In this document: positions 1 to 64,000 of the stretch, piece after piece | How positions within the stretch are numbered: the stretch's first letter is position 1 | Layout: each line of letters begins with the position of its first letter | Assembly (NCBI GenBank): GCA_038120095.1 | Contig: JAYOKZ010000012.1 | Span: forward strand, 541-64,540 | Length of the DNA: 64,000 nt | Direction: 5' to 3' | Source of the DNA: Gemmatimonadales bacterium | GTDB lineage: Bacteria > Gemmatimonadota > Gemmatimonadetes > Longimicrobiales > Gaopeijiaceae | Program-made: the position numbers and the translations under genes | Notes under the pieces: model-generated | What the model was told of the DNA's origin: nothing | The model's input: the letters and a program-made list of their open reading frames with translations, nothing else | Databases searched by the model: none

Positions 1-690
1 TGCCAGAATGTGAGCGATTCCCGCTCCCGCGAATGCATCGCGTACGTCACGGGTCAGACCTTCCGTTCGTGCCAGCGTCAGAGCGGTGACGAGCGGCCCC
101 CGTTCGCCGTAGACTCGGTGGATCGCCCGAACGAGTTCGCCTCGAAACCGGACCATACTCCAGCGGAGTCGCAGCCATGGCGCCGCATGGTCGGCACCCA
201 CATCCGGCTCGATCGCAGTGGCCGAGAACCACGGCCCATGGGTGCCTTCGCGCATGGCGCCCCGAACTCGTACGGACTGCCCTGCACGGATGGAATGACC
301 TCCGGGGATCGACCCTTCGGAGGAGCGCAGCACCACAGTCAACTCACCGCAATCATCGTGGCGGACGAGGCGCGCCCGGTCCGTGAGGGGTGGAGCGAGA
401 AACCTGCCGCGTAGAACCTCTCGTGCCACACAGGTCGACGTATCCCGCTGCATCTCCGCAGCCCGGGTCGCGAACCCCGCCAGCGTCCCCGACGCCGCCG
501 TCAGGAGCAGAGCGGCGCGAAGGGATATGAGACCTCGCGATAGCTGGCTGGGCCACAGAATCGAGCCCAGGAGAGTGAGGACGGCGACCGGCACCGGAAC
601 AGCCATGAGGCCCGCCGTGACTCCGGCACCGTAGGCCAGAGCCAGGCGCGCGATCGGCGCCGTCGTCACCTCAGACGGCCGACCCCGCAT
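1..690 (-). CDS. comEC: ComEC/Rec2 family competence protein, N-terminal part (runs off the window at position 1)
   Basis: Hand translation of the minus strand from ATG at 688-690 stays open to position 1 (230 codons). It is absent from the ORF track because it has no stop in the window. The sequence ends ...LTLARTEGLTRDVRDAFAGAGIAHILA, matching the ComEC pattern (G..HlLAiSG). The N-terminus has hydrophobic TM segments. It starts 4 nt after the upstream stop. Confidence 0.65.
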   Translation of the reverse strand, partial: MRGRPSEVTTAPIARLALAYGAGVTAGLMAVPVPVAVLTLLGSILWPSQLSRGLISLRAALLLTAASGTLAGFATRAAEMQRDTSTCVAREVLRGRFLAPPLTDRARLVRHDDCGELTVVLRSSEGSIPGGHSIRAGQSVRVRGAMREGTHGPWFSATAIEPDVGADHAAPWLRLRWSMVRFRGELVRAIHRVYGERGPLVTALTLARTEGLTRDVRDAFAGAGIAHILA

Positions 691-693
691 TGA

Positions 694-1026
694 TCAGATG
701 GAACGTGTCTCCTCCGGTGGGTCCTCGGAGTCGGGGAACAGATCCTGCTGCGAATGGTCGACAAAGCGATCTCGCTCTGCACGATCCTCCTCCGCGAGTC
801 GGAGGCGAAGAATCCGGCGCACTTTCAGGTCAGATTGCACACCGGCGACCAGCATGACGAGCATGCCGACGATCACGCTCCCGAAGGCCACGACGGTCAG
901 GGGAACGCCGTAGAGCGTTGTGAAGCCGAGGCGCAGCGTGACCCGATGACCGGAATTGAGCGAGGCGAACAGGAGGGATGTCCCGAGCAGGACCACAACG
1001 CCGACCCACCCGAGAACGCGATTCAA
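694..1026 (-). CDS. Small membrane protein, LapA/DUF1049-like
   Basis: 110 aa with two hydrophobic helices (VVVLLGTSLLFASL; LTVVAFGSVIVGMLVMLVAGV) and a charged acidic tail. It overlaps the miaB stop by 4 nt. Family assignment is by architecture only. Confidence 0.4.
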   Translation of the reverse strand: MNRVLGWVGVVVLLGTSLLFASLNSGHRVTLRLGFTTLYGVPLTVVAFGSVIVGMLVMLVAGVQSDLKVRRILRLRLAEEDRAERDRFVDHSQQDLFPDSEDPPEETRSI

Positions 1027-2465
1027 GCCAGCGCCGTGACCGGACGAGGCGATCCGACTTCACTACCCACAAACGTCGCCCCGGTCGTCCTCTCCAGCCT
1101 CGCCTGCGTGTAGCCGCCGATCCTTTCTGCGACCCCGTCAAAGACAACGACCTTGTTTCGGCGCGTTCGTCCCCGGAGTTGCCCCGGGTCACGGCCGTGG
1201 TCCTCGATCAAAACCTCTTCGATCCTGCCTACCTCGCGCTCGTTGATCTCATTCTGAATGCCGCGCGATACCTCGATCAATTCTGCAAGGCGGGCCTGAG
1301 CCTCCGCAGGGTCGATGAAGTCACGTTCAGGCAGTCGAGTCGCGGGAGTGCCGTCGCGGAGGGAGTACTTGTACGTGAACGCGTCGTCGAATCGAACGGT
1401 TCTCATGAAGTCGAGTGTGTCACGGAATTCCGCATCGGTCTCACCGGGGAAGGCCACGATCACATCGGTCGAGAGAGCGATGTCCGGCACGGCAGCCCGT
1501 ACCATGTCGACCTTTTCCAGCAGGATCTCGACCGTGTACCTCCGCAGCATACGCTTGAGCGTTCGATTGTTCCCGGCCTGCGCGGGAAGGTGGAGCTGCT
1601 CGCACACTGCAGCCTCGGTCGCCATGACCTCCACCAGCTCCTCGTTGACATCTCTGGGGTGGGGCGAGGTAAAACGGACGCGCCGGATCCCGTCGACCCG
1701 AGCAACCCGCCGCAGCAGCTCCGGGAACGGCACATCGTCCCATACGTACGAATTCACCGTTTGACCGAGCAACGTGATCTCGGTAACGCCCTGCTCGGAT
1801 AGGGCACGAACCTCGGCCAGCACTTCGGGGGCCGACCGGTTCTTCTCACCACCTCTCACGTAGGGAACGATGCAATACGTGCACCGGTGATCACATCCTC
1901 GCTGAATCGGAACCCACGCACTCGGACCCTTCGCTCGGCGTTGCTCGAGCCCCTGGTAGTTCTCGTCCATGTCGAGCTGGAGCACGGCCAACTGGGGCCC
2001 TCTCTTACGCCCCGCACCGATCACTTCGATCTCCGTTGCCGCCACCCCGCCCCCACCGCGGTCGGGATCATCCGCCCTCGCAGGCAGAGATCGTCCCTTT
2101 TCCAGGCGATCCAGGGTTTCGGGAAGCCCACGGTATCCGTCCGGCCCCATGACAATGTCCACGTACGGAGCCTGCTCCAGAAGGGTGCTTCCCATGCGCT
2201 GGGCCATGCAGCCCGTGACACCGATGACCATCTCCGGCCGCTCCCGCTTGAGGCCGTTGAGCTGAGACACCCGACCAAGCACACGCTTTTCCGCATGCTC
2301 TCGTATCGCGCACGTGTTCACCAGGACGACGTCCGCATCCTCAGGACGCCCGACGATGTCATACCCCGAACGCTCGAGAATGCCTTCCATCAGCTCGCCA
2401 TCACTGATGTTCATCTGACACCCGTACGTCTCGACGTAGGCGCGTTTGGGCGGGGTCGTGTTCAT
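1023..2465 (-). CDS. miaB: tRNA-2-methylthio-N6-dimethylallyladenosine synthase (radical SAM methylthiotransferase)
   Basis: 480 aa. The N-terminal YVETYGCQMNISDGELMEGIL is a typical MiaB UPF0004 domain. Radical SAM CxxxCxxC is present (GCDHRCTYCIVP), followed by a C-terminal TRAM-like region. Confidence 0.9.
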   Translation of the reverse strand: MNTTPPKRAYVETYGCQMNISDGELMEGILERSGYDIVGRPEDADVVLVNTCAIREHAEKRVLGRVSQLNGLKRERPEMVIGVTGCMAQRMGSTLLEQAPYVDIVMGPDGYRGLPETLDRLEKGRSLPARADDPDRGGGGVAATEIEVIGAGRKRGPQLAVLQLDMDENYQGLEQRRAKGPSAWVPIQRGCDHRCTYCIVPYVRGGEKNRSAPEVLAEVRALSEQGVTEITLLGQTVNSYVWDDVPFPELLRRVARVDGIRRVRFTSPHPRDVNEELVEVMATEAAVCEQLHLPAQAGNNRTLKRMLRRYTVEILLEKVDMVRAAVPDIALSTDVIVAFPGETDAEFRDTLDFMRTVRFDDAFTYKYSLRDGTPATRLPERDFIDPAEAQARLAELIEVSRGIQNEINEREVGRIEEVLIEDHGRDPGQLRGRTRRNKVVVFDGVAERIGGYTQARLERTTGATFVGSEVGSPRPVTALA

Positions 2466-3817
2466 GCTTGAGAAAACGCAGAATCCTGGGGCACTGCAAT
2501 ATACAGATCGTCCGGATCGCCACGCAGGGTGCCGGTGACGACGGCCGCGTGAGACCCGAAACCTCGCAGCACAGGCAACGAATCGGCAGAGCCATGGTCT
2601 CCCTGACCACGTACACGAACGCGCAGGTAGTCCCCTGTCAGTCCCGTACCTCCGTCGCCCTCCAGCACAACGGATGCAACGGTGCCCGCACGCTTCGCGC
2701 GATACGACAAACCGTGGTCAAGAGCCACCTCCCGGAGCTGGCGGGCGCGTTCACCGGCGATTCGCTGCGGTACGGGAGAGTCCAGCATCTCGGCAGCCGT
2801 GTTCTTGCGCGGCGAGAACGGGAAGACATGCAGGTACGTGAAGGGGAGTTCCTCCACGAGCAGCCTCGTATCGCGATGATGTTCGTCGGTCTCGCCTGGA
2901 AAGCCCGTGATCACGTCAGCTCCCAGACCCAACGGGTCCACCCTCTCTGCGATCTCGAGCGCCCGAATCCGGTACTGCTCTCGCGTGTGCCACCGCCGCA
3001 TCCGTCGAAGGACGGGATCGGAACCGCTCTGCAGAGGCATGTGGAGGTGGGGAGCCAGGCGACCACCGGACGACGCCATCAACTCGATGAGCAGATCGTC
3101 CACCTCCGTGGCCTCCACACTCCCGATGCGGAATCGCGTGTCCGGAACATCGTCGAGCAGACGGGCACACAGTTTCGAAAGGCTCGACGCAGGCTCCAGA
3201 TCGATCCCGTAGTGGCCGATATGGATCCCCGTGATGACCAATTCCGCGTGGTGCTGAGCCATCAGTCGCGCTTCCGCAATCACGTCCTCGGGACGACGCG
3301 AGCGTGACGTTCCCCGTGCGAGTCGGGTCGCGCAAAAAGAGCACTTCCGGTCGCATCCATCCTGCACCTTCAGCCATCCCCGAGCCGCCCCCAGCCTCGT
3401 CTGCAGAAGTTCCCCCCCCACGGGCTCGTGGTCGATCCGGTCCAACGAGGAGCGCACCTGAATCTGTGTCAGACCTCCGAAACCCTGACGCTCCACGGCA
3501 CTGGCTACCTGCACGGGATCGTGCCCGGCAATCACATCCACGACCCCGTCCATCGTGTCGTATTCCACGTGGCTCAGAGCCGCGGAACACCCCGCGACCA
3601 CAACCCGGATGTCCGGTCGCTCGCGACGAACTCGACGGATGAATCGGCGAGCCTCCGCGTCAGCCTGATTCGTCACAGTGCATGTGTTGACGATCATCAC
3701 ATCGGCATCCAGTGCCGCAGAAGCCGTCACAGCGCCGCGTGCCTCGACCTCCTGACGCATGCGCTCAGTGTCGTACTGATTCGCCTTGCAGCCGAACGTG
3801 TGGTAGTGGACGCGCAC
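2462..3817 (-). CDS. mtaB: MtaB-like radical SAM methylthiotransferase (t6A37 methylthiotransferase family)
   Basis: 451 aa. N-terminal HTFGCKANQYDTERM, a second Cys cluster (NTCTVT) and a radical SAM motif (GCDRKCSFCATR). It has a 4-nt overlap with miaB. Confidence 0.8.
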   Translation of the reverse strand: MRVHYHTFGCKANQYDTERMRQEVEARGAVTASAALDADVMIVNTCTVTNQADAEARRFIRRVRRERPDIRVVVAGCSAALSHVEYDTMDGVVDVIAGHDPVQVASAVERQGFGGLTQIQVRSSLDRIDHEPVGGELLQTRLGAARGWLKVQDGCDRKCSFCATRLARGTSRSRRPEDVIAEARLMAQHHAELVITGIHIGHYGIDLEPASSLSKLCARLLDDVPDTRFRIGSVEATEVDDLLIELMASSGGRLAPHLHMPLQSGSDPVLRRMRRWHTREQYRIRALEIAERVDPLGLGADVITGFPGETDEHHRDTRLLVEELPFTYLHVFPFSPRKNTAAEMLDSPVPQRIAGERARQLREVALDHGLSYRAKRAGTVASVVLEGDGGTGLTGDYLRVRVRGQGDHGSADSLPVLRGFGSHAAVVTGTLRGDPDDLYIAVPQDSAFSQA

Positions 3818-3829
3818 CGGGGGTGCTGA

Positions 3830-5014
3830 TCAGAAGCCGGAGGTCAGGAGCGAGAGCGTTGCCCTCCAGAATTGTTCGCTGAGGTTCGAGCTGTTTCTCT
3901 GCCCCCTCTCGATGGACAGGTCCAGCGCGGCCAGAACCACTCCGGCCGTCTCGTTCAGCGTCAGACCGAATCCTCCCGAGAACGTTCGCTCCGTGACGGA
4001 TTCGTCCTCGAACGCGAATGGGAGGCCAACCCTCCGAAACCCGAAGCGCAACGGTGCATCCCTGCCGAAGAGTCGCGCGCGCGAAAGCTCAACCCCCAGC
4101 CCGAAACCGCTTCCGCTCCCCGCGAACCCACCATTCAACTGGTCCTGCGCGCTGGACCAGTCCGCGAGCACGGCACTCCCGTGAACCAGGATACTCGGTC
4201 CGACATTCGCAGTCGCGCCTACACGGAGGTGGACCGGGAGCGCAAAGGTGCGATCGGATCCACGCGTATCCTCGGACGCCGTCCCACTCAGTTGCGTGGG
4301 GACCTGAACACTGGCGGCGACCCGGAGCCCGTCGAGCTCAGCCGAGCCACCCGCCGACAGCGACCACCCCGTCCATGACCAGACTCCGGCCTCCACGTAC
4401 GTGTCGACGTTCCCCGCCTCACCCTCTTCGCCATAGGTTCGCTCGAGCGTGCGGTCCAGGCTGCCCGCATACCGACCGATGCTCAGGCCCGCGGAGAAAC
4501 GCTCTCCCAGCGTGCGGGCGAATCCGAGCGTGACCGTGGACACGGCGCCATCCTGATCGAACGCATCGGACGTGCGGACGGGCCCGTCACCCAGGTCGGT
4601 CTCTCCGACCCGCGTAACCTCATACGTCTGGTCGAGGAACGAGCCGATCTGGATCGACGCCATGCCACCAAGGATCGGGTACCCGATACCCATAAGCGGA
4701 AAGCGATTCCCCTGGACGGTACCCGACCGGTCTCCAGCGGCCGAGTAATCGACCCAGCTCGGCGAAGCGACCATGACGCCCGTGGAAATGCCGAGGCGGG
4801 CGAGTGCCCCCGGGTCGGACGGCATCATCGACCTGCCGTTCAGCCCGATCCCCATGCTCCCCAGGGCGCGGGCCCGACCATCGAGGGCCTCGACGGTTGT
4901 CCCGAGGCCCGCCGCGTTGAAGAGCGATTGGCCATGAATCGAGACCGAGGAGACCGCCAGGACGGCAACCGCCATGGTCGCAGCACGTGAGATCCTCCGC
5001 ATGAATCTGCTCAT
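3830..5014 (-). CDS. Outer-membrane beta-barrel protein, unknown family
   Basis: 394 aa. Signal peptide MSRFMRRISRAATMAVAVLAVSSVSIHGQS, alternating Gly/aromatic-rich beta-strand-like composition, and a C-terminal ...SLLTSGF with terminal Phe typical of OMPs. It has an ATGA overlap with the upstream gene. Confidence 0.55.
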   Translation of the reverse strand: MSRFMRRISRAATMAVAVLAVSSVSIHGQSLFNAAGLGTTVEALDGRARALGSMGIGLNGRSMMPSDPGALARLGISTGVMVASPSWVDYSAAGDRSGTVQGNRFPLMGIGYPILGGMASIQIGSFLDQTYEVTRVGETDLGDGPVRTSDAFDQDGAVSTVTLGFARTLGERFSAGLSIGRYAGSLDRTLERTYGEEGEAGNVDTYVEAGVWSWTGWSLSAGGSAELDGLRVAASVQVPTQLSGTASEDTRGSDRTFALPVHLRVGATANVGPSILVHGSAVLADWSSAQDQLNGGFAGSGSGFGLGVELSRARLFGRDAPLRFGFRRVGLPFAFEDESVTERTFSGGFGLTLNETAGVVLAALDLSIERGQRNSSNLSEQFWRATLSLLTSGF

Positions 5015-6381
5015 GGAAGCTCTACCGGTGGGCCGATCGTGAGGACAAGCCTGAGAAACGGTTCGGCGGCCGACTGGGGACCCTCGAAGGACGCAAAGGT
5101 GATGGAGAACGGCTCGATCACCGAGAGCAACGCGAGCGTCTCAGGCGTTGGGTTTCCGCTGGCGTCGGTTCCGCGCAGGCGATCCCGCGCATAACCGGTG
5201 AACGGAATCTCGATCTCTAGTCCCGGCTCGGATCCGAACGCCTCCGGCGCGACGGACCGTCCGAACGGACTCACGATCAGGGATACCCCGAGGGGGGACT
5301 TCGGCATGGCCGCGCGGTTCAGCACCGGACGGACATCCAGACGAATCGAATCGGTCGGCTGGAACGCGGCTTCCGTGGCACGACTCGTGAGCACCAGAGC
5401 CGCGTACGAGATCTCGCCGGGTGAAAGTTCATGAGGGCAACGAACGACCGCACAGAAATCCGGGAGGTTGTCGAGGATCTCCGGGATGTTCACATCCAGG
5501 ATCGTGCGCCACGAAGGGGCCCCGCCGATCCGGACCCCATCGGGAGGAGGCTGGGGGAACGGATTATAGATGAACGTCGAACCACGCGTAACAGCGGTCA
5601 GCTCGATGATCGTGTCCGGGTTGCTGCTGGGTCGCGCATCCAGCCGGACAACCGCCTTCGAGAGAGAGAGCCGCTCGCCCGAGTCGAGAATCTCGATTCG
5701 TGCTCCCGCACTGAGGTCTGTCGTGTCCGCCCACGCCGCGACTTCCGCGGAGTCGAGTACGAACACGGCGGTGTCCCCGACCAAAGGATCCCAGACGGTC
5801 TGTGCGACGGGTAGGACAACCCCGCCCCCGGCCTCACTCCACGGCCTCTCGTCGTTGATCGTATCAACCGCAAAGTCCCAGGAAGCCGTCGTTTGGTCCC
5901 ATTCTTCGGTAATCGCTCCCAGAGCGAGGGTCACCGCCCCCGAATTCGTACTCTCGATCGTATCGAAGAACGCGACGAAACGGCCCCCGAGAATGGTCAG
6001 CGTCGAATCCGGACGCGACGCCCCGGTCGTGTCCTGAACCGTGGCGACCCGCGGGTAGGACCCGATTCGCAGAAGAGTTCGGGCGTCGAGAGTTCCCGCA
6101 AAGTCCTCCGCCAGCACGCCCTGTCCGATGTCCTCGGCGGATCCGTATCCGCCGAAGACTTCGAGATTCGACGCGAACGCCGACCATGGAATTTCCACGG
6201 TGACCGTGATCGGGGCGCCCGGAAGAGCGTCGTCGTTCAACGCGACCGGTGTCTGCTCCTGACACCCCACTCCAAACATGATTGCGAAGCCCAGCGCGGC
6301 TGCGGCCCAACCTTTCCGATGTGCTACGAGAACGCTCAAGGACCCGCTCTTCCACCTGAATGAGGCACTGTTCACACGCAT
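5011..6381 (-). CDS. Secreted protein or possible lipoprotein, unknown function
   Basis: 456 aa. Hydrophobic leader ending FAIMFGVGCQE (non-canonical lipobox). No catalytic motif recognised. Translationally coupled to the OMP gene. Confidence 0.45.
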   Translation of the reverse strand: MRVNSASFRWKSGSLSVLVAHRKGWAAAALGFAIMFGVGCQEQTPVALNDDALPGAPITVTVEIPWSAFASNLEVFGGYGSAEDIGQGVLAEDFAGTLDARTLLRIGSYPRVATVQDTTGASRPDSTLTILGGRFVAFFDTIESTNSGAVTLALGAITEEWDQTTASWDFAVDTINDERPWSEAGGGVVLPVAQTVWDPLVGDTAVFVLDSAEVAAWADTTDLSAGARIEILDSGERLSLSKAVVRLDARPSSNPDTIIELTAVTRGSTFIYNPFPQPPPDGVRIGGAPSWRTILDVNIPEILDNLPDFCAVVRCPHELSPGEISYAALVLTSRATEAAFQPTDSIRLDVRPVLNRAAMPKSPLGVSLIVSPFGRSVAPEAFGSEPGLEIEIPFTGYARDRLRGTDASGNPTPETLALLSVIEPFSITFASFEGPQSAAEPFLRLVLTIGPPVELP

Positions 6382-7508
6382 TTGTCCGTCCAGACCCGTG
6401 GCAAGCGCTGCGTCAGCCCGGTGAGGATCTCATAACTGATCGTCCCCGACTCGGCCGCAACGTCATCCAACCCGCGTTGGGCATCGTCCACCGACCCGAC
6501 CAACGTCGCCACGTCCCCTTCCCGGGCCGACGCTACGTTCGTGATGTCTACCACTGTGACGTCCATCGAGATCCGCCCAATCACGGGGACTACCGTACCC
6601 TGCAAGATCGCACCACCGCGGTTCGAAAGCGCCCTCGGTAGTCCGTCGCCGTATCCGATCGAGAGTGTGCCCCATCGTTCGTGTCGCGACGAACTGTAGG
6701 TGGAGCCATATCCGAGTGTCGTTCCCGGAGGGACCGAACGAACGAGCGCCACGCGAGCATGGAGAGACACGACCGGTCGCGGGTTCAGCTGACCCGGGCC
6801 AACTCCCCCACCGTACAGAAAAATGCCCGGCCGAACGACGGTACGCGCGATTTCAGGAGCGCGAAACACCCCGGCGCTGTTGAGCACATGAACGGCCACG
6901 TCCTCGCCGCCGTCACCACGCTCCCGCACGATCTGCTCGGCGAGGTCGGCGAAACGGTCCCATTGGACGCGGACGCTCCGTTCGTCCTCGTCAGCGGAGT
7001 GGAGGTGCGTGTAGCAGCCAACGCAGCACGCGTTCGGCAAGCCACCCGCCGCGACCGGCAGCCAGACCCCTGCCGTTCGCCAGTCGAAGCCACTGCGCCC
7101 CATGCCCGTATCGACGTCGACGTGGTACTCGGCTCTCACGCCGACCCCTCGAGCGACCTCGTCCAGGTGGCGAATCCCGTCTTCGCTGGACATGGAGAGC
7201 TGCAGCTGGTGGCGTACCGCACGGTCCACGTCGCCGCGCGGGGTCGGACTGCACACCACGATCCGACCGTCGAAGCCCGCCTCGCGCAACTCGACCCCCT
7301 CCGCGACCGCCGAGACACCGAAGCCCCATGGACCCAGTGGCTGCAGCGTTTGCACGACCCGCTCAACGCCGAGGCCGTAGGCGTTCGCCTTGACCATCGG
7401 CAGCACGCCGGTGCCGGGTCCGACGTGATCGCGAACGCGCACGTAGTTGTCCCGCAGAGCATCGGCTCGCACTTCTACCCAGGCCCGAGCCTTCGAATTC
7501 GTTGACAT
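6372..7508 (-). CDS. alr: Alanine racemase
   Basis: PLP-binding motif VKANAYGLG and typical C-terminal ISYEILT. The track ORF starts at 7631. I prefer the internal ATG at 7506-7508 (MSTNSKARAWVEV...), because the extension is unlike Alr and would overlap mazG. Confidence 0.88.
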   Translation of the reverse strand: MSTNSKARAWVEVRADALRDNYVRVRDHVGPGTGVLPMVKANAYGLGVERVVQTLQPLGPWGFGVSAVAEGVELREAGFDGRIVVCSPTPRGDVDRAVRHQLQLSMSSEDGIRHLDEVARGVGVRAEYHVDVDTGMGRSGFDWRTAGVWLPVAAGGLPNACCVGCYTHLHSADEDERSVRVQWDRFADLAEQIVRERGDGGEDVAVHVLNSAGVFRAPEIARTVVRPGIFLYGGGVGPGQLNPRPVVSLHARVALVRSVPPGTTLGYGSTYSSSRHERWGTLSIGYGDGLPRALSNRGGAILQGTVVPVIGRISMDVTVVDITNVASAREGDVATLVGSVDDAQRGLDDVAAESGTISYEILTGLTQRLPRVWTDKCV

Positions 7509-7605
7509 GAGACCTGAAAGATGCCAGAAACAGGTCGCTCCGACGACCCCCCAGACGGTCCTCCGGGCAAACCCAAGAGGAGTCAAGCGCAGTGCACGGA
7601 CGACT

Positions 7606-8379
7606 ATGAAGACAAGCGAAAAGACTGACATTCCCTCGGGTCCCGGAAGCCTGGACCGTGCGCTCGGCCTGGTACGCTTCCTTCGAAAGGAGTGTCCGTG
7701 GGACGCGAAGCAGACCGCCGAGTCATTGATTCCACACCTGCTCGAGGAGGCTCACGAGGTCGTCGATGCGATCCGTGATGGTGATGTCCTTGAGCTCGAA
7801 GGCGAGCTTGGCGACCTCCTGCTGAACCTCGCGTTTCAGATTGTCGTGGCGGAAGAACGGGGCGACCTCGACGCAACGTCAGTCTACAACCGCCTCGAGG
7901 CGAAGATGATTGCCCGACACCCACACATCTTCGGGACCGGAGAACCGCGTAGTTGGGAAGAGCTCAAGGCGGATGAGCGTGCAGAGGGCGAGAGTGTGCT
8001 CAGCGGGCTCGCGAAGGGGCTCGATCCACTGACGCGCTCTCACCGTATTCAGGAGCGGGTTGCCGCCGTGGGATTCGACTGGGATGACGCGGAGGGCGCT
8101 CTGGACAAGGTTGCCGAGGAACTGCAGGAGACGAGGGAGGAGCTCGGCTCCGACAACTTCGAAGAAGAAGTGGGTGACCTGCTCTTTGCGTGTGTCAACG
8201 TCGCCCGCCTGGGGGGCGCTCACCCGACCACGGCGCTCGCACGAGCCAACACGAAATTCGTCCGACGTTTTCAGGAGCTCGAGCTGCGGGCCCGCGACCG
8301 CGGTCTGGAACTGGCGACCGCAGGACTGGCGACCCTCGACGGACTGTGGCAGGAAGTGAAGGCCGAGGAGCGTCAGTAG
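7606..8379 (+). CDS. mazG: Nucleoside triphosphate pyrophosphohydrolase MazG
   Basis: LRKECPWDAKQT and EEAHEVVDAI motifs, with the tandem MazG domain repeated (ELQETREELG...EVGDLLFACVNVAR). Start moved from 7447 to ATG at 7606-7608 (MKTSEKTD). Confidence 0.85.
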   Translation: MKTSEKTDIPSGPGSLDRALGLVRFLRKECPWDAKQTAESLIPHLLEEAHEVVDAIRDGDVLELEGELGDLLLNLAFQIVVAEERGDLDATSVYNRLEAKMIARHPHIFGTGEPRSWEELKADERAEGESVLSGLAKGLDPLTRSHRIQERVAAVGFDWDDAEGALDKVAEELQETREELGSDNFEEEVGDLLFACVNVARLGGAHPTTALARANTKFVRRFQELELRARDRGLELATAGLATLDGLWQEVKAEERQ

Positions 8380-9449
8380 CCGGCCTGTTTGTCGACGACG
8401 TTCTCCCATTCCTCCATCGGTCGACTCAGCAGGTAACGCTCGAGATTCCGCACGATCAACCCCGTCTCCCGGACCCAGAACCCGCCTGTCACCGCAGAGA
8501 CATGAGGAGTGATCATCACGTTCGATAAGCCCCAGAGAGGGCTCTCGGAATCCAGCGGTTCCCGGGTGAAGACGTCGAGGCCTGCCCCACGAATCCTGCC
8601 CTCCTCGAGGGCTTCGATCATCGCTCCTTCGTCGATGAGACGGCCCCGGGCGACATTCACGACGATCGCTTCCGACTTCATTCGTCGAAACGCACTTCGG
8701 TCGATCATCCCTCGCGTCTCGGGAGTATCGGGTGCGGCCACCACAATGGCATCGCACTCCCGATAGACCGCATCGAGACCTGACTCGCCCCACACGATCT
8801 CGATCCTCGCCCCCAGTTCGCCACCCCCACTGACCGGCTGCAGGTTTGCCTCTCCGGATCGGGCGGGCATGCGCTTCACCGCGATCACCCGCGAGCCCAG
8901 GGAAGCGACCCGACGAGCCACCTCACGACCGATACCGCCGAACCCGATGATTCCGACGGTCATCGCCGACAGCTCTCGAAGAGGAGCACCCGCCACATAG
9001 AAGGGCGCCGTAGCCCACTCCGATCGGCGCTGTGACTCTGCTGCCAGGTCGAGCCCGCGCGTGAAGTGGAGTAGCATGGCGAGCACGGTCTCCGCCATCG
9101 GTGGGGCGTGGACACCCGCGGAGTTCGTGAAGACGACCGGGCTGTCGAGCATGGTCGGGGTCAAGGACGAACCGACACCAGAGGCACCCGAGTGCACCCA
9201 GCGCAGCTTCGGGCCTGCTCGCAGGAGCTCCTCAGGGATGCCGTATCCGAAATAGATTTCCGCATCCGAAACGAGGGACAGCACGTGACTGGACACCCGG
9301 GCTGCGCCATCTCCGGAACCGTCCGTTTCTTCCTCTACGACATCGAGAGCCCACGAGGCGGGGAGCGCATCGCGGATTTGCGCCGGTACCCACTCGGGCA
9401 TCGCCCAGATGGGACGCCGGTCCATCATGTCGAGGACGGCTCGTGGCAT
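8373..9449 (-). CDS. D-isomer-specific 2-hydroxyacid dehydrogenase family, NAD-binding
   Basis: 358 aa. Rossmann motif GIIGFGGIGREVARR and a C-terminal ITPHVS catalytic His region typical of the family. Confidence 0.8.
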   Translation of the reverse strand: MPRAVLDMMDRRPIWAMPEWVPAQIRDALPASWALDVVEEETDGSGDGAARVSSHVLSLVSDAEIYFGYGIPEELLRAGPKLRWVHSGASGVGSSLTPTMLDSPVVFTNSAGVHAPPMAETVLAMLLHFTRGLDLAAESQRRSEWATAPFYVAGAPLRELSAMTVGIIGFGGIGREVARRVASLGSRVIAVKRMPARSGEANLQPVSGGGELGARIEIVWGESGLDAVYRECDAIVVAAPDTPETRGMIDRSAFRRMKSEAIVVNVARGRLIDEGAMIEALEEGRIRGAGLDVFTREPLDSESPLWGLSNVMITPHVSAVTGGFWVRETGLIVRNLERYLLSRPMEEWENVVDKQAGY

Positions 9450-9454
9450 GATGT

Positions 9455-10744
9455 CTAGGGGTAGAGCCGGTTCATCAGGCGTGGGAACGGAATCAGCTCA
9501 CGGATGTGGTGCCGACCGGTAATCCACGCCACGGTCCGCTCCACGCCGAGACCGAAGCCGGAATGGGGAAACGTGCCGAAGCGGCGGAGATCCAGGTACC
9601 ACGCGTACGCCTCCTGGGGCAGACCCTCTTCTCGTATGCGCATCTCAAGACGATCGAGATCGTCCTCGCGCTGACTCCCCCCGATGATTTCGCCGTAACC
9701 CTCCGGCGCCAGCAGGTCGTCGCAAAGCACCGTCCGCGGGTCGTCGGGATTCTCCTTCATGTAGAACGCTTTCGCCTCTTTGGGATAGTCGTGCACGAAA
9801 AGCGGGAGGTCATGCTCCTCCATGAGCAACGCTTCATCGCCCGCACCGAGATCGCGTCCCCACTCGATATCCGAGCCGAGTTCTCGCAGCCGCTCGACGG
9901 CCCGTGTGTAACTCATTCGTGGAAACGGTGCCTTGACGTGTTCAAGAAGGGTCGTGTCACGCTCCAGGACCTTCAATTCTTCCTGGCATCGCTCCAGAGC
10001 CCGCTCGACGATGTACGAGACGAACTGCTCCTGGAGCTTCATGTTGGCATCGGAGTCCGCGAAGGCGACCTCGGGCTCCACCATCCAGAACTCCGTCAAA
10101 TGCCGGCGGGTCTTGGACTTTTCAGCTCGAAAGGTCGGACCGAAACAGTAGACGCGCCGGAACGCGGGGCATGCGGCCTCGACGTAGAGCTGCCCGGTCT
10201 GCGCCATATAGGCCGACTCGCCGAAATAGTCCGTTTCGAAGAGGGTGCCCGCGTGCTCTCCGATCGCCCCCGTGAGGATCGGCGTGTCGATGCGGACGAA
10301 GTCGTTGTCGTACATGAAGTCGTGAATCGACTGTTCAACCTCCGCACGCACGCGAAGTCCAGCCCGCTGCATCGAGGAGCGGAGCCAGAGATGCCGATGG
10401 TCCAGGAGGAAGTCTACCCCATGCTCCTTCGGCTGGATCGGGTATTCGGCCGCTCCCGACAGGAGTGCCAGCCCCGCAATGCCGAGTTCGTAGCCGCCCG
10501 GAGCCCGAGCGTCTTCCCGGACCTCCCCGGTCAGTGATACCAGAGACTCCTGAGTCAATGATTGCTGAAGATCCCAGGTCGCCTCGTCCACGTCGGCCTT
10601 CAGCAGAACTCCCTGCAGGACACCCGTTCCGTCCCTGACGACGGTGAAGGCCACCTTTCCATGTCCACGCGTCGCCTCGACCCAGCCACGGACCGTGACC
10701 TGTTCACCGACGTGTTTTCCGAGATGTCTGATTTCCGCCATCAT
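9455..10744 (-). CDS. asnS: Asparagine--tRNA ligase (class IIb)
   Basis: 429 aa. N-terminal OB-fold (VTVRGWV), class II motif 2 FRAEKSKTRRHLTEFWMVEPE (AsnRS-like), and motif 3 GFGLGVERTVAWI. Confidence 0.82.
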   Translation of the reverse strand: MMAEIRHLGKHVGEQVTVRGWVEATRGHGKVAFTVVRDGTGVLQGVLLKADVDEATWDLQQSLTQESLVSLTGEVREDARAPGGYELGIAGLALLSGAAEYPIQPKEHGVDFLLDHRHLWLRSSMQRAGLRVRAEVEQSIHDFMYDNDFVRIDTPILTGAIGEHAGTLFETDYFGESAYMAQTGQLYVEAACPAFRRVYCFGPTFRAEKSKTRRHLTEFWMVEPEVAFADSDANMKLQEQFVSYIVERALERCQEELKVLERDTTLLEHVKAPFPRMSYTRAVERLRELGSDIEWGRDLGAGDEALLMEEHDLPLFVHDYPKEAKAFYMKENPDDPRTVLCDDLLAPEGYGEIIGGSQREDDLDRLEMRIREEGLPQEAYAWYLDLRRFGTFPHSGFGLGVERTVAWITGRHHIRELIPFPRLMNRLYP

Positions 10745-10835
10745 CGCGTTGCTTCATGAGGTGAGGGGCGGCTCCCGGTCGACCCCCGGGTGCGCGGCAG
10801 GACAATGCACAGAATGCAAGGTGAGGGGAAGCGCT

Positions 10836-12947
10836 TCACCCCACTCCGTACATCGCGAGACGATGCTGGTAGTGCGTGTGCAGGTGTTCCCGAATGCGAT
10901 CGTGGTCCGGACGGGCAAGTTCGGGATCCGCGTCAACGAGCTCCCGAGCTTCGCGCTGAGCTTCGACGAGGAGGTCCTCATCGGCAAGAAGGTCGGCAAA
11001 CCGAAGAGCCGGGTCGCGACCGTGCTGCTGACTACCGAAAAGATCACCCTGACCTCGAATCCTGAGATCTGCCCGAGCCACCTCGAAACCATCATTGCTG
11101 TCCCGAAAGGCGCGGAGCCGCTCGAGCGCGTCCTCGCCCGGCTCCGCGATCAGAATGCAGTGACTCTCCGCCACTCCGCGGCCCACACGGCCCCGGAGCT
11201 GATGCAGCTGCGACAGGCCGAATCGCTCGGCGTGCTCAATGACCATCACGCTGGCGTTCGGCACGTCGATCCCTACCTCGATCACGGTGGTCGCGACGAG
11301 GATATCCAGGTCACCGTCCATGAACGCCCGCATGACTCGATCCTTTTCGTCTCCCCGAAGTTGGCCATGAAGAAGACCGACCCGCTCCTCGACGAACACG
11401 TCGCTCGACAACCGCTCAAATTCACGGCTCGCGGAGAGCAGATCCACCTTGTCGGACTCTTCGACCAGCGGGTACACCAGATATGCCTGGCGCCCGGCCG
11501 ACACCTCCGAACGGACGAAGTCATACACGCCAGAACGACGGTCCGGGCTGCGTAACGCTGTTTTCACCGGCGTACGACCGGGAGGCACCTCGTCGAGGAT
11601 GCTGAGATCCAGATCTCCATACAGCGCCATGGCGAGCGAGCGCGGTATCGGCGTCGCCGACATCACGAGCATGTCCGGTGCGGCGGCATCGGACTCGAGG
11701 AGTGACATGCGCTGTTTGACGCCGAACCGATGCTGCTCGTCGATCACCACGAGGCCCAGCGAATCGAAGGTGACCGACTCCTGAATCAACGAGTGGGTGC
11801 CTACGATCATTCGTGCCGCGCCCGATCCGATCTCGTTGAGGGCTGCTCGTCGCTCGGAGGCACCCAGGGAGCCTGTCAGGAGGGTCACGCCAACCCCGAG
11901 CGGCTCCAGCATTCCAGCGATACTCCGAGCGTGCTGCTCCGCCAGAATTTCTGTCGGTGCCATCAGGCACGCCTGCCGCCCACCCTCGGCAGCCAGAAGC
12001 ATCGCGAACACCGCCACCGCCGTTTTTCCGGCGCCCACATCTCCCTGAAGCATCCGATTCATCCGCTGCGGGGACGCCATGTCCGCGTAAATCTCACGGA
12101 GCGCTCGGGCCTGGGCTCCAGTGAGTTCAAAGGGCAAGGACTCGTGAAGGGGTCGAATCAGTTCGTTGGACCGGCGGTGGGCAATGCCGGAGCGCTTGTT
12201 CAGCGTCACTCGACGAGCTCGAGCCTGAACGAGCTGAAGGAAGAAGAGTTCGTCGAAGGCAAGTCTCCGGCGCCCGCTCTCGGCCTCGTACACGGTCCCG
12301 GGTCGGTGGAGCGCGGTCAGGGCGTCCGCCAGCGAGATCAGTCCGTGCTTCGACCTCATGCGAGATGGCATCCACTCATCATCGTCCGCCCACGCAATCA
12401 TATCCGGGAGATTCTTGTCGATGACCCCTCGAAGGACCCACTGCGGTACATCTTCCGAAGCCGGATAGGACACGAAGATCATTCCCGAACCCCGTTCGGC
12501 GCGAGGCACGCTGCTATCGTCCGACGAACGGGAACCTCGCTCGAGGACCGTGTGCTCACGCGGTTGCAGCTGCCTTCCGTGAAAGAACTTCACCTTGCCG
12601 GACACGAGGAGCACATCACCCTCACGAAGGGTCCGGTCCAACCACGGCTGCCCCGGCCAGGCTACGGTGATCATGCCCGAGTCGTCCTCGAGCACCGCCT
12701 GAAAGATTCGCAGGCCCCGTCGTGTGGGGATCACGCCCTTGCTGCGAACCCGTCCGATGGCCGTGACGTCCATCCCGACCTCCAGGCTACCGATGGGCTC
12801 CACCGTCGACGCGTCGTCGTAGCGACGCGGGACGTGGTAGAGAAGGTCCCGTGCCGTCGTGATACCCAGACGCGCGAACCCGTCAGCTCTCTTGGGACCA
12901 ACCCCTTTCAGGAACTGGATCGGTCGATCGAGGTGGGAATAGGTCAC
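10836..12947 (-). CDS. recG: ATP-dependent DNA helicase RecG
   Basis: 703 aa. Wedge/OB N-terminus, Walker A GDVGAGKT, DEQH box (VVIDEQHRFGV) and the TRG-like motif QLHQLRGRVGRG. Confidence 0.92.
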   Translation of the reverse strand: MTYSHLDRPIQFLKGVGPKRADGFARLGITTARDLLYHVPRRYDDASTVEPIGSLEVGMDVTAIGRVRSKGVIPTRRGLRIFQAVLEDDSGMITVAWPGQPWLDRTLREGDVLLVSGKVKFFHGRQLQPREHTVLERGSRSSDDSSVPRAERGSGMIFVSYPASEDVPQWVLRGVIDKNLPDMIAWADDDEWMPSRMRSKHGLISLADALTALHRPGTVYEAESGRRRLAFDELFFLQLVQARARRVTLNKRSGIAHRRSNELIRPLHESLPFELTGAQARALREIYADMASPQRMNRMLQGDVGAGKTAVAVFAMLLAAEGGRQACLMAPTEILAEQHARSIAGMLEPLGVGVTLLTGSLGASERRAALNEIGSGAARMIVGTHSLIQESVTFDSLGLVVIDEQHRFGVKQRMSLLESDAAAPDMLVMSATPIPRSLAMALYGDLDLSILDEVPPGRTPVKTALRSPDRRSGVYDFVRSEVSAGRQAYLVYPLVEESDKVDLLSASREFERLSSDVFVEERVGLLHGQLRGDEKDRVMRAFMDGDLDILVATTVIEVGIDVPNASVMVIEHAERFGLSQLHQLRGRVGRGVAESHCILIAEPGEDALERLRAFRDSNDGFEVARADLRIRGQGDLFGSQQHGRDPALRFADLLADEDLLVEAQREARELVDADPELARPDHDRIREHLHTHYQHRLAMYGVG

Positions 12948-13864
12948 CCGAAAACGGCTTCGACGAAGGCATTCACGTCAAAGGACTCCAGATCATCGAG
13001 ACCTTCTCCCGTTCCGATCAGCTTTACCGGGACACCGAACTCCTGTCTGAGGGCCACGACGATCCCGCCTCGAGCTGTCGAGTCCATCTTCGAGAGGAGG
13101 ATACCGGTCACGTCGACCGCTGCCGAGAATGCCTCGACCTGCCGGAGAGCATTCTGCCCGACGGTCGCGTCGAGAACGAGCAGCGTCTCGTGAGGAGCAC
13201 CGGCACTCCGCCGGCGCACCACGCGATCGATCTTGCTCAACTCCTCCATGAGCCCACGGTTGGTATGCAGGCGACCGGCTGTGTCAATCAGCAGAACGTC
13301 AACGCCCCGAGCCTCCGCGGCGTCTAGGGCATCGAACGCCACGGCCGCCGGGTCGCCACCCTGCTGGCCCCGGATGAAATGCGCACCAATACGATCTGCC
13401 CACATCTCGAGCTGAGCGACGGCCCCGGCCCGATACGTATCGGCTGCCGCGACCATGACACTTTGACCTTCCTGCATCAGATGGTGGGCAAGCTTCGCGA
13501 CCGACGTCGTCTTCCCGACACCATTCACCCCGACGATCAGGTAGACCGTGGGACCGAGATCGGCAGCCTCGAGCTCGGCTTGCCCGCCGGAGTCGAGGAT
13601 GCCTGCGACTTCCGCCCGCAGCGCGCTGACGAGCAGATCGGGATTGCGGGCCTTGCCTCTCCGCAGAACCTCCTCCGCCCGATCGGTGAGGCGCAGTGTG
13701 GCGGCCACGCCAAAGTCAGCGGCGAGGAGTCGCTCCTCGAGATCTTCGAGCGACGCGACATCGATCCCTCCGGCCATCACGCGAACATCGGTCAGCGCCA
13801 GGTCGACCAGACGTTTCCAGAGGCCCTTCGATGCCTCCGGCTTCTTCCTCAGGAGCCTCGCCAT
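12944..13864 (-). CDS. ftsY: Signal recognition particle receptor FtsY
   Basis: SRP GTPase motifs GVNGVGKTT, DTAGR and LSKMD. Start set to ATG at 13862-13864 (MARLLRKKPE...), 13 nt after the upstream stop. The track start at 13915 would overlap the upstream gene. Confidence 0.9.
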   Translation of the reverse strand: MARLLRKKPEASKGLWKRLVDLALTDVRVMAGGIDVASLEDLEERLLAADFGVAATLRLTDRAEEVLRRGKARNPDLLVSALRAEVAGILDSGGQAELEAADLGPTVYLIVGVNGVGKTTSVAKLAHHLMQEGQSVMVAAADTYRAGAVAQLEMWADRIGAHFIRGQQGGDPAAVAFDALDAAEARGVDVLLIDTAGRLHTNRGLMEELSKIDRVVRRRSAGAPHETLLVLDATVGQNALRQVEAFSAAVDVTGILLSKMDSTARGGIVVALRQEFGVPVKLIGTGEGLDDLESFDVNAFVEAVFG

Positions 13865-13877
13865 CCGCCGGGACCCC

Positions 13878-15821
13878 TCAGCGCAGCCCGCTGCGGCGGC
13901 GAACGATCCACTCACCGCACAGCAGCAGGATCAGCAGGGCATACGGCCACGGAGAGGTTCGCAGCGGCCGCCCACCCCCGTCCGACCACCCGAGCGCCGC
14001 TCCCCGCAGCGGCAACTCGGGCTCTTCCGGCGCCGGCAACAGTTCGAGTGAATTCCCGGCAACATCGAAACGTCCTGACGAAAGTGTATCTCCACCTTCG
14101 GTCAGCGTGGTGTAGTCGTATGTGCCCGGGGGCAGCGGGTTTATCGACGCGATCGGAGTGCCGGCCAAGGTCGTATCCACCGCGACTCCATCCCCGCTCT
14201 CGACCCGCACCCGCAGCGACGCGGAATCCCCCAGGGTCTGCCACGAGAGGCGTTCACCTCGAGCAAAGACCGACTTCGTCGGCCGAGGTTCCGTGGTGGC
14301 GGCCACCTCGTCAGCCAGCAGCCATCCGGAGATGCCCGACCAGATCCTCCGATAAGGCTCACGCCCCTGATCCCGCATCGCCCAACGCCAGAACTCCGAG
14401 GCCAGTGCGACGGCCACACGCCCCTCCTGACGATCCAGCAGGCTGAAGGCACTCTCCGGGGAGCCCGCACCCCGCAGCTGAATCAGCAGCGGAGCGAGCG
14501 AGGACCGGGCTTCGGGGACCAGAACTCCCCCCAGAGGAGGCAGGCCCTGAAGTTCGACCCCTGCCAGAACCCCGGCGATGGGAGAGGTCGGGACGTCCGG
14601 CGACACATACCATTCGCCGGGTGCAGGCTCCTCCACACTCAGCCCCACAAGGGCAGCCCCGTCAGAGTCGACAGGAAGGATGAGTCGACGACCCGGGCGC
14701 GAAGCGATGGTCCGAATCCACTCATCCGTGTCACGCCCGAGGCCGTGCAGCACGAGCAGCGCGGCGTCCGCCGCCGCTCGGCGAACCGTAGCCGAGTCTA
14801 CCGGTGTCCCTCGATCGGCCGCCGGCCCCAGCGTGACATAGCGGTCCGGACCGACCCGGAGATAGCCCGCGGCAGGAAGGCCGGTGACATCCCCGAGAAC
14901 GGGAAGCAGGTATCGCGGCTCCCAATCGGGCAAAGCGGAGATCAGGACCAGGGCTCCCGACCGGTAGCCGATGTTCGCGTAGGTAACCCCCTCGTCATCG
15001 CCCGGAAAGCCATCGAAGTCCCGGCCAACGACTCGCGCCGTGAAACGCGCTCGTCCTCTCGCCTCGACGGTCGGGAGTTCGACGCGCACGGTCGAGCGAA
15101 GACCGACCGCCGGCGCGGTCGTCTCGGCCCGGGCCACGACGCGCCCCTCCTCCAGAATCTCGATCGCGACCGACTCGGATGGCGTACCGCCGAAGATCTC
15201 CACCTCTGCAACCGGCCGCTCGTCGGGTCGCGGCACGTCGGAGACGTCGATTCCCGCAATGCCTGCGTTCGAGGTGGCTCGTGACAGATCCTCAAATTCG
15301 ACGGACAGGGGAAGATCCTCCAGGGCTGAACGGATCGCCACTCGATCGTTGAAGCGAAGATCTGACAGGACTCGTGCCTCGCGTGCTCCCGACTCCGCAA
15401 CCGCGCGAAGCACAGGCGCGAGTTCACTGAGGGACCCGTCGAACACGACCTCACCGTCCGGGATCGTGGGCGTCACGTTACCGTCCCCGAATCGAACGAC
15501 CGTCCATCCCTCTGCGGCGAGTTCCGCGGCCCGCTCGACCGCCGAGTCCGACGGAGAGCGACCATCATCCCCGATCGCGGTCATGCTCGCGGACACGTCC
15601 AGCAGGACCCACCGCCCGCCACCCTTCGAGGCCTCGCCGACGGGGATTCGCGGATCAAACAGAAGCATGAGCAGGAGAACGAGGGTGACGGACCGAGCCA
15701 CCGCGAGCCAGCGCCCGGCCGGCACGCTGAGTTCAACGCGCAGGTAGATCCAGAATGCATAGGCGGTCAGCACCCCACCGAGCGTCAGGAGGAGCAGAAC
15801 GCGGATCAGAGGAGACCCCAC
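13878..15821 (-). CDS. Large membrane protein with a BatA-like N-terminal double-TM region and a C-terminal anchor
   Basis: 647 aa. Two N-terminal TM helices are followed by WVLLDVSASM (VWA/MIDAS-like start). The C-terminal TM ends LLCGEWIVRRRSGLR, as in the BatA/TIGR02226-type family as I recall it. Function unknown. Confidence 0.5.
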   Translation of the reverse strand: MGSPLIRVLLLLTLGGVLTAYAFWIYLRVELSVPAGRWLAVARSVTLVLLLMLLFDPRIPVGEASKGGGRWVLLDVSASMTAIGDDGRSPSDSAVERAAELAAEGWTVVRFGDGNVTPTIPDGEVVFDGSLSELAPVLRAVAESGAREARVLSDLRFNDRVAIRSALEDLPLSVEFEDLSRATSNAGIAGIDVSDVPRPDERPVAEVEIFGGTPSESVAIEILEEGRVVARAETTAPAVGLRSTVRVELPTVEARGRARFTARVVGRDFDGFPGDDEGVTYANIGYRSGALVLISALPDWEPRYLLPVLGDVTGLPAAGYLRVGPDRYVTLGPAADRGTPVDSATVRRAAADAALLVLHGLGRDTDEWIRTIASRPGRRLILPVDSDGAALVGLSVEEPAPGEWYVSPDVPTSPIAGVLAGVELQGLPPLGGVLVPEARSSLAPLLIQLRGAGSPESAFSLLDRQEGRVAVALASEFWRWAMRDQGREPYRRIWSGISGWLLADEVAATTEPRPTKSVFARGERLSWQTLGDSASLRVRVESGDGVAVDTTLAGTPIASINPLPPGTYDYTTLTEGGDTLSSGRFDVAGNSLELLPAPEEPELPLRGAALGWSDGGGRPLRTSPWPYALLILLLCGEWIVRRRSGLR

Positions 15822-15829
15822 GGTTGTGC

Positions 15830-17143
15830 CTACGCTCCTCCGCCCTGCTCCGCCCCGTCCGGCGACCGGTCCTGGCCGTCCTGAGTCGAGAACGTGCGGA
15901 CCGGGCCCAGCCGGGGGATCGTCTCGAGCAGGTCGTAACGTCCCGTCATTTCAGCCCGCCAGCGCACCATGTCGTCGGCGGGCACCGGATCCCCAGCAGG
16001 CAGATCCACGGAAAGCGGATCGAACTGACGGCCGTTCTGAAGCATCTCGTAATGCAGGTGCGGCCCGGTCGCCAGACCGCTCATTCCGACGAACCCGATG
16101 ACATCACTCTGGCGGACCCGCGTGCCGAGACGCACCTCACTCCTGAAACGAGACAGATGGGCATAGCGGGTGACCCATCCGTTCGGGTGACGGATTTCGA
16201 CCGTGTTGCCGAAGCTCCCCTTCGGGCCGCGATGGATCACGACCCCGTCAGACGTCGCCATGATGGGCGTGCCGGTGTCAGCGGCGTAGTCGATCCCGCG
16301 ATGGGCACGGATAGTATTGAGGACGGGGTGCCTCCGGCCGCTGGAGAAGCGCCCGGAGATCCGTCGGTACGAGAGCGGCTTCAGAAGAAAGGCGCGTCGA
16401 ACCGATTCTCCCTCCAGGTCGAAGTACGAACCTCGTCCATCGCCGTTCGGATCGAAATAGATCGCGTGGTACGGTGTGCCACTGTTCACGAATTCGGCCG
16501 CCAGAAGTTTCCCGGCCCGCATCGAACCATCCGGGCGCACCTCTCGCTCGAACGCGAAGCGGTAGCGGTCCCCGGGACGTATCTGCCGTGAAAAGTCCAT
16601 CTGCCACTGAAACACGTTGTCCAGGTGGTCGATCAGGAGGTTGCGGTCTTCGAAGGTCAGGGTGGCGAGTTCATCGTTTTCGACCACCGATCCCCAGAAC
16701 GTCTGGCTGATTTCCCCTGTGGCGTAGATCGTGTCCACAAAGATGGGGGTCTGAATCAGGTGTGACGCCCAACCCACCATGGTCCGGTCCAGCCGGACCG
16801 TCTGATCCCTGTTTACCGCGACGTCGACTCCTCTGAGCTCATCCGAGGCCGGGAGGTAACGAAGCGTGATTTCGGCCCGCTCCCTGAGGCGTCGCGGGTC
16901 GGCGTGCTCCTGAAAGGCAAGGAGAAGCGCCGCCTGCTCGTTCGCATCGATGGCACCGTAGAGAAGTGCCCCGAACGTTTCACCCCGGCCCAGGGTGTGG
17001 ATCTCCACACGCTCGGCGGGCGGAACCCAGACGGTGGCGAGAGAGCCAACTTCCGGTGCCTGACGAGTACACGCGGAGGCCGCGAGCAGCGCCAAGGCGA
17101 TACTCACCGCTCCGGTCATAGTCTTGATGTCCCGCATCACCAT
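15830..17143 (-). CDS. M23 family (LytM-type) metallopeptidase
   Basis: 437 aa with a signal peptide. Catalytic HxxxD (HRGIDYAAD) and HxH (HLHYEM) motifs are intact. Confidence 0.85.
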   Translation of the reverse strand: MVMRDIKTMTGAVSIALALLAASACTRQAPEVGSLATVWVPPAERVEIHTLGRGETFGALLYGAIDANEQAALLLAFQEHADPRRLRERAEITLRYLPASDELRGVDVAVNRDQTVRLDRTMVGWASHLIQTPIFVDTIYATGEISQTFWGSVVENDELATLTFEDRNLLIDHLDNVFQWQMDFSRQIRPGDRYRFAFEREVRPDGSMRAGKLLAAEFVNSGTPYHAIYFDPNGDGRGSYFDLEGESVRRAFLLKPLSYRRISGRFSSGRRHPVLNTIRAHRGIDYAADTGTPIMATSDGVVIHRGPKGSFGNTVEIRHPNGWVTRYAHLSRFRSEVRLGTRVRQSDVIGFVGMSGLATGPHLHYEMLQNGRQFDPLSVDLPAGDPVPADDMVRWRAEMTGRYDLLETIPRLGPVRTFSTQDGQDRSPDGAEQGGGA

Positions 17144-17267
17144 CGCCTCCTGAGATCGACCCTGCCATCCCGAAACCGTCCCGAGGGGGCCGGACGGTCG
17201 ACTGCCCGGCGGACGTCTCCGCCGGACAGTCCATCGCCAAACGACGAACCGGAGCTAGGGATCCGGC

Positions 17268-18527
17268 TCAGTCCATCTGGCGACGAATGAACGTCGGAAT
17301 GTCCAACCCTTCGATCTGTTCCCGAGACACAATCCGCTCCGGGAACCGCGAAAGGGGGAGCACAGGTTCGGATGCCCCGCCCCCAACCGCAACCCGTTGC
17401 TCCGGAAGTTCGACCGGCACACTCGGCGCCGGTGCCTCGAACGCCGGCTGAACGACCTCGGTAACCGGCTCGACGGGGCGCGTCGCCTCCGTGTGAACCG
17501 GATGCCGGTTCGGGGCCGGCGGGACGGCGCGGCGGAAGTTCCCTGATATGACTTTGTCGTCGTTCTCCGAGTCAAAACCTGTCGCGATCACCGTGACGCG
17601 AATCTGGTTTTCAAGCTCCGGATTGTGGACAGCACCGAAGATGATTTCCGCTTCCTCTCCTGCCTCTTCCTGGATGATCGACGAGATCGTCGTGACCTCG
17701 TCGATGGCCAGGTCCATGCCCCCGGTGATGTTGATCAGAACACCCTTCGCACCCGCGATGGACACGTCATCGAGCAGCGGCGACGAGATCGCCTCCTGAG
17801 CGGCTTCCTGAGCCCGGTTGTCCCCTTCCCCGAAACCCGAACCCATGAGCGCCGGGCCCCGTGCGGACATGACCGTACGAACGTCCGCAAAGTCGACGTT
17901 GATCTCACCGGTGACCCTGATGAGGTCGGAGATGCCCTGGGTCGCATTCAGGAGGATCTCGTCGGCCTTCTTGAGCGCATCCTTGAATGAGGTGCCCTTC
18001 GGGACGACGGACAGAAGCCGGTCGTTGGGCACGAGGATCATCGTGTCCACGGCGCGCCGAAGCTCGGCCAGTCCCTGAGCAGCCTGCCGCTCGCGCTTCT
18101 TGCCCTCGAACGCGAACGGCTTCGTGACGACCCCGATCGTGAGCGCACCCATGTCCCGAGCGATATCCGCCACCATGGGGGCAGCACCTGTACCGGTGCC
18201 TCCACCCATTCCCGCCGTCACGAACACGAGATCAGCCCCTTCGAGGGCCCGTCGCACCTCTTCCTCGCTCTCCGCGAGCGCCTGACGGCCTACCTCCGGG
18301 CGTGCTCCTGCCCCCAGGCCCCGAGTCAGCTTCTTGCCGATCTGAAGCGTGACCTGAGCTTTCGAGTGCTTGAGCGCCTGGCCATCCGTGTTCACCGAGA
18401 TGAACTCCACCCCCTCGAGTTCTTCGTCGATCATGCGATTGACGGCGTTCCCGCCGGCTCCCCCCACGCCCACAACCTTCATGCGCGCGTTCGCGATCGG
18501 GGTCTCTTCGAATTCGAAGATCATCAT
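17268..18527 (-). CDS. ftsZ: Cell division protein FtsZ
   Basis: Tubulin signature [11 protein letters not shown]-terminal [12 protein letters not shown], and a C-terminal conserved peptide DIPTFIRRQ. Start set to ATG at 18525-18527, preceded by the strong SD GGGAGGAG. The track start is 18557. Confidence 0.97.
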
Positions 18528-18563
18528 GTTCTCCTCCCTAGCGGAGATCGGGTACAACTGCGA

Positions 18564-19793
18564 CTAGAAGAATTCCTTCAACCACACACCGAGTTTGGTG
18601 ACGATCCCGGACGCCCGGGTCGATGCACCTCGACCGGTTTCTGCAAAGCGGTCCGCACCCCAGAGTGCGAGACCTGCCCCAACCGTAAATCGCGGTCTTG
18701 CAACAACATCTGCAATTCCACCCAGACCTTCCGAGGGTACCCCGAGCCGGACTGGCGCCGCAAAGATCTGCTGTGCGAGCTCGACGATACCCGGGATCGC
18801 CGTCGTCCCACCGCTCAGGACGATGCCAGCCCCCAGCTTCTCGAGCGCCCCGCGATCCTCAAGCTCACCCTGGATGATTCCGAACATCTCATCGAGGCGC
18901 TGCTCGACGATGTGCGCGATCAGCTCGCAGGCGACCGACCGCATCTGGTTCGGTGACGGACCGGGCAGATCGACGGTCTCTCTCGGGTCCACCATCTGCG
19001 CGAATGCATGAGCGTGATGCTCCTTCGCACGCTGTGCCTCCTTGTACGGCACCGCGAGACCTCGCATGAGATCCTGCGTCAAGGTCGCCCCGCCGAACGG
19101 GAGAATGGCGACATGGTGAATCTTGCCCTCGTAGTAGGCGGCGACGTTGGTCGTTTGTGCCCCCATCTCGACCATGGCCACGCCCACTTCCTTCTCGTCC
19201 TCCGTGAGGACCGCACGAGCGCCCGCCAGCGGCTCGAGAACGAGTTCCTGGACCCGATACCCCGCGCGATTCACCGCCTTGGTGATGTTCGCGGATGCCG
19301 TCACCTGACAGGTGACCAGAAAGACTTCACTCTCGAGACGGACGCCCGACATCCCGAGGGGATCCTTGATGCCGCCCTGGTAATCCACCCTGTACTCCTG
19401 GGGGATGGCGTGAACCATTTCCCTGTCCGGAGGCAGGGCCACAGCGCGTGCCACGATGTGTACACGCTCCACGTCATCCGGCGTCACCTCGTGCTCGGAG
19501 ATTGCGACGACTCCCATGGAGTTTGTCGCCCGCACATGATCCCCGCCGATTCCAGCGTACACCCGATCGACCGAGACCCCTGCCATCAATTCCGCCTCGT
19601 TCATCGCGTTCCGAACGGACTGGGTCATCTCGTCGATGTTCGTGACGAGGTCACCACGGAGACCCGCCGTCGGGGCCTGCCCCACGCCGAGAACGGTCAG
19701 CCCCGGTCGGCGCGGATCCCCGATCACCTCTCCGATGACGGCGCAGGTGTGTGTGCTTCCGATGTCGAGTCCGGCGATCAGATTCGAACGCAT
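18564..19793 (-). CDS. ftsA: Cell division protein FtsA
   Basis: Actin-like ATPase with N-terminal LIAGLDIGSTHTC. Start set to ATG at 19791-19793 (MRSNLIAGLD), giving 409 aa. The upstream 190 aa of the track ORF overlap ftsQ in another frame. Confidence 0.93.
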   Translation of the reverse strand: MRSNLIAGLDIGSTHTCAVIGEVIGDPRRPGLTVLGVGQAPTAGLRGDLVTNIDEMTQSVRNAMNEAELMAGVSVDRVYAGIGGDHVRATNSMGVVAISEHEVTPDDVERVHIVARAVALPPDREMVHAIPQEYRVDYQGGIKDPLGMSGVRLESEVFLVTCQVTASANITKAVNRAGYRVQELVLEPLAGARAVLTEDEKEVGVAMVEMGAQTTNVAAYYEGKIHHVAILPFGGATLTQDLMRGLAVPYKEAQRAKEHHAHAFAQMVDPRETVDLPGPSPNQMRSVACELIAHIVEQRLDEMFGIIQGELEDRGALEKLGAGIVLSGGTTAIPGIVELAQQIFAAPVRLGVPSEGLGGIADVVARPRFTVGAGLALWGADRFAETGRGASTRASGIVTKLGVWLKEFF

Positions 19794-19794
19794 G

Positions 19795-20580
19795 TCATCG
19801 GCTCCCGGCCGAGAGGGTTGAAAGGGCGGGGCCGCTTGATTCACTGCGGATGACGACCTGCTCGGCGAAACGAAGATCGACTTCGGCAGGCGGACGGCCT
19901 GCGCGTTCCTGCATCGCGTGCCCGAGCGCCGACTCCCCTTCACGGATGCGGGAGCCGGTCGTGCGCATGGGCATGACGAAGTCCACGTCCGGGCTCGTAA
20001 GTCGGACGGCCACGACCCCCGGTGCATACCATCGAATCGTGGAGATCCGATGGGCAAAATCCTGGTGCGTAGCGGTGAGGTGCTCGACCTCGGCGGCAAG
20101 AGAACTGACCTCGTCGGGGAACACCACCGCATCATCGGGAAGGGACTGCCTCGAGCTGATGATCGGCAGATCGAGGCGATGGACTGTCGGATCCAGCGGG
20201 AGGCGAACCCCGTCGGCATCCAGAGCCTCGAGGAGCGGTGTCGCCGCCAGGGCAACCGGAATCCGCTCCTCCACCTGCACGAGCAGACCGTGCGGCACGC
20301 GGCGATGGATTTCGACGGAGCGGACGAGCGGGTCGGCCTCGATGCGCGCACGCCAGAGTTCCACATCTCCCCACACGGAGGCGAACGAGCCGAGGTCCAT
20401 CCGCTCGATGACGGCTTCCTCGGTCAGGACCTCGATTCCCGTCACGTTCACAGTCTGGACCGCGAACATGTCGAGCCCCCGCACCGCCTCGAGCATCCCC
20501 GGCCCCCAATACACGAGTGGCCCCAAGGCCGCTGTGAGGACCATCACCCGGAGTTGACGCTTCATCGTCGGGCTACGCAT
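19795..20580 (-). CDS. ftsQ: Cell division protein FtsQ (POTRA domain)
   Basis: N-terminal TM (VMVLTAALGPLVYWG), then a POTRA-like FAVQTVNVTGIEVLTEEAV. Its position between murC and ftsA fits. ATG at 20580 has an upstream GGGGAG. An alternative ATG lies at 20565. Confidence 0.75.
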   Translation of the reverse strand: MRSPTMKRQLRVMVLTAALGPLVYWGPGMLEAVRGLDMFAVQTVNVTGIEVLTEEAVIERMDLGSFASVWGDVELWRARIEADPLVRSVEIHRRVPHGLLVQVEERIPVALAATPLLEALDADGVRLPLDPTVHRLDLPIISSRQSLPDDAVVFPDEVSSLAAEVEHLTATHQDFAHRISTIRWYAPGVVAVRLTSPDVDFVMPMRTTGSRIREGESALGHAMQERAGRPPAEVDLRFAEQVVIRSESSGPALSTLSAGSR

Positions 20581-21985
20581 GGACAGGCTCCCCACGTAGA
20601 GCCTCGAGAAGCATGACCCCCGTGCGATCGATCGAGCCGGCTCCCAGCGTGAGAATCACATCACCGGGCCGCGTCTCGGCCGCCACTTCGGCCGCCACCG
20701 AGTCGAGGTCGGCAACATAGCGCACACCCGCAGCTCCGGCGCTGGTTGCCGCAGCGACGAGCGTCTGACCATCGACCCCGGGGATCGGCGCTTCACGTGC
20801 AGGATAAATGTCCGTGAGCCACACCTGGTCAGCCATCGACAGTGACGCTCCAAATCCACGAGCGAAGTCCCGCGTTCGGGAGTAGAGGTGCGGTTGGAAG
20901 ACTGCGATCAGCCGTCGACCCGGATACATGTCGCGGGCGGCTCGGAGCGCAGCGGTCAGCTCGGTCGGGTGGTGCGCGTAGTCGTCGATCACGACGGCAC
21001 CGCCGGCCTCGCCCAGTAGCTGAAGTCGACGTCCGACACCACGGAATCCCGCGAGCGCTCGGAGGATCTCGTCCCACTGTGCACCCATGGCCCGAGCCGC
21101 AGCCGACGCAGCCAGAGCGTTCAGCAGGTTGTGGCGACCACCCATCGGCAAGCTGAGTTCGCCAGCGTCGGTGCCCTCTTCCCACACCCTTGCGTGGGTC
21201 ACTCCTTGCCGGACCGTCACATCGGTCGCACGAAGCATCGACCCTGCAGATGTCCCGTACGTATAGCCTCCGGGTCCGATGGCCGGCAGAAGAGACGAGG
21301 CCCCGTGATCGTCGCCGCAGACAACGACCCGGCCGCCACCTCGGACCCCGGCCAGAAACTCGAGAAACCCCTGACGAACTCCATCCAGGTCACCGTAGAT
21401 GTCGAGGTGATCGGCTTCGAGGTTGGTGATGACCGCGACATCGGGCGACAACGTGAGGAAGGAGCGGTCGTACTCGTCCGCCTCGACGACGAACGTCTCC
21501 CCTGCTCCGTACCGGAGATTGCCACCCCACTCGGTCACCCGACCACCCACGAGCCCGGTCGGATCCAGTCCTGCCTCGGCAAGGATCCCCGTCGTCATCG
21601 CGGTCGTCGTCGTCTTGCCGTGCGTACCCGCAATGCCGACGACCCGACCACGTGCCACCCAGGTGCCCAGCGCTTCGGACCTCTTCATCACGGTGACACC
21701 TGCGCGCCTTGCGGCGAGAACCTCCGGATGATCCATGGAAACGGCAGCAGTGACGACGAGTGCGGCGGCACCCTCGACATGGTTCTCATCGTGCCCGACC
21801 GACACCGTGGCACCCAATTCCGCGAGGGCTTTGAGGGCCTGACTGCTCGAGGAGTCACACCCCGTCACACGTCCCCCGCTGCGAAGCACGAGTTCGGCGA
21901 GCGGATACATACCCGCACCACCCACGCCCATGAAGTGGACAGGGCGTTCAGCCGAGAGCGCCCGGAGATCCACGCGCACCCTCAT
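20573..21985 (-). CDS. murC: UDP-N-acetylmuramate--L-alanine ligase
   Basis: 470 aa. VHFMGVGGAGM N-terminus and Mur ligase P-loop GTHGKTTTT. ATGA overlap with murG. Confidence 0.93.
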   Translation of the reverse strand: MRVRVDLRALSAERPVHFMGVGGAGMYPLAELVLRSGGRVTGCDSSSSQALKALAELGATVSVGHDENHVEGAAALVVTAAVSMDHPEVLAARRAGVTVMKRSEALGTWVARGRVVGIAGTHGKTTTTAMTTGILAEAGLDPTGLVGGRVTEWGGNLRYGAGETFVVEADEYDRSFLTLSPDVAVITNLEADHLDIYGDLDGVRQGFLEFLAGVRGGGRVVVCGDDHGASSLLPAIGPGGYTYGTSAGSMLRATDVTVRQGVTHARVWEEGTDAGELSLPMGGRHNLLNALAASAAARAMGAQWDEILRALAGFRGVGRRLQLLGEAGGAVVIDDYAHHPTELTAALRAARDMYPGRRLIAVFQPHLYSRTRDFARGFGASLSMADQVWLTDIYPAREAPIPGVDGQTLVAAATSAGAAGVRYVADLDSVAAEVAAETRPGDVILTLGAGSIDRTGVMLLEALRGEPVHA

Positions 21986-23139
21986 GCGGCGCGCCTCACG
22001 TCGGGCAGCAGTGTCGCGATATCCGCAGCGATCTCCCTGGTCGCGAGCGGGCGCGCGCGCTCCGAGGCACGGGCGCTCATGGTCGCGAGCAGCTCGACAT
22101 CTCCGGTCACGGAAGCGATCACCCGAGCCAGTCGCGATGGGGTGAGTTCATTCTGCGGAATGACACGTGCGGCACCCGCGGCCTCGAGCGCCCTGGCATT
22201 GTGCATCTGGTGGTTCTCCGCCGCGGTCGGCAGCGGTACCAGGATCGCTGGAAGGCCCTGATTCATGAGTTCCGCCGTCGTCATCGCACCGGCACGCGTC
22301 AGGGCGAGATCCGAAGCGGCGAGCGCAGCCGGAATGTCCTCGATGTAAGGCAGAAGATGAATCCACTCGGGCGACCCAACGCGCTCCAACGCGTCTCGCA
22401 CGCCGGAGAAGTGTTTTCTCCCGGTCGACCAGAGGAGGTGGAGAACCGCCGGTCGCTCAAGGGCGCCCCGGGCAACCTCGCTTACGTAAGCAGTCAATCC
22501 TTGGTTCAGCGCCAGCGAGCCCTGGCTGCCTCCGCTCACGAACGTCAGGGTCACCTCGTCCGGAACGCCGAACGCGCGTCGAGCCTCAGTCCGCGGCGCC
22601 GACGAACGCGACCGGACCGGATTGCCGCTGACAACGCAATGCGGTCCGCCAAGCGGTAGCCGGCCGATCGCCTCCGGATACGCCACATGGACACGCGCCG
22701 CGAAGCGCGTCAGAAGGCGCGTCACCGCTCCGGGTACGGAATTCTGCTCCTGCAGCACCAGGGGTACGCCCATCAATCCAGCCATGATTCCCGCGGCCGC
22801 ACCCGCGTACCCCCCGGTGACGACGACAACAGCCGGACGCAGGCGAAGGAACAACTGCGCGACCCGCACAAGCCCCCCGGTGAGCCCGCCCACGGCACGC
22901 AGCACGCTCCCCGGGCGGCTGCGGTCAATCCCCGAGACCTGGAGAAGGAGATGGTCCTCCGAGCGCTCCGGAAGAACGCGAGCCTCGATCCCGCGACGGG
23001 CACCCACGAAGAAGACCCGCACGTCCGGGCGGACCCTGCGAATTTCATCGGCGATCGCAATCGCCGGATAGAGGTGTCCACCCGTCCCCCCACCGGACAC
23101 CACGACCACCTCTCCACCCGTGCCTCGCGTATCAGACAT
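21982..23139 (-). CDS. murG: UDP-N-acetylglucosamine--N-acetylmuramyl-(pentapeptide) pyrophosphoryl-undecaprenol GlcNAc transferase
   Basis: GGGTGGHLYPAIAIA motif. Start set to ATG at 23137-23139 (MSDTRG...). Confidence 0.93.
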   Translation of the reverse strand: MSDTRGTGGEVVVVSGGGTGGHLYPAIAIADEIRRVRPDVRVFFVGARRGIEARVLPERSEDHLLLQVSGIDRSRPGSVLRAVGGLTGGLVRVAQLFLRLRPAVVVVTGGYAGAAAGIMAGLMGVPLVLQEQNSVPGAVTRLLTRFAARVHVAYPEAIGRLPLGGPHCVVSGNPVRSRSSAPRTEARRAFGVPDEVTLTFVSGGSQGSLALNQGLTAYVSEVARGALERPAVLHLLWSTGRKHFSGVRDALERVGSPEWIHLLPYIEDIPAALAASDLALTRAGAMTTAELMNQGLPAILVPLPTAAENHQMHNARALEAAGAARVIPQNELTPSRLARVIASVTGDVELLATMSARASERARPLATREIAADIATLLPDVRRAA

Positions 23140-24310
23140 GGGCGGCCTTCCCACCCGGACCAGCACGGGCCACCGACATCAGAATCCCCAGCGCGATCAG
23201 CGTAATGATCAGGTTCGACCGGCCGTACGACATGAGCGGAAGGGCCAGGCCGGTCGCAGGCGCGAGGGCCAGACCAACGGCCATGTGCAACCCCGCCTGA
23301 AGTGCGATGAGACTCGTACAACCGACCGCAAGGAGCTCGCCGAACAGGTCCGGGGCACGGCTCGCGATTCGGAATCCGACAAGAACGAGGGCCGCGTAGA
23401 CCACCACGACCAGTCCGATACCGATGAAACCCCACTCCTCACCGATCATGGCGAAGATGAAATCGTTGTGAGCTTCCGGCAGAAAGCCGTGCTTCTGCTG
23501 GCCCTCGCCGAAACCGACGCCGCGAATGCCCCCGGATCCAAACCCGATCAGGGACTGCTTGACCTGATATCCCGCTCCTGCCGGATCGGCCAGCTGACCG
23601 ACGAACACCTCGACACGCTCCCATCGGTAGGGCGCGCGAAGAAGGAGGTAGAGCACCGGGGTCGCGAGGGCACCGAGGAATGCGAAGTGCGCGACTCTCG
23701 CACCCGCAGAGAAGACGATGATGACGCCCAGAGTGGCCACGACAAGCGCAGTCGACAGGTCGGGGGCGAGCGTCACGAGACCGATGATGACGCCCCACAC
23801 GGCGAGGAACGGGCCCAGCCCCCGCCGAAGCGACTGGAAGTGAGGCACTTTGCGGACCGCCATCGCGGACGACCACACGATGATCGCAATCTTGGCGATC
23901 TCCGAAGGCTGGATCGTGACCCCGACGCGCAACCAACGGCGGGCGCCGTTGATCTCGGGCGCGATCCCATGGGTCCACGGCAGTACGCACAGCGTGAGCA
24001 TCGCCGCACTCAGGACTACGAGCGGCCAAGCCAGCTGCCCCCAGTATCGGTAGGGCATCCAAGCGCAGAACACGAGCAGCGCGAGCCCCAGAATGGCTCC
24101 AGCTCCCTGCCGAGCGACATAAAACGTGTCGGCGACCCCCTGACTCAGGGCGAAGACCGACGACGCGCTGTACAACGTGACGAGACCAAACGAGAGCACG
24201 ACGAGCGTGAGTCCCATGACGGCCGCAGCCTCCCAGCCCCGGCCGAGGCCGGAATCCGGCAGCCGGGCCGGCCCAAGGGGCGCGACATCCACGGGCCGCG
24301 CCATCCTCAT
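23132..24310 (-). CDS. ftsW: SEDS family peptidoglycan polymerase / lipid II-associated division protein FtsW
   Basis: 392 aa and polytopic. SEDS-like motifs IQPSEIAKIA and LPEAHNDFIFA. ATGA overlap with murD. Confidence 0.9.
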   Translation of the reverse strand: MRMARPVDVAPLGPARLPDSGLGRGWEAAAVMGLTLVVLSFGLVTLYSASSVFALSQGVADTFYVARQGAGAILGLALLVFCAWMPYRYWGQLAWPLVVLSAAMLTLCVLPWTHGIAPEINGARRWLRVGVTIQPSEIAKIAIIVWSSAMAVRKVPHFQSLRRGLGPFLAVWGVIIGLVTLAPDLSTALVVATLGVIIVFSAGARVAHFAFLGALATPVLYLLLRAPYRWERVEVFVGQLADPAGAGYQVKQSLIGFGSGGIRGVGFGEGQQKHGFLPEAHNDFIFAMIGEEWGFIGIGLVVVVYAALVLVGFRIASRAPDLFGELLAVGCTSLIALQAGLHMAVGLALAPATGLALPLMSYGRSNLIITLIALGILMSVARAGPGGKAAHV

Positions 24311-25716
24311 GCAGCCGCCTGAGCGAGGCGGGTGAAGTGCCGACCACGATGCTCGTAGCTGTCGTACATATCGAAGCTCGAGCAGGCCGGCGAGAGCAGC
24401 ACCGCGTCACCCACGCGCGCAACAGCACGTGCACGCTCGACCACCTTGTCGAGCGTTCCGGTCACGAGATGGATGGACGGAGTGGGGCGAGACGACTCAA
24501 GCGTCTCGATCGAGTCGGCCACCGGCACTCCGATCGCTGAGCTCAACTCGTGTGCGGCACGCGATCCTGCAGCTCCATATGCGATGACGATGCGGGAATA
24601 CTCCGTGACGGCTGCAGCGAGCTGACCGAAGTCCTCCCCCTTGTCTTTCCCTCCGACCAGCAGGATCACGGGTCGATCCAGACTGGTCAGTGCACTCAGA
24701 GTTGCGGCGACGTTGGTCGCCTTCGAGTCATTGATCCACAGGACGCCATCGAACTCGCCGACTGCTTCCATGCGATGGGGCAACGCCCTCGCCGATCCGA
24801 GTCCCGCCGAGATGCCTCCCGTCCCGGCGCCGGCCAGGCGAGCCACGAGCGCCGCGGCCAGCGCGTTCTTCACGTTGTGCGCGCCAAGCAGAGGGAGATC
24901 CGTGCGGGGCAGCAGCGGTTCGATTTCTCCGCGGAGCCGAAGAATCAATTCCCCGTCCGAGACGAAGGCGCTGGACTCGTCTCCATCTCCAAAAAAGAAG
25001 CGCCGACCCGGCGCATCCCCGGCGAGTCGCGCCACCGAGTCATCTGCCGCCGGAAGGACCCAGAGACTCTGGTCCGTGGCGTGATCAAAGAGCCGCGCCT
25101 TGTCCGCATAGTAGGCTTCGACAGACGCGTAGCGGTCCAGATGGTCGGGAGAGAGATTCGTCACCACCCCGATATCCGGGCGAAATGTCTTCACCCCGGC
25201 GAGCTGGAATGAGCTCATCTCGAGCACGATCCAGTCCGGCGGGTCTTCACGGCGCGCGAGGTCCGACGCCGCGGGAGCCAGCCCTCCCCCGACATTCCCG
25301 CCAGCTGCGGAGCGTAGGCCTGACGCGTGCAGCAGGTGATCCACCAGAAGCGTCGTCGTGGTTTTGCCATTGGTACCGGTGATCCCGATCAGTGAACCAT
25401 CGAAGAACCGGCAGGCGAACTCGGGCTCCGAGATCCAACTGACTCCTCGTTCCACGAGTTCTCGCAGCACTGGAGCGTTGGGCGAGATACCGGGGCTGGC
25501 GACGACGAGGTCGGCAGCGACCATCCGATCGATGTCGTGTCGTCCCAGCTCGACTTCGACCTGGTCTCCGAGGTGGGCTCCACGAGCTGCAACTGCATCA
25601 TCCGTGCGCGAATCCGAGACATAGACGTCTCCTCCCTTTTCAACAGCCAATCGTGCGGCGGCGACTCCGCTCGCACCGAGGCCGATGACAGCCACATTCA
25701 TTCCATGCAAATCCAT
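24307..25716 (-). CDS. murD: UDP-N-acetylmuramoylalanine--D-glutamate ligase
   Basis: VAVIGLGASGVAAARL Rossmann N-terminus and GTNGKTTTT P-loop. Start set to ATG at 25714-25716 (MDLHGMNV). The track extension would overlap mraY. Confidence 0.92.
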   Translation of the reverse strand: MDLHGMNVAVIGLGASGVAAARLAVEKGGDVYVSDSRTDDAVAARGAHLGDQVEVELGRHDIDRMVAADLVVASPGISPNAPVLRELVERGVSWISEPEFACRFFDGSLIGITGTNGKTTTTLLVDHLLHASGLRSAAGGNVGGGLAPAASDLARREDPPDWIVLEMSSFQLAGVKTFRPDIGVVTNLSPDHLDRYASVEAYYADKARLFDHATDQSLWVLPAADDSVARLAGDAPGRRFFFGDGDESSAFVSDGELILRLRGEIEPLLPRTDLPLLGAHNVKNALAAALVARLAGAGTGGISAGLGSARALPHRMEAVGEFDGVLWINDSKATNVAATLSALTSLDRPVILLVGGKDKGEDFGQLAAAVTEYSRIVIAYGAAGSRAAHELSSAIGVPVADSIETLESSRPTPSIHLVTGTLDKVVERARAVARVGDAVLLSPACSSFDMYDSYEHRGRHFTRLAQAAA

Positions 25717-25756
25717 CAGGCCACATCCCCGAAACGCACGTCCGCACCATAGCCGC

Positions 25757-26863
25757 TCACCGGATCTTGAGTGTGCTGAACGCGACCATCGCGAACAGAA
25801 CGCCGACGATCCAGAAGCGGATGACGACCGTGGTTTCGGACCATCCGAGCTTCTCGAAGTGGTGGTGGATGGGGGCCATCCTGAAGACACGCCTCCCCTC
25901 TCCGAAGCGCCGCTTCGTGTACTTGAACCATCCCTTCTGCACGATCACCGACAGCGTTTCGAGGACGAAGACGCCGCCGACGATGACGAGGAGGAATTCG
26001 GCCTTCAGGAGGATCGCCATGACGCCCAGCGCGCCTCCCATGCCCAGCGATCCGGTGTCGCCCATGAACACGTCGGCCGGGTACGAGTTGAACCAGAGAA
26101 AGCCCAACGCCCCACCAGCCAGTGCGAGGGCGAAAATCGTCAGTTCTCCGGCGCCCGGCAGATAGAAGAAGCCGAGGTATTGAGAGGTATCGACTCGGCC
26201 TGCGATGTAGGCAAAGATCCCCAGTGTCGCAGCAGCGATCGCGGTGAGCCCGGCCGCAAGGCCATCAAGGCCGTCGGTCAGATTCACCGCGTTGGACGAC
26301 CCCGACACGACCACGCCGGTGAAGACGATGAAGACCGGCACCGAGAAGACAGCGGCGACGTCGGCGAAGAATGGGACCGTCGTCCATGTCGTCGGGTGAT
26401 CTGAGATCGGGTGCCAGATCAGGAACGCGCCGAGCGCCAGCCCGAACGTCCACTGCCCCACCATCTTGTACCGAGCGACGAGGCCGGTCGTCTTGCCCTG
26501 AACGACCTTCAGATAGTCGTCGAGAAAGCCGATCGCGCCCATCCATAGAAGCGATACGAGCGCCAGGACGGTGTAGGGGTTATCCAGGCGTGCCCACAGG
26601 AGTGTCGAGACGGTCGTCGCGAGAATGATGATGATCCCACCCATGGTGGGGGTCCCCGACTTGGCCAGGTGCGTCTCAGGTCCAACATCGCGCACGACCT
26701 GACCTACGTTCGCGCGCTGCAGGCGACGAATCACCATGGGTCCGAGGGCGAAGGCGATCACGAGGGCCGTGACCACTGCTCCTGCGGTTCGAAACGATAT
26801 GTAGACAAATACGTTCAGCGGGGAAAAGACGTCGGTCAGTCCGGGCAGCAGGTGGGCGAGCAT
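25757..26863 (-). CDS. mraY: Phospho-N-acetylmuramoyl-pentapeptide transferase
   Basis: 368 aa and polytopic, with the motifs NAVNLTDGLDGLA and VFMGDTGSL. Confidence 0.95.
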   Translation of the reverse strand: MLAHLLPGLTDVFSPLNVFVYISFRTAGAVVTALVIAFALGPMVIRRLQRANVGQVVRDVGPETHLAKSGTPTMGGIIIILATTVSTLLWARLDNPYTVLALVSLLWMGAIGFLDDYLKVVQGKTTGLVARYKMVGQWTFGLALGAFLIWHPISDHPTTWTTVPFFADVAAVFSVPVFIVFTGVVVSGSSNAVNLTDGLDGLAAGLTAIAAATLGIFAYIAGRVDTSQYLGFFYLPGAGELTIFALALAGGALGFLWFNSYPADVFMGDTGSLGMGGALGVMAILLKAEFLLVIVGGVFVLETLSVIVQKGWFKYTKRRFGEGRRVFRMAPIHHHFEKLGWSETTVVIRFWIVGVLFAMVAFSTLKIR

Positions 26864-28254
26864 CAGGCTTCCATCCCATCGACCGGTGAGCCAAAATCGG
26901 CCTCCAGGCGGGTCAGAAGGTTCTCGAGCGCAATCCCCCGCGAAGCCTTCAGCAGGATGATTTCCCGTCCATCGAGTCGCTCCAGAAGACTCGGGTACGC
27001 ACTCTGCCAGTCTGCACCGACGATGAGGCGCTCGTCTCGAAGACCGGCATCCAGGGCCGCATCCGCGAAGGCTCCCGTCGCCACGATGACATCGATGTTC
27101 CGGTCGACCGTCTCCCGAAGCACTCGGGCGTGCAATTCAGCCGTCGCATCTCCGAGTTCGAGCATCGATCCCAGCACTGCGACCTTGCGTCCAATGACCG
27201 CCTGATCCTCGAGGACGTCGAGTGAGGCCCGTACGCTTTGAGGATTCGCGTTGTAGCAGTCGACGATCAGGGTCAAGTCCCCGATGCGCTGGAATTCTCC
27301 CCTCATCGAACCCATTCGAGCCGAGCCAAGCCCACGAATCGCCTCGCGGTCGGGGACGTTGAGAATGTCCGCCACCGTCAGGGCGAGGAGAGCGTTTGAC
27401 ACCGCATGGCGACCGACCATCGGCGCCGTGACCCGCTGACCTCGCCAGTCAAAGCTGTACCGCCCGAACACGTCGACCTCTGCATTCCGAGGCCGTGCAT
27501 CTGCGTCCGAGCGCTCACTCCATCCGACGATTTTCACCTGAGAGCAGATCGCCCCGGCTCGCTCTGCCAGCCGCGGAGGTTCGTCACCGACGATGCAACG
27601 ACCGCCGTCGACCATCCCACGGAGAATGTCGAGCTTTTCCGACAGCACTCCCTCGAGCGAGCCCAGTTTCTCGAGGTGGCTTTCGCCGACCGTCGTGATC
27701 ACCGCAACATCGGGCTTCGCGATCTGGACAAGCGCCCGAATTTCTCCGGGCTCATTCGTACCGAGCTCGAGAACCACCGCCTCCACCTGCTCGGGAGTCT
27801 GGAGCAGCGTGAGGGGCATCCCGATTCGATTATTCAGGTTCCCGGCCGTCGCGTGTACTCGGTACGTCTCGCTCAGCGCCGCGGCTGTCATATCCTTCGT
27901 AGTAGTCTTACCGGACGAACCCGTAATCGCGACGACCGGCGCGACAATCTGCTGACGACGCCACGCGGCCAGACGGCCGAGTGCTACGAGAGTGTCGGAG
28001 ACCGGGTAGAGTCGACCTTCCGGGTCACCCGCGGCCGGGCGCGATACCACCGCCCCCCCTGCCCCCCTCGAGAAGGCTTCGGCTACGAAATCATGACCGT
28101 CGAAGCGTTCCCCGACGAGGGCCACATACAGGTCACCTTTCACGATGGACCGGGAGTCCGTGGAAACACCCGAGTACTCCACGTCCGGCAGAGTCAGATC
28201 GGCTCGCATGCCGAGAGCCTGCCGAACGGAAGCGTCATTCCACAGGAAGGCCAT
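26863..28254 (-). CDS. murF: UDP-N-acetylmuramoyl-tripeptide--D-alanyl-D-alanine ligase
   Basis: 463 aa. Mur ligase P-loop ITGSSGKTTTKDM. Position between murE and mraY fits. Confidence 0.9.
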   Translation of the reverse strand: MAFLWNDASVRQALGMRADLTLPDVEYSGVSTDSRSIVKGDLYVALVGERFDGHDFVAEAFSRGAGGAVVSRPAAGDPEGRLYPVSDTLVALGRLAAWRRQQIVAPVVAITGSSGKTTTKDMTAAALSETYRVHATAGNLNNRIGMPLTLLQTPEQVEAVVLELGTNEPGEIRALVQIAKPDVAVITTVGESHLEKLGSLEGVLSEKLDILRGMVDGGRCIVGDEPPRLAERAGAICSQVKIVGWSERSDADARPRNAEVDVFGRYSFDWRGQRVTAPMVGRHAVSNALLALTVADILNVPDREAIRGLGSARMGSMRGEFQRIGDLTLIVDCYNANPQSVRASLDVLEDQAVIGRKVAVLGSMLELGDATAELHARVLRETVDRNIDVIVATGAFADAALDAGLRDERLIVGADWQSAYPSLLERLDGREIILLKASRGIALENLLTRLEADFGSPVDGMEA

Positions 28255-29729
28255 CAGAGAATCCCGAGCTCACGCAGCGTGTCACGGGCGATGCCGGCTT
28301 CGTCGAACGGCCGTTTCTCGGAACCGATGACCTGGTAGGTCTCGTGCCCTTTCCCAGCGAGCACGACCGTGTCACCGGGTCGCGCCGCCTCCAATGCCGC
28401 GCGGATCGCAGCACGCCGGTCCGTCAGGCGGATGAACTCCATCGAGCCCATGCCCTCCACGAGATCCTCGATGATCGAGTCGGGATCCTCACTTCGAGGG
28501 TTATCGGAGGTCAGAACGGCGACATCGGCCATCCTTGCAACGGCCTCCGCCATGGGCTTGCGCTTGCTGCGGTCCCGGTCCCCGCCCGCCCCGAACAGGA
28601 CGATCAGTCGGCCCGGAGTCAGCGGTCGGAGCGCACCCAAGGCTCCCTCCAACGCCGCAGGCGTGTGCGCGAAATCGATCAGAACCGCGAATGGCTCGGT
28701 CACGACCGCCTCGAGACGGCCCTTCACTTGCGGAGCGGTGCCAAGTCGGGCCGCTACGACCGAGGGTGCAACCCCCAGAGCCACCGCAGCCGAGGCAGCC
28801 GCGAGAGCGTTCTCCACGTTGTACCGTCCCACGAGGGGAAGCTCCACAGCGAATGCCTCGCCGGGAGTCACGAGGGTGAAGGAACTGCCCGCCGCGCCAA
28901 GGCGAATTTCGCGCGCGTACATGTCGGCGGATCCCTCGAGCGAGTACGTCGTGACGCGACGCCCGCCAGCTTCGAGACCTTTCCATGCCTCGGCATCGGC
29001 ATTCACCACGATCGTACCATCGGGTGAGACCAGTTCCACCAGCCCCAGTTTTGCCGCTCCATAGGCGGCCAGGTCACCGTGGTAGTCGAGGTGGTCCCGC
29101 GACAGGTTGGTGAAGACCGCAACCTGAAAATCAACTCCATCCAGCCGATGCTGGTGCAGCGCGTGCGAGGAGGCCTCGAGCACCACCGTATCGCACCCCT
29201 TGTCGGCCAGGTCGCGCAGCCAAAGCGTGATCTGCACCGGGCCGGGGGTGGTGAGGCCCACGGTTCCCGGACGAATACCATCGGGGTCCCGCAGACCGAG
29301 CGTACCGATCACGGCCGCCACCCGCTCCGGGGAGACAAGGTGCTGAATGAGCATCGACGTGGTGGTCTTCCCATTCGTTCCGGTCACACCCACGACCGCC
29401 ATGGCTGCGCTCGGAAAGCCGAGCACTGCATTCGCGGCCAGTGGTGCGGCACGGCGGCCATCTCGGACCACCAGCTGGGGGACAGCGGCATCGACCGGGC
29501 GCTCCACCATCAACGCCGACGCACCCCGCTCCAGGGCTTGCTCCACGTGATCGTGCGCGTCGAAGTGCAGGCCCTTCCAGGCCAGGAAGAGTTCATTCGC
29601 CCCGATGGTCCGCGAATCCTGAGAGACACCCCGAATGACGAGATCCTCCGACCCGCGGACCTCGGTCAGGAGGCCAGCAGCCCGGAGGACGTCTTCCACC
29701 GCACGCAGAGTGGCATACGACTCAGTCAT
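28254..29729 (-). CDS. murE: UDP-N-acetylmuramoyl-L-alanyl-D-glutamate--2,6-diaminopimelate ligase
   Basis: GVTGTNGKTTT P-loop. A DNPR motif (LTSDNPRSEDP) is typical of meso-DAP-adding MurE. Start set to ATG at 29727-29729 (MTESYATL). Confidence 0.92.
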   Translation of the reverse strand: MTESYATLRAVEDVLRAAGLLTEVRGSEDLVIRGVSQDSRTIGANELFLAWKGLHFDAHDHVEQALERGASALMVERPVDAAVPQLVVRDGRRAAPLAANAVLGFPSAAMAVVGVTGTNGKTTTSMLIQHLVSPERVAAVIGTLGLRDPDGIRPGTVGLTTPGPVQITLWLRDLADKGCDTVVLEASSHALHQHRLDGVDFQVAVFTNLSRDHLDYHGDLAAYGAAKLGLVELVSPDGTIVVNADAEAWKGLEAGGRRVTTYSLEGSADMYAREIRLGAAGSSFTLVTPGEAFAVELPLVGRYNVENALAAASAAVALGVAPSVVAARLGTAPQVKGRLEAVVTEPFAVLIDFAHTPAALEGALGALRPLTPGRLIVLFGAGGDRDRSKRKPMAEAVARMADVAVLTSDNPRSEDPDSIIEDLVEGMGSMEFIRLTDRRAAIRAALEAARPGDTVVLAGKGHETYQVIGSEKRPFDEAGIARDTLRELGIL

Positions 29730-31689
29730 CTTCCTGCCCCCCGTACCGCAGGCGAACGACCTCACCCCGCGTGACGACGGAGCCGGAGGTGGGATACGTC
29801 TGAGTCACCGTCCCCGGCCCGATGTCGGCCACGCGCAAACCATGCCTGTGCAGCTCGCGGATCGCTGATCGAGCCGAGAACCCCGACACGTCGGGCACGG
29901 TGACGCCGGGGTGGCTCCCCTGCTCTTCGGAACGCTCGGGCTCGAGAGGGATCGTGAAGTCCGTGACGGCGTAACGCGTGTAGAAATCGGGGGCGACCAC
30001 GGCCACAGGGCGCTGTGCCGCCCCAGCCAGCTTTTCGAGGTTGAGGACGTTCGCAGCGAGCGCCGCCTCCATCGTGACCCTGGTCACCGGGGCGGCGACG
30101 GCCCCTCCGTAGTACGTCGCGCCTCCCGGGCGGTCGAGCTTTACGAAAATCACGAGCTGCGGGTCATCGGCCGGGAAGTATCCGACGAACGAGGAGGAGT
30201 AATCGCCCCGTTCATAGCGCCCGTTGGTGGCGAAACGCGCCGTACCGCTCTTTCCGGCAACCTGGTACCCCCCGATACCCGCGGCCCCACCCGTTCCATG
30301 GTCGACGACGTCGACGAGCGCTCGTCCCAGTCGCTCAGCTGTACGACGGCTCACAACCCGCCGAATCTCCTGAGGCTCGTAGCGCTCCACGACCGTCCCG
30401 TTGGCGTCCCGAACCTCACGTACCAGACGAGGGCGCATGAGCACACCCCCATTTGCGATCGCTCCATACGCCATCGACATCTGAAGTGGTGTCGCAGACA
30501 TTTCGTACCCGATCGCGAGCGACTGCGGGGACTGCAGGCTCCAGCGGTCGGGGGCATAGAGCGACCCTGAGACTTCACCGGGCAACTCGATCCCGGTCAT
30601 CGTGCCGAAGCCGAAATCCCTCAGGTTCTGATATTGCAGGCCCGAGGGCAGGGCCAGCGCAGCCTTGGCCACTCCGACATTCGATGACTCGCTCAGCGCG
30701 GCTCGGAGGGTGATCTGCGGGTCGTCTGCATGGGTGTCGTTCAGCGTTCGGCCGTTGATCGTCCAACGACCGTCGCCGATGTCGATGACGTCGTTCAGAT
30801 CGGCGAGACCGTGTTCGAGGAGCGCCGCGACGGTGAACACCTTCAGCGTCGAACCGGGCTCGAACGGGGCATTGATGGCCGAGAGGGCCGCGATATTGTC
30901 GCCACGCTTGGAGAACAGCGCCTTGATCTCCCCCGTGTGGGGGTCGGTGATCAGGATGTCTCCACCCAGGGCATCGTGTTCTTCGATCGCATCCAGAAGC
31001 GCAGATTGAGCGATTTCCTGCAGTTCCATGTCGAGCGTCAGAACCACTTCGCCCCCGGCCCGCGGCTCACTTACCGTCCGTCGCTGCCCGGGGATCTGGT
31101 TACCCCTGCTGTCGCGAGCGAAAATCTGAGCACCCGGCGTCCCACTCAGGTGCGCATCGTAACGCTGCTCGATTCCCCCGCGCCCGTCTCCATCGAGGAC
31201 CACTCCCGTGACGCCACGAGCGATCTCTCCATGCGGGTAGTAACGTTGGTACAGGGGTTCGAGGTGGATGCCCGGCACTCCAAGCAGGGAGTCACGGACG
31301 GCGAGCGAGTAGAGTCCGACATGGTTCCAGCCCGACCCTCGTGAGACGACCCGGCTGGCTCGTGCCGGGCTCAGGCCGAGAACTCCCGTGAGCCGCTCCT
31401 TTACGGCCTCGGTGTTTCGAATCTCTCCGGGCGCGACGTAGATCTGCACGCGCTCGCGAGTGACGGAGAGAGGAACGCCATCTGCAGCGAACACCGTGCC
31501 GCGGGCCGCAGGCAGCGTCACCGCGCCGGTCTGCTGGCCTTCAGCCTGCTCCTGCCAATCGGCAGCCTGAAGGATCTGGATCTGTCCGGCACGCAGCGTC
31601 ACCGCAGTGATACCGAGCAGCCACACGGTCAGAATCGTCCGTCGTCGCCAGGGGTGCGGACGATGCAGCGCGGATCGTTGGCCGCTCAC
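29722..31689 (-). CDS. ftsI: Penicillin-binding protein 3-like transpeptidase FtsI with a C-terminal PASTA domain
   Basis: 655 aa. N-terminal TM, transpeptidase motifs (PGSTLKVFT = SxxK; SESSN = SxN; KSGTA = KTG-like), and a C-terminal PASTA-like segment VTVPDVSGFSARSAIRELHRHGLRV.... Confidence 0.9.
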   Translation of the reverse strand: MSGQRSALHRPHPWRRRTILTVWLLGITAVTLRAGQIQILQAADWQEQAEGQQTGAVTLPAARGTVFAADGVPLSVTRERVQIYVAPGEIRNTEAVKERLTGVLGLSPARASRVVSRGSGWNHVGLYSLAVRDSLLGVPGIHLEPLYQRYYPHGEIARGVTGVVLDGDGRGGIEQRYDAHLSGTPGAQIFARDSRGNQIPGQRRTVSEPRAGGEVVLTLDMELQEIAQSALLDAIEEHDALGGDILITDPHTGEIKALFSKRGDNIAALSAINAPFEPGSTLKVFTVAALLEHGLADLNDVIDIGDGRWTINGRTLNDTHADDPQITLRAALSESSNVGVAKAALALPSGLQYQNLRDFGFGTMTGIELPGEVSGSLYAPDRWSLQSPQSLAIGYEMSATPLQMSMAYGAIANGGVLMRPRLVREVRDANGTVVERYEPQEIRRVVSRRTAERLGRALVDVVDHGTGGAAGIGGYQVAGKSGTARFATNGRYERGDYSSSFVGYFPADDPQLVIFVKLDRPGGATYYGGAVAAPVTRVTMEAALAANVLNLEKLAGAAQRPVAVVAPDFYTRYAVTDFTIPLEPERSEEQGSHPGVTVPDVSGFSARSAIRELHRHGLRVADIGPGTVTQTYPTSGSVVTRGEVVRLRYGGQEDD

Positions 31690-31967
31690 GACTCTCCACC
31701 CTTGCCGAGGATGACGATCTGCTCCGGGCGCGGCGTGACCATCCCGATCGCTTCCGCAGCCGGGACGATATGGCCAAGGCTTCTGCGGACCAGTACCTCA
31801 CGCTCGAGCTCGACCTTTTCGGCCTGAACGACCGAAACCTGCCGGCGGAGGCCGTCGAGCGCCTGATTGGCCTCGAATGCCCTGCTTTGGCGCCAGGTCA
31901 CGAACCCGAGTGACAGCAGTAGAAAGGTGAACGTAAGTGCCGCGCGGCCGAGTACCTGGGCATCCAT
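31686..31967 (-). CDS. ftsL: FtsL-like small bitopic division protein
   Basis: 93 aa from ATG at 31965-31967. It has one TM (LTFTFLLLSLGFVTW) followed by a coiled-coil-like segment. Position between rsmH and ftsI fits. The start overlaps the rsmH stop (TGATG). Assignment is positional and architectural. Confidence 0.5.
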   Translation of the reverse strand: MDAQVLGRAALTFTFLLLSLGFVTWRQSRAFEANQALDGLRRQVSVVQAEKVELEREVLVRRSLGHIVPAAEAIGMVTPRPEQIVILGKGGES

Positions 31968-32887
31968 CAGGCCGCCCTCCGCCAGGCACGCAGCCGCGCA
32001 CTTCGGGCGCGAGGGTTTCGGGCCACCTCCTCTTCCGATGGCCGGAGTACTTTTCGGGTCAGGGTCTCGCCAAGGGGCTTTCCCCGACAGGCACAGAGGG
32101 GGAGCTCCGCCGGGCAAACGCACGCCCGACTCCACTCCCGGAAGGCGTGTTTCACCGCACGATCTTCCAGGGAGTGATACGCGATCACCACGAGAACCCC
32201 GCCAGCCTTGATCACGTCGCGAATGGCAGGCAGGCCGGCCTGCAACACGTCCAGCTCCTCATTCACGGCGATTCGCACCGCCTGGAAGATCCGTGCCTTC
32301 TCCTTTGTGCTCGGGGACCGCCCCAGGGCAATAGCCATGGCAGCGACGAGGTCATCACTCGTCGACAGCGGATCGGTGGCTCGACGCTTCACCACCTCAC
32401 GGGCCAGACGGCGAGCCCTCGGCTCCTCGCCGAAGTCCCGGAACACGCGCACGAGCTCGTCCTCGTCGGATCCGGCCAGAAACGTGGCAGCGTCTCGCCC
32501 GGCCCCTTCCATGCGCATGTCGAGGCGGGCTCCTCGGCGGAACGTGAAGCCACGCTCATCTGCATCCAGCTGGTGCGAACTGACGCCAAGGTCGAGCAGC
32601 GCACCATCGAGGCCACGATCCCGTATCTCCGGATCATGGACCACCAGATCGAATCGAGTGAGGGCGAACCGCACTCGCGCCCGCAGATCGGCGAGCGAAC
32701 TGCGCGCCTCCTCGAGGGCCTCCGGGTCGCGATCCACCGCAATGACCCGACACGTTTCGCACGCATCGAGGATCATCCGGGTGTGCCCACCCCCACCGGT
32801 CGTCCCGTCGAGGTAGAGACCCTCCTCCCCGGGAGTCAATAGCTCCAGCACCTCGTGCCCCATGACCGGTTGGTGATAATCGGACAT
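31967..32887 (-). CDS. rsmH: 16S rRNA (cytosine1402-N4)-methyltransferase RsmH/MraW
   Basis: 306 aa with the motifs HQPVMGHEVLELL, DGTTGGGGH, LDLGVSSHQLD and AYHSLEDR. Confidence 0.94.
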   Translation of the reverse strand: MSDYHQPVMGHEVLELLTPGEEGLYLDGTTGGGGHTRMILDACETCRVIAVDRDPEALEEARSSLADLRARVRFALTRFDLVVHDPEIRDRGLDGALLDLGVSSHQLDADERGFTFRRGARLDMRMEGAGRDAATFLAGSDEDELVRVFRDFGEEPRARRLAREVVKRRATDPLSTSDDLVAAMAIALGRSPSTKEKARIFQAVRIAVNEELDVLQAGLPAIRDVIKAGGVLVVIAYHSLEDRAVKHAFREWSRACVCPAELPLCACRGKPLGETLTRKVLRPSEEEVARNPRARSARLRAWRRAA

Positions 32888-32892
32888 GACCG

Positions 32893-33324
32893 TCAGCCGA
32901 ACAGCTTGTGGGCGAACTGCGTCAACTCCCCTGCCTGTTCCGTCACGACCTCACCATATGTCGCCGGATCCCAGAGTTCCACGCGATCGAGGTTTCCGAT
33001 CAGCAGGATGGTCCCGGAGAGATCGGCGGCTCCCTGGAGCGCGGCAGGCACGAGGATTCGACCCTGTTTGTCCGGAGACACCTCCACGGCCTGCCCGATG
33101 ATCATCCGAACCTGATTCCAGGCGGCAGGATCATTCCGGCGGAACTCGAGCAGCTTCGCCTGCACTTCCTGCCACTTCTCCTCAGGAAACAGCGTCAGAT
33201 AGCGCGGCTCCCACTGCATCAGAACGAAGCGGTCGCCTTCGGCCTCTCGACGGAACGCCGAGGGGAGGCTGACGCGCCCCTTCTGATCCATCTGATGCTC
33301 GTATTGCCCGACGAAACCGTTCAC
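32893..33324 (-). CDS. mraZ: Transcriptional regulator MraZ
   Basis: 143 aa with a GTG start at 33322-33324. Two SpoVT/AbrB-like halves are present: DQKGRVSLPSAFR and PDKQGRILVPAAL. It is the first gene of the dcw cluster. Confidence 0.92.
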   Translation of the reverse strand: MNGFVGQYEHQMDQKGRVSLPSAFRREAEGDRFVLMQWEPRYLTLFPEEKWQEVQAKLLEFRRNDPAAWNQVRMIIGQAVEVSPDKQGRILVPAALQGAADLSGTILLIGNLDRVELWDPATYGEVVTEQAGELTQFAHKLFG

Positions 33325-33337
33325 TCGGTGCCCTCAG

Positions 33338-33363
33338 GTGGTACGAAGTGGGGAGAAGTGGGG
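33338..33363. promoter_or_regulatory. Three direct repeats with exact 10-nt phasing (GTGGTA, GTGGGG, GTGGGG on the + strand): putative MraZ operator
   Basis: Read directly: repeats start at 33338, 33348 and 33358. They lie between the predicted -10 and the mraZ start. MraZ operators in other bacteria are short G-rich TGGG-type repeats with about 10-nt periodicity. Confidence 0.6.
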
Positions 33364-33374
33364 AAGCAAGGCCC

Positions 33375-33404
33375 ATAATACGGCAGATTGGAGTTCGACG
33401 TCAA
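33375..33404 (-). promoter_or_regulatory. Sigma70-like promoter for mraZ / the dcw operon (TTGACG-N18-TATTAT)
   Basis: The minus strand reads tgactcTTGACGtcgaactccaatctgccgTATTATgggc. The -35 is at 33399-33404 and the -10 at 33375-33380. It sits about 50 nt upstream of the mraZ GTG in an AT-richer region. Confidence 0.55.
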
Positions 33405-33487
33405 GAGTCACTTTTGGTGATTTTTTCGAGCGTGGCCTGGCGTGCCAATACGGACTTAAACCGTGTAAACGCTCGACATTGGTGGTT

Positions 33488-33515
33488 TTGCCCCGTAAAC
33501 AAATTTTTCTAGAAT
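33488..33515 (+). promoter_or_regulatory. Divergent sigma70-like promoter element on the + strand (TTGCCC-N16-TAGAAT)
   Basis: Read directly: TTGCCC at 33488-33493 and TAGAAT at 33510-33515. No protein gene lies downstream on the + strand before the hairpin at 33613-33643. Confidence 0.3.
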
Positions 33516-33556
33516 ACGAACAAAAACCGAAGATCTTTTCGTTGCCACGGCCGACG

Positions 33557-33572
33557 GTGGGGACAAGTGGGT
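33557..33572. promoter_or_regulatory. Second pair of 10-nt-phased GTGGG repeats (GTGGGG, GTGGGT): possible distal MraZ box
   Basis: The + strand reads cgGTGGGGacaaGTGGGTaagg, in the same orientation as the proximal triplet and about 200 bp away. Confidence 0.4.
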
Positions 33573-33602
33573 AAGGTCGCGGGCGACACGCGCACCCCAA
33601 GG

Positions 33603-33643
33603 ACAAAAAAACAGCGCCCCGGGGGAGCTTCCCCCGGGGCGCT
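33603..33643 (-). terminator. Rho-independent terminator of the TPR gene
   Basis: Perfect 14-bp GC-rich stem (AGCGCCCCGGGGGA / TCCCCCGGGGCGCT, 33613-33626 and 33630-33643) with a 3-nt loop. On the minus strand it is followed by G-TTTTTTT (A-run at 33605-33611). It lies about 45 nt after the stop at 33687. Confidence 0.85.
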
Positions 33644-33686
33644 TGTTCGGTCGCGGCAAACAGCCGCGTCCTGCGTCAGATTCGCA

Positions 33687-35429
33687 TCACCGGCCGCGCT
33701 TGATGATTGCTTCCTGAATCTCGATGTACGTGCCGACGTTCCCCTGGAGCTCGGTGAGGTTGAGATTCACCGACGCCGGATATCCACCAACGTCTCCCAG
33801 CAGCTGGAGAGCCTGTTGGAACGCCGGCAGCGTGGCCTGAGCAGACTGGAGCGTGTTCGGCTCCTGGTCCACGACAGCCTTCCGGTACAGGCTGAACGCG
33901 TGCCAGAAGTTCATCTGGTGGCGCATCTCCTCGGACAGGTTCGGCAGCTGCTTGCCGGCGATCATTCCGTCTACCGTGTACTGGAAGTCGTCCTTCTGGT
34001 AGCCGTTCTGATACGCCTCCGCGAAGACCATCCGGCCGGCCTGCTCGGCCTGCGCCGGATTGCTCTCGGCGGCGCGCGAAAGAACCGTGACCGCGTCCTG
34101 CAGACGACCGGCCTGAATCAGCCAGTTACCCTGCCGCAACGCAGCACTCGGGTGATCAGGGTTGATCTCCATCACGCGATCCAGGGCGGCGATCGCATCG
34201 TCGAGACGATCCGACCGCTGGAGGGCGTCGGCGTAGAGAACCCAGAGCCGATCCTGCGTACCGTGGGTCTCGAGAACGCGCTCGCTCATGGCGAGTGCCG
34301 CGTCGAGCTCTTCAAGCTGAATGTACGCGGAGACCACGTTGGCAAGGTGGCCGACAGGCGTCTCGGCACCCTTGGCCTCGAACACCTTTTCGTACGACGC
34401 GATCGCCTCGCGATAGTAGCCGACAGCCTCCGGGGCGACGGCGTCCCCGCCATTCTGAGCGCCAACGGCCGCCATCTGCTGGATCTCGAGAGCTGCGCTG
34501 AAGGCAAAGCCACCATACTGCTCGTGGAGATCGACGTTCTCGGGGTCTACGTCCAGACCCACCTGGATGAACGCCATCGCACCAACAGGGTCACCAGCCT
34601 GCGCCAACTCGTACGCGATCCGCATCCGGATGGCCGCGTTGCCGGGATTGATGTCGAGGTACCGCGAGTAATAATCGCGGGCCTTGTCGTCCTGCTCGCT
34701 GACGGCGGCAATGTACCCCGCCAGCTGCAGCGCATCCTCGTGGAAGGGATTCTGCTCGATCACCGTCTCAAGCTCGACGAGTGACTCGTCCATCCTCTCC
34801 ATCTCGTACAGAATGCGCCCCCGCAGATATCGCGTTCCGATCTGGCTGGGGTTCAGCGCGAGGGACTCGTCGCAGTTGCGAAGCGCGTTGTCCCACTGCT
34901 GCGACGCATAGTAGTCGTTGCAGATGGCGGCAGAACGCACCGTGGTCGAATAACGCTCGAATTGCTCGAAAATGTGCTGAGCCGCCTCACGACGCGTGTC
35001 CTTGGTCGCGGGGAACGTCTCGATCGGGAACGACTCGGAGCCCTGAATGTCCCAGACCTCGGCGGTCACCGTGAAGTTGTCACGCGACACCTCGTTGTAG
35101 CTCGCGCAGATCGCCACGGGGATGTTGATCTGAGACGCAAGCTGCCGCGTGTAGAGGCAGTTGAGGTCCTCGATCTTCATGTCGAAGCGCTTCGCTTCGT
35201 CCTTGATGTCACGCTCCTCCATGGCGACGTGCGTGGGGAAGTCCTCGAGGAGCTTGCGCAGTTCCTTCGAGACATCCTTTCCGAACCCGTCGTCCGCGTC
35301 TTCGAGAGGTTCGAAGTACGGGATGATTACGCGAAAGCGCCCACCATCCTGCGCCGCGAGCTCGGCCACAGGGGCAATCGCAATGGCGCCGATGGCCAGA
35401 GCGAACGTCAGCTTAAGCCGTCCAAGCAT
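33687..35429 (-). CDS. Secreted tetratricopeptide repeat (TPR) protein
   Basis: 580 aa. Signal peptide MLGRLKLTFALAIGAIAIAPVAELAAQ and multiple TPR-like A/Y/L-patterned repeats (for example ALQLAGYIAAVSEQDDKARDYYSRYLDINPGN). Confidence 0.75.
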   Translation of the reverse strand: MLGRLKLTFALAIGAIAIAPVAELAAQDGGRFRVIIPYFEPLEDADDGFGKDVSKELRKLLEDFPTHVAMEERDIKDEAKRFDMKIEDLNCLYTRQLASQINIPVAICASYNEVSRDNFTVTAEVWDIQGSESFPIETFPATKDTRREAAQHIFEQFERYSTTVRSAAICNDYYASQQWDNALRNCDESLALNPSQIGTRYLRGRILYEMERMDESLVELETVIEQNPFHEDALQLAGYIAAVSEQDDKARDYYSRYLDINPGNAAIRMRIAYELAQAGDPVGAMAFIQVGLDVDPENVDLHEQYGGFAFSAALEIQQMAAVGAQNGGDAVAPEAVGYYREAIASYEKVFEAKGAETPVGHLANVVSAYIQLEELDAALAMSERVLETHGTQDRLWVLYADALQRSDRLDDAIAALDRVMEINPDHPSAALRQGNWLIQAGRLQDAVTVLSRAAESNPAQAEQAGRMVFAEAYQNGYQKDDFQYTVDGMIAGKQLPNLSEEMRHQMNFWHAFSLYRKAVVDQEPNTLQSAQATLPAFQQALQLLGDVGGYPASVNLNLTELQGNVGTYIEIQEAIIKRGR

Positions 35430-35717
35430 GGCTTACTCTCCTTGGGATTTCCCCACTGTTCCACCTGCCGCAGTGCGACAGGGTCGTTCGGACCGATTTC
35501 CGAACTGGTTTCAACGTCCTAAACCGATCGGAGAACGGAGATCCCTCGTTCCGGAACACCAATCGCAAGCTTGAGAAATTATTCACAAAGTACGGGTCCG
35601 GCAAACGAAATCGTTCGACGAAACCCGGTCCCGGGTCTCGTTACCCGAGGGATTCGAGCAGCCGGTCGGCCGATCCACCCGCACCGCACCCCGCCGAGAA
35701 GGCCCCCTCTCTCAGCC

Positions 35718-36167
35718 TCACGCTGCCTGAAACGGGCCATCCTGAGCCTCGAGTTTCGCGCGAAGTTCCTCGGAAAGAGGCACCGACACGCCCACGGAGT
35801 AGTCGTACATGACCTGCACCGTGGACCCACTCTGCAGCCTCTCCCCCGATGCTGCCCGAACCTCGTACTCCATTTCGAAGTGCTTGCGACCGACTCGGGA
35901 GACCCGAACGCCGACCCTCACCGTCTGCGGCCAGAGAACGCGACCATGCCATCGAACTCGGCACTCGGCGAGGACGTAGCCGAGATCGTCCGAGCGGGGT
36001 TGGCCAACCACCCGACTCCAATACGCCCAACGCGCCTCTTCGAAGTAGATGAGTGCGTCTGCGTGATGAGCGTGACCCGCCACATCCACGTCGCTGAATC
36101 GGACAGGTACGTCGTGCCAGAAGCGAAAGTGTGCGCTGTCGGCCCCATCGGTCTCGTGTCGTTCCAT
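35718..36167 (-). CDS. Acyl-CoA thioesterase, 4HBT/YbgC-like hotdog fold
   Basis: 149 aa from ATG at 36165-36167. VRFSDVDVAGHAHHADALIYFEEAR is typical of the 4HBT family, including the catalytic Asp region. Confidence 0.7.
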   Translation of the reverse strand: MERHETDGADSAHFRFWHDVPVRFSDVDVAGHAHHADALIYFEEARWAYWSRVVGQPRSDDLGYVLAECRVRWHGRVLWPQTVRVGVRVSRVGRKHFEMEYEVRAASGERLQSGSTVQVMYDYSVGVSVPLSEELRAKLEAQDGPFQAA

Positions 36168-36340
36168 GGTCCCTGATCTTGTGACGTGTCCGTATCGCAC
36201 CGGGCATGGGCAGGCCCGCTTCCGAGTGTGAGGGAAGGACACCCGTCGTCGGCTCCGCAATCGGCTTCGGCGAGGACGGCGAACAGAGACCGACTGCGGG
36301 CTCCCGTGACTCGCGACAGCCGACCACTTTATGTTGAGAG

Positions 36341-37162
36341 ATGAACGCTACTCAGGCAAACCTCCGCCCCGCCCAGACTCGCGTGGGCGTGCTCCTGCTC
36401 GCAGCGCTCCTCTCCTCATGCTCGTTGGGTTACAAGACGAGTTCGGGACATCGGTCGCAGTCGGAGGCGGAGTGGCGCGCTCTCGGGACGCCCCGCCCAA
36501 CTCCTTTGTCAGGCGCGACACGGCTGACGGTGACGTCGTTCGACCTTGGTGATCGAGATCTCGACCTCGAAACGATCGGTATCGACGCGTCGGTCGCCGT
36601 CCTCGAGTTGGCCACCGCCGGTCTGTTGCGACGCCGCGACGTCCACTTCGTCGAACGCCGACGCTTCAGCGTTGCAGCCGCGGCGGAGCGTGCCGGACTC
36701 GAGCCGCCTGCCGGTCGCCCACCCGTTGGTATCTCGGTCGGAGCCGAGTTTGCAGCAGCGGCCACCTATGCAGAAGTCACCACCGAACTCGCCAGCCTCG
36801 AGGTACGGCTGACGAGCCTCCAGACGGGAGAAGTCGTGGGCGCGACACGCCTTCAGGTCACCCCGGGAGCCGATGCCGTGCAGCTGGGACGGTCCATGGT
36901 GAGCGGAATCCTCGCTGTACTGGACGAACTGAACCGACGCCCTCTCTGGGATGATCCGATGGCCGCGACACGGGAGTCGGAGCGGGTTCGGGAGGACATC
37001 CTCGCGAACTTCCTGCAAGGTCTGGCCTACGAAGAAGTGTGGGATTGGGAAGAGGCCCGGGAGGCGTACCAGGCCGCGGTGGATGTGGACTTCCCCGAGG
37101 CTGCGGCAGCGCTCGCGCGGACTGCACGACTTCGATTGGGTGGGACCCTGGCTGAGAGCTGA
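36341..37162 (+). CDS. Lipoprotein, unknown function
   Basis: 273 aa. Signal plus canonical lipobox LLSSC. The C-terminal region is helical and TPR-like (LQGLAYEEVWDWEEAREAYQAAVD). Confidence 0.55.
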   Translation: MNATQANLRPAQTRVGVLLLAALLSSCSLGYKTSSGHRSQSEAEWRALGTPRPTPLSGATRLTVTSFDLGDRDLDLETIGIDASVAVLELATAGLLRRRDVHFVERRRFSVAAAAERAGLEPPAGRPPVGISVGAEFAAAATYAEVTTELASLEVRLTSLQTGEVVGATRLQVTPGADAVQLGRSMVSGILAVLDELNRRPLWDDPMAATRESERVREDILANFLQGLAYEEVWDWEEAREAYQAAVDVDFPEAAAALARTARLRLGGTLAES

Positions 37163-37168
37163 CTGGCG

Positions 37169-37747
37169 ATGACCCCGCGGTCTTTCATCATTTTCGGCAC
37201 CTTGTCGGTGGCCGTCGGAGCCTTGACCATGCCTGTAGAGGCGCAGGCAGTTCACTGTCAGTTCCGAGGCGCTCCCGAGGCGCTCGCCGACCGACCGAGC
37301 CCGCTCGACTCCGTCTCCATCCGGCTCGGAGACGGCGAGGCGAAGCTATGTTACGGACGCCCATCGGCCCGGGGTCGAACGATGATCGGGGGGGTCGATC
37401 CCCTCGGGCAGCCGTGGCGGATGGGTGCCAACGAGCCAACGACCCTGCATGTGCCCTTTCCAGCACGCCTCGGCTCCGTGGATCTCGAGCCGGGCGCCTA
37501 CTCGCTCTACGCGATTCCGGGAGCGACAGAGTGGACGATCGTGGTAAACGCCAATGTCAACCGCTGGGGCATACCGATCAGCCCCGACGTCCGATCCTCG
37601 GATGTCGGCAGCTTCGTGGTCCAGCCGACCGAGTCGCCCGAACACGAGGAGATGCTGACCTTCAGCTTCGTTGGGGCGGACGCTGCGGGAATCCTCACCT
37701 TCCGCTGGGAAGGAGCGGTCTGGGACGTAGCTTTCTCACGCCGATGA
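37169..37747 (+). CDS. DUF2911 domain-containing secreted protein
   Basis: 192 aa with a signal peptide. CYGRPSARGRTMIGGVDPLGQPWRMGANEPTTL...GAYSLYAIPGATEWTIVVN matches the DUF2911 pattern as I recall it. Confidence 0.65.
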   Translation: MTPRSFIIFGTLSVAVGALTMPVEAQAVHCQFRGAPEALADRPSPLDSVSIRLGDGEAKLCYGRPSARGRTMIGGVDPLGQPWRMGANEPTTLHVPFPARLGSVDLEPGAYSLYAIPGATEWTIVVNANVNRWGIPISPDVRSSDVGSFVVQPTESPEHEEMLTFSFVGADAAGILTFRWEGAVWDVAFSRR

Positions 37748-37865
37748 CTCGGGCGGGGGAGGCGGCGCCGGCCGTGGTTCTCCAGGTTGGGAGAGACGAC
37801 GGTCCGCCCTCGACCATCGGAAGCCTGCCGGGCCCGTGGAAGCTGGTTCAGCAGGTCTCTGCCTG

Positions 37866-38639
37866 ATGGCAGCCGACCACCCGTTTGCCCTTCAGGGACC
37901 AGCCCAGATCATCGCGCATCGCGGTTATAGTGCTCGTGCCCCGGAAAATACCATCTCGGCCCTCTCGCTCGCCCTCGACCACGGGGCGACGGCCGTCGAA
38001 TTCGACGTGCACTCGGCAGGGGACGGCACCCCCGTTCTTCTGCATGACGCTACGCTCGACCGAACGACGAGTGGTCGCGGCCCCGTCACTGACTACAGTG
38101 CCGCCGAGCTCTCGTCGCTGGACGCCGGCTCCTGGTTCGGACCGGAATTCGCGGGAGAGCCGGTGCCGTCCCTCGAGGATACGCTGGTAGAGATCAAGGC
38201 TCGCATCTCCTGCATCTTCGCCGAACTCAAGGGTGTCCGGGACATCGGGGATGTCGCAGCCATCGTCGCACTGTCTCGAAGTGCCGAGCTTGGGGATCGA
38301 ACGATCTTCATTTCGATGGACTGGGCCCTTCTCGACGAAATCCGCCGCTGCGACCCCGAGGCACGAATCGGATTGATCGTCCATGAACCGGCCCTGATCG
38401 ACCCGGCCCTTGCCCGGGCTCAAGGGGATCCGCACTGCATGCTCGACTTCGACGCAGAGATCCTCCTGGCACGACCAGAGGTCGCGGCTCGGGCTCGGAA
38501 CTCGGGCATCGCGCTGGCAGCATGGACCGTTGACGAAGTACACCAGGCGGAGCAGCTGTTTGCCATGGGCGTACCCCGAATCACGACGAACGAGGTGACC
38601 CGCCTCCTCGCATGGGCGAAATCGCTGGAGGAGCGTTAA
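37866..38639 (+). CDS. Glycerophosphodiester phosphodiesterase family protein
   Basis: IAHRGYSARAPENT and VEFDVH motifs of the GDPD family. Start set to ATG at 37866. An alternative ATG lies at 37836. Confidence 0.8.
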   Translation: MAADHPFALQGPAQIIAHRGYSARAPENTISALSLALDHGATAVEFDVHSAGDGTPVLLHDATLDRTTSGRGPVTDYSAAELSSLDAGSWFGPEFAGEPVPSLEDTLVEIKARISCIFAELKGVRDIGDVAAIVALSRSAELGDRTIFISMDWALLDEIRRCDPEARIGLIVHEPALIDPALARAQGDPHCMLDFDAEILLARPEVAARARNSGIALAAWTVDEVHQAEQLFAMGVPRITTNEVTRLLAWAKSLEER

Positions 38640-40528
38640 CCGAACGCCTCGACCGATGTCCCCTCTCCGACGGTGGGACCGGAGATGGGAAGTCGCAGCG
38701 TGAACGTGCTTCCCCTGCCGACCTCGGACTGCAATTCCGCGAACCCGCCGTGAGCCGCGGCCACGCCCTCGACGATCGCGAGGCCAAGACCCGCCGAGCC
38801 GCCATCGCGCCCACCACCCTGCGCGAAGCGATCAAAGATGCGCTCGGCGATCTCCGGGGGAACACCGGGTCCGGTATCACGAACGGTCACGAGCACCCAC
38901 GCCTCCTCCAGACTGGCACCGACGACGACCCGACCAGCCTCCGGGGTCAGTCTCAGGGCATTGTCGAGCAGGTTCGAAAGGGCCTGGAGGATCCGGTCGC
39001 GGTCTACCCGCGCCAGCACCGGACCCTGGCTCTCCACCGTCAGGTCGATCGACGCCGACCGCGCCTGCGTCTCGAAAAGCCCGACTGCCTCATGGAGAAT
39101 CGGAAGCAGGTCTTCCTGAGAGGGTCGAACGACGAAGACACCTTCCTCGATGCGAGACACGTCGAGGAGGTCTTCGATGAGGTTCTGCATCCGCTTGCCC
39201 GACCGGCGGATGATCTCAGCCTGCCTGCGGCGCTGCCCTTCATCGAGAGGAAGATCAAGGAGCAGGTCAGCAGCTGCGAGCGCGACGCCGAGGGGGTTCC
39301 TGAGATCATGGGAGACGATGGATACGACATCCTCGCGCTGCCTCACCGCCCGACGGAGGGCAGACTCTCTCGCCAGCGTCTCCGTCATATCGGAGAAGGT
39401 GAGGACCGACCCACGGAGTTCGGTGCCGTCGATCATGGGACGAAGAGACCAGCGGGCCGGAAATGCGATGCCCTTCCTGTTCCACAAGACGGCGCCCTCG
39501 CCCGATTCCAGCGGACGTCCCCCGGCTACAGCAGTGAGAATCGGTGACGACTCGCGCGCTCGGGCCGTTCCGTCCGGGTCGGAGTGAAAGATCGTCTCGT
39601 GAACTCCCCGGCCCCGAATCTCCGATTCGGCATAACCCAGCAGGCGCGCACCTGCTCGGTTCAACGAGGTGCACCGGCCCGCGAGATCGAGTCCGAGCAC
39701 TCCGTCGCCGGTAGCTTCGAGCAGCGCATCGATCTCACGACGCGCCTGCACCGCCTCCCGACGACGACGCTCCTGCTCGGCCGTGAGCGCCCGATACCGG
39801 TATGCGACCCGGCCGACGATCAGCGTTGCCAACAAGGCCACAATAGCCAGACCGAGAGTGATCCTCGACTGGATTCGCTGCTCATTCGCCATGCGCCGAC
39901 GGCTGGCCTCGAGTTGAGCGAGGATACTGAGGTCGAGGTCGCGCGTTGCCCGCTGAAGGTCATCGTAACCACGTCTGACCAGGGCCCTCGATCCTTCCGA
40001 CGGGCCCTGCTCAAAGATCAGACTGTTCGCGAAGCGCCAGTCGAACGACTCGTTTCGAAGAGCCGCGACCCTCTCGAAGACGGTTCGATCGACATCCAGC
40101 GACGACGAGTCGGACACAGCTGCCGCGAAGATGTCCCGATCCAGCTCGCGCGTGATGATACTCAGGGAGTCGAGGACGATGTCCTCGTCGTCAATCGCAG
40201 CGTTGTAGAAGTCCCGAAACACAGGGTCGGACGAGAGCATGAAGCCCTCGACTCGCGCCATTTGGCGGGCCTTGAGGAGGCCGAGTGTCGCACTGAGCCG
40301 CACGGCCGGCTCCACGACATTGGTGATACGATCCTGCACCGCGGCTACCCTTCGGCCGAAGTGGGTCGGAACAGCAGCGAGCGCGACCAGAGAAACCGCG
40401 ACGAAGCCCAGAGCCCACAGGCCTCGGGCGGAAGGCGTCCCTGACGGACCGGGGTGAACGTCACCCGCAGCGTGGGCAGACGGAGGAGACCCTGAGTCGT
40501 TCCTCACGGTGGCTCCCCCCCGTTCCAC
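38636..40528 (-). CDS. Sensor histidine kinase (TM / sensor region / PAS / HisKA / HATPase_c)
   Basis: 630 aa. H-box SIVSHDLRNPL, N-box LSNLLDNALR, G-boxes DTGPGV and GLGLAIV, and a PAS-like segment before the H-box. GTG start directly abuts the upstream stop. Confidence 0.88.
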   Translation of the reverse strand: MERGGATVRNDSGSPPSAHAAGDVHPGPSGTPSARGLWALGFVAVSLVALAAVPTHFGRRVAAVQDRITNVVEPAVRLSATLGLLKARQMARVEGFMLSSDPVFRDFYNAAIDDEDIVLDSLSIITRELDRDIFAAAVSDSSSLDVDRTVFERVAALRNESFDWRFANSLIFEQGPSEGSRALVRRGYDDLQRATRDLDLSILAQLEASRRRMANEQRIQSRITLGLAIVALLATLIVGRVAYRYRALTAEQERRRREAVQARREIDALLEATGDGVLGLDLAGRCTSLNRAGARLLGYAESEIRGRGVHETIFHSDPDGTARARESSPILTAVAGGRPLESGEGAVLWNRKGIAFPARWSLRPMIDGTELRGSVLTFSDMTETLARESALRRAVRQREDVVSIVSHDLRNPLGVALAAADLLLDLPLDEGQRRRQAEIIRRSGKRMQNLIEDLLDVSRIEEGVFVVRPSQEDLLPILHEAVGLFETQARSASIDLTVESQGPVLARVDRDRILQALSNLLDNALRLTPEAGRVVVGASLEEAWVLVTVRDTGPGVPPEIAERIFDRFAQGGGRDGGSAGLGLAIVEGVAAAHGGFAELQSEVGRGSTFTLRLPISGPTVGEGTSVEAFG

Positions 40529-41854
40529 CTATTCGTCGAAGTCGAAGTCCTCTTCGCCCTCGTCGAACGTGGCATCCCCCAGGGCGAAGCTCGCGTTGAG
40601 CGCCTCATCCGTCTCGGTGCCGAAGATCCGTCCTGCGATGTACTCCCCGAGTACCGGCCCGGACTTGAAGGACTCGGCTTGACCACCGCCGGCCAACCAT
40701 ACGTTGTCGAAATCCGGATGCCGATCAATCACGAAATTGCGCGATGCCGTACTCGAGTAATGACAGGCACGTGTCTCGTTGATGATGCCATCGGCGAGGG
40801 CCGGGAAGAACCTCGAGAGGATCTCCCGCGGCCGCGCGTGACGATCTTCCGGGACCCATCGAACGCTTTCGTCGGGATGATCGGACCGTGCACCCCCGGT
40901 GCGTATACGGAACCCTCGATTGTCGTGCGGTAGCGCCGGCCATCCCGTGCACCCCGGCACGCCATACGATGGGCAGTTCGGCCAACGATACGACTCGTCG
41001 CCGGGCGGCGTGGCAAAGTAGTAGACGTGCCCGACGGCAGAGGCGCGGAAGCGATTGCCCATGAGCTCCGGCAGGAAGTGCGCAAACCAGGCGCCGGCAG
41101 CGTAGACGAACATGCCGGCCTCCAGTTTTTCTCCGTTCGACAGGTGCACGTTGTCCAGCACACGCCCGTTCTCGTCCCCGTGGGTCGCCTTGACAATCCG
41201 GATCTCGCCGCCCTCCTGCTGAAACACGCGCGCGACCGACTCCATGGCCCGCCGAGCTCTGACCACGCCGGCCGACGGCTCGAATACCGCTGCCCCCATG
41301 TCCGGCGTCTGGATCATGGGCCACCGGTACGTGACCTCTTCCGGGGTCAGCACCTCGTACGGATGTCCAAGGAGATCCCAGTTCGCCATCGACTGCTCCA
41401 TCGACGGCGTCATCTCCTCGCGCATGATGATGTCGCCCGTCTCGTAATACAGACGGGGCAGGAGTGCATCGGAATACTCTTCATCCCACTGCTTCCACTT
41501 CCCCATCGATCGGATGGCCCATTCGGCCCACTGCAGGCCAACGGCCACGCCCCCGTAGCTGCTCCTGACGCCCCGCGTTTCTCCCCCGGACGCCGACTTG
41601 GAGTTGCCCGGCCCATACTGGTCGAGCAACGTCACCTTCATGCCGCCGCGCTGCAGGTTGAGGGCGGTCCATGCGCCGAAGTTGCCGGCTCCTACCACGA
41701 CAACGTCGGGAATCTGCCCACTCCGGACGAACGGCGCCCGCTGCGGCTTCGCCGCCGGTCTCGACGCAGCCCCCACCTCGGCAGGCGCTCCGGCCACGGC
41801 AAGGCCCGCGCCCGCCGTCGCGACCTTCAGGAAATCACGTCGATCGATGCCCAT
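40529..41854 (-). CDS. Tat-exported FAD-dependent oxidoreductase (DAO / sarcosine-oxidase-like)
   Basis: 441 aa. Twin-arginine signal MGIDRRDFLKVATAGAGLA, dinucleotide fold VVVVGAGNFGAWTA, and an acidic C-terminal tail FDEGEEDFDFDE. Confidence 0.75.
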   Translation of the reverse strand: MGIDRRDFLKVATAGAGLAVAGAPAEVGAASRPAAKPQRAPFVRSGQIPDVVVVGAGNFGAWTALNLQRGGMKVTLLDQYGPGNSKSASGGETRGVRSSYGGVAVGLQWAEWAIRSMGKWKQWDEEYSDALLPRLYYETGDIIMREEMTPSMEQSMANWDLLGHPYEVLTPEEVTYRWPMIQTPDMGAAVFEPSAGVVRARRAMESVARVFQQEGGEIRIVKATHGDENGRVLDNVHLSNGEKLEAGMFVYAAGAWFAHFLPELMGNRFRASAVGHVYYFATPPGDESYRWPNCPSYGVPGCTGWPALPHDNRGFRIRTGGARSDHPDESVRWVPEDRHARPREILSRFFPALADGIINETRACHYSSTASRNFVIDRHPDFDNVWLAGGGQAESFKSGPVLGEYIAGRIFGTETDEALNASFALGDATFDEGEEDFDFDE

Positions 41855-41911
41855 GCTCGTTGTGTCGAAAGGTGGAGACGGTCAGAACCGCGGGTGCCAG
41901 CCCCTCCGTCG

Positions 41912-42403
41912 TCAATTCCGAATCGAGGAGAGGCTGATTCCGTCGAGGACACCACGATCTGACGAAAGTTCGGCACTCCCCGGTTCGAATCCATTCATGC
42001 GGAGAATGTAGGAGACGATGTCCACCGCCTCGTCCTCGGTCAGGCTACCCGGGGCAGTCTCCGGCATCTGGGTCTGGATCATCTGGTACAGGGAGCCGGC
42101 ATGCCGGCGACTCCACTTGAACTTGAACTGAGAGTCGGAGAACTCACTGGATGAGTGACACTCAGTACACTGGCTTCGGAATACCTCCCGGCCACGATCC
42201 GCCTGATCATCCGTGAATGAGGCTGCAGCAGCGGTCACGGTGGGCGACGCCGACGGAGCGGGGGCTGCGGATTCCGCCATGCCGCCGGAGGAGGCCTCCA
42301 CCGCGGGCGTGGCGCCCGAGGCGGCCCCCGGAGCTCCGGAGGACGCACACGCTGACAGAGCGATGAGCGAGGCCCCGAGCAGGATCTTGGTTGAGCAATT
42401 CAT
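41912..42403 (-). CDS. c-type cytochrome lipoprotein
   Basis: 163 aa from ATG at 42401-42403. Lipobox LIALSAC, an Ala/Ser/Pro-rich linker, a heme-binding CTECH, and a distal Met region (QTQMPET). Confidence 0.75.
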   Translation of the reverse strand: MNCSTKILLGASLIALSACASSGAPGAASGATPAVEASSGGMAESAAPAPSASPTVTAAAASFTDDQADRGREVFRSQCTECHSSSEFSDSQFKFKWSRRHAGSLYQMIQTQMPETAPGSLTEDEAVDIVSYILRMNGFEPGSAELSSDRGVLDGISLSSIRN

Positions 42404-42495
42404 CGAGATTCGGGCTTGAGACAAAGGCGGGGTAGAAAAGAGCCGGGGTTGTGCTACCCGGCAACGTCGGGGCCACTCGCCCACGCTTCGGACCC

Positions 42496-43611
42496 CTAAA
42501 TCTTGATGTAGATCCGCCGCGCGTGAAGGAGCCACATCATCCCCAACCAGAAGGCCACGTATGACACGGCGAAGGCCATTGACCCGTTGATGTCGCCAGC
42601 CCAACTGCGGAATACCGAATCGTAAATCCAGGCGTACAGCGATGTCCCATCGTCACCACCGACTCGAATGCGCCCCATCGCCTTCGTGAACATCCCCGAC
42701 GCGACGAAGACGGCGATCGCGTTCATGCCGTACACGACCATCCAAGCCTGCCACGCCCCCCGGACGCGTCGCACGTCGATCAGCCAGTACATCCCCACGA
42801 GCACGAGGAGCGCCGTGCCTGCCGTGAACAGCACATAGGAACTGGTCCAGAGATTCTTGTTGATCGGAAAGACCAGCCCCCACGCAAGCCCCGCAGCCGT
42901 GAGTGCAACCCCGCCCATGAGCAGAGCCCTGGTCTTCGCCGTTCCGCTCTGGCTCCCCTTCAGACACTCCCCGGTCACAATCCCGAGCAGGGAGGTCACG
43001 ATCGCCGGAAGGGTCGACAACAGACCCTCGGGGTCCCAAGAACCCTGCCAGAGGCGGCCGGGCATGACCATGCGGTCGACCCACGCAGCGAGATTCCCGT
43101 CGGGACCGAGATCACCTGCTCCAAACCCCGGCACCGGAACCAGCATCATCGCAGCCCAGTACCCGACCAGAAGTGCGAACGCGGCCACAGCCCGTCCGCG
43201 ACGCTCGAGATACAGGTATGCGGAGGCGGCGGCGAAGTATACCAGCCCAATGCGCTGAAGGACTCCGTACAAGCGCATCGAGCCCCAATCGAACGAGGGG
43301 ATGGCCCGCATGGCGATACCCAGACCGATCAAAATCAGGGACCGCCGAACCACGTGGCGCATCAGGTCCGACCGGGCAGCACCGACCTCGAGCCTCCGTT
43401 CGAAGGAGAAAGGGATGGCGACGCCGACGATGAAGAGAAAATACGGGAAGATCAGATCCGTTGGTGTCCACCCGTGCCACTCGGCGTGCCGCAGGGGGGC
43501 ATAGATGTGAGCCCAACTCCCCGGGTTGTTGACCAAGATCATTCCCGCGACGGTCAGGCCGCGGAATGCGTCGAGCGAGACGAGCCGAGCCGACGTCGAT
43601 CCTTCGGTCAT
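42496..43611 (-). CDS. DUF5009/DUF1624 family acyltransferase-like membrane protein (HGSNAT-like)
   Basis: RLVSLDAFRGLTVAGMILVNNPGSW is typical of the family, and the protein is polytopic. Start set to ATG at 43609-43611, an ATGA overlap with the mobA stop. Confidence 0.75.
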   Translation of the reverse strand: MTEGSTSARLVSLDAFRGLTVAGMILVNNPGSWAHIYAPLRHAEWHGWTPTDLIFPYFLFIVGVAIPFSFERRLEVGAARSDLMRHVVRRSLILIGLGIAMRAIPSFDWGSMRLYGVLQRIGLVYFAAASAYLYLERRGRAVAAFALLVGYWAAMMLVPVPGFGAGDLGPDGNLAAWVDRMVMPGRLWQGSWDPEGLLSTLPAIVTSLLGIVTGECLKGSQSGTAKTRALLMGGVALTAAGLAWGLVFPINKNLWTSSYVLFTAGTALLVLVGMYWLIDVRRVRGAWQAWMVVYGMNAIAVFVASGMFTKAMGRIRVGGDDGTSLYAWIYDSVFRSWAGDINGSMAFAVSYVAFWLGMMWLLHARRIYIKI

Positions 43612-44222
43612 GGCCGGCGCTCCAGGTCGGCGGGAACATTTACGTTCGCGGAAACGGCGCGAGCCGCCCCCGGCGTCAGGACAAGCTTCATCCCACCGAC
43701 CGACTCCACCAGAGCTCGGGCAGCTCGTTCCCCCTCGTCGAGCAGCCGGCTGACCCGATCGGCGCATTCGACCCGATAAAGGGCACACAGCGGCTCGAAG
43801 TCAGGCTCACCCCGCCGGCCGGCAGCGACCGCGAGCGTCGGAACCGATCCTGCAGCCACGACGTTTGCCGCCGACGTGATCGTCCGTATGACACCCGGAT
43901 CGACATAGGGCAGGTCTGCCGCGAGAACGAACACGGCCGCCGCTCCAAGCCCGGCAGCATGGTGAAGCGCTGATTCAATACCCGCCAGCGGCCCGATACC
44001 CGGACGGAGATCCGGAATCACGGGTCCCCACGCATCGAAACCGGGACGGGACGATACGATGACGACGTCCTCGCATACGGCCTCGAGTGCGGTCTTCGCT
44101 CGGACCACCATGGGAATTCCGTCGACTTCGACCTTCGTCTTGTCCTTCCCGAAACGGCGGCTCTCACCTCCGGCCAGCACCGCGCCGATCAGAGGGCGCA
44201 CCGCTGCACTCCCCGGATACAT
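43608..44222 (-). CDS. mobA: Molybdenum cofactor guanylyltransferase
   Basis: 204 aa. GAVLAGGESRRFGKDK nucleotide-binding motif. Adjacent to fdhD. Confidence 0.8.
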   Translation of the reverse strand: MYPGSAAVRPLIGAVLAGGESRRFGKDKTKVEVDGIPMVVRAKTALEAVCEDVVIVSSRPGFDAWGPVIPDLRPGIGPLAGIESALHHAAGLGAAAVFVLAADLPYVDPGVIRTITSAANVVAAGSVPTLAVAAGRRGEPDFEPLCALYRVECADRVSRLLDEGERAARALVESVGGMKLVLTPGAARAVSANVNVPADLERRP

Positions 44223-44247
44223 CCAGGAGATCGGGTTCGTGCGCTAC

Positions 44248-45090
44248 TCACCTGATTCGCTCGGACCCGGTGTAGACGTTGAAGCCACCATTTCGAGTGA
44301 AGCCGACCAGAGTCTGTCCAAAACGGCGAGCCAGATCGACCGCCAGACTCGAGGGGGCTCCGACGGCCACCAGCATGGGGATCCCCGCGACCACGGCCTT
44401 CTGAACGAGTTCGAACGACGCCCGACCGCTCACGACGAGAATGCGCTCGGCGGCCGGGAGTCGACGGGCCAGAAATTCATGCCCGATCACTTTGTCCACT
44501 GCGTTGTGGCGACCTACGTCCTCCATCACGAGGAGGCGCTCTCCGGAGGCATCGAAGAGCCCGGCGGCGTGGAGCCCTCCCGTCCGCTCGAACACGGCCT
44601 GACCCTCGAGCAGTCGATCCGGAAGATCCGGGATTACGTCCCGCGCCACAGAGTATCCAGTCGGGATCACCGTGCACCCCGTCGCTTCCACGGCTTCGAG
44701 GGAGGCCTTTCCACAGACCCCGCAGCTCGAGGTCGTGTAGACGTTTCTCCGCACGAGATCGAGGTCAAAGACCGAATCACCCGACAGGCGCGCCTCGACG
44801 ACGTTGTATTCCTGTTCGTCATTTCCCCGGCAATAGGTCAGCTCGACGAGATCCGCAGGGGCCGTGACGACCCCTTCGCTGCGCAGGAACCCGGCAACGA
44901 GATCGAAGTCGTGGCCCGGGGTCCGCATCGTCACGGCGACCGCCTCCACCCGGCGCCGCTGGCCCTCGAGCCACGATACCCGGATCTCGAGTGGCTCTTC
45001 CACCGCAAGCGCATCCTTTCGCACCTGTGACGATCCTTCGCGATAACGCTCGACTCGGACCGCTCTTGTCCCACCCCGCTGACCGATCAC
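44248..45090 (-). CDS. fdhD: Formate dehydrogenase accessory sulfurtransferase FdhD
   Basis: EEPLEIRV, the SSCGVCGK active-site Cys motif, and RHNAVDKVIG. Start set to GTG at 45088-45090, 10 nt after the upstream stop. The track start at 45219 overlaps the Yip1 gene. Confidence 0.85.
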   Translation of the reverse strand: MIGQRGGTRAVRVERYREGSSQVRKDALAVEEPLEIRVSWLEGQRRRVEAVAVTMRTPGHDFDLVAGFLRSEGVVTAPADLVELTYCRGNDEQEYNVVEARLSGDSVFDLDLVRRNVYTTSSCGVCGKASLEAVEATGCTVIPTGYSVARDVIPDLPDRLLEGQAVFERTGGLHAAGLFDASGERLLVMEDVGRHNAVDKVIGHEFLARRLPAAERILVVSGRASFELVQKAVVAGIPMLVAVGAPSSLAVDLARRFGQTLVGFTRNGGFNVYTGSERIR

Positions 45091-45100
45091 GAGCGGCCCT

Positions 45101-45604
45101 TCAAAACGGGAGGACCATCTGGAGAATGTTGTAGACGCCTCCACCCACCAACACGGCCAGAAGTGTCCTGCCGTTCCCGATGTCGAGAGCCTGACGAATG
45201 GCGATGAACGCGGTCGCAAGCATCCACCCTCCCACCACCGCCGTCACCACCGTGCCGACAACGGGCGCGATGCCGATCACGAGAAGTACTCCAGGTGCCT
45301 TGGCGAATCCGAGCGTGCGGAGCAGCTCTCCCCACGTGGCCTCGCCCTGAAAGATTCTCACCCCGACGAAGTAGGTGACCCCCGCCCACGTGAACCAGCT
45401 CAGCAGCTCGACGAGCGCGATCCTGGCCGCCGCGAACGGTCCGATGTCCCACGCGCCAGCGGCCTGGCATAGGGCAACGAGCACGACGACGGTCGCGGCC
45501 TGCAACGTCGCGTCCTGATCGTGCTCGACCTCCTCGTACGTCTCGATGTCCAGCAAGGCCGCGCCGATCATTCGGGCCGAGATCGATCCGTCCGTCTTCG
45601 TCAT
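45101..45604 (-). CDS. Yip1-domain membrane protein
   Basis: 167 aa with 4-5 TM helices. The N-terminal GAALLDIETYEEVEHD pattern resembles the YIP1/DUF1282 type. Assignment is moderate. Confidence 0.5.
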   Translation of the reverse strand: MTKTDGSISARMIGAALLDIETYEEVEHDQDATLQAATVVVLVALCQAAGAWDIGPFAAARIALVELLSWFTWAGVTYFVGVRIFQGEATWGELLRTLGFAKAPGVLLVIGIAPVVGTVVTAVVGGWMLATAFIAIRQALDIGNGRTLLAVLVGGGVYNILQMVLPF

Positions 45605-45647
45605 TCTCCGGTCCTCCGTCGAGCCCTGCCGTGGGAAGGGGGCCGGA

Positions 45648-47015
45648 TCAGCGCGGGAGGCGTACCGGCATGTCCGCCACCACGTACGCCATCACGGCCA
45701 TGGTCGCGACACAAAGCGCCACTTCGTCAGGATCCAGCTTGTCCACGGTATCCGCGTCACTGTGATGGTACCAGAAGTATTTCGGCCCATCCACGTTCAG
45801 ACCCATCCCGGGCACCCCCGTTGCCATGAGTGGTGAGATGTCGGCGCCACCTCCGCCCCGGGTCACGCTGCCCGACTCGATCCGATCCAGCAGAGTCCCG
45901 ATTTCACGAATCATCGCGAAGGCCTGGTCCGACCCGGTAAATCCGAATCCACTCGGTTTGAATACCCCTGCATCCGATTCCATCGCGAGAACGTGATACT
46001 CGTCTTCATGGTGTGCCACGTATTCCCGACCTCCGGTTCGGCCCTGCTCCTCACTCGTCCAGCCTACGGCCCGGATCGTTCGCCTGGGCTGCAGACCGAG
46101 TTCCTTCAGCAGGCGGATCGCCTCCCACGCAGCGACGACCCCACCGGCATCATCCATCGCGCCCTGGCCGACATCCCACGAATCGATGTGTCCGCCGAAA
46201 ACGACGACTTCGTTCGGGAACTCGCTCCCCCGGATTTCGGCCATGACGTTACGGCCCGGGACGTCGGGAAACGTCTGCGCTTCCATGCGGAGATGGAGTT
46301 CAACCCGCTGACCGCGCTCCTGCATCCTCTGAAGCAGGTCGGCGTCCTCTACAGTGATGGCCGCATGGGGAATTCGAGGAACACCTTCCTCGTAGCTCGA
46401 GTTGCCGGTGTGAGGCGTCTGCTGCGAGTAGGGGGTCACTGAGCGGATCAGACTGGCCACCGCTCCTGCTTCGGCGGCCGCGACGGCACCCCCCGAACGG
46501 TACTGGACGGTCTCGCCGTACGTCGTGAAGGGGACATTGAACAGTACGAGTCGCCCCGCCGCCTCGTCAGCCCGTTCCTCGAGATCATCGAAGGAGTTGA
46601 CGACGAGAACCTCGCCACGAATCCCTCCCGGTGGAGTCCCGACGCTGAAGCCCAGACCGAGCATCGGAAGGGTACGAGGCCACGGAAGGATCATCTCGAG
46701 GCTCTCTTCCCCACGGACCCAATGAGGGACCATGACCCGCTCGGTGTGCACGTTGTCGAAGCCGTCGGCATCCATTTCCTCCGCGATCCAGTCGATCGCC
46801 CGCTCGAGTGCCACCGAGCCGGATATCCGCGGTCCAAAGGTCTCGACGAGTTCGGTCAGACGAGCATAGGCATCGTGGTCGCCTGTCGCCGCATCGATGA
46901 TGCGGTCCGCAACATCGCGGTAGGCGTCTGCGATCTCCTGTCCCCTGGCCGTCGCCGGCAGCAGGAGTGCCGCGGCGACGACGGGAACGAGCATTCGACG
47001 GATGAAGTTCCTCAC
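45648..47015 (-). CDS. Secreted M28 family aminopeptidase
   Basis: Zn-ligand regions VVVFGGHIDSWDVGQGAMDDAGG and SEEQG, plus the HHSDADT C-terminal motif. Start set to GTG at 47013-47015, preceded by AGGAGA. Signal peptide VRNFIRRMLVPVVAAALLLPATARG. Confidence 0.82.
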   Translation of the reverse strand: MRNFIRRMLVPVVAAALLLPATARGQEIADAYRDVADRIIDAATGDHDAYARLTELVETFGPRISGSVALERAIDWIAEEMDADGFDNVHTERVMVPHWVRGEESLEMILPWPRTLPMLGLGFSVGTPPGGIRGEVLVVNSFDDLEERADEAAGRLVLFNVPFTTYGETVQYRSGGAVAAAEAGAVASLIRSVTPYSQQTPHTGNSSYEEGVPRIPHAAITVEDADLLQRMQERGQRVELHLRMEAQTFPDVPGRNVMAEIRGSEFPNEVVVFGGHIDSWDVGQGAMDDAGGVVAAWEAIRLLKELGLQPRRTIRAVGWTSEEQGRTGGREYVAHHEDEYHVLAMESDAGVFKPSGFGFTGSDQAFAMIREIGTLLDRIESGSVTRGGGGADISPLMATGVPGMGLNVDGPKYFWYHHSDADTVDKLDPDEVALCVATMAVMAYVVADMPVRLPR

Positions 47016-47050
47016 CGAAATCTCCTGGGGCCGCCGGATGATCCGGCGGG

Positions 47051-48475
47051 CTAAGGGGTCATGTCGAAGTAGGGTGCGAGCGCTTCCTTCGGCGGAGGCG
47101 GGGTCGTCAGACTCACACCGATGAACAGCAGCCCCGAAACGAGGAAGCCACAAAGTACAGGCTCGACGGAGACGGCGCCGAACGCCTCCCAGAGAAACGT
47201 GGCTGTCACTCCCCCGATCATCGCTGCCGCTGCGCCCTCCTTGGTAGCGCGGCGCCAGAGAACCCCACCGACCACCGGTAGCACGAACGCCGCAGCCATG
47301 AGCGCCGTGAAGAGAAGGACGATGAACTGGACCAGCTCCCCTTCCCCGAAACCGCTCAGCAGGAGAAGAACAGGCACCGAGCCGACGACGACGATGCCGA
47401 GCCGATCCACCCAGCGTCGGCGTGCAGGAGAGACGCCCGGGTTGATCAGGTTCTGGTAGATGTCGACCGACAGCGCCGAGCCGGCCACGATCAGGAGAGA
47501 ATCAACCGTCGACATCATGGCAGCGGTGATTGCCGCGAGCATGATCGCACCGAGCGTGGCCGGGAGGACGGCCGTGGCGACCAGTGGCATCGCGAGATCG
47601 CCCGTCGGGAGCGACGGAAAGAGAACGATCGCGGAGAGCGCGAGAATGAAGACCAGCAGGTTGATGGCCAGAATCATCACGATCGCGAACAGAACACCAC
47701 GCCGAATCGTGTTCATATCCTTCATCGCATAGAGGCGAATCAGCTTCTCGGGCGTCGCCACCCCTCCCAGAAAGAAGGAGAGCCCCATGGTCATCAGAAG
47801 CGTTGCCGGCATCGTTTCGAACGTGAACACGAGAGGGTGCGCCGATTCGACAAGCATCAGGAGCCCCCCGAGACCATCGACCTGTCGCAGAGCCAGCGGT
47901 ACTGCGAGGAGCGCACCCAGCCCCATCACCACGAGCTGGAACGCATCGGTATAAACGACGGCGACCATACCACCGACCACGGTGTAGACGAGCAGGATGG
48001 TCGTGAAGCCGACCATCCCGACCGTGGTGGGGACCCCGAAGACGGTGTTCGCGATCAGCCCGCCCGCCACGATCTGGGCCTGAATGTAGACGACGGTCGC
48101 CACCAGAATGATCGCTGCCGCGAGACCACGGATGCCCTTCCCGTAATAGCGGGTCTCGATAAAGGCGGGGATGGTCAGTTCCTTCTGCTTCGTGAAGCGC
48201 GGGGCGAGCACGGCGACCATGAACCAGTAGGACAGCGGAATCGACAACAGGACCCAGCCAAACGACCAGCCGGCCGTGTACATCACGCCGATGGTCCCGA
48301 CAAACGTGCCCGCCGACGTGTGGGTCGCGGCCATCGTTGCGCCGCCCGTGAACCAGCCCAGCTCTCCTCCCGCAATCCAGTAGTCCGCCTCGCTGCGTGT
48401 CGCACGAAGACTGAACCAACCGATGGCAAAGACGACACAGAAGTAACCGACGAAGATCCAGACTTGAGGCGTCAT
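47051..48475 (-). CDS. Sodium:solute symporter (SSS) family transporter
   Basis: About 474 aa and polytopic (about 13 TM). The N-terminal region DYWIAGGELGWFTGGATMAATHTSAGTFVG is typical of SSS. Start set to ATG at 48473-48475. Confidence 0.85.
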   Translation of the reverse strand: MTPQVWIFVGYFCVVFAIGWFSLRATRSEADYWIAGGELGWFTGGATMAATHTSAGTFVGTIGVMYTAGWSFGWVLLSIPLSYWFMVAVLAPRFTKQKELTIPAFIETRYYGKGIRGLAAAIILVATVVYIQAQIVAGGLIANTVFGVPTTVGMVGFTTILLVYTVVGGMVAVVYTDAFQLVVMGLGALLAVPLALRQVDGLGGLLMLVESAHPLVFTFETMPATLLMTMGLSFFLGGVATPEKLIRLYAMKDMNTIRRGVLFAIVMILAINLLVFILALSAIVLFPSLPTGDLAMPLVATAVLPATLGAIMLAAITAAMMSTVDSLLIVAGSALSVDIYQNLINPGVSPARRRWVDRLGIVVVGSVPVLLLLSGFGEGELVQFIVLLFTALMAAAFVLPVVGGVLWRRATKEGAAAAMIGGVTATFLWEAFGAVSVEPVLCGFLVSGLLFIGVSLTTPPPPKEALAPYFDMTP

Positions 48476-48570
48476 CGTCGCTCCTCCCAGCGCATCCAGA
48501 TCACGTAGGCCACGACCACGCCCGCGCAGGCCACGAAGAGTCCCCAGAAGGTGAGACCGGGCCCTGTCAC
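48472..48570 (-). CDS. Small single-TM ORF preceding the SSS transporter (DUF3311-like small subunit?)
   Basis: 32 codons from GTG at 48568-48570: VTGPGLTFWGLFVACAGVVVAYVIWMRWEERR. There is a GTGA overlap with the upstream stop and an ATGA overlap with the SSS start. Small hydrophobic genes upstream of SSS transporters are a known arrangement. Confidence 0.4.
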   Translation of the reverse strand: MTGPGLTFWGLFVACAGVVVAYVIWMRWEERR

Positions 48571-49326
48571 GCCGCTGTTCTCCGGGCCACCGCACTCAGG
48601 TGCCGCCAACCCACCACGGAGAATCCGAGCAGCACCAGCACGGTCAGCAGATCGACCGCGAATGGCACGCTCGGTCTCCAACCTCCGCCGATTCGACCCC
48701 GTAATCCCACCATCGAGGGAGTCACCTGGAGGCGCACACTCCACCACCCGTCGTCATCCCGACGAAAGCCCGCGGGAAAGCCTTCGACGACGATCCATTC
48801 CGAGGGAAGTCGGAGGCGCGCAGAAAAATCACCCGACGTGCCGGGGACAAGGGGCGGGCCCGTCACGACCGGGACGCGCACTCTGACGCGGTCACCCTCC
48901 ACCTCGACCGCCGCAGTGACACGGTATGACAGTTCCAGCATTTGGATCCCGGATGCAGTCGGTGACGCTGGCGGCATTACGGCGGCGGCTCGGCGAGCTC
49001 CCTGTGCCGGCCAGAGCTCCACCGAGTCACCCGACTGAGTCGCAAGTCGGTCGACGGCTGCCTCACCGAATCCGAGCACCTCGAGCTGCAGAGGCCCGGT
49101 CGGCTCATGATGCTCGTCGTCGACCGGATTCAATTCGTAACGCAGCACGACCTGCGCAGCTCCGTCTCCCGACGTCAGATCGATGTCCATGTCGACCGAG
49201 CGAACCGGCCACTCCGCAGCCTGAGACGCGACCGGCGCGGGGCGTACCGTCAGCGGGACGATGACAACAAGCACGCTCGCCGCGACCCGCCCGGGCCGAA
49301 ACGACCCTTCGAGCCTCAGGCCCACG
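48567..49326 (-). CDS. Hypothetical exported protein with a C-terminal TM anchor
   Basis: N-terminal hydrophobic leader (VAASVLVVIVPLTV), about 190 aa soluble domain, and C-terminal TM (FAVDLLTVLVLLGFSVVGW). The start is uncertain: GTG at 49324-49326 is proposed and the track start is 49406. Confidence 0.4.
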
Positions 49327-50530
49327 CCTCCGCCATGACACGAAGCGCGTTGCCCCCCATCACCTTGGCGATCTCGTCGTCCGAGTAACCGGCCTTCACC
49401 AGCCACCGCACAATGTTGATCGATCCCTCCGTCGGATTCTCCAGCCCCTCGACGTACTCGACCTCTTCGAAGTGCTGATCGGGGTGATGGCCACCGCGAG
49501 AATCCTTGATGGACAGGCTTGCCATGTAGGTGCGATGCAGGCCGACGTGGTCACCGTACACGGTGTCGGGACCAAATCCGACGTGGTCGATACCAACCAG
49601 CGCCCGGACGTACTCGAAGTGTTCCATGAACGCGGCGAGGTTATGTCGTCGATTGTTCTTCGTCAGAGTGGTATGCGGGGCGCACTCGATGCCGATCACA
49701 CCACCCTTGGCCGCGACGGCCTCCAGCACGTCGTCCGGGGCCAGCCGGTTCGAGCGCCACAGCGCACGAGCGCCGATGTGCGACAGAACGATCGGCTTCT
49801 CACTCCATTCGACCGTGTCGAGCGTGGTCTGATCTCCGCAGTGCGAGCAGTCGATGAGGAGCCCGACCTTGTTCATGCGCTCAACGGCCCTGCGCCCGAA
49901 TTTGGTCAGGCCACCGTCCCGGTCTTCCTTGAGACCGTTGCCGAGCGCATTTGACTCGGAATAGGTGACACCGAGCGAGCGCAGACCGAACCCGTGCAGG
50001 ATGTCGATTCGGTCGAGGTCGTGCTCGATCATCGCCGCGCCCTCCATGGACGCGATCCACGCCACCCGCCCTTCATCATGAGCTCGCTGGACGTCGCTGA
50101 TCCTGAGGCAGTGGATCAGGAAGTCCTGATGGGCCAAATCACAAAGGCGCATTCCGAGATCGTGCAGAACGTCGTCCCACTGCCACCCGGAGCTCGAATG
50201 GATCGTGCAGATGCCATCCATGAGATTGTCGAAGACGGCATCCCAGTGCGACGCTGCAAGGCCTTCGAAGGCCGTCGCCATTCGGCCGTGCCGAACGTAC
50301 TCCGGGGTCTCCTCGATCCGGTTCGGGAACACCCCCAGGTGCTCGTGCATCGACACCAGGAGACAGCGCGCGACCAACTCCGAGAAGCGCTCTTCCTCGT
50401 CCGCCGAGAGGGGAAGACGATACGGAGGCACCCGATTCACTTCATCCGCGAGTTCGAAGACCTTGTAGTCAACGTCGGGCTCGAGGTAGGCGAACGAGGT
50501 GTAGCCCCCGTACTGCTTCTTCAGACTCAT
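49316..50530 (-). CDS. Membrane dipeptidase (peptidase family M19)
   Basis: 404 aa. M19-like motifs VSMHEH, GLLIDCSHCGD, and VLSHIGARAL near the His ligands. Confidence 0.8.
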   Translation of the reverse strand: MSLKKQYGGYTSFAYLEPDVDYKVFELADEVNRVPPYRLPLSADEEERFSELVARCLLVSMHEHLGVFPNRIEETPEYVRHGRMATAFEGLAASHWDAVFDNLMDGICTIHSSSGWQWDDVLHDLGMRLCDLAHQDFLIHCLRISDVQRAHDEGRVAWIASMEGAAMIEHDLDRIDILHGFGLRSLGVTYSESNALGNGLKEDRDGGLTKFGRRAVERMNKVGLLIDCSHCGDQTTLDTVEWSEKPIVLSHIGARALWRSNRLAPDDVLEAVAAKGGVIGIECAPHTTLTKNNRRHNLAAFMEHFEYVRALVGIDHVGFGPDTVYGDHVGLHRTYMASLSIKDSRGGHHPDQHFEEVEYVEGLENPTEGSINIVRWLVKAGYSDDEIAKVMGGNALRVMAEAWA

Positions 50531-50555
50531 GCGTGCTCGGGTTGAAGTCAGTAGC

Positions 50556-51649
50556 TCACACTACCGGTAGGTCGAGGTACTCCGCGTGAATCTTCGCGAT
50601 CTCGGCTCGAGACTCCACGAACACTTCGACGACGCGCGGATCGAACGCACGACCCGAGTCGGCCACGATCATCTCCACCACCTCATCGGGGTCTACCGCC
50701 GCCCGATACGGACGCCCTACCGTCAGGGCATCGTAAAAATCGACGACACTGCAGATCCGCGATTCGATGGGAATTTCCTCGCCGGAGAGGCCATTCGGGT
50801 AACCGGACCCGTCCCACTTTTCGTGGTGCGTCAGCGCAATGAGCTCCCCCATTTGAATGACCGGCGACGATGATCCGGAGAGAATTTGAGCACCGATGGT
50901 CGTGTGGACGTTCATCGCAGTCCGCTCATCCTCATTCAGCGGCCCGGGCTTGCCGAGAATGCTGTCGGGAATCCCGATTTTGCCCACATCGTGCATCGGC
51001 GCGGCGTGCAGGAGAAGATCGACCGTAGCGGGCGGCAGGTGCATCGCCTTCCCGATGACCTGCGAGTAGCGGCCGATACGCTCGATATGCTCGGCCGTAT
51101 CGTGGTCCTTGTACGCCGCAGCGATCGTGAGCCGCCGGATCGTATCGAGGTGTGCAGCCTGAATCTCGCGCTGCGCCCGCGTCACCTCCTCCAGGGCCTC
51201 CCTGAGGTCCCGAGTACGCACCGCGACCGTCTCCTCGAGGTGCTCCTTGCTGCGACGCAGCTGGTCCTGAGCTGTCTTGAGCTCAAGAAGCCACTTGAGT
51301 CGCAGACGGAGTTCCGTGGGATCCAGAGGCTTGTTGATGAAGTCGTTGACACCGGCTTCGTAGGCACGAAGGCGATCCTCACGAGCCTCGAGGCTCGTGA
51401 CCATGACGATGGGCAGCTCGTCGAAGGATCGGTTCCCACGGATCCGCTGCGTGAGTTCGAAACCATCGACGATCGGCATGTGGGCATCGGTGAGCACCAG
51501 ATCGACTCCGAGGCCGATCTTGGCGATTGCCTCGGAACCATCGGCGGCCAGCTCCACACTGTATCCGAAACCCCGGACGAATTCAGCGTGAAGGTTCGGA
51601 ACATCTCGTCGTCGTCAGCGACAAGAACCGTATAGGTGTGTTCGGACAT
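50556..51649 (-). pseudogene. Response regulator with an HD-GYP phosphodiesterase domain (RpfG-like), reading frame disrupted by an apparent 1-nt deletion near 51594-51598
   Basis: ATG at 51647-51649 has the SD GGAG upstream. It encodes MSEHTYTVLVADDDEMFR (receiver beta1 plus acidic pocket), then the frame degenerates. The -1 frame continues NLHAEFVRGFGYSVELAADGSEAIAKI...LVLTDAHMP...HDVGKIGIP...HHEKWDGSGYP to the stop at 50556. The total length of 1094 nt is not a multiple of 3. Confidence 0.65.
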
Positions 51650-51844
51650 CCTGCTCCGTCGCTGGTTCGTGCGGGCCCGGCTCAGGTATCGATCCCGGGA
51701 GAGCGAGGAAGCTATGCTCACGTTCCCCGCACCGCCAAACTTCTTGGCCGTGCGCTGCTCCATCCGTCTTGCCCGGTCGCCGCAGATGCCGCCTCTTGGC
51801 CCTCGTCAGCGATTTCCCACACGTCCCCGGCCCAGGCATCCCTC

Positions 51845-54433
51845 ATGTCTCCTGTCCCTGCGCACACCGCCCTGATCTCCCGGATCAACCTTCGGGCCTC
51901 CACCCTGCTCGGCGCCTGTCTGATCCTCCTCGGCAGCCCCGGGGCCGCGGTAGCTCAGTCGCAGATGGAGCGCGCTCCTGCGATCGCGAACTTCGACCTG
52001 GCCGCGCGATGGGCCCCGTACAAGGTGCGGGACATGATTCACAGCACGACGGTCGCCCCGCGCTGGATCGAGGGCAGCGAAAAATTCTGGTACGAGTGGG
52101 AAAACGCCGACGGCACGTTCTACTACATCGTCGATCCGGAGAGGGGTTCGCGGAATCAGCTCTTCGACAACGACGTCATGGCAGCCGAGCTCACGCGGAT
52201 CACCCGTGATCCGTGGGACGGGCAGCACCTCCCGATTACCAACATCCGCTTCCTCGATGACGATACGTTCCAGTTCGATGTCGAGTCATCCCAGGATGAG
52301 GAGGTCGAGGACGAGACGGACGGAGAGCAGCAGGAAGAGAGTGAGCGAGAGCGGTCGCGTACTCGCAAACGCGTCCACCACTTCGAATTCTCCATCTCGT
52401 CACAGGTACTTCGCGAGCTTCAGGATTACGAGGAGCCCGACGACCACCCCGCGTGGGCCAGTGTGTCCCCGGATGGGCAGACGGTGGTCTTCGCGAGGAA
52501 CTACAACCTCTGGATGATGTCGGGTTCGGACTATGCCCGAATCCTCGACGCACGTCGCGGGAAGGACGGTGACGAGGCCGAGGAGGCCGAGGACGAGGTG
52601 GAGATCGAGGAAGTCCAGCTTACATCGGACGGTGAGGAGTACTACAGCTACGAGGCAAACGGTACCGGACGGGGTGAGACCAACGTCTCACGCGAGGAAA
52701 ACATGGACGACCGCAAGCGAGCGAACCTGACATGGTCTCAGGACTCGCGTCGGTTTGCCCTCGTCCGCACGGACTACCGGGAGGTGGGAAAGCTCTGGGT
52801 TGTGCACACGACCGGAAACGACCGCCCGGAACTCGAGACGTACGCCTACGAGATGCCCGGGGAAGAGCACGTCGATCAGCATGAGATCGTGGTCTATGAC
52901 CTGCAGAACCGGTCTCAGGTCACGGTTGCGGACGAGACCGAGGCAGACCCGGATCTGAGTATCGTCAACGCCGACCAGTTCTTCTTCCAGGACTCCGACG
53001 CCCCTCGGACGCAGCAGTGGGTTTCCGAGAATCCCGACGAGCTGTACTACCTGCGGATCTCCCGAGACCGGCATCGGGCGTCGCTGAGCGTCGCCAACAC
53101 GTCGACCGGTGAATTCCGGGACATTTTCGTCGATAGCCTGAACACCTACATGGAGACCCGGCAGCCGCGCCGCCTGGACGATGGCAGCTGGCTCTGGTGG
53201 TCGGAGCAGGACGGCTGGGCACACATCTATCGCTACGCGGCAGACGGTAGCCTTCGGAATCGACTGACCTCGGGGCCCTGGCACGTCGACGGCATCGTGG
53301 GGGTGGACGAGCAGCGGGGTTACGCGTTCCTGACCGGTCAGGGACGAGAGTCGGGGGAGGACCCGTACTACCAGCATCTGTACCGAGTGAACCTCGACGG
53401 CTCCGGACTCACCCTGCTGAACCCCGGGGACTACGACCACCGGTTCGCCATGGGAGCCTCACGCCGCTTTTTCGTTGACAGCTACGCACGCGTGAACACG
53501 ACGCCGTCATCAGCCCTGTTCAACGCGCAGGGCACGAAAATTCTCGACCTCGAGGTCGCGGATTTTTCCGCTCTGGAGGACGCGGGGTACGCATTCCCGG
53601 AACCGTTCGTCGCCGAGGCTGCCGACGGCGTTACCGACATCTACGGGGTCATGTACAAGCCCTATGATTTCGATCCGGAGAAGAGTTACCCGATCGTGGC
53701 CTACGTCTACCCCGGACCTCAGACCGAGTCCGTCTCGAAATTCTGGTCGGCGAACCCCTACGAGCAGGGCCTCGCCCAGTTCGGTGTCATTGTCGTGACG
53801 CTCGGCAACCGAGGAGGCAATCCCGCTCGTTCCAAGTGGTACCACAATTACGGCTATGGTGACCTGCGTGACTACGGCCTCGCCGACAAGAAGGCGGTCA
53901 TCGAGCAGCTGGGGGATCGGCACGACTTCATCGATCTCGACCGAGTCGGCATTTACGGGCATTCGGGTGGAGGGTTCATGTCCACCGCCGCCATGCTCGT
54001 GTACCCCGATTTCTTCAAGGTCGCGGTGTCGTCATCCGGGAATCACAACAACGACGTCTACAATCGCTGGTGGTCGGAGACGCACCACGGAGTCAAAGAG
54101 GTGGTCGACTCGGACGGGAATGTCTCGTTCGAGTATGACATCGAGAAGAACTCCGACCTCGCTGCGAACCTCAAGGGCCACCTGCTCCTCACGACCGGCA
54201 ACATCGACAACAACGTCCACCATGCGGGTACGCACAGGATGGCCGAGGCGCTGATCCGGGCGAACAAGCGCTTCGACTACTTCGTGTTTCCGGGCCAGCG
54301 TCACGGATACGGGAACATGGGTGACTACTGGTTCTGGCTACGGGCGGAGTACTTCGTGGAGCATCTGCTCGGAGCCACCGCGGACATGGCCGACATCATT
54401 CCGCTGCAGGTGGAACGACCCCGGACGAGGTAG
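51845..54433 (+). CDS. Secreted S9 family peptidase, dipeptidyl-peptidase IV-like (beta-propeller plus alpha/beta hydrolase)
   Basis: 862 aa from ATG at 51845. Signal peptide ...LILLGSPGAAVAQ, catalytic Ser motif YGHSGGGFM, and Asp/His region GNIDNNVHH. Acidic insertions occur in the N-terminal half. Confidence 0.85.
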   Translation: MSPVPAHTALISRINLRASTLLGACLILLGSPGAAVAQSQMERAPAIANFDLAARWAPYKVRDMIHSTTVAPRWIEGSEKFWYEWENADGTFYYIVDPERGSRNQLFDNDVMAAELTRITRDPWDGQHLPITNIRFLDDDTFQFDVESSQDEEVEDETDGEQQEESERERSRTRKRVHHFEFSISSQVLRELQDYEEPDDHPAWASVSPDGQTVVFARNYNLWMMSGSDYARILDARRGKDGDEAEEAEDEVEIEEVQLTSDGEEYYSYEANGTGRGETNVSREENMDDRKRANLTWSQDSRRFALVRTDYREVGKLWVVHTTGNDRPELETYAYEMPGEEHVDQHEIVVYDLQNRSQVTVADETEADPDLSIVNADQFFFQDSDAPRTQQWVSENPDELYYLRISRDRHRASLSVANTSTGEFRDIFVDSLNTYMETRQPRRLDDGSWLWWSEQDGWAHIYRYAADGSLRNRLTSGPWHVDGIVGVDEQRGYAFLTGQGRESGEDPYYQHLYRVNLDGSGLTLLNPGDYDHRFAMGASRRFFVDSYARVNTTPSSALFNAQGTKILDLEVADFSALEDAGYAFPEPFVAEAADGVTDIYGVMYKPYDFDPEKSYPIVAYVYPGPQTESVSKFWSANPYEQGLAQFGVIVVTLGNRGGNPARSKWYHNYGYGDLRDYGLADKKAVIEQLGDRHDFIDLDRVGIYGHSGGGFMSTAAMLVYPDFFKVAVSSSGNHNNDVYNRWWSETHHGVKEVVDSDGNVSFEYDIEKNSDLAANLKGHLLLTTGNIDNNVHHAGTHRMAEALIRANKRFDYFVFPGQRHGYGNMGDYWFWLRAEYFVEHLLGATADMADIIPLQVERPRTR

Positions 54434-54485
54434 GTTCGGGGGGGTCGGGGGTCGAGCCGGGGGCGGCAACCAGCGGGTCGAGTTG

Positions 54486-54710
54486 CTAGGCCCCCGGCGG
54501 TTCTCGCCCGATCGCTCCGCGCAGGAGTGCGTCGCGACTCTCCCGGAACCGCGCCCGGATCCGTGTCGAGAGCACGATCCCGGAGACCACGACGTAGGCG
54601 GAGCCCATCCCCAGCACGAGTGCGACGAGCAATCCACCGAGCCACAGGGTCAGGCCGACGGCGAGGACGAATCGAGGCCTAGGAGCGGCCACGTTTTGAT
54701 GCCATGGCAT
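54486..54710 (-). CDS. Possible small membrane protein
   Basis: About 74 aa (ATG at 54710) or 68 aa (GTG at 54692). Two hydrophobic helices (FVLAVGLTLWLGGLLVALVLGMGSAYVVVSGIVL). It overlaps the 3' end of the response regulator gene. Weak evidence. Confidence 0.3.
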   Translation of the reverse strand: MPWHQNVAAPRPRFVLAVGLTLWLGGLLVALVLGMGSAYVVVSGIVLSTRIRARFRESRDALLRGAIGREPPGA

Positions 54711-55092
54711 TGTTGAGCGTCTCAACCAGCTGGTCACCTGTAAACGGTTTGCGGAGAACCGCATCGCTGCCGGTCAACCCCCCCGACTCGATGGGATCGA
54801 TCTCCACCATCCCCGTCGTGTACACGATGGCAAGATCCGTTCGCATGGCCAGTAGACGCTGAGCGACCCGTCCTCCCCAGCCATCCGGGAGCGCGATATC
54901 CATCAGCACGACGTCGATGTCACCCTCATAGCGGTCGAGTACCTCAGCGGCTTCCTCGGCGGACGATGCGCCGATCATGTCGAAGCCGCGGGCACGAAGC
55001 AGACGGCGTACCACGAGGCGGATGCCGTCTTCGTCATCCACGAAAAAAACGACGGGTTTGTGTTTCAGTTCTTCGGCCTGCTCGTTTGACAC
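54679..55092 (-). CDS. Single-domain response regulator (CheY-like receiver)
   Basis: 137 aa with VVFFVDDEDGIR, phospho-acceptor VVLMDIALPDG, and a conserved Lys region VLRKPF. Confidence 0.88.
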   Translation of the reverse strand: MSNEQAEELKHKPVVFFVDDEDGIRLVVRRLLRARGFDMIGASSAEEAAEVLDRYEGDIDVVLMDIALPDGWGGRVAQRLLAMRTDLAIVYTTGMVEIDPIESGGLTGSDAVLRKPFTGDQLVETLNNAMASKRGRS

Positions 55093-55221
55093 GTGGTTTC
55101 AACGGGGCGCAGGAAATGGCTCACGGAGATCACTCCAGGCGCAGAAGTTATCCTCCCGGGCCCGCCCCTTCAAAGAGCCACGCCGTGTTGGCGAGTCGCT
55201 GGCGCCGCATGAGATTGTGAC

Positions 55222-56490
55222 ATGGTGACCTCAACGCTTCGAAAGCGGGCGCTCTTGGCGCTCGTGATTCTGTTGATTACGCCTGCGTACGGATCCGGGC
55301 AGGCCGTTGAACCGGGAAGCGAGCTCCGCGTGTGGCTCGTGACGGCGGGACCGGGTGACGCCGTCTGGGAACGATACGGCCACAATGCGCTGCGGGTCCT
55401 CGACACCCGAACCGGCTACGACGTCACCTTCAACTGGGGAATTTTCAGTTTTGGTCAGCCCGTTCAGTTCATCATCCGGTTCCTGCAGGGCCGCATGGTC
55501 TACACGATGGCACCCTTCGACACCGGGGCCATGCTGTCGGCGTACGCGCGCGACGGGCGGGCGGTGGTGCAACAGGAACTCGACCTCACACCGTCCGAGA
55601 AGCTCGAACTCCTGATGCTCGCGGAGACCAACGCGCGGCCCGAAAACCGCGACTACGTCTACCAGTATTTTCTCGACAACTGCTCCACCCGCATAAGGGA
55701 CCTTCTCGATCGGATCGTCGGCGGCCAACTGACCGAAGCCTTCGGATCGGTGGAGACGGAAACGAGCTATCGATGGCACACCCAGCGATTGACCCAGGTC
55801 GATCCCTTCATCTACGCCGGGATGGATGCTCTCCTCGGGGGTCCGACGGATCAGGAGCTGACCGTCTGGGAGGAAATGTTTCTCCCACTGACCCTCAGGG
55901 ATCGGGTTCGCGACGTCACGGTCCGGCGTCCGGACGGATCGCAACGCGCACTCGTGCTCAACGAGGAGTCCACGGATTCGGGCACCGGGCCCTCGGAGGA
56001 AGCCGCGCCGCCCGCATGGCTCATCAGCTTCCTGGCCCTCGGCCTGCTGTCCGGTGCGACCTTTTCGTCACTGTCGCTGACCCGGGTCCGGGACTCGCGC
56101 CTCTGGCGACGGGTGGTCCTCGGGATGGCGTGCGCATGGTCGGGTCTCTTCGGTCTGCTGGGCATGATTCTGGTGGCACTTCTCTTCACCGACCACCTCT
56201 TCGCATGGCGGAATGAAAACCTCTTTCTGGCCAATCCCCTGCTCCTGGCGTCGGCTCTTGCCCTCCCGCTCTCCTACGCCGACCCGTCCTGGCAGGCCCG
56301 CGCTCGATGGATCTCAACGACGTGTGCAGGAGTCGCCCTGCTTGGGCTGATGTGGCACGTCACGCCATGGTCCGTTCACCAGAACGGGTCCTTCATTGCC
56401 CTTCTACTCCCGGCGCATCTCGGACTGGCATGGGGGCTCAGGGCTACGCCCCAGTCGGTCCCGTCCGATCCCGCGGCCTTACGAGATTGA
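55222..56490 (+). CDS. DUF4105 (Lnb N-terminal)-domain membrane protein
   Basis: 422 aa with a signal peptide. LVTAGPGDAVWERYGHNALRV is typical of DUF4105. Four or five TM helices at the C-terminus. Confidence 0.7.
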   Translation: MVTSTLRKRALLALVILLITPAYGSGQAVEPGSELRVWLVTAGPGDAVWERYGHNALRVLDTRTGYDVTFNWGIFSFGQPVQFIIRFLQGRMVYTMAPFDTGAMLSAYARDGRAVVQQELDLTPSEKLELLMLAETNARPENRDYVYQYFLDNCSTRIRDLLDRIVGGQLTEAFGSVETETSYRWHTQRLTQVDPFIYAGMDALLGGPTDQELTVWEEMFLPLTLRDRVRDVTVRRPDGSQRALVLNEESTDSGTGPSEEAAPPAWLISFLALGLLSGATFSSLSLTRVRDSRLWRRVVLGMACAWSGLFGLLGMILVALLFTDHLFAWRNENLFLANPLLLASALALPLSYADPSWQARARWISTTCAGVALLGLMWHVTPWSVHQNGSFIALLLPAHLGLAWGLRATPQSVPSDPAALRD

Positions 56491-56608
56491 CGACCAGACC
56501 GGTTGCCCCGCCAAGACGTGTATTATCCTTGGCAACGTAGCTGTTGTGTCGGGACGCCCCGATTGCAATTCTGCGGAGGGGTTTCTTCGATGCTCACAAA
56601 GGAAAGGC

Positions 56609-58273
56609 ATGTCGCCGAGTAACTCTGAACTGATCGCCCGGGCGAAGACGGAGGAGGCGCCTCTTCTCCCGCTTCTGCACCGGTTCCACGAGCGGGATGG
56701 CTATCTCAGTGACGATGCGCTGCGGGCGGTGTCGAAGGGCTTGAGAATTCCCATCGCGGATCTCTTCGGCACCATCACCTTCTACCACCACTTCGCCCGA
56801 GAGGCGGGGGGATTCGAGGCACCCCGGGTCTGCACCGGCCCGGTGTGTGCGCTGAGAGGGGCCCACGAGCTGGTCGCCGGGCTCGAGGGAGCCACCGGCA
56901 TGCCTTGCAGTGGGCGCTGCGACGAGCCAATCCCGGTACTGCGCGGAAGTCAGACGTTGGTTGGCACGTCCGCCGACGCGCTAGAAATGAAGGAAACCCC
57001 GGTTCCTCCCGAGGCATCCAGATCTCACGAGGAGTGCGTCTTCACCCACATCCGGAATCCCCACCGCAAGACGCTCGCCGGCTACCGGGCAACCGGTGGA
57101 TATGCCGCACTCGAACAGGCCGTGACGTCGATGACTCCTGACGAGCTCGTATCGGTCATCGACGCGAGTCGACTCGCGGGTCGGGGCGGCGCTGGCTTTC
57201 CGACTGGCCGAAAATGGCGAGCGGTCGCGGACGCAGAGGGCGGGCCGAAGACGGTCGTATGCAATGCCGATGAGGGTGAACCAGGCTGCTTCAAGGACCG
57301 CGCTCTGATGGATCACGACCCTCACGCGGTGCTCGAGGGCATGGCCCTTGCCTGCTTCGCGACCGGGTCGCCCCGGGCATTCCTGTACCTCCGTTACGAA
57401 TACCCCGAGACCGAGCATCTCCTTGCCGGCGCCATTGCCGACGCCGAGGCGGCTGGAATCCTGGGTGACGACGTCTTCGGGTCCGGACAGGAAATCCGCA
57501 TCTATCTTCGTCGCGGTGCCGGCGCCTACATCTGCGGCGAGGAGACATCGCTCATCAACTCGCTCGAGGGCGGCCATCCCTTCCCGAGAAACCGTCCTCC
57601 CTACCCCGTGACCCACGGCTACGAAGGGACACCGACCGCGGTAAACAATGTCGAGACCCTTGCATCCGTGCCTCCGATTGTCGTTCACGGTGCCGAATGG
57701 TATCGGGCACTCGGACTCGGGGAGCATTCCGGAACCAAGGTGATCTCGCTGTCGGGGGATATCGAACGGCCCGGAAACTACGAGGTGCCGATCGGCCTGC
57801 CGCTCTCGGAATTGATCCATGAATGGGCAGGAGGGATTCCCAACGGTCGGGCTTTGCAGGCCGTGACGATGGCTGGCCTGTCAGGGGGGTTTCTCGCAGG
57901 CGATGACCTCGACGTCACGCTGGATGAACCGTCCATTCGGGCTCGAGGCTCCTTCCTCGGTGCGGGCGGCATCATGGTCTTCGACGACTCGCGAGACATG
58001 GTCGAGATCTCGCATATGGCGATGGAATTCTTTGCCCACGAGTCCTGCGGCAAATGCTTCCCGTGCCGGATTGGAACGCAGCGGCTCACGGAACGGCTTG
58101 CGGGGAACACGGGGCCCGATGACCTCACCGACTGGCTCGATGAGGTGCACGATCTGAACAAGACAATGAAAGAGACGTCCGCCTGCGGGCTGGGCCAGGC
58201 CGCCCCGCTCATCACGGAGAGCCTCCTTCGATACTTCCCTGACGCCGTGCAGTCGCACGTCGCCGGGGATTGA
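56609..58273 (+). CDS. NAD-dependent formate dehydrogenase beta-type subunit: fused NuoE-like (2Fe-2S) and NuoF-like (FMN/NAD/4Fe-4S) domains
   Basis: 554 aa from ATG at 56609, with AAAGGAAAGG upstream. NuoE-like N-terminus (LLPLLHRFHERDGYLS...FYHHF, Cys residues). NuoF motifs GRGGAGFPTGRKW, CNADEGEPG, YICGEETSLINSLEG, and ESCGKCFPCRIGT. Confidence 0.85.
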   Translation: MSPSNSELIARAKTEEAPLLPLLHRFHERDGYLSDDALRAVSKGLRIPIADLFGTITFYHHFAREAGGFEAPRVCTGPVCALRGAHELVAGLEGATGMPCSGRCDEPIPVLRGSQTLVGTSADALEMKETPVPPEASRSHEECVFTHIRNPHRKTLAGYRATGGYAALEQAVTSMTPDELVSVIDASRLAGRGGAGFPTGRKWRAVADAEGGPKTVVCNADEGEPGCFKDRALMDHDPHAVLEGMALACFATGSPRAFLYLRYEYPETEHLLAGAIADAEAAGILGDDVFGSGQEIRIYLRRGAGAYICGEETSLINSLEGGHPFPRNRPPYPVTHGYEGTPTAVNNVETLASVPPIVVHGAEWYRALGLGEHSGTKVISLSGDIERPGNYEVPIGLPLSELIHEWAGGIPNGRALQAVTMAGLSGGFLAGDDLDVTLDEPSIRARGSFLGAGGIMVFDDSRDMVEISHMAMEFFAHESCGKCFPCRIGTQRLTERLAGNTGPDDLTDWLDEVHDLNKTMKETSACGLGQAAPLITESLLRYFPDAVQSHVAGD

Positions 58274-58294
58274 ACCAGACAACGGAACGACACG

Positions 58295-61027
58295 ATGAGT
58301 GACATGACCGCATCCACGATCATCCTCGACGGAGAGGAAGTCCCGTTCGCGAAGGGTGAGACGATCTTCGAGGTCGCCGAGCGGAACCGGAAAGAGATCC
58401 CGACCCTTTGCTACGACGACCGACTCGAAGCCTTCGGCGCCTGTCGGCTGTGCGTGGTCGAAGTGGAGGGATCCCGAAATCCCGTTGCATCGTGCACGAC
58501 GAAAGCGGAGCCGGGCATGCGGGTCACGACGAAGAGCGGCTCGCTCGAGATGCATCGCCGTGTCCTGCTCGAGATGGTCGTCTCCGAGAACCGGACGGTG
58601 GACGTCGATGAGCTTTCCGGTTTCGCGTCCCAGGAGATGAAGACCCTGGTCGACCGTTATGAAGCCCGCACCGGTCGATTCGCGGGCCGCACGTCCGGCA
58701 CATCACGCCCGGACGATCCCAACCCGTTCATCCTTCGTGATTACGAGAACTGCATCTCGTGTTACCGCTGTGTCCGGGTCTGCGCCGAACAGGAGGGTGA
58801 TTACGCGATCTCGGTCATGAACCGCGGGTTCGATACCCAGATCACGACGGAGTTCGGCGGATTGCTGAAGGACTCGTCCTGCACATTCTGCGGACAATGC
58901 GTCCAGACGTGCCCGACCGGCGCCCTGGGTGACCTCAAGGCTTTGCGGTTCGCCGAGGTTGACGAGCCGGTGGAGAAGACACGATCCGTATGCCCGTACT
59001 GTGGCGTCGGGTGTGCCGTCGACATCATGACGAAAGGTGATCAGGTGGTTGGCATTCAGCCGGCCATGGATGGGCCGGCGAACGAGGGCGCACTCTGCGT
59101 GAAGGGGCAGTTCGCCTTCGACTTCGTTCACCACCCGGATCGACTGAAGACACCCTTCGTACGTGACGACCATGGGCAACTCGTTCCCGCGACGTGGGAT
59201 GAGGCGCTGGACAGGGCGGCGGCGGGCCTGCTCGAGGCCGTGAACGAACATGGCCGCCACAGCCTGTACGCAGTCGCGTCCGGTCGCGCGCCAAACGAGG
59301 CCGGCTACGTCTTGCAGAAGCTGGTCAGGGCCGGACTGGGAACGAGTTATATCGACAACTGCAGCCGTGCCTGACACGCTCCCACAGTCGCCGGTCTGGC
59401 GGCAACGATCGGGCGGGGCGCGATGTCGAACCCGCTGCGTGACATGGAAAAGCCCGATGTGATCTTCTGCATCGGGACCAACATGACGGAATGCCACCCC
59501 GTCGCAGCCACACGACTGAAGAAGGCCATCGCGAACGGTGCGAAGATGATCGTGGCCGACCCTCGGCACATCGGACTGGTGGACTACGCCGACATGCACC
59601 TGCCCCTGCGTGTCGGCTCCGACGCGGCACTCCTGCTCGGGATGGCGCACGTGATCGCCCGGGAGGGGCTGGTCGACGAGGGCTTCATCGAAGAGCGTAC
59701 GACCGAGGCCGAGGCGTTCCTCGATCACGTGCGCGAGTTCACCCCCGAGTGGGCCTCCACGATCTGCGGGGTCGCGCCGGATTTGATCGAGGAAGCGGCC
59801 CTGCTCTACGCCCGGGCCGAACGGGGTGCGATCTACTACACGCTCGGGATCACGGAGCACATCTGCGGCGTGGACAATGTGCAGAGTCTGTGCAACCTCG
59901 CTCTGATGACCGGAAACCTCGGCCGCGAAGGCACGGGGATTAACCCGATGCGTGGACAGAACAACATTCAGGGCGCGGGAGATGTCGGCGCGATTCCGAA
60001 TAATTACCCCGGTTTCCAGCCGGTCACGGACCCGGCGAACCAGGCCAAGTTCCAGCACGCATGGGGTCGGAAGGTCGATCTGGAGAAGGGAATTACAAAG
60101 GTCCGCGCGCTCGAACTCGCGGGTGATCAGATCAGGGCGATGATCATCGATGGCGAGAACACCGTCGTGACTGATCCAGACCGGGACCACTGTGAGCATG
60201 CCTTGAAGTCGCTGGATTTTCTCGTGGTCTGCGACCTGTTCATGACGGAGACCGCCGAATTCGCCGACGTCGTATTCCCAGCCACGGGTTTCGCAGAAAC
60301 CGATGGGACGCAGACAAACACGGAGCGGCGCGTGCAGCGCCTCCGCCGCGCGGTCCCGGCGCCCGGTGATGCAAAACCCGACTGGTGGATCCTCTCCCAG
60401 CTCGCAAAACGCATGGGCTTCCAGGGCTTCGACTACGGGGAAGCAAAGGACGTCTTCAACGAACTCTGCTCATTGTCCACCACGTATGCGGGGCTCGACT
60501 GGGACCGCATCGAGTACGGCGAGTACCAGTGGCCAGTGCCCGAAGAAGGGCACCCGGGGACGCCACGACTTCACGAAGACGGCTTCGTGAACGGGCGTGG
60601 CATCTTCAAGCTGATCCGTTATCGCGATCCGGCGGAGACGATCGACGAAGATTACCCGGTCTGGCTGACGACGGGGCGTCGGCTCGAGTCGTATCACTCA
60701 CGCACCCAGACCGGACGGTCATCGGGGATCGACTACCTCCTCTCCGAGGAAGTCCTGGAAGCCCACCCGGACGATGTGGCTTCGTGGGGAGTCCATGATG
60801 GCGGTTTCGTCGAAATGGCGAGTCGCCGTGGTTCGGTAAGAATCAAGGTCCGGGCAACGGAACGCTCCCCTCGGGGAACGGTGTTCAGTTCCTTCTCGTT
60901 CAACGATGTCCCGGTCAACGTTCTTACCGGTGCCGGTTACGATCCGGTCACGGACACGGCGGAGTTGAAGGTCTGCCCGGTCCGAATTCGGCCGTCACCA
61001 TCGAGGGGGAGCGAGGCGGCGGACTGA
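58295..61027 (+). CDS. fdhA: Formate dehydrogenase alpha subunit (molybdopterin), selenocysteine-containing (in-frame TGA at 59372-59374)
   Basis: Track ORFs 58295-59374 and 59423-61027 are in the same frame, with 16 sense codons between them. N-terminal 2Fe-2S/4Fe-4S clusters (CRLCVVEV; CISCYRCVRVC; CTFCGQCVQTCP; CPYCGVGC). The context IDNCSRA-[TGA]-HAPTVAGLAATIGRGAMSN aligns with the Sec/Cys active-site motif of FdhF/FdsA-type enzymes. Confidence 0.88.
59384..59406 (+). promoter_or_regulatory. SECIS-like hairpin downstream of the TGA
   Basis: RNA 5'-GUCGCC-GGUCU-GGCGGC-3' (59387-59403): a 6-bp stem with one G-U pair and an apical loop containing GGUC that begins 22 nt from the U of UGA. 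As I recall, this is the same loop sequence and spacing as the E. coli fdhF SECIS. Confidence 0.65.
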
Positions 61028-61107
61028 TCGGGGGATCGTGCCGTTTCCAGCGCGAATGAGCTGCGCCGCGGCTTGAGAGCGGCGGGCCTGAGTGGTATTC
61101 CTTCGCC

Positions 61108-61608
61108 ATGGCAAGATTGGCCGACGACAACGAGGAAGAGATCTCTCTCTTCCCCATGTTCAACATCCTCGCCTGCACCCTCGGTGTCATGGTCTTCATC
61201 CTCGCTACCGTGGCGACGGTGTCGCTTGGCGCGGACAAGGCCGTCGAGATCGTGGCGAACGTCGATCCCGGTGAGGACGACCCCCGAACACCGATCTGGC
61301 TGGAGTGGGACGGGCTGAACCTGACCCTCCTTCCTTCCGGGGAGCAGGCCACGTTCTCCCGGTCCCTCGACGAGATCTCCACGTGGGAGGCAACGTGGGC
61401 GTACATCTCCGGGGCCCTGAGTGGTACTCGCCTGGGAGCTCGGATCGCGGAGGTGGGCCTCGATACCGAGAACCAGTACATCGTTCTCCTGGTCCGTCCC
61501 GCAGGATTCGACGAACTCCCGGAGGTGCGCGGATACTTCGAATTTCTCGGTATCGACGTCGGGTACGAGCCAATCGATCCCACATGGCAGCGGCTGAGCG
61601 TGCAGTAG
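61108..61608 (+). CDS. ExbD/TolR-like bitopic protein, paralog 1 (Asn at the conserved TM Asp position)
   Basis: 166 aa. The acidic N-terminus then EISLFPMFNILACTLGVMVFILA parallels the ExbD segment INVTPFIDVMLVLLIIFMV (Pro conserved, Asp replaced by N19). The periplasmic part has the ExbD-like pattern (IWLEWDGLNLTLLPSG ... QYIVLLVRPAGFDELPEVRGYFEFLGIDVGYEPI). Confidence 0.6.
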   Translation: MARLADDNEEEISLFPMFNILACTLGVMVFILATVATVSLGADKAVEIVANVDPGEDDPRTPIWLEWDGLNLTLLPSGEQATFSRSLDEISTWEATWAYISGALSGTRLGARIAEVGLDTENQYIVLLVRPAGFDELPEVRGYFEFLGIDVGYEPIDPTWQRLSVQ

Positions 61609-61609
61609 G

Positions 61610-62299
61610 ATGTACCGTAAGACTCGTACGTCGGAGGGAGCCTCGATCCTCAACCTCGACTCCCTGATGGACATCCTGTCCTGTCTGGTCGGGGTGATGC
61701 TGTTTCTCGTGATCTATACGGTTCTGGAACTGGGCTCGACGTCCTTCGAGGTCTCCGTCCCGACTCCCCGTGACCGGCCGGTGGACAGTCGACGGGTCTT
61801 GATCGTGGCCAACGGGGGAACGATCCGAGGCCTCGACAGCACCCAGCCAGTGAACGACCTGGTCGCAGGACTGCGGACCGTCGCCATGGACGACATGAGT
61901 CAACTCTTGCGCGAGGCGAACCTCAGCCCACCGACCGATCAGCACTTTCAGTACATCCTCGACTTCGATCGCGAGGTAGCGGCCGTGGACCCGAACTTGC
62001 GCGACTTCGACGTCGAGGTGCGAGAGATCCCCGGGGAGACTGGAGATTCGATCCACCAGTTGGAGACGGGCTCATTCGATGAACTCCTCGGAACCCTGGA
62101 TCCGAACTTCGTCTGGCTCGAATTCGCCGTCGACATAGAAAGTCTGGAAGTCTTTCGGCGCGCACGCGACCTGGCGGAAGAACGCGGCTTCGCGACACGA
62201 TGGGGGCCTCTGGAGATCGAGTTTCCGGTCCGCTTCGATCTCAGGGCGGGCAGCGAGGGTCCTGCACCGCGTGGTATCTTGTCCAAGCCTCAACGATGA
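61610..62299 (+). CDS. ExbD/TolR-like bitopic protein, paralog 2 (TM Asp retained)
   Basis: 229 aa. It starts 1 nt after the paralog 1 stop. SILNLDSLMDILSCLVGVMLFLVI carries D21 at the ExbD Asp25-equivalent position. It shares IL(A/S)C.(L/V)GVM.F with paralog 1. The periplasmic domain is longer (RRVLIVANGGTIRGLD ... NFVWLEFAVDIESLEVFRRARDLAEERGF). Confidence 0.6.
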   Translation: MYRKTRTSEGASILNLDSLMDILSCLVGVMLFLVIYTVLELGSTSFEVSVPTPRDRPVDSRRVLIVANGGTIRGLDSTQPVNDLVAGLRTVAMDDMSQLLREANLSPPTDQHFQYILDFDREVAAVDPNLRDFDVEVREIPGETGDSIHQLETGSFDELLGTLDPNFVWLEFAVDIESLEVFRRARDLAEERGFATRWGPLEIEFPVRFDLRAGSEGPAPRGILSKPQR

Positions 62300-62345
62300 G
62301 CGCGCCGACCTTCGGCCTGCTCGATGACTGCGAGAGGAATACCTG

Positions 62346-63785
62346 ATGGCAACGGTCCAATGTCCGGAATGTGGCGAGTCAACCGAGTTCCCCGCTGAAT
62401 CATGCGGATCCTGCGCCGCATCTCTCGAGGGTGTGCTGTCCGTGCCTGATGATGCCTCCGAGGAGGAGCGTGAGGCAGCGGCCCGGGCATCCGCCGAAGC
62501 TGCTGCAGCCGCCGCCGCGGGAGCCGCGGCTCAGGCGGGAGGACTGAGCGGCAGCGGCGAGCGAGTCAAGCGGGTCAAGGGGTCGAATTCCGCGCTGGAG
62601 GCTCTGATGCCGGTCGCGACCGCGCTGTTGCTATCGCTGGCTCTACAGTTCGCGATCGCCAATGTCGTTGGGGCCGACACCTACATCTACCGTCTGTTCC
62701 GACCACCGGGCGGATGGGTCATGTCCCTCGTGCCAGGCCTGATCGTCTTCGTGCTCGTCTGGACCCTGACGGACCTGGCTCTGAAGTCTCGGCAGGGTGC
62801 AGCCAACGAGGGCGACCTGGACCGCAGGGAAGTTCGGGAGCTGCCTCGGATGGTATCCCAGGAACCCATCGGTGTCCTGCAAAGACGACTGCTGGGGCTG
62901 CCCGGACGTGAGCGTCCGGTCGCCCGCCGACTTCTCTGGCTGCTTCATTATCTGGAGTCCAATGCCGACCCGCAGCGAACTCATGAGCTGCTTCGACATC
63001 AGTCGGACCTCGACGCGGACACGGCAGCGGCAGGGTATCGCACGGTCAAGCTCTTCATCTGGGCAATGCCCATTCTCGGCTTCGTGGGTACGGTGCTGGG
63101 GATCTCACTCGCCGTGGGAGGCTTCTCCGAATTCCTCACGACCAATCTCGACATCGAGGACGTTACGAGGGTCACGGCCGAACTCGGCAACGTGGCCTCG
63201 GGCTTGAGCTTCGCCTTCGACACCACCCTCCTCGGCCTCCTTGCCGGACTCGTAGCGAACGTGACGAGCTCCGCGGTTCAAAAACGCGACGAGCGCTTCT
63301 TCACACGGCTCGACGAGTTGGGGCTGAGTATCGTGGCCAACCGTCAGGATGCCGAACCGGCAGCTCTTCGGGCCGTAGCGCAACCATCAAGTTCCTCGAC
63401 CAGGGAATTCGAAGGGGTCATGCGGGCCCGGCTCGAAGAAATCGACGCCCTCGTCAGCCGCACCCGTCAGGTCATGCAGGGCCTGAGCGAAACATCTGCA
63501 CGTATGAACGCCGGCCTGAGTCAGTCGATGGAGTCGGTACGTCTCACGGTCGACGAGCTCGGTGGAAACGTGTCTTCCGTGTCCACAGCGCTCGAAGCCA
63601 ACGCGGAGAATCAGGTATCGATTCAGGAGGCCATCGAACGGCTTTCGGATTCGCTCGGCTCGTTTGGCGAGGGCCTCGCCGAACTCAGAGCGGAACAGAA
63701 AGCCCTGGGGCCCGTCCTCGAACAACTCGCTGGCCCACTCGAGCTACGGCTCGTGCCGGGACGGTCTGAGAGCCCGGGGGGATAA
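62346..63785 (+). CDS. MotA/TolQ/ExbB-family proton-channel protein with an N-terminal zinc ribbon, an extra TM helix and a long helical C-terminal tail
   Basis: 479 aa with RBS GAGAGGAA. CPECG-x10-CGSC zinc ribbon (aa 6-23), Ala-rich linker, and an extra TM (aa 85-108). ExbB-like TM1 region PPGGWVMSLVPGLIVFVLVW and a cytoplasmic loop. Signature core MPILGFVGTVLGISLAVGGF ... GLSFAFDTTLLGLLAGLVANV (compare ExbB/TolQ LGLLGTV.G and AL..TA.GL). About 165 aa of predicted helical, heptad-like tail follows. Confidence 0.75.
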   Translation: MATVQCPECGESTEFPAESCGSCAASLEGVLSVPDDASEEEREAAARASAEAAAAAAAGAAAQAGGLSGSGERVKRVKGSNSALEALMPVATALLLSLALQFAIANVVGADTYIYRLFRPPGGWVMSLVPGLIVFVLVWTLTDLALKSRQGAANEGDLDRREVRELPRMVSQEPIGVLQRRLLGLPGRERPVARRLLWLLHYLESNADPQRTHELLRHQSDLDADTAAAGYRTVKLFIWAMPILGFVGTVLGISLAVGGFSEFLTTNLDIEDVTRVTAELGNVASGLSFAFDTTLLGLLAGLVANVTSSAVQKRDERFFTRLDELGLSIVANRQDAEPAALRAVAQPSSSSTREFEGVMRARLEEIDALVSRTRQVMQGLSETSARMNAGLSQSMESVRLTVDELGGNVSSVSTALEANAENQVSIQEAIERLSDSLGSFGEGLAELRAEQKALGPVLEQLAGPLELRLVPGRSESPGG

Positions 63786-63817
63786 CCTCCCGGCAGCAGA
63801 TGCCTGCCGACTCCAGA

Positions 63818-64000
63818 ACTAGCCCATGGCCCCCAGATGCGCCCCGATCATCTGGCTGACGCCGATCCATCGATCGATGATCGACCGGACCAGACCACTC
63901 AACTCGTCGAGGTCGTCGGGCTTGCGATGCACCTCACGGGCTCCGAGAGCCTGAGCTCGGTCCGAGTCTGCGGTGGAGGACGATGCCGTCACCACCACCA
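63818..64000 (-). CDS. 3' end of an unidentified gene (runs off the window)
   Basis: Hand translation of the minus strand is open from 64000 to TAG at 63818-63820: ...TADSDRAQALGAREVHRKPDDLDELSGLVRSIIDRWIGVSQMIGAHLGAMG*. The third codon position is GC-rich, like the neighbouring genes. No family recognised. Confidence 0.3.

What the first reader, a model, noticed from the sequence alone, without database searches (positions are those of the whole stretch)
61108..63785. Three-gene ExbD-like / ExbD-like / zinc-ribbon ExbB(MotA)-like module with no TonB, TolA or OmpA-type partner: candidate uncharacterised ion-driven 5:2 motor
Three tightly packed same-strand genes encode the two parts of a proton-driven stator-type machine.
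- The channel subunit has the ExbB/TolQ/MotA signature helices (MPILGFVGTVLG...; AFDTTLLGLLAGLVA).
- Two paralogous bitopic subunits have ExbD/TolR-like TM segments and ExbD-like periplasmic patterns.

The arrangement departs from the known families.
- Gene order is D-D-B rather than B-D(-D)-tonB.
- The ExbD-like proteins are unusually long and divergent (166 and 229 aa).
- The ExbB-like subunit carries three add-ons: a zinc ribbon, an extra TM helix and a helical tail of about 165 aa.
- No TonB, TolA, Pal, peptidoglycan-binding (OmpA/MotB C-terminal) or flagellar/gliding gene is visible nearby.

The one-channel, two-plug composition recalls Myxococcus AglRQS, and the tail recalls ZorA. Neither system matches in domain content. 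This is the locus in the window least explained by known systems.
Basis: partly seen in the sequence, partly recalled or inferred. Interest (0 to 1): 0.75.

Follow-up and report, generated by a model that had tools for sequence, protein, structure and literature searches.

The report
Orphan MotA/ExbB-type three-gene membrane motor
Three adjacent genes encode a very divergent relative of the proton-driven ExbB/TolQ/MotA motor channel plus two unannotated single-helix partner proteins, and this undescribed trio is kept together in hundreds of species from at least seven bacterial phyla with no known output partner.

Summary
Three same-strand ORFs sit at the stated coordinates: A (61108-61608, 166 aa), B (61610-62299, 229 aa) and C (62346-63785, 479 aa).

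- **C** is a real but very divergent MotA/TolQ/ExbB protein. It scores 38.9 bits against Pfam PF01618 (cut-off 22.9) and keeps both pore threonines. It also has an N-terminal zinc ribbon, an extra TM helix and a 165-aa helical tail.
- **A and B** are not ExbD by any sequence test. Both are single-TM proteins with nearly invariant, paralogous TM helices.
- B carries the membrane Asp at the ExbD-D25 position. A carries Asn there (Ser in other phyla).
- A's periplasmic domain has TolR as its top fold match. B's domain matches nothing solved.

All three genes were found in all 71 species-representative loci with enough flank. These span Gemmatimonadota, Planctomycetota, Verrucomicrobiota, Bacteroidota, Calditrichota, Armatimonadota and Myxococcota-like lineages. 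The order is A-B-C or C-A-B, and no other gene is conserved alongside.

Best reading: an undescribed, self-contained 5:2-type ion-driven motor with an asymmetric A/B transpore pair. Stoichiometry, rotation and output are untested. I rate it a new variant of a known kind.

The parts
61108..61608 (+). Gene A: 166-aa bitopic protein (short N-terminus, one TM helix, periplasmic alpha/beta domain). Unannotated family.
   Evidence: ORF. 199 homologues, all 'hypothetical' with no Pfam domain. No Pfam, NCBIfam or PADLOC hit. AF2 model pLDDT 80.9.
61147..61227 (+). A transmembrane helix (residues ~14-40), SLFPMFNILACTLGVMVF, invariant on all faces. Asn19 (61162-61164) occupies the position of ExbD Asp25.
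   Evidence: 17 of the 18 positions S13-F30 are invariant in 26 sequences, and M28 is nearly so. Hydropathy peak 20-38. hhalign register to ExbD. Across 70 loci the position is Ser 44, Asn 22, Asp 2, Gly 1.
61288..61572 (+). A periplasmic domain (residues 61-155), TolR/ExbD-like fold.
   Evidence: pLDDT above 90. Foldseek PDB top hit is TolR 5by4 (prob 0.99, E 4.6e-3, TM-score 0.51 per target). ExbD 8p9r_A ranks 7th.
61610..62299 (+). Gene B: 229-aa bitopic protein. Unannotated family of its own.
   Evidence: ORF. 228 homologues, no Pfam domain. Profile against 1.84 billion representatives gives only 786 hits at E<=1e-3. AF2 pLDDT 80.8.
61655..61738 (+). B transmembrane helix (residues ~16-43), LDSLMDILSCLVGVMLF...VLELG. 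Invariant Asp21 (61670-61672) sits at the ExbD-Asp25 position.
   Evidence: M20-F32 invariant in 28 sequences. Asp is present in every complete B-like N-terminus across phyla. Paralogous to the A helix (hhalign E 8.4e-5).
61790..62239 (+). B periplasmic alpha/beta domain (residues ~61-210). Conserved domain with no known fold match.
   Evidence: pLDDT mostly 80-95. No Foldseek PDB match (best E 0.63). Profile positions 48-215 are recovered in Planctomycetota, Verrucomicrobiota and Myxococcota-like homologues after an inserted coiled coil of ~150 aa.
62346..63785 (+). Gene C: 479-aa MotA/TolQ/ExbB-family channel subunit with add-ons.
   Evidence: Pfam PF01618 at 38.9 bits against cut-off 22.9. 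hhalign to an ExbB/TolQ mini-profile gives prob 87%, E 4.4e-6 over C 104-341 against ExbB 2-238. Homologues are named 'MotA/TolQ/ExbB proton channel family protein'.
62352..62423 (+). C N-terminal four-Cys zinc ribbon (CPEC-x10-CGSC), followed by an Ala/Glu-rich linker up to about residue 84.
   Evidence: Weak Pfam Zn_ribbon_3/DZR hits. PF13240/PF13248 on relatives. CxxC...CxxC is found in C homologues of Calditrichia, Saprospiraceae, Fimbriimonadaceae, Victivallales, Planctomycetota, Verrucomicrobiales and Myxococcota-like loci, and is absent in Opitutia and some Gemmatimonadota.
62607..62669 (+). C extra N-terminal TM helix (residues ~88-108), ahead of the ExbB-equivalent TM1. It gives an N-in, MotA-like four-TM topology.
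   Evidence: Hydropathy segment 90-108. The ExbB alignment starts at residue 104. The helix is retained in homologues that lack the ribbon.
62703..63281 (+). C channel core (residues ~120-312): TM 128-146, cytoplasmic loop, TM 236-264 (WAMPILGFVGTVLGI, with Thr249 = ExbB T148) and TM 286-304 (AFDTTLLGL, with Thr294 = ExbB T181, plus clade-specific Asp292).
   Evidence: hhalign alignment and E. coli numbering. T249, D292, T293 and T294 are invariant. Both motifs are conserved in all phyla sampled, except that one locus has L for D292.
63288..63782 (+). C cytoplasmic helical tail (residues 315-479), Ser/Thr-rich and variable in length by repeat-like modules. It ends in the conserved motif GPVLEQLAGPLELRLVP (63708-63758).
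   Evidence: Only coiled-coil, apolipoprotein and Mce-tail matches in PDB. Weak ZorA tail hit in PADLOC (5.6e-5). Indels and duplicated modules appear in the alignment, and P456, L458, L461, G463, P464, E466 and P471 are invariant. Tail length is 58 to ~725 aa across loci.

Best explanation
The three genes encode a self-contained, previously undescribed subfamily of the MotA/ExbB/TolQ-type ion-driven membrane motors.

Proposed mechanism:
- (inferred by analogy) C forms the outer ring, pentameric by analogy with ExbB, TolQ, MotA and ZorA.
- (shown) C has four TM helices and a pore lined by the conserved threonines T249 and T294.
- (shown) C also has a clade-specific membrane aspartate, D292.
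- (inferred) The two nearly invariant, paralogous TM helices of A and B sit together inside this ring as a heterodimeric 'transpore' pair, as modelled for AglQ/AglS in AglR5.
- (shown for position, inferred for role) B contributes the single protonatable Asp21, at the ExbD-D25 position. A contributes a permanently neutral polar residue there (Asn19, or Ser in other phyla).
- (inferred) Proton flow through the C/B interface drives relative movement of the C ring against A/B.
- (inferred) The periplasmic domains of A (TolR-like fold) and B (novel alpha/beta domain) act as plug and anchor, or as periplasmic output.
- (inferred) C's cytoplasmic zinc ribbon and its variable helical tail with a conserved C-terminal motif couple the motor to a cytoplasmic partner or regulator that is still unknown.

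The cellular function is unknown. It is neither a canonical Ton nor Tol energiser, nor a flagellar stator, nor a Zorya system.
For: - C passes the Pfam MotA_ExbB threshold.
- C aligns along the whole length of ExbB/TolQ (prob 87%, E 4.4e-6).
- The two pore Thr residues are conserved in all 78 sampled C homologues where the TM3 motif was located; two ORFs (L069, L075) were not scored.
- A and B are bitopic.
- Their TM helices are invariant on every face. That fits a helix buried in a pore, not a peripheral TonB-like helix.
- The two helices are paralogous to each other.
- B Asp21 and A Asn19 fall on ExbD Asp25 in the alignment register.
- Asp is universal in B-like proteins. In A-like proteins the position is Ser 44, Asn 22, Gly 1, Asp 2.
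- A's confident periplasmic model has TolR as its best PDB fold match, with ExbD at rank 7.
- The trio is complete in 71 of 71 loci with enough flank, in at least seven phyla. Gene order is A-B-C or C-A-B, and no other gene is conserved.
- A heteromeric plug has a precedent in the AglR5QS model (PMC11761067).
- Heterologous pairs of Asp-bearing transpore helices next to tolQ-like genes without tolR have been reported (PMC12204202).
Against: - There is no significant sequence relationship of A or B to ExbD, TolR or MotB. Pfam gives 0 of 26 A members and 1 of 28 B members at E 0.086. The PDB profile searches are empty. hhalign gives E 0.007 to 0.6.
- The TolR fold match for A is weak in absolute terms (E 4.6e-3, TM-score 0.35 per query and 0.51 per target).
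- B's domain matches nothing.
- No multimer model could be run, so the ring, the 5:1:1 stoichiometry and the position of A are all inferred.
- A transpore pair with only one carboxylate does not fit the accepted alternating two-site rotary cycle (PMC9389320). Continuous rotation is therefore uncertain.
- No conserved partner gene and no experimental data point to a function.
Confidence: 0.6

Rival explanations
1. The motor core is C5B2, a homodimer of the Asp-bearing B. A is not in the pore. It binds the outside of the C ring through its TM helix and acts as the force-transducing or regulatory third protein, as TonB, TolA or GltG do.
For: - A lacks the carboxylate expected of a pore helix.
- Ton, Tol and Agl motors all have such a third bitopic partner (PMC12204202; PMC11761067).
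- In PVC lineages A-like proteins carry long coiled coils after the TM helix, as TolA does.
Against: - A's helix is paralogous to B's.
- A's helix is invariant on all faces rather than along one SHLS-like stripe.
- A has no His.
- A, not B, has the TolR-like periplasmic fold.
- Two loci have Asp in both proteins (L038, L043). That fits two equivalent pore positions.
Confidence: 0.15
2. It is simply a divergent ExbB-ExbD1-ExbD2 (or TolQ-TolR) energiser that serves TonB or TolA proteins and TonB-dependent receptors encoded elsewhere in the genome.
For: - C is closer to ExbB/TolQ than to MotA (hhalign E 2e-5 and 6e-4 against 0.013).
- exbB-exbD-exbD operons are common, and tonB is often unlinked (PMC12204202).
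- TonB-dependent receptor genes lie 8-9 kb away in L004 and L005.
Against: - A and B fail the ExbD Pfam model.
- The B profile reaches only 786 of 1.84 billion representatives, so it does not merge with the very large ExbD/TolR family.
- C has a zinc ribbon, an extra TM helix, a tail and the AFDTT motif, none of which ExbB has.
- No tonB, tolA, tolB or pal sits adjacent in any of 71 loci.
- Loci L041, L060 and L081 carry a separate canonical exbB-exbB-exbD set nearby, so the trio is an additional system.
- The receptor genes are at non-conserved positions.
Confidence: 0.1
3. It is a Zorya-like anti-phage sensor. A ZorA-like channel with a cytoplasmic tail signals envelope perturbation to effectors.
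For: - Weak PADLOC hits of C to ZorA2 (2.9e-6) and to the ZorA1 tail (5.6e-5).
- A variable-length helical tail is a ZorA hallmark (PMC11946911).
Against: - There is no ZorB-type OmpA/peptidoglycan-binding partner and no ZorC, D or E.
- Neighbours are housekeeping genes (pgi, ilvD, H+-PPase, formate dehydrogenase) with lineage-stable synteny, not defence islands.
- The phyletic pattern looks vertical and phylum-wide.
Confidence: 0.03
4. The complex is not a rotary motor. It is a PMF- or ion-gated two-state switch or sensor. With one titratable Asp in B and one fixed neutral residue in A, it toggles rather than turns, and it reports to the cytoplasm through the zinc ribbon and tail.
For: - The accepted cycle needs two alternating sites (PMC9389320). 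Here one site is Asn or Ser in 66 of 70 lineages.
- The Gemmatimonadota form invests in cytoplasmic appendages.
- In one subclade an FHA-nucleotide cyclase, PP2C, globin-like protein and Ser/Thr kinase cluster follows directly (L005, L090, L092).
Against: - Purely inferential.
- The five D292 residues of the ring could supply the missing carboxylates and keep rotation possible.
- The signalling neighbours are confined to one subclade.
- PVC homologues have short tails and long periplasmic coiled coils, which look like mechanical output.
Confidence: 0.12

Closest known systems
ExbB-ExbD / TolQ-TolR (Ton and Tol-Pal energisers, 5:2 motors)
   Same: - C is a PF01618 member and aligns over the whole ExbB length.
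- Both pore Thr residues (ExbB T148 and T181) are conserved.
- The partners are bitopic with a membrane Asp at the D25 position in B.
- A has a TolR-like periplasmic fold.
   Different: - A and B are not PF02472 members.
- A has Asn or Ser instead of Asp.
- C has a zinc ribbon, an extra TM helix (N-in topology), a long tail and an extra membrane Asp (AFDTT).
- No TonB, TolA, TolB or Pal is linked in any locus.
Myxococcus AglR-AglQ-AglS gliding motor
   Same: One TolQ-like channel gene plus two different bitopic plug genes, modelled as AglR5:Q1:S1 with a heterodimeric plug (PMC11761067).
   Different: - That paper describes AglQ and AglS as TolR orthologues that superimpose on the TolR structure. 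A and B fail the ExbD Pfam model and profile tests.
- No glt genes lie nearby.
- The trio occurs in many phyla.
- The paper does not describe a zinc ribbon or a long tail on AglR. I did not examine the AglR sequence myself.
ZorA-ZorB of Zorya defence systems
   Same: A MotA/ExbB-type channel with a C-terminal cytoplasmic helical tail of variable length (PMC11946911). C gives weak PADLOC ZorA hits.
   Different: - No ZorB peptidoglycan-binding partner.
- No ZorC, D or E.
- The tail is 165 aa here, whereas the ZorA tail projects about 70 nm.
- The genomic context is housekeeping, not a defence island.
TolQ-like motors paired with heterologous 'transpore-helix' vWA proteins (Williams-Jones et al. 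2025)
   Same: A tolQ-like gene with no recognisable tolR or exbD, accompanied by a heterologous pair of bitopic proteins. Their N-terminal helix carries the Asp and is predicted to insert in the pentamer. These occur in Verrucomicrobia and other phyla (PMC12204202).
   Different: - A and B and their PVC homologues have no vWA domain.
- Only one of the pair has the Asp.
- No TPR or vWA gene is conserved beside the trio.
- Whether the channel subunits belong to the same clade could not be tested.
GldL-GldM (type IX secretion / gliding motor)
   Same: A 5:2 motor whose inner bitopic subunit carries long periplasmic domains that deliver the output. GldM dimerises into an ~18 nm periplasmic shaft (PMC9389320). 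This resembles the long coiled-coil A-like and B-like proteins of PVC lineages.
   Different: - There is no sequence relationship. [quoted passage not shown]
- Only a noise-level GldM_1st hit appeared on one A-like protein (E 0.022).

Membership tests
MotA/TolQ/ExbB proton channel family (Pfam PF01618) | Score above the curated Pfam gathering threshold | tested here: met
   38.9 bits against 22.9, E 8.3e-10, C residues 203-323. An Opitutia homologue scores 38.2 bits.
MotA/TolQ/ExbB proton channel family (Pfam PF01618) | Conserved pore-lining threonines on the last two TM helices (ExbB T148/T181, TolQ T145/T178) | tested here: met
   C T249 and T294 align to ExbB T148 and T181. They are invariant in 32 family members and present in all 78 sampled loci where the motif was located.
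MotA/TolQ/ExbB proton channel family (Pfam PF01618) | Pentameric ring enclosing two partner helices | not testable with these tools
ExbD/TolR (Pfam PF02472) | Detectable sequence membership (Pfam, profile or PDB homologue) | tested here: not met
   - No Pfam or NCBIfam hit.
- 0 of 26 A members; 1 of 28 B members at E 0.086.
- No ExbD, TolR or MotB chain in the PDB profile searches.
- hhalign E 0.007 to 0.6.
- The B profile hits only 786 of 1.84 billion representatives.
ExbD/TolR (Pfam PF02472) | Single N-terminal TM helix with the essential Asp (ExbD D25, TolR D23) | tested here: inconclusive
   B meets it: D21 is invariant and universal across phyla. A does not: N19 is invariant, and across phyla the position is Ser, Asn or Gly in 67 of 70.
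ExbD/TolR (Pfam PF02472) | Periplasmic ExbD/TolR alpha/beta fold | tested here: inconclusive
   A: the top Foldseek PDB hit is TolR 5by4 (prob 0.99, E 4.6e-3, TM-score 0.51 per target), and ExbD 8p9r ranks 7th. B: no match, best E 0.63.
Ton system / Tol-Pal system | Linked or co-conserved tonB or tolA-tolB-pal genes (and TonB-dependent receptors) | tested here: not met
   - No gene other than A, B and C is conserved across 80 loci.
- Neighbours sampled by Pfam are unrelated.
- The window has no ExbB, ExbD, TolQ, TolR or TolA homologue by phmmer.
- Unlinked tonB elsewhere in the genome cannot be excluded.
MotAB / PomAB flagellar stator | B subunit with a C-terminal OmpA-like peptidoglycan-binding domain, and flagellar gene context | tested here: not met
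   - No OmpA or MotB hit for A, B or their distant homologues.
- C against MotA gives hhalign E 0.013.
- No flagellar genes appear in any sampled context.
Zorya (ZorAB + ZorC/D/E) | ZorB with a PG-binding domain plus soluble effectors ZorC/ZorD or ZorE | tested here: not met
   PADLOC gives no hit for A or B and only weak ZorA hits for C. No effector genes are in the neighbourhoods.
Zorya (ZorAB + ZorC/D/E) | Long pentameric coiled-coil tail on the A subunit | tested here: inconclusive
   A helical tail is present, 165 aa here and 58 to ~725 aa in relatives. Its oligomeric state and shape were not modelled.
AglRQS gliding motor | TolQ-like channel plus two different TolR-family plugs, functionally tied to Glt proteins | tested here: not met
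   The one-channel, two-partner layout is shared. However, A and B are not TolR-family by sequence, and no conserved partner genes exist.

The most novel reading that the evidence does not exclude
This is a widespread class of MotA/ExbB-type machines, present in at least seven phyla and not previously described. Its inner pair is an obligate heterodimer with only one protonatable Asp. The other helix carries a fixed Asn or Ser that mimics a permanently protonated site. The outer ring contributes its own ring of five membrane Asp residues (D292, motif AFDTT).

Such a machine could not run the accepted alternating two-site 5:2 cycle. It would use a different proton-coupling scheme: either carboxylates carried on the ring, or a half-stroke or oscillating switch. 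It would link a novel periplasmic domain (B) to cytoplasmic zinc-ribbon and tail signalling.
Probability: 0.25. Interest if true: 0.8.

Novelty: new variant of a known kind. Interest (0 to 1): 0.62.

Why it matters
5:2 ion-driven motors power flagella, nutrient import, envelope maintenance, gliding, type IX secretion and phage defence. Each new family found so far has revealed a new way for cells to deliver inner-membrane energy.

- This trio defines another family. It has clear sequence signatures (WAxPILGFxGTVLGI, AFDTTL, SLFP(M/F)(F/L)[N/S]ILAC, LDSL(M/L)D) and two partner protein families that no database names.
- It is present in hundreds of species of environmentally dominant but little-studied phyla: Gemmatimonadota, Planctomycetota, Verrucomicrobiota and others.
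- Its built-in asymmetry, one Asp and one Asn or Ser in the inner pair, is a natural experiment on a central open question: how many protonation sites a 5:2 motor needs.
- It would give a handle on unknown envelope biology in these phyla, and the signatures allow immediate annotation of the three families.

Tried and rejected
- **Sequence homology of A and B to ExbD, TolR or MotB.** Tried with Pfam, NCBIfam and PADLOC on the window proteins. Also tried Pfam on 10 distant homologues and on every alignment member, PDB profile searches, and hhalign to verified E. coli ExbD, TolR and MotB and to a five-sequence ExbD/TolR profile. All were negative or noise-level.
- **C against solved structures.** Single-sequence and whole-profile searches returned only coiled-coil matches through the tail.
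- **Fold search of B against the PDB.** Nothing significant.
- **Conserved partner genes.** All-against-all clustering of ORFs within +/-8 kb in 80 loci found only A, B and C, plus Opitutia-internal synteny. Pfam on those neighbours and on large flanking ORFs gave unrelated functions: GFO/IDH oxidoreductase, PGI, IlvD, glycosyltransferase, UvrD-like helicase, fucosidase, H+-PPase, multihaem cytochrome, TPR and PQQ proteins.
- **Canonical Ton or Tol paralogues in the window.** None found.
- **Promoter and terminator scan of 60800-64000.** Uninformative; counts were at shuffle level.
- **Literature searches.** No description of this trio was found.
- **Rejected: 'gene order D-D-B is diagnostic'.** Relatives have C-A-B.
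- **Rejected: 'Zorya-like defence'.** No ZorB, C or D, and housekeeping synteny.
- **Not done.** No structural test of B's C-terminal sub-domain alone. No genome-wide co-occurrence with TonB or TolA.

Full report
**1. The observation**

The ORF list shows three + strand ORFs at the stated coordinates.
- A: 61108-61608, 166 aa.
- B: 61610-62299, 229 aa.
- C: 62346-63785, 479 aa.
- The gaps are 1 nt and 46 nt, and composition is uniform across the region.

The quoted motifs are in C. Homologue searches give about 200 relatives for each protein, at first sight all from Gemmatimonadota/Longimicrobiales metagenome genomes. C relatives are named 'MotA/TolQ/ExbB proton channel family protein'. A and B relatives are only 'hypothetical protein' and carry no Pfam domain.

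**2. The channel subunit C**

C passes Pfam MotA_ExbB: 38.9 bits against a cut-off of 22.9, residues 203-323. It is nonetheless remote from characterised members.
- phmmer and a family profile find no ExbB, TolQ or MotA chain in the PDB.
- NCBIfam TolQ scores E 0.41.

Using E. coli sequences taken from the annotated MG1655 record, hhalign gives the following.

| Comparison | Result |
|---|---|
| C family vs ExbB/TolQ mini-profile | prob 87%, E 4.4e-6; C 104-341 against ExbB 2-238 |
| C family vs ExbB alone | E 2e-5 |
| C family vs TolQ alone | E 6e-4 |
| C family vs MotA alone | E 0.013 |

In that alignment C T249 corresponds to ExbB T148 and C T294 to ExbB T181. Both are invariant in the family.

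Hydropathy gives four TM segments. The first, 90-108, precedes the ExbB-equivalent TM1. The N-terminus with its four-Cys ribbon should therefore be cytoplasmic, a MotA-like N-in topology.

After the last TM helix comes a 165-aa helical, Ser/Thr-rich tail. It matches only coiled-coil, apolipoprotein and Mce-tail chains and, weakly, ZorA tails. In the family alignment the tail changes length by repeat-like modules. It ends in the nearly invariant motif GPxLxQLxGPLELRLxP.

An invariant membrane Asp (D292, motif AFDTT) lies two residues before the second pore Thr. ExbB has Leu at that position.

**3. The two small proteins**

Both have one TM helix. In alignments of 26 and 28 diverse homologues the TM helices are the most conserved parts.
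- A: 17 of the 18 positions S13-F30 are invariant (SLFPMFNILACTLGV.VF).
- B: M20-F32 is invariant (MDILSCLVGVMLF).

Profile-profile comparison of A and B aligns only these helices (E 8.4e-5).

In the alignment register to ExbD/TolR, B D21 and A N19 fall on ExbD D25. However, no sequence test links either protein to ExbD, TolR or MotB.
- Pfam, NCBIfam and PADLOC give nothing.
- Member-by-member Pfam gives 0 of 26 for A and 1 of 28 for B at E 0.086.
- PDB profile searches are empty.
- hhalign E values are 0.007 to 0.6.

An exhaustive search of 1.84 billion representatives with the B profile finds 786 proteins at E<=1e-3. That marks a modest family of its own, not the very large ExbD/TolR superfamily.

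AlphaFold2 models are confident in the periplasmic domains.
- For A, the best of 350,542 PDB chains is TolR (5by4: prob 0.99, E 4.6e-3, TM-score 0.51 per target). The ExbD periplasmic domain ranks 7th. This is weak in absolute terms, but it is the specific family expected.
- For B, nothing matches (best E 0.63).

**4. Conservation as a unit and taxonomic spread**

Gemmatimonadota contigs keep A-B-C together while the flanks differ. A scan of one genome per GTDB species found at least 472 loci encoding a C relative.

I ran HMMs of A, B and C on six-frame ORFs of the 80 best loci, and inspected L079 by hand. All three genes are present in every one of the 71 loci not cut by a contig end.

| Gene order | Lineages |
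|---|---|
| A-B-C | Gemmatimonadota, Calditrichia, a Planctomycetaceae MAG, Saprospiraceae, Fimbriimonadaceae (Paludibacter locus cut before A) |
| C-A-B | Verrucomicrobiota (Opitutia, Verrucomicrobiales), other Planctomycetota (including cultured Bremerella sp. JC770), Victivallales, Myxococcota-like and one Spirochaetaceae-labelled MAG |

Other features also hold across phyla.
- The pore motifs WAxPILGFxGTVLGI and AFDTTL are conserved in all of them. One locus has L for D292.
- The zinc ribbon is found in most lineages and is lost in Opitutia and some Gemmatimonadota.
- The residue at the Asp position is always Asp in B-like proteins. In A-like proteins it is Ser 44, Asn 22, Gly 1 and Asp 2.
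- In PVC and Myxococcota-like lineages, A-like and B-like proteins are longer (about 270-330 and about 370 aa as stop-to-stop ORFs). They have a coiled coil after the TM helix, and B's periplasmic domain is recognisably conserved behind it.

**5. Partners**

Clustering of all ORFs within +/-8 kb across the 80 loci finds no family shared beyond A, B and C. Pfam on flanking genes gives unrelated housekeeping functions.

There are subclade-specific contexts.
- In the window's lineage, formate-dehydrogenase-like genes sit directly upstream.
- In another Gemmatimonadota subclade, an FHA-nucleotide cyclase, PP2C, globin-like protein and Ser/Thr kinase cluster sits directly downstream.

The window holds no canonical ExbB, ExbD, TolQ, TolR or TolA homologue. 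Three Myxococcota-like loci carry a separate canonical exbB-exbB-exbD set 6-8 kb away, so the trio is an additional system there.

**6. How it most likely works**

*Shown:*
- C is a MotA/ExbB-family channel subunit with the conserved pore threonines.
- Its two obligate neighbours have TM helices that are paralogous and conserved on all faces.
- One of those helices carries the Asp at the ExbD-D25 position.
- One of the two proteins has a TolR-like periplasmic fold.

*Inferred:*
- C forms a pentamer around an A/B heterodimer, as in the predicted AglR5QS complex (PMC11761067).
- Protonation of B D21 from the periplasm drives movement of the ring relative to A/B.
- The periplasmic domains act as plug, anchor or transmitter.
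- The zinc ribbon and tail face a cytoplasmic partner.

The single-carboxylate inner pair is at odds with the alternating two-site cycle described for 5:2 motors (PMC9389320). Three readings are possible:
- the ring's D292 residues take part in proton transfer;
- the device makes a limited stroke rather than a continuous rotation;
- A sits outside the ring, like TonB or TolA.

None of these could be tested, because no multimer prediction was available.

**7. Comparison with what is known**

- **Family placement.** C is a member of PF01618. A and B are not members of PF02472.
- **Ton, Tol, flagellar and Zorya systems.** The module fails the defining features of all four: no TonB, TolA or Pal; no OmpA-type domain; no ZorB, C or D.
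- **AglRQS.** It shares only the one-channel, two-partner layout.
- **Closest published concept.** Williams-Jones et al. 2025 report that tolQ-like genes in PVC and other phyla occur with heterologous pairs of Asp-bearing transpore-helix proteins and no tolR. They conclude that more 5:2 systems 'remain to be discovered' (PMC12204202). Those proteins carry vWA domains, which A, B and their homologues lack.
- **Other literature.** Puente-Lelievre et al. 2025 note the structural heterogeneity of non-flagellar 'generic ion transporters' (PMC12505986). I found no paper describing this trio.

**8. Verdict**

The trio is a conserved, widespread and unnamed MotA/ExbB-type module with an asymmetric pair of novel partner proteins and no known output.

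It is a new variant of a known kind of machine, not a new kind. Function, stoichiometry and mechanism remain inference, which limits the score.

Noticed in passing
window 58295-61027 (+), stop at 59372-59374: The two formate-dehydrogenase-like ORFs (58295-59374 and 59423-61027) are in the same frame. They are separated by a TGA in the context YIDNCSRA-TGA-HAPTVAGL, the classic selenocysteine site of FdhA. This is probably one Sec-containing alpha subunit of about 910 aa rather than two genes. The same split is called in relatives L001, L004 and L091.
   Followed up: partly
L005 11642-16410; L090 10329-15009; L092 8624-13318: In one Gemmatimonadota subclade the trio is followed on the same strand by an FHA-adenylate/guanylate cyclase, a PP2C phosphatase, a small globin-like protein and a Ser/Thr kinase with Big_2 domains. 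The gaps are 0-13 nt in L005 and L092. This could be a phospho-signalling link to C's Ser/Thr-rich tail. For comparison, the FHA domain of GltG is predicted to contact AglR.
   Followed up: partly
L044 8504-8851 and 8855-9466 (and 25-27 other Opitutia loci): Two small ORFs with lipoprotein-type signal peptides (LFLGC, FIAC) and no Pfam hit sit directly upstream of the C-A-B trio, on the same strand, throughout Opitutia. They could be lineage-specific accessory components.
   Followed up: partly
L038 10480-11621; L043 4102-5477: In a small subgroup (an unclassified MAG and a Pirellulales MAG) both A-like and B-like proteins carry Asp at the key TM position. These may represent the ancestral symmetric state. 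L043 also has a giant C of about 1091 aa, with a tail of about 725 aa.
   Followed up: no
L041 3611-6145, L060 2170-4654, L081 1095-3507 (- strand): A canonical exbB-exbB-exbD cluster, detectable with E. coli ExbB, ExbD, TolQ and TolR, lies 6-8 kb upstream of the trio on the opposite strand in three Myxococcota-like loci. Canonical and novel systems therefore coexist.
   Followed up: partly
window 54679-55092 (-) and L001 11475-11936 (-): Stand-alone response-regulator receiver genes flank the region on both sides in the window's lineage. One is upstream near the Lnb_N gene. By synteny with L001, another lies just beyond the window end, after C.
   Followed up: no
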